This document shows, piece after piece, positions 1 to 24,000 of a DNA stretch of 24,000 nt. The stretch is from Desulfurococcales archaeon (GTDB lineage: Archaea; Thermoproteota; Thermoprotei_A; Sulfolobales; AG1): contig JAVVGE010000012.1 of the NCBI GenBank assembly GCA_032249255.1, forward strand, positions 7,321 through 31,320, written 5' to 3'. Position numbers and translations under genes: made by a program. Position 1 is the first letter of the stretch. Each line of letters opens with the position of its first letter. The notes beneath the pieces were generated by a model that had not been told where the DNA came from, ran no database searches, and was given only the letters and a program-made list of their open reading frames with translations.

Positions 1-430
1 CACCCTCACCAAAGGGCCTCGACTCTGTCACAATAGCCCTTACCCTTGCTCCTCTAGCAACAAGATTCTCAAAGATCTTAAGCACTGTTCCACTATACGA
101 TATAGTGAAGATCGTCTCGTCATCTTGAATCCTTTTCGAGGCTATCAAAGCAGCTTGAAGAGTCATATTCCTCACCATCTCAAACACCCTAGAAATCGAA
201 GCAGATATCGAGGCAATAGCATCAGATACATTACTAGAATTGCTTAATAAGAAATCCTGGAATATATCCCTAGAAGCATTTATTAGCAGAGACGAATAGG
301 GCCTCGACTCACAAGCCCTATAAAGATAATCAATAGCCCCCAAAAGCTCCTCCCAACTCCTCGAAGATCTAGCTCTTTTGAAGAACTCCTCTAAAATGCT
401 TCTAGCAGCTTCAGTAGCTCCATAGATCAT
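1..430 (-). CDS. eIF-2B alpha/beta/delta-family protein (aIF-2BII / ribose-1,5-bisphosphate isomerase-like), N-terminal part; 3' end lies outside the window
   Basis: Absent from the ORF track because it runs off the window. Minus-strand translation from ATG 430-428 gives MIYGATEAARSILEEFFKRARSS...IFTISYSGTVLKIFENLVARGARVRAIVTESRPFGEG. The VTESRPxxEG block and overall layout are typical of the IF-2B family. TTG at 445 is an alternative start, and there is an in-frame stop at 458-460. Confidence 0.65.
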   Translation of the reverse strand, partial: MIYGATEAARSILEEFFKRARSSRSWEELLGAIDYLYRACESRPYSSLLINASRDIFQDFLLSNSSNVSDAIASISASISRVFEMVRNMTLQAALIASKRIQDDETIFTISYSGTVLKIFENLVARGARVRAIVTESRPFGEG

Positions 431-487
431 CCACTGCTCTTTCAACTCTATAGCTGATCACCTTTTCCATCTAGTCTATGCTCTTTC

Positions 488-978
488 AGCTCTATAGTAG
501 ATCTTTGTGGGTCTTTGTCTCTCCTTTCCAGACCCTGTATATAATTTTTGTTTCTATAATATTTAAGTATTTATGGTGATCTAGCATGAAATCAACCAAT
601 TTCCACATCTCTACGAGAATGGGTTTCCATATTCTCCAAATAGCATTTCAATAACTATCACACCCCTCGTTTTCAGAGCACCTCTAACTACTAGGTTAGC
701 TATCTTTCTCCTGCGATCTTTTCTCTTCTCACCTTCCGTAAGCTTTCCGCAGCCTTCATAGCCTCCTTACTATTTGATCTATATTTCTCCCGAATACTCT
801 CCTCTCTATTTCTTAAGCTGTAGCCTAGAGTTATCTCGACAAGATCTGTTTTGAGGATTATTGCAGATGCCTCGTTGAGTGTTGCAGCAGAGTTCTCATT
901 AACATTAGCAGGCTTCACAATATTCTATGGTTTATAGAATAGAAACCCCCTGGAGAGCGAGGCCTGTTCTCTATCTAA
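488..978 (-). mobile_element. Relic tnpB-derived element (E0): left-end module fused to an internal tnpB fragment, with a right-end-like tail
   Basis: The minus strand of 945-978 reads TTAGATAGAGAACAGGCCTCGCTCTCCAGGGGGT. This aligns to the left end of the full element (14785-14821, TTAAAGAGAGCAAATGACCCCCCGCTCTTAAGGGCTG). It is followed directly by tnpB-homologous coding sequence. The far end shares AGACCC.CA.A..GATCTACTATAGA with the E2 terminus. Confidence 0.5.
610..918 (-). pseudogene. tnpB: tnpB (IS605 OrfB-type) internal fragment, truncated at 5' and 3' ends and frameshifted
   Basis: ORF 700..918 (VKPANVNENSAATLNEASAIILKTDLVEITLGYS...) aligns to residues 1-65 of ORF 15702..16475 (MKFVNVNENSVATLYEAFAVILETDLARTTLGYS...). 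DNA similarity continues in another frame to about 610 (IANLVVRGALKTRGVIVIE versus TANLIVRDALRTRGVIVIE). Confidence 0.7.
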
Positions 979-1094
979 TGTTAACATCAACTCTTATAAA
1001 CCTATATATAACTCAAAACAGTTTCAAGGCAGCGTTGGTTATTCGAGAGCTTCTTCAGATCTTATCCTAACTTGTAATGAGAGCCAGTAGAATC

Positions 1095-2471
1095 CTAGAT
1101 CTTTTTAATAAGGGTATATGCTGTGAGTATTATGGATGCTATGCCTAGCGCTAGTATAGCGCTTACGAATCCTATCACATCGCCCAGAACCCCTTTTAAT
1201 GCCTCATACAGATAGCTGGATCTCACGCCCTCTACCAGTTTAGGCAATACACATGATAGAAACTGGTTCGACGGGAACTCCATCTCTTCGAGGGCACAGG
1301 TGTAGGGTGATACAGTCACCACTACTGAGTTAGTTAATATGGACAGTGCTGAGAGCACCATGACTAGAGGTTCTAGCCTGGGTCTCCTAGTTAGGAGGAG
1401 TTGTAGTGAGGGGGCTAGAATAGGTGTTATGGGTGTTAAGAACCTTGGGCCATAGCTGAGACCTCCATCGAAGTCATACCACATTGCGTGCGGTATTGTG
1501 TAGGATGCTAGAAAAATTACTAGCAATAGCCTCTCATATATATCTGGTATAGAGGCTATGAACCTAGGAAGCATCGATGCACCAAGGCCGAGGACTGGGT
1601 AGAGGGGTATCAAGCCTTTCCTAGGATCTATTATGAGCATGTATAGCCCATAGAGCGGATTTACAGACAGACCTAGATAGCCATCCACACCGATTCTCAC
1701 AAGTAACAATGTCTCGGGGAACGAGAAGGGATTCCCCGTGGTTGCTACATTATAGAGCGCCTGCGCCGCCGCAAGTGGGGAGAAACCAGCTGTCCAGGCA
1801 ATGAAGGCACATAGAAGACTCCTCAACCCGTGATACTTAGCAACATATATAGCTACTATAATGCCCAAGGAAAGGGGTGCTAGAAATGCCATAGGATCCA
1901 TGAGAAGGGTTAGGGACGATAAGAAGCCGAGTAAGAGGTATTTCAGCTCATCACCGCCCCTTCTTACAATAGATACCGATAGATATAGAGCTAAGAGCAT
2001 CGAGAATGTAAGGGGTGCTTGAGGGAATATATGGCTTGAATATATCCAGAGCAATCCGCTTAACGAGATCACTAGGGTAGATGCTAATACATAGCGATCT
2101 CCGTAGAGCCTTGTGAAAAGATATATAACAACCGTGGATGCCAGACCATATAGAGAAACCACAACCCCCCCTATTAAAAGCTGGTTACCCGAGATCCCGA
2201 AGAAACAGAGCGGGATTGATATTACAAGAGGAAGGCCGATAGGTCCTGCAAAGAGGTAGTTAGAGTTATATTTAACAACATCCACATATACAGAGTAATG
2301 CTCCTCTAGAAATACTTCTCCCCTGCATATCTTACTTGATAGATCTATCAGAGGAGCTGTATAGCTTGTGAACCAAATAACGTTTATACTTAGTATATAG
2401 ATTACCCCAACGATAGAGAAGATAATTATTAAGATTACTATCCTTTCACCGATTTTCTTGAGAGCCAACAT
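1095..2471 (-). CDS. Polytopic integral membrane protein (layout reminiscent of GT-C/PMT_2-type glycosyltransferases; function unproven)
   Basis: 458-aa ORF with many hydrophobic helices by eye and no competing ORFs. The assignment to a glycosyltransferase-like family is from general architecture only. Confidence 0.75.
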   Translation of the reverse strand: MLALKKIGERIVILIIIFSIVGVIYILSINVIWFTSYTAPLIDLSSKICRGEVFLEEHYSVYVDVVKYNSNYLFAGPIGLPLVISIPLCFFGISGNQLLIGGVVVSLYGLASTVVIYLFTRLYGDRYVLASTLVISLSGLLWIYSSHIFPQAPLTFSMLLALYLSVSIVRRGGDELKYLLLGFLSSLTLLMDPMAFLAPLSLGIIVAIYVAKYHGLRSLLCAFIAWTAGFSPLAAAQALYNVATTGNPFSFPETLLLVRIGVDGYLGLSVNPLYGLYMLIIDPRKGLIPLYPVLGLGASMLPRFIASIPDIYERLLLVIFLASYTIPHAMWYDFDGGLSYGPRFLTPITPILAPSLQLLLTRRPRLEPLVMVLSALSILTNSVVVTVSPYTCALEEMEFPSNQFLSCVLPKLVEGVRSSYLYEALKGVLGDVIGFVSAILALGIASIILTAYTLIKKI

Positions 2472-2649
2472 CCAGAAGATTAGACATTAGCAAACCTAAT
2501 AAGTAACACTGATCCGAAACACTCATCAGACAAACATTTTAAAACCTGACCAAATAAGCTACAAGCTAGAAGCATCGCACTTAACCGGAATAAAGATTTA
2601 TTATTATCTTCTAATACCTAACGACCCCTTTCTGCCTTGGTGGGCGGGT

Positions 2650-3048
2650 TTTTATGATGGGGTCTCGGATGTTACCCCTCTGAGAGGGGTTATTGTTTCT
2701 ATTTTCATGATCATCGGACTAGGGGTAAGGAAGCTAACCGAGTATCCAACTAAGACGCTATCCCCAAGCCTTCAGTGCGATATATTCTCATCATAGCCAT
2801 AGGAAGCTTAAAAACGCAAATACTACTCCGCCTTTAAAGGCGAGGTTTGCTGTTTCTCCATCAACTTTCTAAATGCTTTCGGGGGTCGGGTCTCGGCGGG
2901 CACGGTCGGGGGTCTTTGGCGGGCATACCTCGGGGGCTCGGGGATTCCTCTACTACTCTTGCCCGTCGAGACCCAGACCCTATACATTATAGAGTATAGA
3001 AGCCTTAAAAACCCCGCCCTAGAGGGGCGGGGCTTATCCTCTATTTAA
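2650..3048 (-). mobile_element. Miniature tnpB-family non-coding element E1 (family B): left end, TATA-like box, ATGATGAGA, 3' module
   Basis: The left-end module on the minus strand of 3000-3048 is TTAAATAGAGGATAAGCCCCGC..TTTTTAAGGC. The internal block GTAGTATTT+T/A run+ATGATGAGA (minus strand of 2786-2822) is shared with E2. The ~75-bp 3' module at 2659-2730 aligns with 6421-6492. Confidence 0.55.
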
Positions 3049-3130
3049 TGGCAATGTGCTATTCATAATCAATGGTGTTATTTAGATGGAGCTATGGTAC
3101 ATAGGATCAAGCTATCTTTGGGAGAGCATC

Positions 3131-3472
3131 TTATATGCGGCCTTTTAGCTGTGATAGTAAAGAACCAATTTTCTGTGATGCGAATATATCTCCCCTTATC
3201 TTTAATTCGCCCCTAAGATATGCCCTTACAGGATCCAGTTCTCCTTTTATAATCTTGACCATGATCTCGTCCTTTGCTGCTAGCACAGCTGTGGGAGAGC
3301 TATGCCTGCCCTCAACGATCTTAACTGTTCCATCGGGCGTGATCTCCATGTAAAATGGAGGCTCGCCCTCGATTTCGAACTGAAAGAACATTGGGCCTTT
3401 TACCTGGGATCTCAGTTTTGGATCGCTGTTTACAATATCTGCAGTCCTTCTCATAAGATCTAAAGTGGTCAT
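3131..3472 (-). CDS. SCP2 sterol-carrier-like domain protein
   Basis: 113 aa. The C-terminal pattern GELDPVRAYLRGELKIRGDIFASQKIGSLL matches the SCP2 signature (G.l.p..A...Gklki.Gd...a.kl). The overlapping ORFs 3135..3353(+) and 3321..3557(-) look spurious. Confidence 0.75.
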   Translation of the reverse strand: MTTLDLMRRTADIVNSDPKLRSQVKGPMFFQFEIEGEPPFYMEITPDGTVKIVEGRHSSPTAVLAAKDEIMVKIIKGELDPVRAYLRGELKIRGDIFASQKIGSLLSQLKGRI

Positions 3473-3671
3473 CGATATATCCCCTAATGAATATTTTTAG
3501 GGGGTTATATATAAACCTCTGGTAGTCCTCTGTATATAATATAAATCTGAGTATCATATATTAAAATCGCTAGATCTTCCGGGTTTTTAATAGATCCTTT
3601 TTGTAGTATCTGTAGAAAGGTTCATGGATGGCAATTATGAACTTTAGTTTATCTCATGTGGATCGGTCTTC

Positions 3672-5873
3672 ATGTGGTCATATTTTAAACCATTGATGAG
3701 TATATCATGTGGATGGGTGTACATGGTGAGTCGGGTTGGAATAGGTATGTTAGCGATCTCGTTAATACTTGTGTATATATTTATCAATACATATCCCTCT
3801 GCGACACAGTCTATGGAAAAACCTGTTATAATGGATCCAACTTACTCTATAAACCAGATTGTGAGGCCCGGTAGCTGGTTCATAGTAGAGGTGAGAGATC
3901 CTGCTGGTGTTTTTGCTCCTAGCAGAGCTAGTGTTACTGTGTCTTGCTATATATCTGGGCTAGTCAATATCTCCCTCTCGATAGTGGGATACAATACCCA
4001 GGCTGGGAGGCATAGTATCAACGTCTCTATTCCTAGGTTCGAGACCCCTGCCGAGGGGTTCTACCCATGCTCGCTAGTGATTTCAGATGGTAAGAGCACT
4101 TTGATCAGTGAGAAGAGTGTCTATATATATAATAAGAGTCTCAATAGAGTAGGGATCCTTCATATAACCGATATACATCTACTCCTCCCAACCCCCATTG
4201 GAACGGCTTACCAGACTCTAACATCAGCCATCTTCCTCGCTAATATGTTAAAAGACATAGATCTGGTAATCAACACTGGAGACACGGCTGATAGACCGGG
4301 AGATTCCATCCTATACACATACTACAGACAAGCACTAAAAACGCTTCTAAAACCCATACTAGCTGTTCCAGGAAACCACGACGGCTCCGGGATAAGTCCA
4401 GACGTATTCGCCGCTGTCTACGGCTCCAGCGTTGGGGTAGCGACATGGTATAGGAGGATAGAGAACTACTTAATAGTGGGGCTCGACACATCTGCGAGAG
4501 GGGTTATAGACAGCTCTCAAATAGCCTTTCTAGAGAGGGTTCTGCGGGAGAATCTAGATGCCATGACAAAAATAATATTGATTCACCACCCGATATTTAG
4601 GGCAAGTGCTAAGGGAGTGTACATAGATCAACAGCTAAGGGATATCCCAAGAAATCTTCTTTACACATCCTGGGCAGAGGACGAGGGTATTGCGAGGGAG
4701 TTTCTCAGGCTAATAGATCTATACAATGTATCAGCGGTTCTAGCCGGTCATGTCCATCAGGACTCAATAGTTATATATAGAAATAAAACAACATTCATAA
4801 CAACAGGGACTCTGGGGGGTCCGAGATCTGATTACAACGCATTCAGAATAATAGATGCTTTCTCCAACGGCACTGTAGTCCCTAGATATGCGCCTGGCAC
4901 TGATGCTAGGAGCAATATGAATAGCTATAATGTTGAGAAAGCGGTAATCAGATACTGGGCTGATAGAGACTACTCAGGTGTTTTCATCAATATCTCTAGA
5001 GATCTGGGTGTAGATCTAGGGAGCACTGTGAGCATCTATCTAGACTCTCCGATCACTAGCACCATTATAGAGAAAATATCGTATGACACCTCGTCTAGAG
5101 AGGCGTTGAAGCCGGTGGCTAGGATAGAAATTCCAGGTGATGATGGGGCTATAAGAACTCTGTACAGGGTTGATATCTCAGCTCAAGATATATATAGACC
5201 GCTGGGCATCATAGTTAGAAACCCTAGTCTAGATTTATCTTTAAAGCCGTATATAGCTAGCATAGATATTCAGCCTAAGCAGCCTAGGCGGGGAATAGAT
5301 CCAATTATAGTTGAGGTCAAGGTATCCAGAGGATCTACATATGTATATAGGGTAGAGATACTCCTTAGCATCACCACCACGGGAGGAAGCTCGGCAGAGG
5401 TATTGGGAGAAGCGCTGCCCAGCTGGGATTACACGAAATATATTATAACATTTGGAGGATTTGATGCCTCGAGAGCGGTTCTTATTGCAAGGGCATATGA
5501 TCTCTATGGAAACATAGCTGAAAAGGAGATATCGATAGTCTTTAGAGAAGCAGCTCGAACCACAGCCACAGCATCAGTCCAGATAACTACAATAACCACG
5601 ACACCTGTAGCAATGAATACTTACACATATACCTCTACCTCAATATCCACAACAGCTGCTATTCAAGCAAATCAAACCCTGACGACCACGGGTATAGAGA
5701 GCCCGGCACAATTACCTACAGCAATCACTGCCCCCGCCACACAGCCCATAACAACCCATATTCAGAGACAAGCTAGCGATACATCAGGCCTTATAATAGC
5801 TATAGCAATAGCTATTGCTGGTATTGGGCTAGTAGCCATGCTAACCTACATGCTGAAAAAGCGTGTAAGATAA
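3672..5873 (+). CDS. Surface-anchored calcineurin-like metallophosphoesterase with Thr-rich stalk and C-terminal TM anchor
   Basis: All phosphoesterase motifs are present in order: ILHITDIH, NTGDTADRPGD, VPGNHD, IHHP, GHVHQD. There is an N-terminal hydrophobic segment; the start may be the Met at 3723 (MVSRVGIGMLAISLILVY). The C-terminus has a T/S/A-rich run followed by IIAIAIAIAGIGLVAMLTYMLKKRVR. Confidence 0.85.
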   Translation: MWSYFKPLMSISCGWVYMVSRVGIGMLAISLILVYIFINTYPSATQSMEKPVIMDPTYSINQIVRPGSWFIVEVRDPAGVFAPSRASVTVSCYISGLVNISLSIVGYNTQAGRHSINVSIPRFETPAEGFYPCSLVISDGKSTLISEKSVYIYNKSLNRVGILHITDIHLLLPTPIGTAYQTLTSAIFLANMLKDIDLVINTGDTADRPGDSILYTYYRQALKTLLKPILAVPGNHDGSGISPDVFAAVYGSSVGVATWYRRIENYLIVGLDTSARGVIDSSQIAFLERVLRENLDAMTKIILIHHPIFRASAKGVYIDQQLRDIPRNLLYTSWAEDEGIAREFLRLIDLYNVSAVLAGHVHQDSIVIYRNKTTFITTGTLGGPRSDYNAFRIIDAFSNGTVVPRYAPGTDARSNMNSYNVEKAVIRYWADRDYSGVFINISRDLGVDLGSTVSIYLDSPITSTIIEKISYDTSSREALKPVARIEIPGDDGAIRTLYRVDISAQDIYRPLGIIVRNPSLDLSLKPYIASIDIQPKQPRRGIDPIIVEVKVSRGSTYVYRVEILLSITTTGGSSAEVLGEALPSWDYTKYIITFGGFDASRAVLIARAYDLYGNIAEKEISIVFREAARTTATASVQITTITTTPVAMNTYTYTSTSISTTAAIQANQTLTTTGIESPAQLPTAITAPATQPITTHIQRQASDTSGLIIAIAIAIAGIGLVAMLTYMLKKRVR

Positions 5874-5882
5874 CCTAAAAAT

Positions 5883-6176
5883 CTACTTTATCTCGCCCTC
5901 TTTTTCACTTTTAGCCTGCTCCTCAAGTTTTTTAAGCTCTGCCTCGATCTCCTTCTCGATCTCCTCAATAGGTTTAGGCGGCGGCGTGGTGGCAAGTGTA
6001 TAGCCTATCCAGCCCAGGATGCCCATAACACCTGCAACTGCAACGAACACCGTTAATTTTACCAGAATCTCGGCTATTGCTTGTGTGCTGAAGAATAGCC
6101 CATATAGGTATATAAGTATGACAACTGCACTGATCGCCATGAGTCCAACACCGATCAACTTATCCCTTTCAGGCAT
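5883..6176 (-). CDS. Small membrane protein (2 TM helices plus acidic/lysine-rich coiled-coil tail), hypothetical
   Basis: The ORF track gives 5883..6257. The internal Met at 6176 (MPERDKLIGVGLMAISAVVILIYLYG...) is the more plausible start. The C-terminal tail reads PPPKPIEEIEKEIEAELKKLEEQAKSEKEGEIK. Confidence 0.6.
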   Translation of the reverse strand: MPERDKLIGVGLMAISAVVILIYLYGLFFSTQAIAEILVKLTVFVAVAGVMGILGWIGYTLATTPPPKPIEEIEKEIEAELKKLEEQAKSEKEGEIK

Positions 6177-6392
6177 TTCCCGCACCACATGAAAATTATG
6201 CAAGGGATATATTAATATTGTATTGAATCCATACTCTAAGCAAACTGGTTTCAACAATCTATAGATACCATCTTATCACCTACAGTTCCTCAGTAGATGG
6301 TAGTCCTGTTTTATCCTCGCATCTACTTCTCAGCGGTCTCTTCAGGCGCGCCCACCGTAGTGGCTTCTAATCTATGACACCCTCCCCTTACA

Positions 6393-6744
6393 ATTCTATA
6401 GTAGATCATCTTTTCTATGCTGGGGTCTAGGGTGTTAGCCCTCTGGTGGGGGTTATCGTTTCTATCTCCACGATCATTGGGTTGGGGGTATGCTTCGGGG
6501 TCTCCCCCTAGGGACATCGGGTCACACTAACGGGATGCCCATCCGAGGCATCAGCCCCCAAACTCTCAAAACCATACATCTCATCATACAATAGATAATC
6601 CCTTAGATAGCTTAAAAATATAAATACTACCTCGCCCTGAAGGGCGAAGCTTGCCCTGTTGTCACGAATAGATGGGTTCAGAAGAACCTCCTGAAAGGGG
6701 TGAGGAGCCCAGCCCTTAAAAGCGGGGAAGAGGTTAGCTATTAA
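6393..6744 (-). mobile_element. Miniature tnpB-family non-coding element E2 (family B)
   Basis: The left-end module on the minus strand of 6708-6744 is TTAATAGCTAACCTCTTCCCCGCTTTTAAGGGCTG. It shares the hairpin+GTAGTATTTATATTTTTAAG+ATGATGAGA block with E1, and its 3' module 6421-6492 aligns with 2659-2730. ORF 6323..6517(-) lies inside it and is probably not a gene. Confidence 0.55.
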
Positions 6745-6927
6745 GAGATTTTCGGCATATATGTGATGGTTTTAAGCAATAAATATTTTTTATATATTAA
6801 CCTGAGCCTGGGGACCTAGTGTGATGGTATATTAAAAGATTTTCTACAATTTTGAGTAGAGTAGATCGTAAGACTGTGGTAAAGTATTTAAGCTATGTAA
6901 GACCTTATTTATTTCAAGTGTGTATAG

Positions 6928-9075
6928 ATGGTGCAGGTTAAAGCGTATCTGCCACTACCTAAATTGCAGAGTGAAGAGTTCTGGGATTTAGAGAAGATCG
7001 AGCATATTAGGATACTTGCAAGTACTGGCAAGCCCTATAAGATAGATGTTGATAGAAGAAATAGCCTTAGGGTTCTGGATAGGATCATTTTTAAAGGACT
7101 TCCACAGGGTATCAGCCCGAGTGAGGATGTGAGGGTATCTACATTTACAGAAATCTCTGGAATACCTCTATACTCTCCTATATATCTAGGAGATATGTCG
7201 TATGGAGCTCTAAGTGGTGTGCCCAATATAGCTATAGCCATGGCCGCGGATGCCATGGAAATACTGGCAGGAACTGGTGAAGGAGGCCTTCATCCGGAAG
7301 TTGCGAGATATAGGAGGATATTCGTTCAATGGGCCTCCGCTAGGTTTGGTGTTGATATTGACACTCTCATGAGGGGGATGGGGATTGTGATCAAGATAGG
7401 GCAGGGAGCTAAACCCGGTATTGGTGGGCACCTCCCAGGTTCAAAAGTCACTGAACCAATATCCATCGCCAGGAGGATCCCTGTGGGTTCGGATGCTATA
7501 TCTCCTGCTCCCCACCATGATATATACTCAATAGAGGATCTGGGACAGAGGATCGAAGCCCTAAAAGAGGCGACAGGGAAGCCTGTCTATGTGAAGGTAG
7601 CTGCAACAAACTATGTACCGTATATAGTTACGGGCATAGCTAGGATGGGGGCAGACGGAGTTATAATAGATGGACATGGCGCGGGGACCGGGGCGACGCC
7701 TATAATGATCAGGGATAACCTGGGGATTCCGGTAGAGCTTGCAGTGGCATCTGCGCATGATATGCTCATAAAGAATGGGCTTAGAGAGGGCTTCGTAATA
7801 ATAGCTGGCGGAAGGGTGTCAAGTGCTCTAGACGCGGCTAAGCTCATAGCGCTTGGTGCTGACGTGGTTAGCATTGGGACCGCTGCTCTCATAGCTATGG
7901 GATGTATAATGATACATAAGTGCCACATAGGTAACTGTCCAGCAGCTTTAACGAACAAGATAGATGGGTCCAAGGTGCTTGACATAGGTTTCGCCTTCAG
8001 GAATCTTGTTAACTTTATAAGAGGGTTTACCCTAGAGTTATCAAATATCCTAGATGCTCTGGATCTCGGTAGTGTTAGGGAGCTTAGGGGTAGGAGGGAC
8101 CTTCTATATGGTGTTAACCTCCCGAAGAGGATCCTCGAGATCCTGGGGATCGAGGGATCGATCGGCGATACCCCATATAGATTAGGCGATGTATGGACAA
8201 GGAGGAGGATCTCGTATCTAGGAGAGCTGATAGCCAAGGGCGATCCTGTTATAATAGGTATGGGTAGTACAGCTCCTCCAGAAGTTGAGAAATCATATAG
8301 AATAGCGGACTGGCTGAGGATCGATGGAGCACAGGTAACTAGGCCTCCAATAGATCCGTATAGAGAGGATGTGGAACAAGGTTTCTACCTAGCTAGTGGA
8401 AAGCTCTACATATCTGCCCCAATATTGTTCGATGTCGCTAGAGGCGATGAGGATATAAACTCTTCTATTAAGTGGGCATCGCTGGCCCTGGGAACCGGGA
8501 TCTTTGCACATTCTGTCGAGCCTTGGTATAGGGAGATATCCATTACATCAGATCATACAGGCATTATTAGATGGGGGTTTGAGCCCGTGGCCGAGGGATA
8601 CGTAGTTGTTCCATCATCAACATCGAGGATAGAGGCGATGCTCGAGATAAAAGGGATCCTGGGGTATGTGGTGGATGAGGATCTTGGAAGCGAGGATCTA
8701 GAAGTAGTAGTCTCTGAACTAGATACAGGCCTCAAGAAAGTTGGCGTTAGGTATCTCTACGATATACTAGCGAGATCATCTAGGATCAGAGACCCAGGGG
8801 ATATATTGAAGCTCATACTTCTGGGCGCTGACGCCGTGATAGTTTCCGCAGATATACTTAAGAAAGCCATAGGTATAGGCAGTAGAGATGCCCTCAGTAG
8901 AAAGGCTTTCAACCTAGTGGCTGGGATGAAGAAGGAGATAGCGCTAATTGCAGGAGCTGCAGGAGTCTATAATATCCAAAACACCTTCACAGGAAATAGA
9001 GAGCTCCTCAGAGCAGTAGCTCTTTCAGACGAGATCGTGGATAGAATAAGGGTTAGGCAGGCTGGCAGCCCATGA
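6928..9075 (+). CDS. gltB: Glutamate synthase large-subunit FMN-binding domain protein (archaeal GltB2-type) with a C-terminal degenerate barrel-like extension
   Basis: It carries MSYGALS...[36 protein letters not shown], the [17 protein letters not shown] region, and a CX5CX4C 3Fe-4S pattern ([12 protein letters not shown]). Its stop overlaps the next start (ATGA at 9072-9075). Confidence 0.85.
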
Positions 9076-11060
9076 TAACACATGAGCCATCTGGATGCGG
9101 GATCCTCGGAGTGCTTAGGAAGAGATCTGCAGGGAAGATTAGGGGGTCAGAGGTTCTCAAGGCTATTGAAAGGGTTAGATATAGGGGGAGCGATAAGGGA
9201 GCTGGCTATGCTGTTTTCAATATAGATCCTGATTTAGGTGGAAATGGATATAGAGTTAAGATTTTTATTGATAACAGGAAAGCAGGCATAGAAGATATCA
9301 TAGAAACCCTGAAATCCCAGGGGTTCGAGATCAAGATTGGAAGGATAGAAAACCTCCGTGGCCCCATAAACTCCTGTGAGTTATTAATTAGAGCCAGCAA
9401 TAGTGCTAAGCTTATGAGAACCATAAGGAAGCTTAACCAAGCTCTGTGGGGACAGAGGCTAGGCAGGATCTATAGCTCCGGGAGATCTCTAGATGTGTTT
9501 AAGGGTGTGGGGTTCCCCATAGATGTCGCATCTATATATAATATAGAGAATATAGAGGGGGATATGTGGCTAGCCCACACAAGACAACCAACCAACTCTC
9601 CTGGTCACTATCCATACTGGTCTCACCCATTTGCCACAACAGATCTAGCTGTTGTGCATAATGGGGATCTAAGCTCTTTCGGGGCTAACATGGAGTTTCT
9701 ATCATCCCGTGGCTGGGGAGGCTTTGTGGGAACTGATAGCGAAGTTATAGCTATGATCTTTGAGGAGCTTTTATCAGATGGTTTAGAGATAGAGGATGCT
9801 ATAAGAATAATGATCGGTCTCTCTAGAGAAACCACTACCCCAGATCCTAGGATAGGCTATATATATAGAAACGCTAGGCTAGACGGCCCTTTCTCAGCTA
9901 TAATAGGCTATAACTCCGGCAATGATCTCTATATGATCGTAATAGCAGATAGATTTAAACTAAGACCAATAGTCCTGGGAGAGGATGATGAGAGAATATA
10001 TGCAGCAAGCGAGGAGAACGAGATTAGGGAGCTTAGCCCAAGAGCGAGGGTGTGGACGCTTAAGCCTGGGGAGTATTTCATAGCATCTCTCAAGAGAGGA
10101 GTTATTAGATATGGAAGACCTCTGGAAGAGATTAACACATTCTCCCCACCACCAGTGTTTGAGCCTAGGGGGGGATTCGATATAGATGCAAGATACATGG
10201 GTTATAGAGAGCTTAACAGAGAGATCGCAGAGAAAGCTCTTCGTAAGAGGGTTGTGAGGGTTGCTAATGTGATGGGACATAGATATATAGGTATGAACCT
10301 CCCGAGACTGGGAATAGAGGGGGTGAGGATCGAACTCTATGGTGTTGCTGGTAATTGCCTGGCTAATCTAAACAGATCCAATATCTTCTATGTCTACGGA
10401 AATGTCTCAGACGATTGTGGAGATACAATGCATGGTGGGAAAATAGTTATTACAGGAGATGCTAGGGACGTTCTTGCCCAAGCCCTCCAAGGAGGAAAGA
10501 TCTTTGTGGGAGGTAATGCGGGCAATAGAGTTGGTGTCCAGATGAGAGAGTATAGGGATAGAAGACCTTATCTAGTCATAGGCGGTAGAGTGGATAACTA
10601 TCTAGGCGAGTACATGGCTGGTGGCGTTATATTTGTTCTAAATACAAGAGGTCTCTCAGAGCCTACGGGCAGCTACGTGGGATCAGGAATGGTGGGAGGT
10701 AGAATATATATTAGGGGGAAGGTATCACCGTCTAGAATAGGGCTTCAACCACCTAGAACGGAGATTATTAGGTTTTTAAGGGCCATGATTATAGGGGGCT
10801 ATATCGATGAACACCTAGTGAAAGAGCTATCTGGGTTGGACTATATAGAGCTGATCAATAGACTCCCCGAAGATGCTACTAAATTTGCTAAAAAACTATA
10901 TGAGGAAAGGATTGGGATGCCCATGTATGAGTATAGAGAGCTGTCGGAGGAAGAAATAAAGGAGCTTCTCCCAGTTCTCAGAGAATACAGCGAGGATCTA
11001 GGATCAGATCATGTGGAGTACATAGGGGATAAATATACCGTTATTAAGCCCAGAAGATAG
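9072..11060 (+). CDS. Glutamate synthase GATase class-II domain fused to the GXGXG (beta-helix) domain (GltB1+GltB3-type)
   Basis: The N-terminus PSGCGILGV has the Ntn-Cys of class-II amidotransferases, and HTRQPTN/VVHNGDL motifs follow. The C-terminal half has repeated G.G.. turns typical of the GltB C-terminal domain ([32 protein letters not shown]...[15 protein letters not shown]...[22 protein letters not shown]). Confidence 0.85.
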
Positions 11061-11143
11061 AGTGATACTAGTATTTATTATTTTAGTTTTAATAATATAA
11101 ATTAGACCCGCTATATTTTATTTCGAGGCGCCATATAATATCG

Positions 11144-12442
11144 GTGAAGAGCACGAGCTCCAGAGTGGATAGGTTATTTGAAATAGTCGATGTAGACGCT
11201 TTACAGGTTCTCGACTCGAGGGGAGACCCAACTGTAGAAGCTATTGTAAGAACTAGGGGTGGGGTTGGAAGGGCGATAGCCCCTTCTGGGGCTTCTAAGA
11301 GTAGCTATGAGGCCTATGAGCTAAGAGATGGAGATGCGAAGATATATAAGGGAAGATCTGTTTTAACTGCTGTAGCGAATATTAAGAGATACATAGCACC
11401 CGCTCTCGAAGGACTAGATTCCAGGATGCAGAGATATATAGATAAAAGGATCTCGGATATTGATGGGACACCAAATAAGTCGAGACTAGGTGGAAACGCT
11501 ACTACAGCTGTGAGCCTAGCTGTTTTGAAGGCTGCATCAGATACTGCTGATATGCCTCTATTCACCTATATAGGCGGGCTCGAGGCAAGGGAGCTTCCGA
11601 TACCAATGATGAATCTTATAAATGGTGGTGCCCACGCAGGAAACGATCTATCGTTCCAGGAATTCCTGATAGTCCCCGCAGGTTTTGACAGCTTCTCAGA
11701 AGCTTTGAGGGCTGGTGTTGAGGTCTATAAAGTGCTCAAGGATCTGTTGAAAGAGGTATACGGAGCATCTAGCATCAATGTGGGCGATGAAGGGGGCTTC
11801 GCACCGCCTATGAAAAGCGTATACCAAGCTCTCGATATTCTTGTTAAAGCCGTATCAAGATGCGGCTACACAGCTGGGGGGGAGATATATCTAGCTATAG
11901 ATGTGGCTGCATCGCAGATATATAGAGAAGGGGTCTATAGAGTCGATGGTAAGGATATCTCGAGAGATGAGATGATAGATCTCTTAGTGGAGATTGCATC
12001 GAGATATCCGCTTCTATCCATAGAAGATCCGCTTGAGGAGAATGATTTCGATGGTTTCTCAATACTATCTCATAAGCTGAGGAACACGATCATAGTGGGC
12101 GATGATCTTCTCTCAACTAATATAGAGAGGCTCAAAAAGGCTCTAGAGAAGGGCTCGATAAAAGGGGCTATAATGAAGGTAAACCAAGCTGGAACATATT
12201 CCGAGGCCGCTGAATTCGCTAGAGAAGCTATGAGAAAAGGAGTTCTAGTAATTACGAGCCACCGGAGCGGGGATACGGAGGACACATCTATATCCCACAT
12301 AGCCGTAGGTCTAGGAACACCCCTTATAAAAACCGGCGCACCTGCGAGGGGTGAGAGGACCTCTAAATATAATGAGCTTCTGAGAATAGAGTACTACTTA
12401 GGTGGGGAAGCAAGATGCGCTAGAATCTTCAAAAGAATCTAG
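11144..12442 (+). CDS. eno: Enolase (phosphopyruvate hydratase)
   Basis: VLDSRGDPTVEA lies near the N-terminus, followed by SFQEFLIVP, GDEGGFAP, IEDPLEENDF, GDDL, MKVNQAGT and SHRSGDTED. The start codon is GTG. Confidence 0.95.
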   Translation: MKSTSSRVDRLFEIVDVDALQVLDSRGDPTVEAIVRTRGGVGRAIAPSGASKSSYEAYELRDGDAKIYKGRSVLTAVANIKRYIAPALEGLDSRMQRYIDKRISDIDGTPNKSRLGGNATTAVSLAVLKAASDTADMPLFTYIGGLEARELPIPMMNLINGGAHAGNDLSFQEFLIVPAGFDSFSEALRAGVEVYKVLKDLLKEVYGASSINVGDEGGFAPPMKSVYQALDILVKAVSRCGYTAGGEIYLAIDVAASQIYREGVYRVDGKDISRDEMIDLLVEIASRYPLLSIEDPLEENDFDGFSILSHKLRNTIIVGDDLLSTNIERLKKALEKGSIKGAIMKVNQAGTYSEAAEFAREAMRKGVLVITSHRSGDTEDTSISHIAVGLGTPLIKTGAPARGERTSKYNELLRIEYYLGGEARCARIFKRI

Positions 12443-12712
12443 AAGCAATCTTCTAAAAGGCTCTTAACCAAGGATTTAGCTTCCATGGGCTTGATATCAA
12501 AAGACACGACCCCCTCCCCCGGCTACACAGTTCCAAGCAGGGCTCTTTATCATCCCGCTATATCCTGATCTCGATAAGGCGATTGAGGGAGTCAGCCAGC
12601 TGGGCCTGCTCATCTATCGCCGCTTTTAACCCTCATCATATCTCTATAGAAGATATATGGGTGTGAGCTTATATATGGATCCCATATATAGCAAGATATT
12701 CGGGGTAGCAAT

Positions 12713-12952
12713 ATGTCCGTACCTTCGAGCTTTAATGATATGGTTAGAATAATGCTGGAAACACTGTCAAGTGCTAAAGGGGCTGTGTTCTTAGTGGGGC
12801 TATTTATAGTGGGTGCTGTGGTCATATCATATGCTATATATGGTGCATATAGATTTAGCGTTTTTGCGCTAAGATTAAAACCCCACTATTTCGGGTTAAT
12901 GATGTTTCTTCTCGGTTTCTCCCTGATCCTTATATCTATGCTATTCCCATAG
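12713..12952 (+). CDS. Small hypothetical membrane protein (2 predicted TM helices)
   Basis: 79-aa ORF with two clear hydrophobic stretches (AVFLVGLFIVGAVVISYAIYGAY; FGLMMFLLGFSLILISMLF) and an AT-rich box upstream. I recognise no family. Confidence 0.45.
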   Translation: MSVPSSFNDMVRIMLETLSSAKGAVFLVGLFIVGAVVISYAIYGAYRFSVFALRLKPHYFGLMMFLLGFSLILISMLFP

Positions 12953-12998
12953 CTCTTCTCGGAGAAAGCTAATATACCCTTAATTCTATTTAATCTGT

Positions 12999-13307
12999 GT
13001 GTCTAGTTTGTCTGATGAGGGGCTGAGAAGGCTAGTAAAAGAGGATCTTTTATCGATGATTATAGATGCTGGGCTTCTTGAGGAATTCATAGGATGGTTG
13101 AGAAGGAAGATGGGAGGGCATATAGATCCTGTAAAGATCGATAATATAGAGATAAGATATATGGTTGAGTTTCTAAGAGAGAAGAACCTTCTCTCCAGCG
13201 ACCCGATCCCAATGGATCTCGATGTAGATGATAAGCTTGAAAAGGAGGTTGAGAGATCTATGAGGAATGCGGGTGAGAGAAGAACTAGGAGGTATAAACC
13301 CACATAG
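12999..13307 (+). CDS. Hypothetical small charged protein
   Basis: 102 aa with balanced, non-repetitive composition (MSSLSDEGLRRLVKEDLLSMIIDAGLLEEFIGWLRRK...). The antisense ORF 12986..13303 is S/L-rich low complexity and less credible. GTG start. The 3' end overlaps the cysS 3' end convergently by 23 nt. Confidence 0.5.
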   Translation: MSSLSDEGLRRLVKEDLLSMIIDAGLLEEFIGWLRRKMGGHIDPVKIDNIEIRYMVEFLREKNLLSSDPIPMDLDVDDKLEKEVERSMRNAGERRTRRYKPT

Positions 13308-14718
13308 TTTTGTCCTTGGTATCGATCAGCTTTATCCCTGTTCTCATAAGCTGTTCCCTGATCCAGTCCGCCTCGTCATACATTTTCCTCTGCCTTAATC
13401 TATGTCTAATTTCTACTATCAGTTTCACCAGATCCTCGGGATCTATTTTCAGTGCAACCGAAGGCGTTTCCCTCCTTGGGAGGATGTCTATCACTCTATC
13501 CATCATCTCGAGGATCGATAGTGCCTTAAGTGCTAAGGAACCCCTTTCCCTTGCTACTATCTCGCCCCCTGCTATAGATAACAGTTCGTGAAGGTATGCA
13601 ATAGCCTTCGGGGTATCTAGATCGTCTTCTAGGGCTGAGACATAGCCGATCCATATTTCTGATAGTCTTTTCCATATCTCTAGATCTCTCTCTTCAAGCC
13701 TGTGCTCGACACCCCTTTCCTCAACAATTTTTCTGAGAACCTGGTATACCTCAAGGATCTTCTTATATACATTTTTAGCCTGCTCAAGGGACTCCTCTTT
13801 ATACTCTAAACTCCTCCTATAATTCGCTGAGAATATCCATAGCCTGATCACCTCTGCTCTCCATCTAGATATAGCTTCCCTGAGAGTCACTATGTTTCCC
13901 AGACTCTTGCTCATCTTCTCCCCAGAGATCGTTAAGTATCCCACGTGGAACCAGTACCTAACCCATGGGGATCTCCTAAAAAGAGCCTCACTCTGGGCCC
14001 TCTCGTTCTCGTGGTGAGGGAACACCAGGTCCTGACCGCCTCCGTGGATATCTATCTCACTGCCTAGGTATTTTGAGCTCATCACACTGCACTCAATATG
14101 CCATCCAGGCCTTCCGGGCCCCCAGGGGGATTCCCAATACGGCTCCCCCGGTTTCGCGGCTTTCCAGAGGGCGAAGTCGAAAGGGTTTCTCTTTTCCTCT
14201 AGGAACTCCTCTTCCTGTCTCCACTCCTCGCTTTTCCCTCTTCCACTCAGTCTCCCATAGTCTGGGTATGTTGATACATCGAAATACACAGATCCGCTTT
14301 TAGCTATGTAGGCATGGCCCCTCTCTAATAGCCCCTGGATGAAGCTTATTATATCTTCAATGTGGTCCGTGACCCTTGGATGAAGATCTATCGATATCCT
14401 CATAGCCTTTAGCAAGTCTAGATACTCTCTAGTATATAGATCCGCCAACTCCCTCCAAGAAATACCACTCTCCCGAGCCCTGCCTATGATCTTATCATCT
14501 ATATCGGTTATATTTTGAACATGAAAGACATTATAGCCCTTAAGAATTAATGTCTTCTTCAGAATATCGAATGCCACATAGGCCCTCGCATGCCCCACAT
14601 GAATATGATCATAGGGTGTGGGTCCGCAAAAATAGGCCTTAACATAGCCAGGTCTAGAGGGGGAGAACTCCTCCACAGCTTTGCTTAGAGTATTATAGAT
14701 CCTCAAAATAGTCTCCAC
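13285..14718 (-). CDS. cysS: Cysteinyl-tRNA synthetase
   Basis: Class-I motifs HVGHARAY (HIGH) and KMSKSLGN (KMSKS) are present, together with GWHIEC. GTG start, with an AT-rich box (AAATAATATT) about 30 nt upstream. Confidence 0.95.
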
Positions 14719-14878
14719 TTATAACTTAGAGGCTCAGAGGCTAATATTATTTCCAGCTAGATTTCCTCAGAAGAAACCTCAATATTAAAGAGAGCAAATG
14801 ACCCCCCGCTCTTAAGGGCTGTATTCTTTTTCATGATAGTAGAAATCTTTTTATATTTTTTCATTATTAATTAAATGG

Positions 14879-16475
14879 TTGGGGTGGAGGTTTAGAACAA
14901 AGAGATGTCTAGGGATAATGGCTAAGAGGATGGAAAAGAGGGATAAGAAGTGGATTTGGGTTGCAAAGCCAGGAGATAAGATAGTTGTTAGTAGAACCGC
15001 TGTTCTGCCCTCAAAGAAGTTATCTAGGAGAGAATTCAGGGCATTGGAAGAGATCGTGAATATATATAGCAAGATGCTTGGAGATGTGCTTCCCCACGCA
15101 TCTAGGAATATAATTGGGAATTACTATAGGCTTGAGAATGGGGAGTATCGAGAGCTAAGGAGTATCTATCTAGATATCCCATCCCACTATGTTCACAGAG
15201 TATGCCAGGATGCTGTTGAAAGGGTTTCCTCTCTTAGGAGGAACAGGGCTAGGCAATACTCTTGGAAGATCTTCGATGAGCTTATTAAGCATCTAGGTCT
15301 AGGGAAAAGGGATCTTAGGGACAGGAGGATCAGGAGACATCTCTGGAGGAGATCTTAGGAGATCGCTCAGTATCAGGTAGAATGAGATGAGTAATGGAAT
15401 ACTAGTGCCTGGGATCAATAGTGTTAGTCTATGGCTAGTTGATGACCATGCTTGGAAACCAGTAAACCCTACGAAGATCAATATAAATGGCGTTGAGAAC
15501 ACTTTCTTCACAAGTGTTGCTATCAATACCAATAGGGGCTGGGTGCACCTCGATCTAGAGCCTTCTAAGGAGTTCTACAAGCTTTTGGCCAAGGGTTTTA
15601 AGCCGACATCCTAAGCTAAGATTAAGCTTGATAGGAGGAGTAGGAGGGTAGCTTTCCACCTATCCCTCGAGAAGGAGGTCGAGATCTACAGCCCAGAGAA
15701 TATGAAGTTTGTTAATGTTAATGAGAACTCTGTAGCAACTCTCTACGAGGCATTCGCAGTAATCCTAGAAACAGATCTTGCCAGGACAACACTGGGCTAT
15801 AGCTATAGGAGAGAGAGTATTCAGAGGAGATATGGATCCGATAGTAGAGAGACTAGGAAGGCTATGAAAAAGCTTAGAGAGAGAAAGAAGAAGAGGGACT
15901 ATAGGTGGAAGACAGCAAACCTAATAGTAAGGGACGCTCTGAGGACTAGGGGTGTTATAGTTATTGAGAGGATCTCAGGGGATGATATAAGGGTTATGAT
16001 CGCTAGGTATAGGAATAAGCAGCTGAGGCACAGGATATATCAGAGTGCATTGAAGGGTGAGCTGAACGCGATAATAGATAAGGCTAGAGAGTACGGTGTG
16101 CCGGTATTGATGGTAGATCCTAGGAACACTTCGAAGATCTGCCCTATACACAATGCCTTGATAGAGTATGGGGAAGATAGGATAGGTGTCTGTAGCAAAG
16201 GTGGTGAGAGATGGCATAGAGAGGTAGTTGCCTTGATTAATATTTATCTTAAGGCCCTCGAAGCCCTTTATGAGGGCAATGTCCAGAAGGGCTTCGGGGT
16301 TCCAAGTATAGATGGAAGCCCCTTTCCGCTGTGCTCCACAGCCACCGGTGAGCCCATAGAGATCCATAGATCTCTGTGGGGGAGGTGGAAGTCCCCCGAT
16401 GCCACAGGGCTAGAAACCCTGTGGATCAAGAGGCAAAGCAATCCAAAACAAATGAATATCAGTGATAATCAATGA
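14879..16475 (+). pseudogene. tnpB: tnpB (OrfB) disrupted by a frame change near 15356-15386 and an in-frame TAA at 15612-15614
   Basis: Three collinear ORFs (14879..15358, 15387..15614, 15702..16475) together give a TnpB layout. The N-terminal helical part is RTAVLPSKKLSRREFRALEE...LDIPSHYVHRVCQDAVE. It is followed by a RuvC-I-like VNVNENS, RuvC-II VIVIE, VDPRNTSKICP, a degenerate zinc-finger region, and HREVVALINI. Confidence 0.8.
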
Positions 16476-16493
16476 TCATCGGGGGACAAGCGG
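16253..16493 (+). ncRNA. Candidate TnpB guide-RNA (omega/reRNA-type) scaffold overlapping the tnpB 3' end
   Basis: The position (last ~220 nt of tnpB plus the right end) is where omega-RNAs are encoded in characterised TnpB elements. There is a nested hairpin at 16259-16296 with covariation versus the copy at 17563-17603, and a further stem CCACAGGG-N7-CCCTGTGG at 16402-16424. The whole module is kept in the miniature derivative E3. The RNA ends and its expression are unknown. Confidence 0.4.
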
Positions 16494-16744
16494 CAAGGCC
16501 TATCCTCTATTTAAGGTCATAAAGATCATAATGAAGACTTTAACCCCTTCACGCTATGTGAGAGATACTCTCGCTCTCAAGCTTGGGTTCTATGCTGGGA
16601 TTTAAAATGTTATTAAGTCGGGCACACATGGTATCCAGGGATCTTTTCCGGCCATCAATTAAGAGGCAAGAATCCCAAGATATTTAGCTGATATTTAGCT
16701 AGGAGCATAGCCTCGGCACTTATTTTGCTCCTAAACTGGTATTC

Positions 16745-17320
16745 ATGGGAAGCGCTTTGGGATTCAGGCTCGAGGATCTGGTTCCCATTTTTAAGTGGCT
16801 CTCTAGTCTAGGCCTAGGCTTCGTCATTATTGGAGATACATGTATCTACTACACTATCGGTAGGAGGGTTTTTGAAGGAGACGTTGATCTCTATATCTAT
16901 GAAGGCTCGCTCATCTCAGTCGAGGGAGATATAATTTCTCATGCTGATGAGGTCGGCTGGGATCTAGGTTCCACATGGCTCGGCACCCCATCTCTAGTCG
17001 TGAGAGTTGGTTCTGAAGAGGTCTCCCTCGATCTATATGAGGCTGTCCATGATTTCTACGTTCCGTGGGAGTTTCTGGAGAGCCCCAGGGTTGTGGATAT
17101 CTCCGGATACCCTCTCAGAATGCTTTCTCCTGAGCAGCATATAGTGCTTAAGGCTAGATCTGGTTCTGAGGGTATCGATGAAGAGCTCCACGAGTATGTG
17201 GATCTATATGAATCCGGGGATCTCAAGATCTCCATCCATGAACTTAAGAAGCTCGCATCATTCTTCGAGGACCAGAGAATAATATTGTCTAGACTCAGAA
17301 ATGCTGGTTTCCCTCTTTGA
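16745..17320 (+). CDS. Putative nucleotidyltransferase-fold protein (Pol-beta superfamily, MNT/AbiEii-like)
   Basis: 191 aa. VIIGDTCIYYTIGRRVFEGDVDLYIY fits the hG[GS]-x(9-14)-DhDh minimal NTase pattern. The C-terminal half is helical (LSPEQHIVLKARSGSEG...). No HEPN-like or other partner ORF is adjacent. Confidence 0.5.
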   Translation: MGSALGFRLEDLVPIFKWLSSLGLGFVIIGDTCIYYTIGRRVFEGDVDLYIYEGSLISVEGDIISHADEVGWDLGSTWLGTPSLVVRVGSEEVSLDLYEAVHDFYVPWEFLESPRVVDISGYPLRMLSPEQHIVLKARSGSEGIDEELHEYVDLYESGDLKISIHELKKLASFFEDQRIILSRLRNAGFPL

Positions 17321-17326
17321 CAGCTC

Positions 17327-17368
17327 GCCCTCACCAAGGGGCTAACACCTGGGACCGGGTAATAGAAA
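17327..17368 (+). repeat. Isolated family-B right-end fragment, joined tail-to-tail to the E3 right end
   Basis: GCCCTCACCAAGGGGCTAACACCTGGGACCGGGTAATAGAAA aligns with the element-sense termini of E1 (reverse complement of 2649-2690) and E2 (reverse complement of 6411-6452). Confidence 0.5.
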
Positions 17369-17800
17369 CCGCTTGTCCCTCGATGGTTATTGATTATCGC
17401 TGATATTCATTTGTTTTGGATTGCTTTGCCTCTTGATCCACAGGGTTTCTAGCCCTGTGGCATCGGGGGACTTCCACCTCCCCCACAGAGATCTTGGGAT
17501 CTCTATGGGCTCACCGGTGGCTGTGGAGCACAGCGGAAAGAGGCTCCCATCTATCCTAGATCCCGAGGCTCTATTGGGGCAGAGCCCCCATCTAGAGCCT
17601 CGGTCTCGGGAGCTCAAGCATCATAGCATCCCGAGGTCTCTCCATGCCCAGGTCTAGCAGAGATTATCGCCTCATCATCAATACAATTATGGATCGGATA
17701 CTTATAAGCTTAACCCAGACAGCAAACAAATATAAAAGCATCCCCACTATCATGAAAAAAAGATACAGCCCGTCCTTCAAAGCGGGGAGAAGGTTATTTA
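17369..17800 (-). mobile_element. Miniature derivative (E3) of the family-A tnpB element: left end + AT box + ATGATGAGG + complete 3' (guide-RNA-type) module
   Basis: 17369-17554 is an inverted copy of 16308-16493, with about 8 mismatches in 186 bp by eye. Weaker similarity extends to ~17606/~16253. The reverse complement of 17728-17787 matches 14804-14861. ORF 17387..17617(-) is simply the copied tnpB C-terminus (PLCSTATGEPIEI.RSLWGRWKSPDATGLETLWIKRQSNPKQMNISDNQ). Confidence 0.7.
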
Positions 17801-17801
17801 G

Positions 17802-18038
17802 CTAGTACTTTTCTACTATAACTGAGGTGATAGTCTTTCTGATGCCTTGGATCGGTAGGATCGAATCCTTAACCACTCTGAGAGCTGTCTCTATATCCTT
17901 GGCCTCTACCCTTACAACAAGATCATACTCGCCCGTGATGCTCATAACCTCCTTGACGCCTGCTATATTCTTTAAAGCCCTGCCCACGCTATCTAGCCTA
18001 CCAGGATCAACTACTATAAATACTAGAACCTCTGCCAT
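17802..18038 (-). CDS. Stand-alone Lrp/AsnC-type ligand-binding (RAM) domain protein
   Basis: 78 aa. AEVLVFIVVDPGRLDSVGRALKNIAGVKEVMSITGEYDLVVRVEAKDIETAL matches the beta-alpha-beta-beta-alpha-beta RAM domain pattern of Lrp/AsnC regulators, and there is no HTH. Confidence 0.75.
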   Translation of the reverse strand: MAEVLVFIVVDPGRLDSVGRALKNIAGVKEVMSITGEYDLVVRVEAKDIETALRVVKDSILPIQGIRKTITSVIVEKY

Positions 18039-18352
18039 TAGAGCCCCTAGCTATTTTTGCATCAGGGTTAATAACCCTACCTAAGCGTATGGGAGGGAAT
18101 ATAGCTTTCTCTCACTCTGAAGACGGGATCGGCTAGCCATGGGAAATGGGTATTGATTAGCGGTTATAGGCATTTGAGGCATGATTCGCTATAGATGGTA
18201 TAAGAGCATCTCTAGCAATATAAGGAGATATGGTTTGAATCCAGTAACGTCGTGCGGGCAAAATTCTTAGTTGTTTACTCTAAAATGGTTTTGTTTAGTC
18301 TGGCCTAGATATCGCATTGCCATGATTGTTGGGGTTATTGAGAAAATAAGGA

Positions 18353-20290
18353 TCAGATCTTCTCTATGGGGTTTATACCTAGGGCCTTCAGCCCTTTTCC
18401 CAGCACCTGTCTAACTCCCCTTACTAGATGTACTTTGTACGCCCTCACCCCAGGGTTCGGCTCTCTAATCACCTGATCCTCTTGATACCAGGAGTTAAAA
18501 AGATCTGAGATTCTTATAAGCATGGATGCTATGTCCTCAGGCTTTAGCTCGTCTATAGCCTTTGTCAATGTTGTTGGGGCCCTAGAGATCTCTATTAAAA
18601 GCTGTCTTCTCTTCTGGTTCTCCTCAGCAGCGCTGTAATCAACCTCATCCAGGCCCGGGATCTTCCCAGCCTTCTCCAGTATGCTTGATGCCCTAGCATA
18701 TGTATACATGATATATGGCGCGGAGTTTCTCTCGAAGTTAAGTGCATCCTCAATCTTAAACACCATGGGCTTTGACGCCGATACAGAGACGAGGGAGTAT
18801 TTAACCGCAGACACCCCTATAACATTCGCAACGTGCTCCCCAATCCCCTCAGACCCCCTTTCCCTCAGTATCTCCATGCTCCTCGCTACTGACGTCTCGA
18901 GCACCTCGTCCAGGGTTACATATCTTCCTCTTCTCCCACTCATTCTCTGCCCTGGGAGGGATACTATTTCATAGCTATAGTGTATCAGGTTGGAGGCCTC
19001 TCTCTTATATCCAAGTGCGTATAGGGCTAGCCTCAGCTGTGCTTGTGGTAGGAGCTGCTCAGATGCTATTATGTTTATAACATAATCAGCCCCCGATTCT
19101 CTGAACTTCTTTATACTGTACCCAATATCCCTAACAGTATATAGGGTTGTCTCATCACTCCTCATAAGGATTAGAGGAGGTATCTCCAAGGTTTTCGGGA
19201 GCCTCAGTTCCTCCCTTATCCCCGGCGCTCTCAGTAGATCGTTGAATATTAGGGCTGGGGCCCCCTTATAATTGCCATAGTATTTCGAGGATCTCGCTGC
19301 CTGGATCACCTGCTCCACTATCCCCTCCCACGCTAGATCACTCTCGAAGTCCCACTTATCGAATTCAGCTCCCATCAGACTCAGGGTTTTTCTGAACCCT
19401 CTGAGGCATAGCTCGACAGCTCCTCTGAACGCCTTAATGACCTCTGGGTCTGATGCCTTCTCATAGGATGCCATGAGTCTCGAGATCTCCTCCTCGGGGT
19501 TCTCCAGGCTGGATAGCTTCTCCATGAGTGTGTTAAAGATCTGTGGGTGTTTCTCGCTCAGCCTCGCTGCATCTGATAATAAACTGTCTAGTTCTTTGAG
19601 CTTCTCCATGTATCCCTCGGGATCTTTTTCCCTTAGCTCCTCAAGACCCCTCTTGATCGAGAGGATCTCTAGTATAACGTTCGTCGATGCATATATATAT
19701 CCGATCCAATGATCCTCCTTAACATCCTCAGGAGGATCAGGCATACCCAGAGCCATGAAACCCAGCACCATTATGGCTACCTGCCTACCCATATCATTCA
19801 CATAGAACCTAGTCTCAACCACGTGCCCCCTGAGCCTCAGCATAGATGCAATAGCTATCCCGAGAGCAGCGTTCCTCCCAGAGCCTATATGAAGAGGATG
19901 AACAGGATTCGCAGACACATACTCAACAACATATCTCCTCGGCTCCCTAGTCCTCACAACACCATATCCCTCCCCATAAGCCTCGATAGATCTGAAAGTA
20001 ACCCTAGCCAACTCCGAAACATCTAGCCAAATATCAAGGTAACCCGAGATCGCAGAGAACCTCCTAACATACCTATTCCCCGAGAGCATAGCGCCTATAG
20101 CGCCCTCCAAATCCCCCTGTGATAAACCGCTCTTCTTAAGCACACCGTGGAGCGGTATAGCTAGATCCCCCAACTCAGGCCTCGGAGGAATCTCTATTCT
20201 TAGATCATCATCAGAAACCCTGAGAAAAGAAGCCACACCCCTCCTAACAAGCCCAGCAACATAGCTAAAAGGCTCCTCAGGAATCTCCAC
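18353..20290 (-). CDS. argS: Arginyl-tRNA synthetase
   Basis: VEYVSANPVHPLHIGSGRNAALG (HIGH region), FYVNDMGRQV and a C-terminal DALR-type anticodon-binding region (SAPYIMYTYARASSIL) are present. GTG start. Confidence 0.9.
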   Translation of the reverse strand: MEIPEEPFSYVAGLVRRGVASFLRVSDDDLRIEIPPRPELGDLAIPLHGVLKKSGLSQGDLEGAIGAMLSGNRYVRRFSAISGYLDIWLDVSELARVTFRSIEAYGEGYGVVRTREPRRYVVEYVSANPVHPLHIGSGRNAALGIAIASMLRLRGHVVETRFYVNDMGRQVAIMVLGFMALGMPDPPEDVKEDHWIGYIYASTNVILEILSIKRGLEELREKDPEGYMEKLKELDSLLSDAARLSEKHPQIFNTLMEKLSSLENPEEEISRLMASYEKASDPEVIKAFRGAVELCLRGFRKTLSLMGAEFDKWDFESDLAWEGIVEQVIQAARSSKYYGNYKGAPALIFNDLLRAPGIREELRLPKTLEIPPLILMRSDETTLYTVRDIGYSIKKFRESGADYVINIIASEQLLPQAQLRLALYALGYKREASNLIHYSYEIVSLPGQRMSGRRGRYVTLDEVLETSVARSMEILRERGSEGIGEHVANVIGVSAVKYSLVSVSASKPMVFKIEDALNFERNSAPYIMYTYARASSILEKAGKIPGLDEVDYSAAEENQKRRQLLIEISRAPTTLTKAIDELKPEDIASMLIRISDLFNSWYQEDQVIREPNPGVRAYKVHLVRGVRQVLGKGLKALGINPIEKI

Positions 20291-20357
20291 AGCAACTTAC
20301 CAAATAGATGCTATACACTAGAACTAATAAGCAGGAACTAGGAGCTCGCCACACACG

Positions 20358-20459
<102 letters not shown>

Positions 20460-20617
20460 AAAAATAGTGGTTATACAGAGCTCTTATACCTTTACCCTGA
20501 AATCCACATCCTCGAAGATAGTTAAGGATCTCAGTCTAAAAGTCTTAAGACTATCGCAGCGACCCCAAACAAGGGTTGAAGAAAAGCAATAAAACCCCAG
20601 ATAGAATTAAATAATTG

Positions 20618-20696
20618 GCGGCGGTCGTCTAGCCTGGTCTAGGACGCCGGCCTCCCGAGCCGGCGATCCCGGGTTCAAATCCCGGCCGCCGCACCA
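20618..20696 (+). tRNA. tRNA-Gly (anticodon CCC); CCA encoded
   Basis: It folds as GCGGCGG-UC-GUCU-AGCCUGGUCUA-GGAC-G-CCGGC-CUCCCGA-GCCGG-CGAUC-CCGGG-UUCAAAU-CCCGG-CCGCCGC-A-CCA, a clean cloverleaf. Confidence 0.9.
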
Positions 20697-20761
20697 AGAT
20701 CTTTACTCCTAATGATCCTCATTTATAAATAGGCGATCCTCGGGATCTGAATCCGATCCAT

Positions 20762-22127
20762 TTGGATCGATCTGTTGATCTTCGTGTCCTTCCGATCTCT
20801 CGTGCAGATCGGAAGGAATTTCTGTGTGAATATATGTATAAATATCCCTATGAAGATATCCCCATGATGTGGCTCGATAATATAGATATCAAATCCCTGG
20901 GTGATAGGACAAGGATTTTGATCCTCCAGAGGCTGAGGGAGAGGCTTGGGTATGTGGGTGCCTATAGGGCTCTCGGGATCTCGGACTCATCCCTATCAAG
21001 ATACCTAAGAGCGGAGAGGAGAATACCTGACGAAGTAGTTAGAAGAGCCCTCCAAAACCTAGGGGAGGAGGAGTTTAAACAGATCGTGCAGGGGGAGGAG
21101 AGGCTGAGGGCTGTTGGCATAGTGAGGAAAGACGGATCCATAGACTATGGATTAGCACTACAGCTGATAGCCCTAGCATCAGGGGATGAGTATCTTAAGC
21201 AGGCTATCCTGAGATTCACAGTAGAGCATTTCAGGGAGGATCTTAGGAAGATGCTCGGGCTAGTACCAACAACAATAAAGCTAACATGGGATCAGGGCTT
21301 TGAGGAGTTTCTGAGGGAGAGGAAGAAGAGGATGAAGATCAAAAGCGAAAGCACAATGAAATACTATAGAAACCTATTCAGAAAGCATCTAGAGGGCAAG
21401 ACACTTAGCCAGGATCTAATAGACTATGTGATCAGCCACCCAGTCAAATGGCTTAGAAACGTGTTTAGGCATTATATCCAATATCTATACTATACTAGGA
21501 AGATCTCTCCAGAGACATATGGCTGGATAATGGAGATTGTGCCTAGCAGAAGCTATAGAATGGATGTTAGACCATACCCAATTGATATCGAGGATCTGAG
21601 GAGGACTATGGATTTCCTGAGAGAGGCATAGAAAATACTATGTGGTGTATAGGGCTATGCTTGAGGGGGGACTAAGGCTTAGCCACACACTCCACATGAT
21701 CGAGAACTTCAGCCCAGAAGAGGTTATAGAGATACCAAACACAGCGATAGCTACCAAGAGGCTAGTATGCTTCGATAGCTTCTGCAGATACTATGTAGGC
21801 ATTAGAGAGACTATGAAGCCATGTGAATGGACATATCTATCCAAAGAAACCATGGAAATGATAAGAGGGATAGCGGGGGCTAGGATGAGGAGGCAGGTGA
21901 TCCAGAAATATGCTAGGGAGCACGGGCTACTACCACCAAAAACAATGAGGAAGATCTCTTGGAGGTTGATGATAAAGGCTATGCCAAGAGAGGTCGCTAG
22001 ATTCATACAATCAAGGTTTGGAGAGCTTAAGATCTCTGAAGCCAGGTATGAGGATCTACTTAGCGAAGCCGACCAGCACTACCCGAGATACCTTGAAAAA
22101 CTACGAGGAGAGCTTGGGATAGATTAA
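20762..22127 (+). pseudogene. Archaeal tyrosine integrase (SSV/pNOB8-like family) split by one frameshift near 21612-21641
   Basis: ORFs 20762..21631 and 21642..22127 are contiguous in different frames. The second frame is open from 21621 (ERHRKYYVVYRAMLEGGLRLSH), so a 1-nt indel would join them. The first ORF has an HTH-like segment (LGISDSSLSRYLRAERRIPDEVV). Catalytic-type blocks are GGLRLSH, MRKISWRLM and ARFIQSRFG...EARY. The gene lies 66-137 nt downstream of tRNA-Gly. Confidence 0.7.
20788..20816. promoter_or_regulatory. Perfect 11-bp inverted repeat CCTTCCGATCT-N7-AGATCGGAAGG between tRNA-Gly and the likely integrase ATG (20834)
   Basis: Read directly from the sequence. It sits inside the TTG-started ORF extension of 20762..21631 and upstream of the first ATG (MYKYPYEDIP...). 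Confidence 0.5.
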
Positions 22128-22202
22128 CATGTAACACCATCCAGAAGCCTCTTCCCTGACATTTTTATAGGCTTTTCTATAAGGATTCTAGAGGGTTGCT
22201 GC

Positions 22203-23600
22203 TTGTCTCTAGATTCTGTGCAGAGAGCTCTTGAGGATGTTCCTAGATATGAGGGCTTCCTCACATATTCGGAGCTTGAAAGATCTAGCGAGGAGTTGGT
22301 GAGGGAGTACAGAGATTTTGTAAGGCTTATTGATATAGGATCAACTAGATGTGGCAAAAGGATCAGGGCCCTAGTACTGGGTAACGGCTCTAGGAAAGCT
22401 TTTCTATTCGGCGCTCCACACCCTAACGAGCCTGTGGGGACGCTTGTGCTAGACTACCTATCTTGGAGATTTGCACAGGACGAGAGTCTTAGGAAGGCTC
22501 TTGATTATACGCTGATCATTGTAAAGGTAGCCGATATAGATGGGCTAATACTAAACGAGGGCTGGTTCAAAGGTCCTCTCACAATAGCTAAATATGTTGA
22601 GAACTACTATAGATCTGCTGGAGATGTTCAGATAGAGTGGAGCTTCCCGATAAGGTATAAGAGGCTTTTGTTCGAAAAACCCGTGCCTGAGACTGTGGCG
22701 ATTATGAAGCTTATTGATAGCTATAAGCCTTCTTTCATATATAGTCTCCATAACGCGGGCTTTGGCGGAGTTTATTACTATATATCTGAGGAAGCTCCTC
22801 TACTATATCCCATTTATCAGCTGTATCCAAAGAGTCTTGGAATACCCCTCAGCCTAGGCGAGCCTGAGGTTCCTTGGGCTTCCATGCTCTCTAAAGCTGT
22901 ATATAAGATGGTCTCAACAAAGGATTTCTACGAGTTCCTCGAAGCACAGGGAGTCGATCCTATAGCTGTGATAAGGCATGGAGGGAACAGCTATGACTAT
23001 GCTTCAAACCTAAATCCCAGAGTTTTCGAGCTGGTAGCTGAGGTGCCCTACTTCTACGATCCCAGGGTAGAAGATCTTGATGAGGATCGAATTACCAGAA
23101 GAGAGGCGATTCTGAAGGGTCTGAGCATAAGGGAGGATACATATAGAGTTCTAGAGAAGACGTGGAAAGCTTTAAAAGGGGTGCTTAGAATAGAGGATCC
23201 CTGCTCGGAGGAGGCTAAGTTAGCAGAGTCTATAGAGTATTTCGTTCAGACAGCTCCCAAGTTGATTGAGAGCGAGAAAGCATGGGCCCTCAAAAACCCG
23301 GGACTCAATAGAAGAGCCACGAGAGCGGAGGTATTCGACAACACTTTTGTGGAGGAGTTCTACTCAGCCCTCATCATGGGAATGCTGAAAAGGATTGTGT
23401 TGAAGAAAGATCTTAAGAGGATAGCCTTTGTAAGGCCTGTGATCGAGGATTTTGAGACAGCATTTGAGGAGAGGATCGCCAAACTTGAGAGTAACAAGAG
23501 TTATAGAGTGATCGAGATAGAGAAGCTGGTCAAGGTACAGCTAGCAGCTGGTCTGTATACAATGCTTTATCTCCAGAGCTGTCATTGCAGTACATCTTGA
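22203..23600 (+). CDS. M14-like zinc carboxypeptidase / AstE-AspA superfamily protein
   Basis: FGAPHPNEPVG (HxxE zinc ligands) and YSLHNAGFGG (third His) are spaced as in M14 peptidases. TTG start in the track, and GTG at 22218 is possible. Confidence 0.65.
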   Translation: MSLDSVQRALEDVPRYEGFLTYSELERSSEELVREYRDFVRLIDIGSTRCGKRIRALVLGNGSRKAFLFGAPHPNEPVGTLVLDYLSWRFAQDESLRKALDYTLIIVKVADIDGLILNEGWFKGPLTIAKYVENYYRSAGDVQIEWSFPIRYKRLLFEKPVPETVAIMKLIDSYKPSFIYSLHNAGFGGVYYYISEEAPLLYPIYQLYPKSLGIPLSLGEPEVPWASMLSKAVYKMVSTKDFYEFLEAQGVDPIAVIRHGGNSYDYASNLNPRVFELVAEVPYFYDPRVEDLDEDRITRREAILKGLSIREDTYRVLEKTWKALKGVLRIEDPCSEEAKLAESIEYFVQTAPKLIESEKAWALKNPGLNRRATRAEVFDNTFVEEFYSALIMGMLKRIVLKKDLKRIAFVRPVIEDFETAFEERIAKLESNKSYRVIEIEKLVKVQLAAGLYTMLYLQSCHCSTS

Positions 23601-23661
23601 GCTGAGATTAATAATAAATATATAAATTTGGAGGATATAGAATCGTTGGGAGGCGTGTGAT

Positions 23662-24000
23662 ATGTATACAAGTAATTTAGGACTCAAGTTAGGGTCTTTA
23701 ATACTGGCTCTCTCTTTGATAATGATTATTATGATATTCATTATTCAGCCCTCGATCTGGACACAGGCCCAGCAGAGCTCTCTATTGCCAATACAGTGTC
23801 CAAGGACAGGCGGTTCATTGGTTGTGATCCACTGGGGAGATCCTAAGAGCTTCAACCCAGACTCTCAGGTGGATGATGCCCTCTTCGCAATAGCCTCTCA
23901 GATCTATAACAAACTGATCAACCTTGATGTTAACTATAACATAATACCAGAACTAGCCTCCTCATGGGAGGTCTCACCTAATGGGAGTACTTTCACCTTC
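23662..24000 (+). CDS. ABC transporter substrate-binding protein, family 5 (Opp/Dpp peptide/nickel type), N-terminal part; continues beyond the window
   Basis: Absent from the track because it has no stop in the window. Translation from ATG 23662 gives MYTSNLGLKLGSLILALSLIMIIMIFII (signal/anchor)...GGSLVVIHWGDPKSFNPDSQVDDALFAIASQIYNKLINLDVNYNIIPELASSWEVSPNGSTFTF, which is the typical SBP_bac_5 N-terminal signature. Confidence 0.75.
   Translation, partial: MYTSNLGLKLGSLILALSLIMIIMIFIIQPSIWTQAQQSSLLPIQCPRTGGSLVVIHWGDPKSFNPDSQVDDALFAIASQIYNKLINLDVNYNIIPELASSWEVSPNGSTFTF

What the first reader, a model, noticed from the sequence alone, without database searches (positions are those of the whole stretch)
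2650..6744. Two ~350-400-bp non-coding elements (E1, E2) built like promoter-equipped solo tnpB 3' modules of a second family
E1 (about 2650-3048) and E2 (about 6393-6744) are both minus-oriented and intergenic. In element sense they share, in order:
- the same left-end module as the tnpB element (..CCCCGC..TTTTAAGG..)
- a short palindromic hairpin (E1 CGCCTTTAAAGGCG at 2829-2842; E2 CGCCC-TGAA-GGGCG at 6633-6646)
- GTAGTATTT plus a TATA-like T/A run
- ATGATGAGA (E1 2794-2786; E2 6587-6579)
- a ~75-bp conserved 3' block (+ strand 2659-2730 versus 6421-6492: GGGGTCT.GG.TGTTA.CCCTCTG.G.GGGGTTAT.GTTTCTAT.T.CA.GATCAT.GG..T.GGGGTA), which contains a 7-bp hairpin in E1 (ACCCCTC-TCA-GAGGGGT)

E3 carries the same ATGATGAGG (17678-17670) after the same left end. 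The pattern fits internal-deletion derivatives that keep the left end, the promoter, the first codons (MMR...) and the 3' RNA-type module of a tnpB family with no full-length member in this window.

Five tnpB-derived elements in 24 kb is a high density, and all four short ones point the same way.
Basis: partly seen in the sequence, partly recalled or inferred. Interest (0 to 1): 0.66.

Follow-up and report, generated by a model that had tools for sequence, protein, structure and literature searches.

The report
Miniature transposons carrying a CRISPR repeat
E1 and E2 are protein-less miniature copies of a tnpB transposon. The unexpected part is that E2 and dozens of its relatives have swapped the transposon's right-end hairpin for one well-preserved copy of the host's own CRISPR repeat, which may be a decoy or processing signal for the host's CRISPR machinery.

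Summary
E2 (window 6374-6660, minus strand) belongs to a family of about 30 near-complete copies, plus many truncated ones, in this Desulfurococcales genome. Two related species also carry it.

Profile alignment shows E2 is an internal-deletion derivative of a "family-A" tnpB element. Its 5' half matches the left end, promoter, leader and first ~11 codons. Its 3' part matches the last ~65 nt of tnpB. Intact parents lie on other contigs (C5, C31).

- ATGATGAGA is not the start codon. It sits about 24 nt after a conserved TATA-like box. The true ATG relic is at 6487-6518.
- E1 is a decayed composite of two such pieces.
- The orthologous site is empty in two sister species.

New result: E2's right-end hairpin is replaced by one copy of the genome's own CRISPR repeat (6387-6410).

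- About 138-168 such solitary repeats are dispersed in the genome.
- They sit on miniatures with four different upstream RNA bodies.
- In E2-type copies the repeat is 96.6% conserved, against about 80% for the element body.

This promoter-RNA-solitary-repeat layout resembles RNA anti-CRISPRs.

The parts
6661..6664 (-). TGAC next to E2's left end; likely the target-site or TAM-like motif, not part of the element
   Evidence: Family homology starts right after it. TGAC (or TGAT) precedes most copies.
6630..6660 (-). E2 left end with subterminal hairpin (CTTCGCCC-TTCA-GGGCGAGG)
   Evidence: Matches the left ends of full-length family-A tnpB elements, for example C44:1904-1938 and C5.
6611..6619 (-). 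TATA-like box TTTTTAAGC, inherited from the tnpB promoter
   Evidence: About 90-99% conserved per column in 50 copies from 3 genomes. The same box sits in full-length left ends. Promoter activity is inferred.
6579..6587 (-). ATGATGAGA (family consensus GTGATGAGG); predicted transcript 5' end, not a start codon
   Evidence: Near-invariant and 23-24 nt after the box. The ORF is not conserved. The motif lies upstream of 42 of 138 solitary CRISPR repeats, against 3 downstream and 2 antisense.
6487..6518 (-). Relic of the TnpB start codon and first ~10 codons (GATGTCCCTAGGGGGAGACCCCGAAGCATACC)
   Evidence: The nhmmer alignment places it on ATG TCC GGC GGG... of the intact C5 and C31 tnpB genes.
6411..6478 (-). 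Retained 3' end of tnpB (small hairpin plus the C-terminal codon block)
   Evidence: Shared with more than 100 tnpB 3' ends in the genome.
6387..6410 (-). Solitary CRISPR repeat GATGATCTACTATAGAATTGTAAG (1 mismatch to the array repeat), standing where the right-end hairpin should be
   Evidence: It is the same repeat as the genome's arrays on C44, C56, C191, C16 and C8. It is the junction type of 31 elements.
6374..6386 (-). Right-end tail GGGAGGGTGTCAT
   Evidence: The same tail (GGGGAGGGGTCAT) ends full-length family-A elements after their hairpin.
2865..3048 (-). E1 part 1: left end (hairpin 3011-3033, box 2999-3011), leader and duplicated N-terminal codon relic of a family-A tnpB
   Evidence: BLAST hits to the left ends of ~1.5-kb family-A elements on C44, C76, C50 and C139.
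2621..2853 (-). E1 part 2: decayed E2-type unit. It has hairpin 2826-2844, box 2806-2814, ATGATGAGA 2786-2794, 3' block 2649-2730 and a degenerate right-end hairpin plus tail at 2621-2648. It has no CRISPR repeat.
   Evidence: nhmmer profile positions 8-258; alignment with E2. Box-to-motif spacing is only 12 nt, and the ATG-relic block is deleted.

Best explanation
**What they are (shown)**
E1 and E2 are non-autonomous miniature derivatives of tnpB-only insertion sequences (IS1341-type, IS200/IS605-IS607 superfamily). An internal deletion removed almost all of tnpB. It left the left-end hairpin, the tnpB promoter box, the leader and about 11 codons, and the last ~65 nt of the gene.
- E2 is a young insertion. 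Two sister species have an empty site.
- E1 is a decayed composite of two such pieces.
- In E2 and about 30 relatives, the right-end hairpin has been replaced by one copy of the host's class-1 CRISPR repeat, followed by the normal right-end tail.

**How it most likely works (inferred)**
- The left-end promoter starts an RNA near ATGATGAG. The RNA runs about 180 nt into the repeat.
- The host Cas6 binds and cuts the repeat. The expected cut is 8 nt before its end, between 6395 and 6394.
- The unit therefore behaves as a promoter-RNA-solitary-repeat module. It acts either as a decoy for Cas proteins, like an RNA anti-CRISPR, or as a Cas6-defined small RNA.

**Odds**
- Identity as a deletion-derived miniature element: about 0.9.
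- The repeat is kept because it does something: about 0.5.
- The specific decoy role: about 0.25.
- The confidence figure given (0.55) is for the whole statement, including the inferred transcription and Cas6 steps.
For: **Copy number and boundaries**
- About 30 near-complete copies, each with different flanks.

**Parentage**
- The profile's 5' half aligns to the left end and ATG region of intact tnpB genes, and its 3' part aligns to tnpB 3' ends.

**Non-coding**
- No conserved ORF.
- No Rfam family at or above its threshold.

**Recent insertion**
- The orthologous intergenic region is 140-170 nt and lacks E2 in G001 and G005.

**The repeat**
- It is identical to the repeat of the genome's arrays.
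- 31 copies sit directly after the tnpB 3' block.
- In 29 such copies from three genomes of two genera, the repeat is 96.6% identical to consensus. The body is 79.8%, and the best other 24-column window is 87.8%.
- Most changes fall at repeat positions 9-11. The last 8 nt are changed in only 3 of 29 copies.

**Recurrence**
- Repeat-type and hairpin-type ends are intermixed on the body tree, with at least 5 forced switches.
- Repeat-plus-tail fusions occur on miniatures with four different upstream RNA bodies. They also occur on a different TnpB family's miniature in genome G001.

**Link to the 5' module**
- The RTGATGAKG motif lies upstream of 42 of 138 solitary repeats, against 3 downstream and 2 antisense.

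**Host machinery**
- Type III and type I effector genes are present.

**Precedent**
- The layout matches that described for RNA anti-CRISPRs (PMC10651486).
Against:
- The RNA does not fold better than shuffles (z = -0.39). Covariation support is modest and comes largely from one lineage.
- None of 245 array spacers targets tnpB or E2-type elements, so there is no visible conflict for a decoy to relieve.
- No Cas1 was found, and only a weak Cas6-like match, in this 93%-complete assembly.
- The window's own repeat has a mismatch inside the 8-nt handle (ATTGTAAG).
- Partial repeat duplications (TAGAATTGAAAG) next to many solitary repeats point to sloppy recombination.
- The host keeps about 250 array repeats despite roughly 140-170 solitary ones.
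Confidence: 0.55

Rival explanations
1. The CRISPR repeat is a neutral passenger. It was picked up by recombination between element ends and arrays or other repeat-bearing elements. It spreads by end-swapping and looks conserved only because each acquisition is recent.
For: - End types switch often on the body tree: 14 changes, about the same as shuffled labels.
- Partial repeat duplications and variable junctions after GAAAG occur in many copies.
- No spacer conflict is seen.
- The downstream flanks match nothing informative.
Against: - Conservation drops sharply on both sides of the repeat. The tail after it is 53% and the 3' block before it about 85%, against 96.6% for the repeat. Swaps of longer tracts would not produce this.
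- A 24-nt tract flanked by unrelated spacers is a poor substrate for conversion from arrays (inference).
- Variation is confined to the loop of the small hairpin.
- The same fusion is kept on four element types and in four genomes.
Confidence: 0.35
2. E2 RNA is a solo TnpB guide RNA (omega RNA) used in trans by family-A TnpB proteins encoded elsewhere. The sequence after the scaffold, either the CRISPR repeat or the flank, serves as the guide.
For: - The 3' block is the end of the tnpB gene, where omega RNAs arise.
- Intact family-A TnpB frames exist on C5 and C31.
- After a Cas6 cut, the scaffold would carry a 16-nt repeat-derived 3' end, which is a typical TnpB guide length (background knowledge).
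Against: - Only about 65 nt of the tnpB 3' region is retained. The rest of the RNA derives from the 5' leader.
- The hairpin next to the guide position is missing in E2.
- Array repeats are preceded by variable spacers, so a fixed TAM would rarely be present (inference).
- No scaffold-like fold signal is seen.
Confidence: 0.1
3. The repeat turns the downstream flank into a crRNA-like guide (AUUGAAAG plus tail plus flank). This guide is loaded into the host's type I or type III complexes to regulate or target something.
For: - The repeat's 3' handle is almost invariant.
- A few solitary repeats have acquired a second repeat at spacer-like distance: C64, C27, C28, C11.
- Virus-borne mini-arrays are a precedent (PMC6858448, listed).
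Against: - 100 of 137 downstream flanks are unique. The rest match only neighbouring repeated elements.
- In E2, the first 13 nt of the would-be spacer are the transposon tail.
- There is no second repeat to define a 3' end.
Confidence: 0.1
4. E1 and E2 are ordinary RNA or protein genes: a C/D-box sRNA (ATGATGA as box C), another described RNA family, or a small leaderless protein gene.
For: - ATGATGA fits the box C consensus.
- Some copies keep a 70-80-codon frame from ATGATGAGG into the TnpB C-terminal frame.
- There is a weak HgcC match nearby on the other strand: 23.8 bits against a threshold of 50.
Against: - No Rfam family reaches its threshold.
- The frame is broken in most copies.
- Multi-copy dispersal with transposon ends and an empty orthologous site argue against it.
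Confidence: 0.03

Closest known systems
tnpB-only insertion sequences (IS1341-type, IS200/IS605-IS607 superfamily) and their miniature non-autonomous derivatives (MITE/PATE-like)
   Same: - Both ends are homologous to full-length tnpB elements.
- The ends carry subterminal hairpins.
- There are many dispersed copies and no ORF.
- Related species have an empty site.
   Different: - The right-end hairpin is replaced by a CRISPR repeat in E2-type copies.
- Internal promoter and RNA blocks are better conserved than the left-end hairpin (78%).
- The genome has essentially no Y1 transposase. It does have five serine-recombinase matches.
TnpB omega RNA / sotRNA / HgcC-type RNAs from the 3' end of tnpB
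   Same: The 3' block of E1 and E2 is the terminal part of the tnpB gene and right end, the region these RNAs come from.
   Different: - Only about 65 nt of that region remains.
- Most of the predicted RNA derives from the tnpB 5' leader.
- No Rfam match reaches threshold.
- No TnpB gene is attached.
Solitary repeat units / RNA anti-CRISPRs (Racrs; Camara-Wilpert et al. 2023, PMC10651486)
   Same: - A single repeat matches the host's CRISPR repeat.
- It is carried by a mobile element.
- No cas genes are adjacent.
- A promoter-like box lies within 250 bp upstream, so the RNA would end in the repeat.
   Different: - The carrier is a chromosomal miniature transposon present in dozens of copies, not a virus or plasmid.
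- The host is a crenarchaeon with type I and type III systems.
- Neither inhibition nor expression has been tested.
TnpB-to-Cas12 transitional systems (TranC; origin of type V arrays: PMC10691335, and PMC13565253 citing Cell 2025 doi 10.1016/j.cell.2025.09.004)
   Same: A CRISPR repeat is joined to the end of a TnpB-derived RNA module, at the position where the guide normally begins.
   Different: - The repeat belongs to the host's class-1 (Cas6-type, ...ATTGAAAG) arrays.
- It is single, with no spacers.
- Nearly all carriers lack a tnpB gene.
Virus-borne mini-CRISPR arrays of Sulfolobales (PMC6858448)
   Same: Host-type repeats sit on mobile elements in hyperthermophilic crenarchaea.
   Different: Mini-arrays carry spacers against rival viruses. 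E2 has no spacer and no second repeat.

Membership tests
Miniature non-autonomous derivative of a tnpB-only IS (IS200/IS605-IS607 superfamily) | Both ends are homologous to one full-length element family | tested here: met
   Profile positions 2-183 align to the left end and ATG region of the C5 and C31 tnpB genes. Positions ~196-292 align to tnpB 3' ends.
Miniature non-autonomous derivative of a tnpB-only IS (IS200/IS605-IS607 superfamily) | Many dispersed copies with unrelated flanks and sharp boundaries | tested here: met
   The 5' boundary falls after TGAC. The 3' boundary falls at GTCAT or at the end of the repeat.
Miniature non-autonomous derivative of a tnpB-only IS (IS200/IS605-IS607 superfamily) | No transposase or TnpB coding capacity | tested here: met
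   The element is 287 nt. An ORF from the conserved ATG survives in a minority of copies only.
Miniature non-autonomous derivative of a tnpB-only IS (IS200/IS605-IS607 superfamily) | Subterminal hairpins at both ends | tested here: inconclusive
   The left-end hairpin is present in E1 and E2. The right-end hairpin is present but degenerate in E1, and intact in hairpin-type relatives. In E2 it is replaced by the CRISPR repeat.
Miniature non-autonomous derivative of a tnpB-only IS (IS200/IS605-IS607 superfamily) | Insertion polymorphism (empty site in relatives) | tested here: met
   G001:C99 and G005:C67 have 140-170-nt intergenic regions without E2. The exact junction could not be aligned.
Miniature non-autonomous derivative of a tnpB-only IS (IS200/IS605-IS607 superfamily) | A transposase in the genome able to move it in trans | tested here: inconclusive
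   The Y1 transposase is represented by one broken 30-residue fragment. There are five serine-recombinase matches, one next to a tnpB on C7.
TnpB omega RNA | A full scaffold (roughly 100 nt or more) from the tnpB 3' coding region plus the right end | tested here: not met
   Homology to tnpB 3' ends starts only at about profile position 196. That leaves about 65 nt before the repeat.
TnpB omega RNA | Expressed and bound by TnpB | not testable with these tools
Solitary repeat unit / RNA anti-CRISPR (Racr) | A single repeat matching the host's CRISPR repeat, without spacers or adjacent cas genes | tested here: met
   23 of 24 bases match the array repeat. The only other repeats in the window are a degenerate pair at 439-506. 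None of the 10 window ORFs scanned is a cas gene.
Solitary repeat unit / RNA anti-CRISPR (Racr) | Carried by a mobile genetic element | tested here: met
   The repeat lies inside the E2 element, between the 3' block and the right-end tail.
Solitary repeat unit / RNA anti-CRISPR (Racr) | A promoter within about 250 bp upstream, giving an RNA that ends in the repeat | tested here: inconclusive
   A conserved TATA-like box lies 201 nt upstream. The associated 5' motif is enriched upstream of solitary repeats. No transcript data are available.
Solitary repeat unit / RNA anti-CRISPR (Racr) | Inhibits CRISPR-Cas by binding Cas6 or Cas7 | not testable with these tools
   This needs biochemistry or genetics.
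CRISPR array or mini-array | At least two repeats separated by a spacer | tested here: not met
   There is no second repeat within 300 nt of 6387-6410.
C/D-box sRNA | Box C plus box D (with C'/D') in a 50-70-nt RNA, matching an Rfam model | tested here: not met
   Only a 19-bit snoU61 match in E1, against a threshold of 55. None in E2.

The most novel reading that the evidence does not exclude
In this family of hot-spring Desulfurococcales, miniature TnpB-derived transposons have repeatedly wired themselves to the host's class-1 CRISPR system. They did this by replacing their right-end hairpin with the host repeat. The resulting promoter-RNA-repeat units, roughly 140-170 per genome, are maintained by selection. 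They act as transposon-borne RNA anti-CRISPRs or as Cas6-processed RNAs. They are a living example of how transposon guide-RNA modules become joined to CRISPR repeats.
Probability: 0.3. Interest if true: 0.8.

Novelty: new variant of a known kind. Interest (0 to 1): 0.6.

Why it matters
As miniature tnpB elements alone, E1 and E2 are ordinary for this genome. The CRISPR repeat at the transposon's right end is not.

- Solitary repeats are so far described mainly on viruses and plasmids, where one class acts as RNA anti-CRISPRs.
- Here they sit on chromosomal miniature transposons, on four different element types, in at least four genomes of two genera.
- In E2-type copies, the repeat is the best-conserved 24 nt of the element.

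If functional, this would extend RNA-based interference with CRISPR, or its exploitation, to insertion sequences in archaea. It would also give a natural system for asking how TnpB-type RNA modules become coupled to CRISPR repeats, which is an open step in models of type V origins. If not functional, it still documents frequent exchange between CRISPR arrays and transposon ends.

Tried and rejected
- **Known RNA families:** none at Rfam gathering thresholds. Permissive scans gave only sub-threshold HgcC, sot0042 and snoU61 matches.
- **Thermodynamic signal:** z = -0.39.
- **RNAalifold consensus:** weak, -7.3 kcal/mol with 14 pairs.
- **Hand-built six-helix model:** modest excess covariation over shuffles and slid controls. 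The model was derived from these same sequences, so this is not decisive.
- **Small-protein reading:** rejected, because the frame is broken in most copies.
- **Direct BLAST of E2 against full-length elements:** found only the 47-nt left end and a ~43-nt 3' block. The profile search was needed to show that the middle is the tnpB leader and start region.
- **CRISPR-versus-transposon conflict:** none of 245 spacers hits tnpB or E2. Two spacers hit contig C21 perfectly, and one of them also hits C36 at 97%.
- **crRNA-like targeting by downstream flanks:** no informative matches.
- **Pfam Cas6 and Cas1:** no hits. The Pfam Cas6 model also misses the Sulfolobus control genome.
- **Exact-pattern scan of public genomes for the 3'-block-repeat junction:** no hits, probably because near relatives are withheld there. 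The repeat alone found two named relatives.
- **Precise insertion junction from empty sites:** the intergenic DNA is too diverged to align.

Full report
**Setting**

The window is contig C12:7321-31320 of a 2.68-Mb, 250-contig assembly (93% complete). It has intron-bearing tRNAs. Named relatives sharing its CRISPR repeat are 'Desulfurococcales archaeon EvPrim.Bin15' and 'Desulfurococcaceae archaeon AG1'.

The genome is saturated with tnpB. At least 150 TnpB-domain hits were scored out of 335 candidates. The Y1 transposase is represented by one broken fragment. There are five serine-recombinase matches, one next to a tnpB on C7. Five tnpB-derived pieces in 24 kb is therefore the genome's normal density.

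**Checking the observation**

E1 and E2 align from the inner hairpin to the 3' terminus.

E2 is one member of a real family.
- BLAST gives 26 hits of at least 150 nt, with a sharp 5' boundary right after TGAC and two alternative 3' boundaries.
- An nhmmer profile finds 262 hits. About 30 are near-complete units and about as many are further-deleted units.
- Twenty more copies were fetched from a species of the same genus (G005) and from a second genus (G012).

Refined limits:
- E2 is 6374-6660, with TGAC at 6661-6664 outside it.
- E1 is about 2621-3048.
- The '..CCCCGC..TTTTAAGG..' module near E2 (about 6690-6753) is not shared by other family members. It is a separate end remnant related to E3's end (D6).

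**What E1 and E2 are**

The genome holds several TnpB families. One of them, here called family A, ends ...HNGVKPLIPLQRANTRDPSIETPP. The E2 3' block still reads ...PHQRANTLDPSIE in that frame.

Plain BLAST linked E2 to full-length family-A elements only through 47 nt of left end and about 43 nt of the 3' block. The profile search resolves the middle.
- Positions 2-183 align to the left end, promoter box, leader and start codon of intact family-A genes. In C5 this is ATG TCC GGC GGG GGG AAT..., and in C31 ATG ACC CAA GGG GGG ACG....
- Positions ~196-292 align to tnpB 3' ends.

E2 is therefore a classic internal-deletion derivative. It consists of left-end hairpin, TATA-like box, leader, about 11 codons, the last ~65 nt of the gene, and the right end.

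ATGATGAGA (family consensus GTGATGAGG) sits 23-24 nt after the box, where an archaeal transcription start is expected. Frames from it stop after 6-7 codons in many copies. The real ATG relic is at 6487-6518.

E1 is composite.
- Part 1 (2865-3048) has a left end of the 'TTAAATAGAGGATAAGCC' type, plus leader, plus a duplicated N-terminal codon relic of family A.
- Part 2 (2621-2853) is a decayed E2-type unit. It lacks the ATG block, has only 12 nt between box and motif, and keeps a degenerate right-end hairpin.

**Mobility**

The orthologous intergenic region between the small membrane-protein gene and the glutamate-synthase gene is 140-170 nt in G001 and G005 and lacks E2. E2 therefore inserted after these species split. 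The diverged intergenic DNA prevented a base-exact junction.

**The unexpected part**

About half of the family ends ...CATAGAAAA + GATGATCTACTATAGAATTGAAAG (+ GGGAGGGGTCAT). The other half, like full-length elements, ends ...CATAGAAA + hairpin (CCCCGCCC-TTCA-GGGCGGGG) + AGGGGTCAT.

A search of relatives showed the 24-mer recurring at about 65-nt spacing. In the own genome it is the exact repeat of the CRISPR arrays on C44, C56, C191, C16 and C8. These hold about 246 array repeats and 245 spacers. It ends in ATTGAAAG, the usual 8-nt crRNA handle of crenarchaeal class-1 systems (background knowledge).

E2 therefore carries a solitary CRISPR repeat at 6387-6410, with one mismatch inside the handle. 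It stands exactly where the right-end hairpin should be, and the normal tail follows at 6374-6386.

**How general it is**

The genome has 168 solitary or mini (1-3 copy) repeats at up to 4 mismatches, or 138 at up to 3 mismatches.
- 31 follow the family-A 3' block.
- Others follow at least three other recurrent RNA-like bodies. One is the family-C/D tnpB 3' region. One resembles the 3' region of the C88-type tnpB. One I could not place firmly.
- These other bodies have the same 5' module as E2: a TATA-like box, then about 24-36 nt, then GATGATGAGG or GATGATGATGG.
- The 5' motif lies within 20-320 nt upstream of 42 of 138 solitary repeats. It lies downstream of 3 and antisense to 2.
- A few long tnpB frames also have a repeat after their 3' end: C139, C37, C1 and C39.
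- The repeat-plus-tail fusion is found in G000 and in G001, where it sits on a different family's miniatures with no tnpB upstream. It is also in G005 and G012. It was not found in 79 other genomes sampled from the order.

**Is the repeat kept for a reason?**

*Evidence for*
- In 29 repeat-bearing E2-type copies from three genomes, the repeat is 96.6% identical to consensus. The element body is 79.8%, and the best other 24-column window is 87.8%.
- The tail right after the repeat is only 53% conserved.
- Most substitutions fall at repeat positions 9-11, the loop of the small TCTA-CTA-TAGA hairpin. The 8-nt handle is changed in 3 of 29 copies.
- On a tree of element bodies, repeat-type and hairpin-type ends are fully intermixed. 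Well-supported branches force at least 5 switches, and the best tree has 14, about the same as shuffled labels. The end module is therefore exchanged often.
- The sharp drop in conservation on both sides argues against simple long-tract swapping as the only cause of uniformity.

*Evidence against*
- No spacer targets these transposons.
- Downstream flanks match nothing informative.
- The RNA shows no exceptional folding and only modest covariation.
- Cas1 was not found, and Cas6 only weakly. Type III and type I effector genes are present.

**Most likely mechanism**

*Shown*
- Transposon origin, internal deletion and recent insertion.
- Presence, position and exceptional conservation of the host repeat.
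- Association of the repeat with a conserved promoter-like 5' module.

*Inferred*
- The inherited tnpB promoter transcribes about 180 nt of RNA into the repeat.
- Cas6 binds and cuts it.
- The unit then acts as a Cas-protein decoy or as a Cas6-defined small RNA.

The layout of promoter, RNA and solitary repeat on a mobile element, without cas genes, is what was described for RNA anti-CRISPRs (PMC10651486). In reviews, these are reported from viruses and plasmids (PMC11656645).

The case also touches models in which type V arrays arose from, or were captured next to, TnpB RNA modules (PMC10691335; TranC, via PMC13565253). Here, however, the repeat is class-1, single, and mostly without a tnpB gene.

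**Verdict**

As tnpB-derived miniatures, E1 and E2 are new members of a known kind. This agrees with the earlier follow-up on E3 in this window. The replacement of the right-end hairpin by a CRISPR repeat is a new variant worth experimental follow-up. Its function remains unproven.

Noticed in passing
window 439-506 (minus strand): Two degenerate copies of the same CRISPR repeat lie 44 nt apart. A hairpin module (GGGTCTGG...AGACCC) precedes them. That module recurs about 20 times in the genome directly before 1-3 repeats, so it looks leader-like.
   Followed up: partly
G000 contigs C21:12480-12521 and C21:16185-16223, and C36:11735-11769: Two array spacers match contig C21 perfectly. One of them also matches C36 at 97%. 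This is probably an integrated virus or plasmid that the host's own CRISPR targets.
   Followed up: no
G000:C7:10150-12900: An IS607-like unit. An end module (TTAAATAGAGGACAAGCC plus hairpin) is followed by a MerR-type serine recombinase gene and a family-C tnpB. This is the only kind of candidate transposase found for these elements.
   Followed up: partly
window 6639-6750 (plus strand): A sub-threshold match to Rfam HgcC (23.8 bits against 50, E = 0.002) over the end remnant next to E2. It may be the relic of a right end or guide-RNA tail of another tnpB element in the opposite orientation.
   Followed up: no
window 17327-17368 (plus strand): A further family-A 3' block in plus orientation, right after the DUF2204 nucleotidyltransferase gene. 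It abuts E3's right end tail to tail (inverted repeat I5).
   Followed up: partly
L037 (G001:C99, about 6900-6960): The 'empty' orthologous intergenic region in G001 holds a solo right-end-like hairpin (CACCC-ATTA-GGGCGGGG-AGGTCAG). The same intergenic site has therefore been hit by another tnpB family in the sister species.
   Followed up: no
many solitary repeats genome-wide, for example G000 contigs C231, C5, C29, C84, C88 and C92: The repeat is often followed directly by a duplicate of its own 3' half (TAGAATTGAAAG, or AAAGATAGAATTGAAAG). This suggests slippage or recombination at the handle.
   Followed up: no
E2-type copies in G000 versus G005: The closest copies from different species are up to 88% identical, flanks included. 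The neighbouring housekeeping genes are only 75-80% identical. This hints at transfer between species or strong constraint.
   Followed up: partly
whole assembly G000: About 250 array repeats are present, yet no Cas1 match was found, and only a weak Cas6-like match (C19:22810-23028). The assembly is 93% complete, and the arrays lie at contig ends.
   Followed up: partly

Follow-up and report, generated by a model that had tools for sequence, protein, structure and literature searches.

A degenerate tnpB-only insertion sequence facing a miniature relative across a nucleotidyltransferase gene in a hot-spring crenarchaeon

Introduction

Insertion sequences of the IS607 type are characterized by a (G)GG target and by GG termini (PMC6188088). 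PATEs from Haloquadratum are MITE-like, non-autonomous elements of the IS605 type (PMC3119063), and PATE-like elements from Geobacillus encode omega RNAs for use in trans (PMC10055086). In archaea, sotRNAs or omega RNAs of IS1341-type tnpB are represented by the Rfam entries RF02656 and RF02657 (Gomes-Filho 2015, as cited in PMC12558985).

The locus described here lies within a stretch of 24,000 nucleotides, referred to as the window, from an uncultured hot-spring crenarchaeon that is Desulfurococcales/Sulfolobales-like. A tnpB element is found together with a protein-less miniature, and both retain a structured tail resembling a guide RNA; such combinations are familiar from tnpB transposons and do not constitute a new system. 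In common with tnpB-only insertion sequences (IS200/IS605-IS607, IS1341-type), the family has a single tnpB with an MJ0013-type N-terminal domain (seen in the intact relatives) and a Cas12f1-like TNB domain. Like the IS1341-type elements it shows neither terminal inverted repeats nor target duplication, has a structured non-coding module that overlaps the final part of tnpB and reaches no further than the right terminus, and occurs in many copies per genome, with many pseudogenes. The miniature resembles PATEs as a short, protein-less MITE with both tnpB-transposon ends and a guide-RNA-scaffold region, present in many copies and presumably served in trans; unlike them, it belongs to a crenarchaeal hot-spring lineage. 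As with the archaeal sotRNAs, a structured RNA region is predicted on the sense strand over the 3′ end of tnpB.

We consider it likely that a host nucleotidyltransferase (NTase) gene came to be flanked through two independent insertions of the same transposon family, the first being a 1.68-kb tnpB-only insertion sequence that is now a pseudogene and the second a 400-bp MITE/PATE, that their 3′ module is a scaffold of the omega/reRNA type, that the NTase gene is a bystander, and that the two local modules became alike probably via gene conversion.

Results

The full-length element and its tnpB gene

The full-length copy is a decayed tnpB-only insertion sequence on the plus strand (14819-16493), which is matched by the full-element family profile at 14816-16493 with E=0. 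Its left end, preceded by the conserved triplet GGG of the junction or target (14816-14818), begins with CTGTATTC, and its right end closes with GGGACAAGCGG. The left end harbors a TTTATAT box (14850-14856, plus strand) that full and miniature copies alike conserve at this end and that may be an archaeal TATA box in the promoter of tnpB or the omega RNA.

The tnpB pseudogene (14921-16475, plus strand) was delineated by three-frame translation, Pfam and NCBIfam matches and alignment to intact relatives. Its open frames at 14879-15358, 15387-15614 and 15702-16475 are joined by one frameshift (around 15355-15390) and one in-frame TAA (15612-15614). Furthermore, the RuvC-I aspartate is replaced by asparagine at 15714-15716, where the family motif PVDVNEN reads FVNVNEN in the window. 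With frameshift, stop codon and RuvC-I Asn, the window copy thus lacks an intact open reading frame with a D-E-D RuvC triad, in agreement with the sequence-only reading, which had described the gene as decayed. All six strain variants carry a disrupted gene. The RuvC/TNB region is nevertheless recognized by the curated profiles PF07282 (1.1e-9, 38.8 bits against a cutoff of 26.3) and TIGR01766 (5e-17, 62.2 bits against a cutoff of 32), and the full-length model NF040570 reaches 46.6 of the 100 bits required.

A search for relatives returned 334 TnpB homologues, the intact members of which are about 80% identical to the window tnpB, comprise 521-567 amino acids and carry PF27234 as well as PF07282. 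Their RuvC triad consists of D, E and a second E (WHRE, aligned to the DRD of Cas12m) instead of the usual D-E-D of IS1341-type elements, and the zinc finger is of the form CxxH...C...H, that is, CHCH. Because of the glutamate at the third catalytic position and the unusual zinc finger, nuclease activity is uncertain across the family, intact relatives included. A sequence search of the PDB with one intact TnpB gave no match, and the family profile retrieved Cas12m/Cas12f weakly (E=0.0015). Every full copy is tnpB-only, and its tnpB start codon lies about 100 nt from the left end; no copy of the family was found to contain a tnpA of either type.

Relationship between the full-length and the miniature copy

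A repeat search identified 189-nt inverted-repeat arms at 16305-16493 and 17369-17557, which are 95% complementary and 875 nt apart. BLAST extends this repeat to 16259-16493 versus 17602-17369 (236 nt, 89% identity). The left ends correspond as well: 14804-14861 and the reverse complement of 17725-17787 agree in 78% of positions along 63 nt, rising to 83% in a core of 35 nt. Given the E values of the family profiles (0 for the full copy, 2e-126 for 17369-17771), the repeat relationship is not due to chance. An inverted 3′ block, weaker similarity beyond it and a left-end module common to both copies had all been noticed by eye before, and all three are recovered here.

The short copy occupies 17369-17768 on the minus strand and belongs to an abundant MITE/PATE family that encodes no protein, retains both parental ends and is found at many distinct sites. 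It consists of the 3′ module (17369-17602), with the same scaffold and right end as the full copy, a MITE-specific core of 119 nt (approximately 17603-17721) and the left end (17722-17768; CTGTATC...TTTTTCATGATAGT...TTTATAT), in which the TTTATAT box is kept at about 17731-17737. The 407-nt MITE consensus was compared with 24 full elements and matches them solely at positions 1-52 (left end) and 172-407 (3′ module). Profile searches with the core gave no detectable homology in these 24 elements; it is conserved among the MITE copies. The earlier description of the short copy as left end, AT box and 3′ module therefore names parts that are all present but omits the core. Its further proposal, that the miniature was derived from the neighboring full copy, fails: the MITE family occupies about 45 unique sites among the matches listed, and the window MITE, having a conserved core of its own, did not arise by deletion from its neighbor. 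In this the family also departs from PATEs, since a core without parental counterpart makes the MITE no simple end-fusion or deletion product.

Copy number, ends and junctions

The module was found in at least 119 metagenome stretches. Among the matches listed, all from hot-spring metagenomes, there are about 101 unique right-end junctions, of which roughly half belong to copies with a tnpB body and half to copies with the MITE left half, so that MITE copies are about as numerous as tnpB-bearing ones among these matches, a further difference from PATEs. A scan of genome contigs gave three matches, all in one MAG (Desulfurococcales archaeon PSS.bin.20), too few for a per-genome copy count.

The right end is invariant, closes with ...CATCGRGGGACAAGCGG and is followed by unrelated flank, the boundary being sharp over about 100 unique sites among the matches listed. 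The left end begins with CTGTATCC, and in 44 unique left junctions the only conservation upstream is GGG; the right end closes with GCGG. No empty sites were seen among the fetched loci, as expected for loci chosen by presence of the element.

The (G)GG junction, the GG terminus and the lack of both duplication and inverted repeats are shared with IS607 (PMC6188088); the junction and the terminus set the family apart from IS1341-type elements. The 5′ GGG and the right-end GG would fit an IS607-type serine transposase better than the Y1 enzyme of IS605. Unlike IS607, none of about 26 full copies contains a serine recombinase gene, and an enzyme of this kind is the putative mobilizer. No hairpin common to left and right end was seen by eye in the family; other IS605-type families at the same loci in these metagenomes have such a hairpin, CCCGCCCTTNAGGGCGGG, at both ends and a TTAC-type left flank.

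Insertion of the miniature into a foreign transposon end

The right end of the MITE abuts the first half of a right-end relic from a different IS605-type family, termed type A (17328-17368, plus strand), and the second half, consisting of the hairpin CCCGTCCTTCAAAGCGGG and the tail GAGAAGGTTAT, lies beyond the MITE left end at 17769-17797 on the same strand. Split as they are, the two halves match the type A right-end profile with E=2.6e-4 and 0.39; once 17369-17768 is deleted in silico, a single continuous match with E=2.6e-8 is obtained. Since excision restores the relic, the MITE is a precise, independent insertion. Equivalent removal of the full copy joins two flanks that rebuild no known module. 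Due to the relic, the segment between the two elements does not contain the NTase gene only, as had been stated. A possible second, inverted type A relic at 16545-16611, upstream of the NTase gene, is marginal (E=0.04).

Across the family, 4 of the 44 junctions (strict count) place the element at GGG by the hairpin feet of other IS605-type elements, against 0.9% expected (P=8e-4). The elements are dense enough, at about 0.037 extra copies per kb, for roughly 10% of copies to have a neighbor no more than about 1.3 kb away. An insertion hot spot, one of two explanations offered previously for the paired elements, is hence supported as far as the preference for hairpin-foot GGG and the local relics go, but density alone would supply a chance neighbor in about one copy out of ten. 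Convergent orientation seemed overrepresented among neighboring pairs (15 of 34), but several of these are the same locus sampled repeatedly.

The 3′ module as a putative RNA scaffold

In the full copy the 3′ module (16259-16493, plus strand) overlaps the last approximately 70 tnpB codons and includes an 18-nt tail and the right end. The segment 16250-16520 folds with a minimum free energy (MFE) of -117.6 kcal/mol (z=-6.4), the module of the MITE with -100.8 kcal/mol (z=-5.1). A consensus structure of 94 copies contains eight helices; it was computed from a trimmed alignment, as the untrimmed one of 349 columns produced a poor consensus in RNAalifold. In this structure 95.1% of pair cells are paired, compared with 33-51% for slid partners, and 66 double-change cells are found versus 23±7 in shuffles, with 0 of 500 shuffles as high, counts to be read in light of the copies being related and the structure being derived from the same alignment. 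The sense strand has 324 G.U cells versus 159 A.C cells. Helix P1 differs between the two window copies by three compensatory double changes, the homology between MITE and full copies begins at its 5′ base, and a closing long-range helix, CCGCU...AGCGG, abuts the element boundary. A scaffold at the 3′ end that terminates at the boundary and a covariation-backed secondary structure are features of omega RNAs/reRNAs. Rfam 15 gave no match to the module at the gathering threshold nor at E≤10. In this the family differs from the IS1341-type elements with described RNAs, and neither sequence nor structure corresponds to the haloarchaeal sotRNA models.

The same stretch could in principle be conserved as coding sequence, for the C-terminal approximately 70 residues of TnpB or for a MITE peptide (76-aa open reading frame, 17387-17617, minus strand). 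The tail DGSP.PLGSTAT.EP...SLW.RWK is indeed kept even in a TnpB of 50% identity, and the frames are open through the block in the MITEs of the window and of locus L090. Variability tracks pairing and not codon position, however: whichever codon position is considered, variability is lowest in paired columns (entropy at third positions 0.22 in paired versus 0.67 in unpaired columns). Moreover, the frame is broken in many full and miniature copies, and compensatory changes alter the peptide (IEIPRS and IGISIS variants, read from the alignments). A purely coding role, the case that would have overturned the sequence-only reading, is accordingly extremely improbable, and pairing, covariation and broken frames argue for the block acting as an RNA module.

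A second possibility is that the module is conserved solely as a cis-acting transposition end, through transposase sites or a single-stranded DNA structure, with no functional RNA. It includes the right end, and the MITE must retain whatever a transposase needs, which could explain the module by itself. Imperfect tandem repeats of about 10 nt precede the terminus (ATCAATGAC / ATCAATAAC / ATCGAGGGAC) and resemble the subterminal repeats found at IS607-type ends (PMC6188088). Conservation and covariation, in contrast, span 236 nt and eight helices, far past these repeats; the closure of the long-range helix precisely at the boundary, the G.U excess on the sense strand, the start of MITE/full homology exactly at P1, and a location and architecture as in described omega RNAs likewise speak against an exclusively cis-acting end, which we regard as unlikely.

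In the preferred reading, an omega/reRNA-type scaffold, the 3′ module would be the part that both forms must keep, as it combines the right transposon end with a multi-helix RNA scaffold. Since the scaffold ends exactly at the boundary, a transcript leaving the element would carry flanking DNA as guide. The candidate guides, assigned by position, are 16494-16513 (plus strand, CAAGGCCTATCCTCTATTTA) for an omega RNA running outward from the full copy and 17349-17368 (minus strand, TTTCTATTACCCGGTCCCAG) for one running outward from the MITE; the latter falls in the type A relic just beyond the NTase stop codon. The module would be transcribed, bound by TnpB and used as guide RNA, and the intact TnpB of other copies could use it in trans. 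GGG is the sole TAM candidate.

Similarity of the two local modules

The two modules of the window are 94.7% identical, whereas the median over 4465 pairs is 82%; the pair ranks in the top 1%, and each is the best match of the other. Two other close inverted pairs are even more alike (100% identity in L016, 99.5% in L041). Between strains the repeat cores differ at 9-16 sites and the 875-bp spacer at 0-3 sites, and strain-specific variants are common to both copies. Gene conversion between neighboring inverted repeats would homogenize the modules, and the 95% identity probably reflects such local conversion, with the qualification that short-read metagenome assemblies can mis-assign variants between copies.

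The enclosed nucleotidyltransferase gene

The gene between the two elements encodes a DUF2204 nucleotidyltransferase-fold protein (16745-17320, plus strand; PF09970, 4e-44). A homologue with 78% identity is found in L090 between DnaG-like and deacetylase-like genes; its flanks are without similarity to the window, and the coding sequence of the NTase alone is common to both loci. An extended synteny look-up around argS (L133) met a different neighborhood and gave no information on the locus.

Related elements flanking one gene, with 3′ modules that are 95% identical, had suggested a composite or captured-cargo arrangement, in which full element and MITE would form the two arms of a compound transposon mobilizing the NTase gene. 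L041 provides a second convergent pair around one gene (a full-derived, rearranged copy and a MITE), and synteny with relatives breaks down on the cysS side of the locus. As the elements are inverted and the family ends asymmetric, without terminal inverted repeats, neither strand brackets the NTase gene with a left and a right end. The other convergent pairs enclose unrelated genes, namely a hydrolase and a dehydrogenase fragment, a PP-loop-like protein and an unnamed 288-aa protein. Outer ends paired around the cargo, or a unit recurring with new flanks, were not found: the L090 homologue shares nothing but its coding region, the MITE precisely interrupts a relic, both halves of which still flank it, and the density of copies accounts for occasional neighbors. 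Mobilization as a unit is therefore highly improbable, and the NTase is a bystander host gene.

The arrangement is present in all six strain variants, which, together with a dead local tnpB, modules that still fold and the glutamate at the third catalytic position of the family, might hint at domesticated regulators. The modules facing the NTase gene would then regulate how it is expressed, either through sense transcripts reading in from the left and antisense ones from the right, or via a TnpB without nuclease activity, as TldR-type repressors do. With strains that are 98-99.9% identical, the common arrangement is a weak sign of selection and has little bearing here. The local tnpB is a fragmented pseudogene and not an intact inactive protein, no recurrent NTase association is seen in L090 or the other convergent pairs, and strains have diverged more rapidly in the modules than in the spacer, opposite to the pattern of purifying selection. 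Such a regulatory role appears very unlikely.

Discussion

With two independently inserted members of one family as the preferred explanation, a striking inverted repeat is explained by routine transposon biology and the gene-capture suggestion is removed. At the same time a large, apparently active tnpB/MITE family with precisely defined ends is documented in uncultured hot-spring crenarchaea.

A more far-reaching interpretation, which we put forward tentatively and consider unlikely, is that the family represents an undescribed IS607-like lineage of crenarchaeal tnpB, marked by a D-E-E triad and a GGG junction. The MITEs in it would serve as stand-alone genes for guide RNAs, composed of a TATA box in the left end, the 119-nt leader and the omega scaffold, and at least as numerous as the nuclease genes. 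Insertion would favor the hairpins of rival IS605-type elements, so that some guides read into the ends of competitors, and frequent gene conversion, local as well as ectopic, would preserve the uniformity of the scaffolds. If this were true, the guide genes in the window would outlive the nuclease gene and be maintained by recombination instead of selection on the local copy.

The covariation-supported scaffold is absent from Rfam, and an omega-RNA model for thermophilic TnpB systems could be built starting from its alignment; such systems attract interest as genome editors that are compact and heat-stable. The GGG junction, the preference for rival hairpins and the apparent homogenization of neighbors provide leads on how guide modules may persist and spread without a nuclease.

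The tnpB gene and its surroundings

The gene of the full copy, a decayed tnpB-only element, is a TnpB relative (PF07282 1.1e-9, TIGR01766 5e-17), and the decay noticed in the sequence-only reading is confirmed by one frameshift separating the ORFs 14879-15358 and 15387-15614 and by one in-frame TAA (15612-15614). It is broken in all six strain variants of the window (L001-L006), some being further fragmented. The reconstituted protein has 334 homologues, of which the intact ones comprise 521-567 aa and are about 80% identical. In alignment with intact relatives the first RuvC aspartate is lost in the window copy (codon 15714-15716, FVNVNEN versus PVDVNEN in the family). The family as a whole harbors WHRE in place of the DRD of Cas12/TnpB proteins and a CxxH...C...H zinc finger. 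The same tnpB family left a third relic on the minus strand at 629-938: it lacks ends, comprises about 300 bp from the gene middle and matches 15685-15967 at 74% (profile E=3e-57).

The elements are flanked by cysS (13285-14718), a gene for a 78-aa Lrp/AsnC ligand-domain protein (17802-18038) and argS (18353-20290), all on the minus strand. The six strain variants are 98-99.9% identical to the window with unchanged arrangement, and for both TnpB and CysS the named relatives come from MAGs of Desulfurococcales and Sulfolobales. A strain-polymorphic 1.4-kb insertion separates the Lrp-like gene from argS (L002:11435-12851 and, partially, L005; empty site at window 18178/18179); its intact TnpB of 427 aa belongs to another family, with a CPRCG...CPRCG zinc finger and no similarity to the 3' module studied here. 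Two divergent tRNA genes follow argS (20361-20459, minus; 20618-20696, plus); the former, being 99 nt long and detected by Rfam alone, probably contains an intron, and the 92 nt between them (20488-20580) are the sole stretch not aligning with the strain variants. The adjoining archaeal phage-type integrase (20762-22127, plus) consists of two ORFs of 289 aa (HTH) and 161 aa (Phage_integr_3) and, as it forms one 431-aa ORF in L001, is a pseudogene in the window strain.

The 3' module resembles a guide RNA scaffold

A repeat search returned the inverted arms where they had been seen by eye, at 16305-16493 and 17369-17557 (189 nt each, 95% complementary, spacing 875 nt), and BLAST widens the repeat to 236 nt at 89% (16259-16493 versus 17602-17369). 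The resemblance of the left ends likewise holds (14804-14861 versus the reverse complement of 17725-17787). The weaker similarity suspected beyond the main repeat is real: 16259-16305 is the first helix of the module, kept in the short copy via three double compensatory substitutions, and homology between short and full elements starts within a base or two of this helix.

Compared with shuffled sequences, the folds of the two window copies are much more stable (z=-6.4 and z=-5.1). The consensus fold of 94 unique copies contains eight helices; one of them is long-range and has 11 bp (GUCCCYCGAUG / CAUCGRGGGAC), and another closes the fold right at the transposon boundary (CCGCU / AGCGG). Standard pairs make up 95.1% of pair cells in a 95-copy alignment but 33-51% with partners slid by one to three columns, and double-side changes occupy 66 cells versus 23±7 in shuffles, none of 500 reaching 66. 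In one hairpin five pairs alternate between A-U and G-C, and on the sense strand G.U cells outnumber A.C cells about 2:1. Coding alone does not explain the conservation, since paired columns vary least whatever their codon position and many copies, full and mini, have a disrupted reading frame. The proposed RNA module is thus borne out as far as scaffold-like folding and covariation go; in position and architecture it matches omega RNAs, the guide RNAs of TnpB, and is a putative RNA of this kind. No Rfam family matches the module.

Copy number, short copies and boundaries

Among species-representative genomes, a single Desulfurococcales MAG accounts for all three matches of a 22-nt module pattern, which has at least 119 matching stretches in metagenomes. 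Splitting the element into parts and BLASTing each against all loci gave 137 complete modules at ~101 unique junctions; ~48 adjoin a tnpB body and ~46 the short left half that is also found in the window's short copy, which therefore belongs to a MITE/PATE family. The element family is large and the window pair no local curiosity. According to family profiles, the full copy spans 14816-16493, the MITE 17369-17771 and the internal tnpB fragment 629-938 (minus).

The MITE consensus (407 nt) corresponds to the left end of the full element in positions 1-52 and to its 3' end in 172-407. Positions 53-171, conserved across MITEs, match nothing in 24 full elements, so the earlier description as left end, AT-rich box and 3' module only does not hold. 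Three MITEs (L037:5289-5558, minus; L030:5074-5343, plus; L122:4342-4611, plus) have had part of the scaffold swapped as a module: a different ~60-nt segment, CTTCCGAGAAGCCTCCTAGGGCATATCGCCCGGGAGGTGGAGTGGGGG, takes the place of the CCACC...CCCATAGAGATC hairpin region. At L122:5609-6235 (minus) a MITE right end is fused in frame to a truncated alcohol-dehydrogenase-like gene; as the chimeric ORF begins inside the MITE (MGEVEVPRWPQG...), MITE insertions can give gene fragments new 5' ends.

On the right the element always ends in ...CATCGRGGGACAAGCGG, and the sequence beyond differs without relation from site to site. The left conserved sequence begins GGGCTGTATCC, with nothing further upstream kept at 44 unique junctions beyond the junction GGG. 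IS607-type serine transposition leaves GGG at the junction and a GG terminus, with neither duplication nor inverted repeats (PMC6188088); this family does likewise, whereas the 4-5-nt target motif and paired subterminal hairpins of IS605 are not evident. tnpA is absent from every full copy examined, for which reason we can only infer the identity of the transposase.

Origin of the convergent pair

The spacer gene is a nucleotidyltransferase (NTase, DUF2204; 16745-17320, PF09970 4e-44), as proposed, and its exact protein is present on 23 metagenome contigs. It is not alone, however: the flanks of the MITE (17328-17368 and 17769-17797) are the split right end of type A, a different IS605-type family. 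When 17369-17768 is removed in silico, the two weak matches (E=2.6e-4 and 0.39) become a single uninterrupted one (E=2.6e-8); the MITE is a precise, independent insertion. A composite transposon with the NTase as captured cargo fails on this and on three further counts. The elements are inverted and their ends asymmetric, so the gene is not bracketed by any left-end/right-end pair; the genes inside other convergent pairs (L122, L041, L084) are unrelated and of housekeeping type; and at locus L090 an NTase 78% identical to that of the window lies between DnaG-like and deacetylase-like genes, the coding region alone being common to both loci.

In the nearest relatives available (CysS 85% and 79% identical) cysS does not adjoin NTase, Lrp or argS, and no family copy is found on its 5' side; the full-copy junction is therefore a lineage-specific synteny break. 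Joining the two flanks of the full copy reconstituted no module. The cysS block is inverted between the window lineage and the 85% relative, which has its own MITE and full copy at other places. In the 85% relative a MITE of this family (L134/L135:6113-6526) lies between the genes for a glutamate-synthase GXGXG subunit and enolase, where the window has just an 84-nt spacer (11061-11143).

An insertion hot spot, the other reading offered, finds partial support. Known copies have ~0.037 further modules per kb in their flanks, and a second copy within ~1.3 kb is therefore expected for roughly one copy in ten by density alone. The family is also biased in its targets. At least three other IS605-type families in the fetched loci have a palindromic subterminal hairpin of 18 nt, CCCGCCCTTNAGGGCGGG. 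Under a strict criterion this hairpin directly adjoins the left junction in 4 of the 44 unique insertions, compared with 0.9% of all GGG sites (P=8e-4), and it does so at more junctions under a looser one; relics of this type abut both window copies.

The hairpin occurs ~150 times in the fetched loci, both strands counted (e.g. L030, L065, L073), and at window 17769-17786. At least three end types bear it (...ATAGAAAC-hairpin-GAGGGTGTCAT; ...GGGGGAACC-hairpin-GAGGAGGTCAG; flank-TTACAACTGAAAGC-hairpin-GATGGCTA...), which resemble the right and left termini of classical IS605-type elements that share a single TnpA. Two small protein-less type A elements on the minus strand (6382-6650 and 2617-2880; profile E=4e-27 and 6e-16) share a hairpin-bearing left end, …GGGCAAGC-TTCGCCCTTCAGGGCGAG-GTAGTATTTATATTTTTAAGC, and a right end, ...GGCTAACACCC.AGACCCCAGCATAGAAA; 1.6-kb forms of this family exist at other loci.

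Similarity of the two modules

The window modules (16305-16493 / 17369-17557) are 94.7% identical, compared with a median of 82% for family pairs; they rank in the top 1% of 4465 pairs, each being the best match of the other. In two further inverted pairs with close spacing, identity reaches 100% (L016) and 99.5% (L041). Among the window and L001-L006, strains with 0-3 differing sites in the 875-bp spacer differ at 9-16 sites in the 191-bp repeat cores (0-0.3% versus 5-8% divergence), and strain-specific variants, including a 6-nt loop insertion, are common to both copies within one strain. The simplest explanation is frequent gene conversion, both between the two inverted arms and involving other copies of the family; short-read metagenome assembly could yield part of the pattern.

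Relation to known systems

Earlier work has established non-autonomous tnpB-only elements along with their omega RNAs and with PATE derivatives that encode no protein (PMC3119063), and it has been stated explicitly that PATEs often encode omega RNAs for use in trans (PMC10055086). Archaeal sense-overlapping RNAs of IS1341-type tnpB genes in Rfam are from haloarchaea only (PMC12558985). The window adds to these an undescribed family from crenarchaea, marked by IS607-like junctions, by an unusual catalytic triad and by a MITE that has a core of its own.

Follow-up and report, generated by a model that had tools for sequence, protein, structure and literature searches.

Two copies of a nested hairpin are found in a stretch of 24,000 nucleotides (hereafter the window) of a Desulfurococcales archaeon, one inside the 3' coding region of a tnpB gene and the other in a miniature, gene-less copy of the same transposon. 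From stem positions at which both partners had changed, the first-pass annotation of this DNA proposed that selection acts here on a nucleic-acid structure rather than on the peptide, with the scaffold of a guide RNA and an end structure of single-stranded DNA as the two candidates. The locus raises the question of which strand folds, in which molecule, and as part of what. In this work we analyzed the two copies, their relatives in the same genome and their homologues in other genera, and we conclude that the nested hairpin is very probably the first stem-loop, counted from the 5' end, of the omega-RNA (reRNA) that serves as guide-RNA scaffold for the TnpB encoded by this element.

The full-length element and its miniature neighbour

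The full-length copy is a tnpB-only IS200/IS605-type element (IS1341-like) that occupies positions 14816-16493 of the plus strand. These limits were set by homology among the genomic copies; with a query taken from 14700, homology begins at query base 116-117, i.e. at around 14815-14816, and stops at 16493. The left end begins GGGCTGTATTC and the right end closes with ...GGGACAAGCGG (16493). The tnpB gene (14879-16475, plus strand) is a pseudogene that appears in the list of open reading frames as three pieces, 14879-15358, 15387-15614 and 15702-16475. A profile search identified the Cas12f1-like TNB domain (PF07282) in the tnpB of the window; the TnpB of the family reaches 42 bits with this profile (cut-off 26.3), and the best genomic copy reaches 61.6 bits with TIGR01766 (cut-off 32). 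By these two matches the protein of the element is a TnpB, a type of protein defined by a RuvC fold plus a zinc-ribbon/TNB domain. With NF040570 the best copy scores 57 bits, below the cut-off of 100 bits, and a PDB sequence search with this copy found no relative. The longest open reading frame of the family tnpB in the genome has 479 aa, and nearly all the copies are broken.

In essentially all the family copies of the genome the sequence of the third RuvC motif is WHREVVALINI, in which Glu replaces Asp (16221-16223 in the window), and the homologues of other genera have R-D-V at this site; since the family has Glu where the Asp of this motif is expected, an active partner nuclease is not assured. 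The first RuvC motif is VNVNENS, with Asn (15714-15716 in the window), in two of the 31 tabulated copies, the window copy among them, and VDVNENS or a close variant in the remaining ones. The same genome carries a paralogous TnpB, 50% identical and with an open frame of 466 aa (G000:C49, minus strand), and several more distant TnpB families (around 27% identity, 385-412 aa). In the assembly no intact TnpA was found, and the only trace of a Y1 transposase is a 30-residue match with a TAG stop (G000:C3:7981-8070).

The second copy is a gene-less miniature element (MITE/PATE-like) of 403 bp, located at 17369-17771 on the minus strand, inverted with respect to the full element, and recognized by its left-end and right-end homology. 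Both transposon ends are present, and no TnpB-like coding sequence is found upstream of the module; the miniature consists of a left end (17771-17724), in which a TATA-like box is found, a leader of 115 nt, and the ~235 nt that close the element, with the omega-RNA module (17604-17369). Given the archaeal TATA-like box in its left end, identified by eye, the miniature has the look of an RNA gene that drives its own transcription. Its right-end part (17369-17554) shares 95.7% identity with positions 16308-16493 of the neighbouring full copy; with every other copy the identity is 92% or less. Between the two inverted neighbours identity falls sharply just downstream of the hairpin, a pattern that suggests local gene conversion between them. 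The sole gene between the two facing element ends encodes a DUF2204 nucleotidyltransferase (16745-17320; E = 4e-44). Two tRNA genes are also present in the window, at 20361-20459 (minus strand) and at 20618-20693 (plus strand); the former, with a span of 99 nt, probably contains an intron. CysRS shares 74-75% identity with that of MAGs labelled Sulfolobales or Desulfurococcaceae, which identifies the host as an uncultured thermophilic crenarchaeon.

Regarding the insertion sites, the flanks of about 70 of the 116 extracted left ends were read, and no conserved motif was found 5' of GGGCTG; the TAM may sit within the GGGCTG bases of the left end itself. Several copies are immediately preceded by a GC-rich palindrome, GCCCTT(A/C)AGGGC in type (e.g. 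C23:20728, C30:16737 and C14:1423; 14800-14815 in the window). A second family of elements may end in this palindrome, and its presence upstream of the insertions may hint at a target preference.

The hairpin of the full copy spans 16256-16299 on the plus strand. The arms that had been described, CGAAGCCCT (16259-16267) and AGGGCTTCG (16288-16296), and the inner hairpin GGGC-AAT-GTCC (16274-16284) are located where the first-pass annotation placed them, within the tnpB frame, which reads ALEALYEGNVQKGFG from 16254. The outer stem is longer than noted, with 14 pairs formed by 16256-16269 and 16286-16299, and the inner stem pairs 16274-16277 with 16281-16284 around the loop AAU. The hairpin of the miniature (17560-17606, minus strand) adopts the same nested fold; its arms correspond, as reverse complements, to 17593-17603 and 17563-17573, and its inner stem is GGGGC/GCCCC (minus strand, 17588-17584 and 17580-17576), also in agreement with the earlier description. 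The folding energy is -27.7 kcal/mol for the full copy (z = -4.45) and -32.6 kcal/mol for the miniature (z = -5.68), and in each case 0 of 200 shuffles folded as well.

Two stem pairs had been reported to differ on both sides between these copies. Both of these, A-U to G-C and C-G to U-A, are confirmed, but the count is three, the additional one being U16268-A16287 of the full copy, which is A-U in the miniature. The inner pair, G.U in the full copy and G-C in the miniature, does differ as reported, but this is due to a private C-to-T change of the decayed full copy, the pair being G-C in 163 of 181 genomic copies. As a rough chance estimate, the probability that six changes among 22 stem positions form three pairs is 165/74613 = 0.002, before complementarity is required.

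Paired changes within the genome and across genera

In the assembly (2.68 Mb, 250 contigs) the module gives 269 matches; about 190 of them begin at the hairpin and about 225 extend to the right end. The hairpin is carried by about 183 copies, with about 107 gene-less and about 73 linked to tnpB. The A-type stem (CGAAGCCCU/AGGGCUUCG) is present in 129 copies, 60 located behind tnpB coding sequence and 66 gene-less. The B-type stem (CGAGGCUCU/AGAGCCUCG), which is the type of the miniature and has three pairs that differ on both sides, is present in 13 copies, all 13 of them gene-less. A G.U intermediate at the first changed pair was observed in 14 copies (13 gene-less), hybrid stems in which only one arm is changed are also present, and the single-sided changes within the genome yield G.U 68 times and A.C 36 times. 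When the coding frame is considered, the changes of the 5' arm are synonymous (GAA to GAG, GCC to GCU) and those of the 3' arm would replace Phe and Gly, which accounts for the finding of the paired state only in copies that have no open reading frame. Given that the genomic copies share ancestry, the three paired changes represent one to three events and not thirteen, and they trace to a single lineage split. RNAalifold on raw alignments of 135-176 genomic copies gave a sparse consensus only, because many of these copies have decayed; for this reason, homologues of other genera were used instead.

The central part of the module is present in other genera of the order, and in every homologue read the nested hairpin is found at the same place, with quite different sequences in the outer stem. 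In a plain MAFFT alignment of 20 of these homologues, which includes no member of the window's family and was not fitted to any structure, ten of the 12 outer-stem pairs change on both sides, 0 of 500 shuffles reach the observed scores, and sliding the partners drops pairing from 88% to 30-50%. As MAFFT set the family of the window and the sequences L006 and L029 one stem column out of register, a covariance model (R1) was built from the 20 other-genus homologues only, and the displaced sequences were then realigned with it. R1 finds both copies of the window, the miniature with 112 bits (17465-17617) and the full copy with 94.5 bits; among the outer-stem pairs, only the outermost is non-standard in the miniature, and none is in the full copy. 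It also matches 94 of the 151 genomes and 42 of the 59 genera of the order. The larger alignment that had been proposed as a check on the hairpin (A4, 56 sequences from ~30 genomes) reveals strong covariation: all 12 outer-stem pairs change on both sides, 93.6% of the cells are paired (33-47% in the slid-partner controls), and 0 of 500 shuffles do as well. For instance, one outer-stem pair is GC in 18 sequences, UA in 13, UG in nine, CG in six and AU in two, and over the whole module two-sided changes are seen at 28 of 41 pairs. Having been fitted to the structure of the model, A4 favours that structure, and its related copies are not independent; the result of the unfitted alignment is therefore the safer one. 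Together with the restriction of the B-type stem to gene-less copies, this covariation bears out the view that a nucleic-acid structure, rather than the peptide, is under selection.

The hairpin is also retained in gene-less derivatives that are differently built. In other genera each family of these derivatives has its own junctions and its own sequence ahead of the hairpin, and the hairpin is the first conserved element in every gene-less locus examined. A TATA-like box, identified by eye, lies ~30-55 nt upstream of the hairpin in these loci and ~115 nt upstream in the genome of the window, a spacing that would fit a transcript starting shortly before the hairpin. The order of parts in several of them (L010, L120, L129, L132, L135, L006/L029/L137/L138 and L014/L021/L023/L025) is a short left end starting GGGCTGTTTC..., a TATA-like box, and then the hairpin, followed by the remainder of the RNA module.

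These observations bear on two other explanations of the hairpin. According to the first, the paired changes would be a mutational by-product, in which template switching in a quasi-palindrome during replication transfers a change between the arms and structure is not selected. A single event of this kind alters both arms at once, the B-type stem is a perfect 11-bp palindrome, and the changes within the genome come from one lineage. Template switching may be the origin of some of the paired changes. Nevertheless, it leaves unexplained the pairing of very different stem sequences across 30 genomes, the sense-strand G.U excess described below together with a conserved unpaired GAUG/AA loop, and the fact that gene-less families of different build have kept the hairpin; as a full account we consider it extremely unlikely. 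The second explanation is that the hairpin is a cis-acting element of the tnpB mRNA (a translational pause, a stabiliser of the mRNA or an attenuator) that lies outside the guide RNA. Its location inside the open reading frame, ~70 codons before the stop, would suit this idea, as would the fact that the equivalent 5' region of ISDra2 is dispensable for cleavage. However, more than 100 gene-less copies of the genome keep the hairpin under structural constraint, and so do gene-less families of other genera, where there is no open reading frame to regulate, which makes a role restricted to the mRNA very improbable.

The probable omega-RNA module and the molecule that folds

Hairpin 1, as the nested hairpin is called hereafter, opens a module of 200-250 nt that is closed by the right end of the transposon. 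In the full copy this module comprises 16256-16493, at the 3' end of tnpB and in the sense orientation, with the tnpB stop codon at 16473-16475; the whole module of 240 nt folds with -108.6 kcal/mol (z = -6.87). Hairpin 2 (16316-16336, plus strand; consensus GAGCCC/GGGCUC) changes on both sides at five of its six pairs across the homologues, and has two of the six mismatched in the decayed copy of the window; its loop (16322-16330) includes the predicted pseudoknot strand CCGCU (16326-16330). Alignment and folding also identified a long-range helix (16338-16392, plus strand) between ACAGCCACC (16338-16346) and GGUGGAAGU (16384-16392), inside which lies the hairpin CCCAUAGAGAUC-CAUA-GAUCUCUGUGGG (16353-16380, plus strand). 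A second long-range helix (16393-16485, plus strand), seen by covariation and in the MFE fold, pairs CCCCCGAUG (16393-16401) with CAUCGGGGG (16477-16485) and encloses a family-specific hairpin (16402-16424) and an A-rich stretch with the tnpB stop codon; its arms covary between families (CCCUAGAUG/CAUCUAGGG, CCCUACCGC/GCGGUAGGG and CCCUGGAU/AUCCAGGG).

The right end is formed by the terminal motif ACAAGCGG (16486-16493, plus strand; consensus ACAA(A/G)CGG), and its last five bases, AGCGG (16489-16493), are complementary to part of the hairpin 2 loop. This loop-tail complementarity is CCGCU/AGCGG in the genus of the window, and CCGUU/AACGG, in full, in 26 of the 29 listed sequences of other genera; with one covarying position, the support for the putative pseudoknot is modest. 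The published omega-RNA layout has base pairing between the terminal motif and the loop of its second hairpin (PMC12558985), and since hairpin 2 and the terminal motif show the same arrangement here, the nested hairpin corresponds to hairpin 1 of that layout. Homology among the copies stops at 16493, and the flanks vary from copy to copy directly after ...CGG; the first flanking bases past the right end (16494-16513, plus strand) are the predicted guide segment.

As regards the strand, G.U pairs exceed A.C mismatches by 80 to 17 in the outer stem and by 147 to 39 overall in the alignment of 56 sequences, from which it follows that the tnpB-sense strand is the one that folds. This is also the top strand of the transposon, so the strand test alone cannot separate RNA from single-stranded DNA. 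The elements of the IS200/IS605 group move as single strands, using top-strand hairpins, and hairpin 1 could form in the single-stranded top strand during transposition and be recognised by a Y1 transposase (TnpA) acting in trans. Such a role agrees with the strand test, and the ~180 copies of the element imply that something mobilises it. However, known TnpA hairpins are subterminal and are found at both ends, whereas hairpin 1 lies 195-240 nt from the right end, which is mid-element in the 403-bp miniature, and no matching GC-rich palindrome or hairpin counterpart was seen when the left end was read; the similar palindromes, tens of bases from each end, that mark TnpA-type hairpins are thus not what is observed. 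Moreover, the assembly has only the stop-containing Y1 fragment of 30 residues mentioned above, and frequent G.U pairs in a module with a pseudoknot suit RNA better. A hairpin for transposition is in our view very unlikely, and of the two structures put forward by the first-pass annotation this context disfavours the single-stranded DNA end and favours the guide-RNA scaffold, given the distance from the right end, the omega-RNA-like module and the sense-strand G.U pairs. That the molecule is RNA we infer from this distance, from the lack of a left-end counterpart and from the state of the Y1 fragment; it would be bound by TnpB.

As part of an omega-RNA, hairpin 1 would be near the start of an RNA that is transcribed in the tnpB sense from at or just before the hairpin, within the last ~70 tnpB codons, passes six more helices to the right end, and continues into the flanking DNA, which would be the guide. 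In the full copies the same sequence would serve both the protein and the RNA. In the gene-less copies the RNA constraint alone would remain, and the stem could in consequence drift via G.U intermediates and fix two-sided changes.

Within this RNA, we would guess, hairpin 1 may define the 5' end left by processing, or shield it. Through its conserved GAUG/AA internal loop and GGAGC inner stem it may instead give this TnpB clade an additional contact; folding at high temperature is another candidate role. Considering that the 5' part of the ISDra2 omega-RNA can be deleted, hairpin 1, at -240 to -195, may lie outside the nuclease core. A more far-reaching proposal is that in this archaeal clade hairpin 1 is an obligatory, sequence-specific module, and no dispensable addition, that sets the 5' end of the guide RNA or recruits protein, and that the ~100 gene-less copies equipped with a promoter are self-transcribed guide-RNA genes that parasitise one or few remaining Glu-type TnpB genes, either to be retained themselves or for a regulatory use that involves no cutting; we hold this to be rather unlikely. 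Regarding known motifs, inspection by eye indicated that the GAUG/AA internal loop is not a standard kink-turn, as its non-bulged strand has no GA, nor a bulge-helix-bulge/loop splicing motif, as unpaired bases are found on the opposite strand.

Comparison with known TnpB systems

The omega-RNA is a known kind of RNA, and these results leave the current understanding of TnpB systems unaltered. The family described here is absent from Rfam, where searches with gathering and permissive thresholds gave chance-level matches only, and it had not been previously catalogued. It defines a widespread omega-RNA family, and with R1 both the guide RNAs of TnpB and their solo copies can be annotated in thermophilic archaea. 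It also offers a case in which one stretch of DNA would be under two constraints, protein and RNA, in the full copies and under that of the RNA only in the gene-less ones.

The module resembles the omega-RNA/reRNA of known TnpB systems (ISDra2, the sotRNAs of Halobacterium, and SisTnpB1 of Sulfolobus islandicus) in that it overlaps the 3' end of tnpB, terminates at the right end of the transposon and is followed by a variable flank as the would-be guide; the multi-helix scaffold, here backed by covariation, and the pairing of the hairpin 2 loop with the terminal motif are also alike. Its length of 200-250 nt is similar to that of the ISDra2 omega-RNA, which has a scaffold of 231 nt; the 5' part of this scaffold (-231 to -117) is disordered, and editing is not lost upon its deletion (PMC13639567). 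In contrast with that disordered and dispensable region, the first hairpin is here the most strongly covarying helix, a difference that suggests a testable, clade-specific role. Unlike known TnpB omega-RNAs, the scaffold lies almost wholly within the open reading frame, with the stop codon 18 nt before the right end, and the TnpB itself differs from known ones in being long (~480-520 aa) and divergent (below the NF040570 cut-off), and in the Glu of its third RuvC motif.

PATE-like elements "often encode omega-RNAs" that are used in trans (10.1101/2023.03.14.532601). The 403-bp copy is comparable to the PATE-like/MITE derivatives of Geobacillus stearothermophilus (Meers et al. 2023) in that it keeps both ends and the whole RNA module and has no open reading frame, and like them it would need TnpB and a transposase in trans. 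In contrast with the Geobacillus stearothermophilus elements, the copy number is high, with ~107 gene-less and ~73 tnpB-linked copies in 2.7 Mb, the assembly has no intact TnpA, and the left end carries an archaeal TATA-like box.
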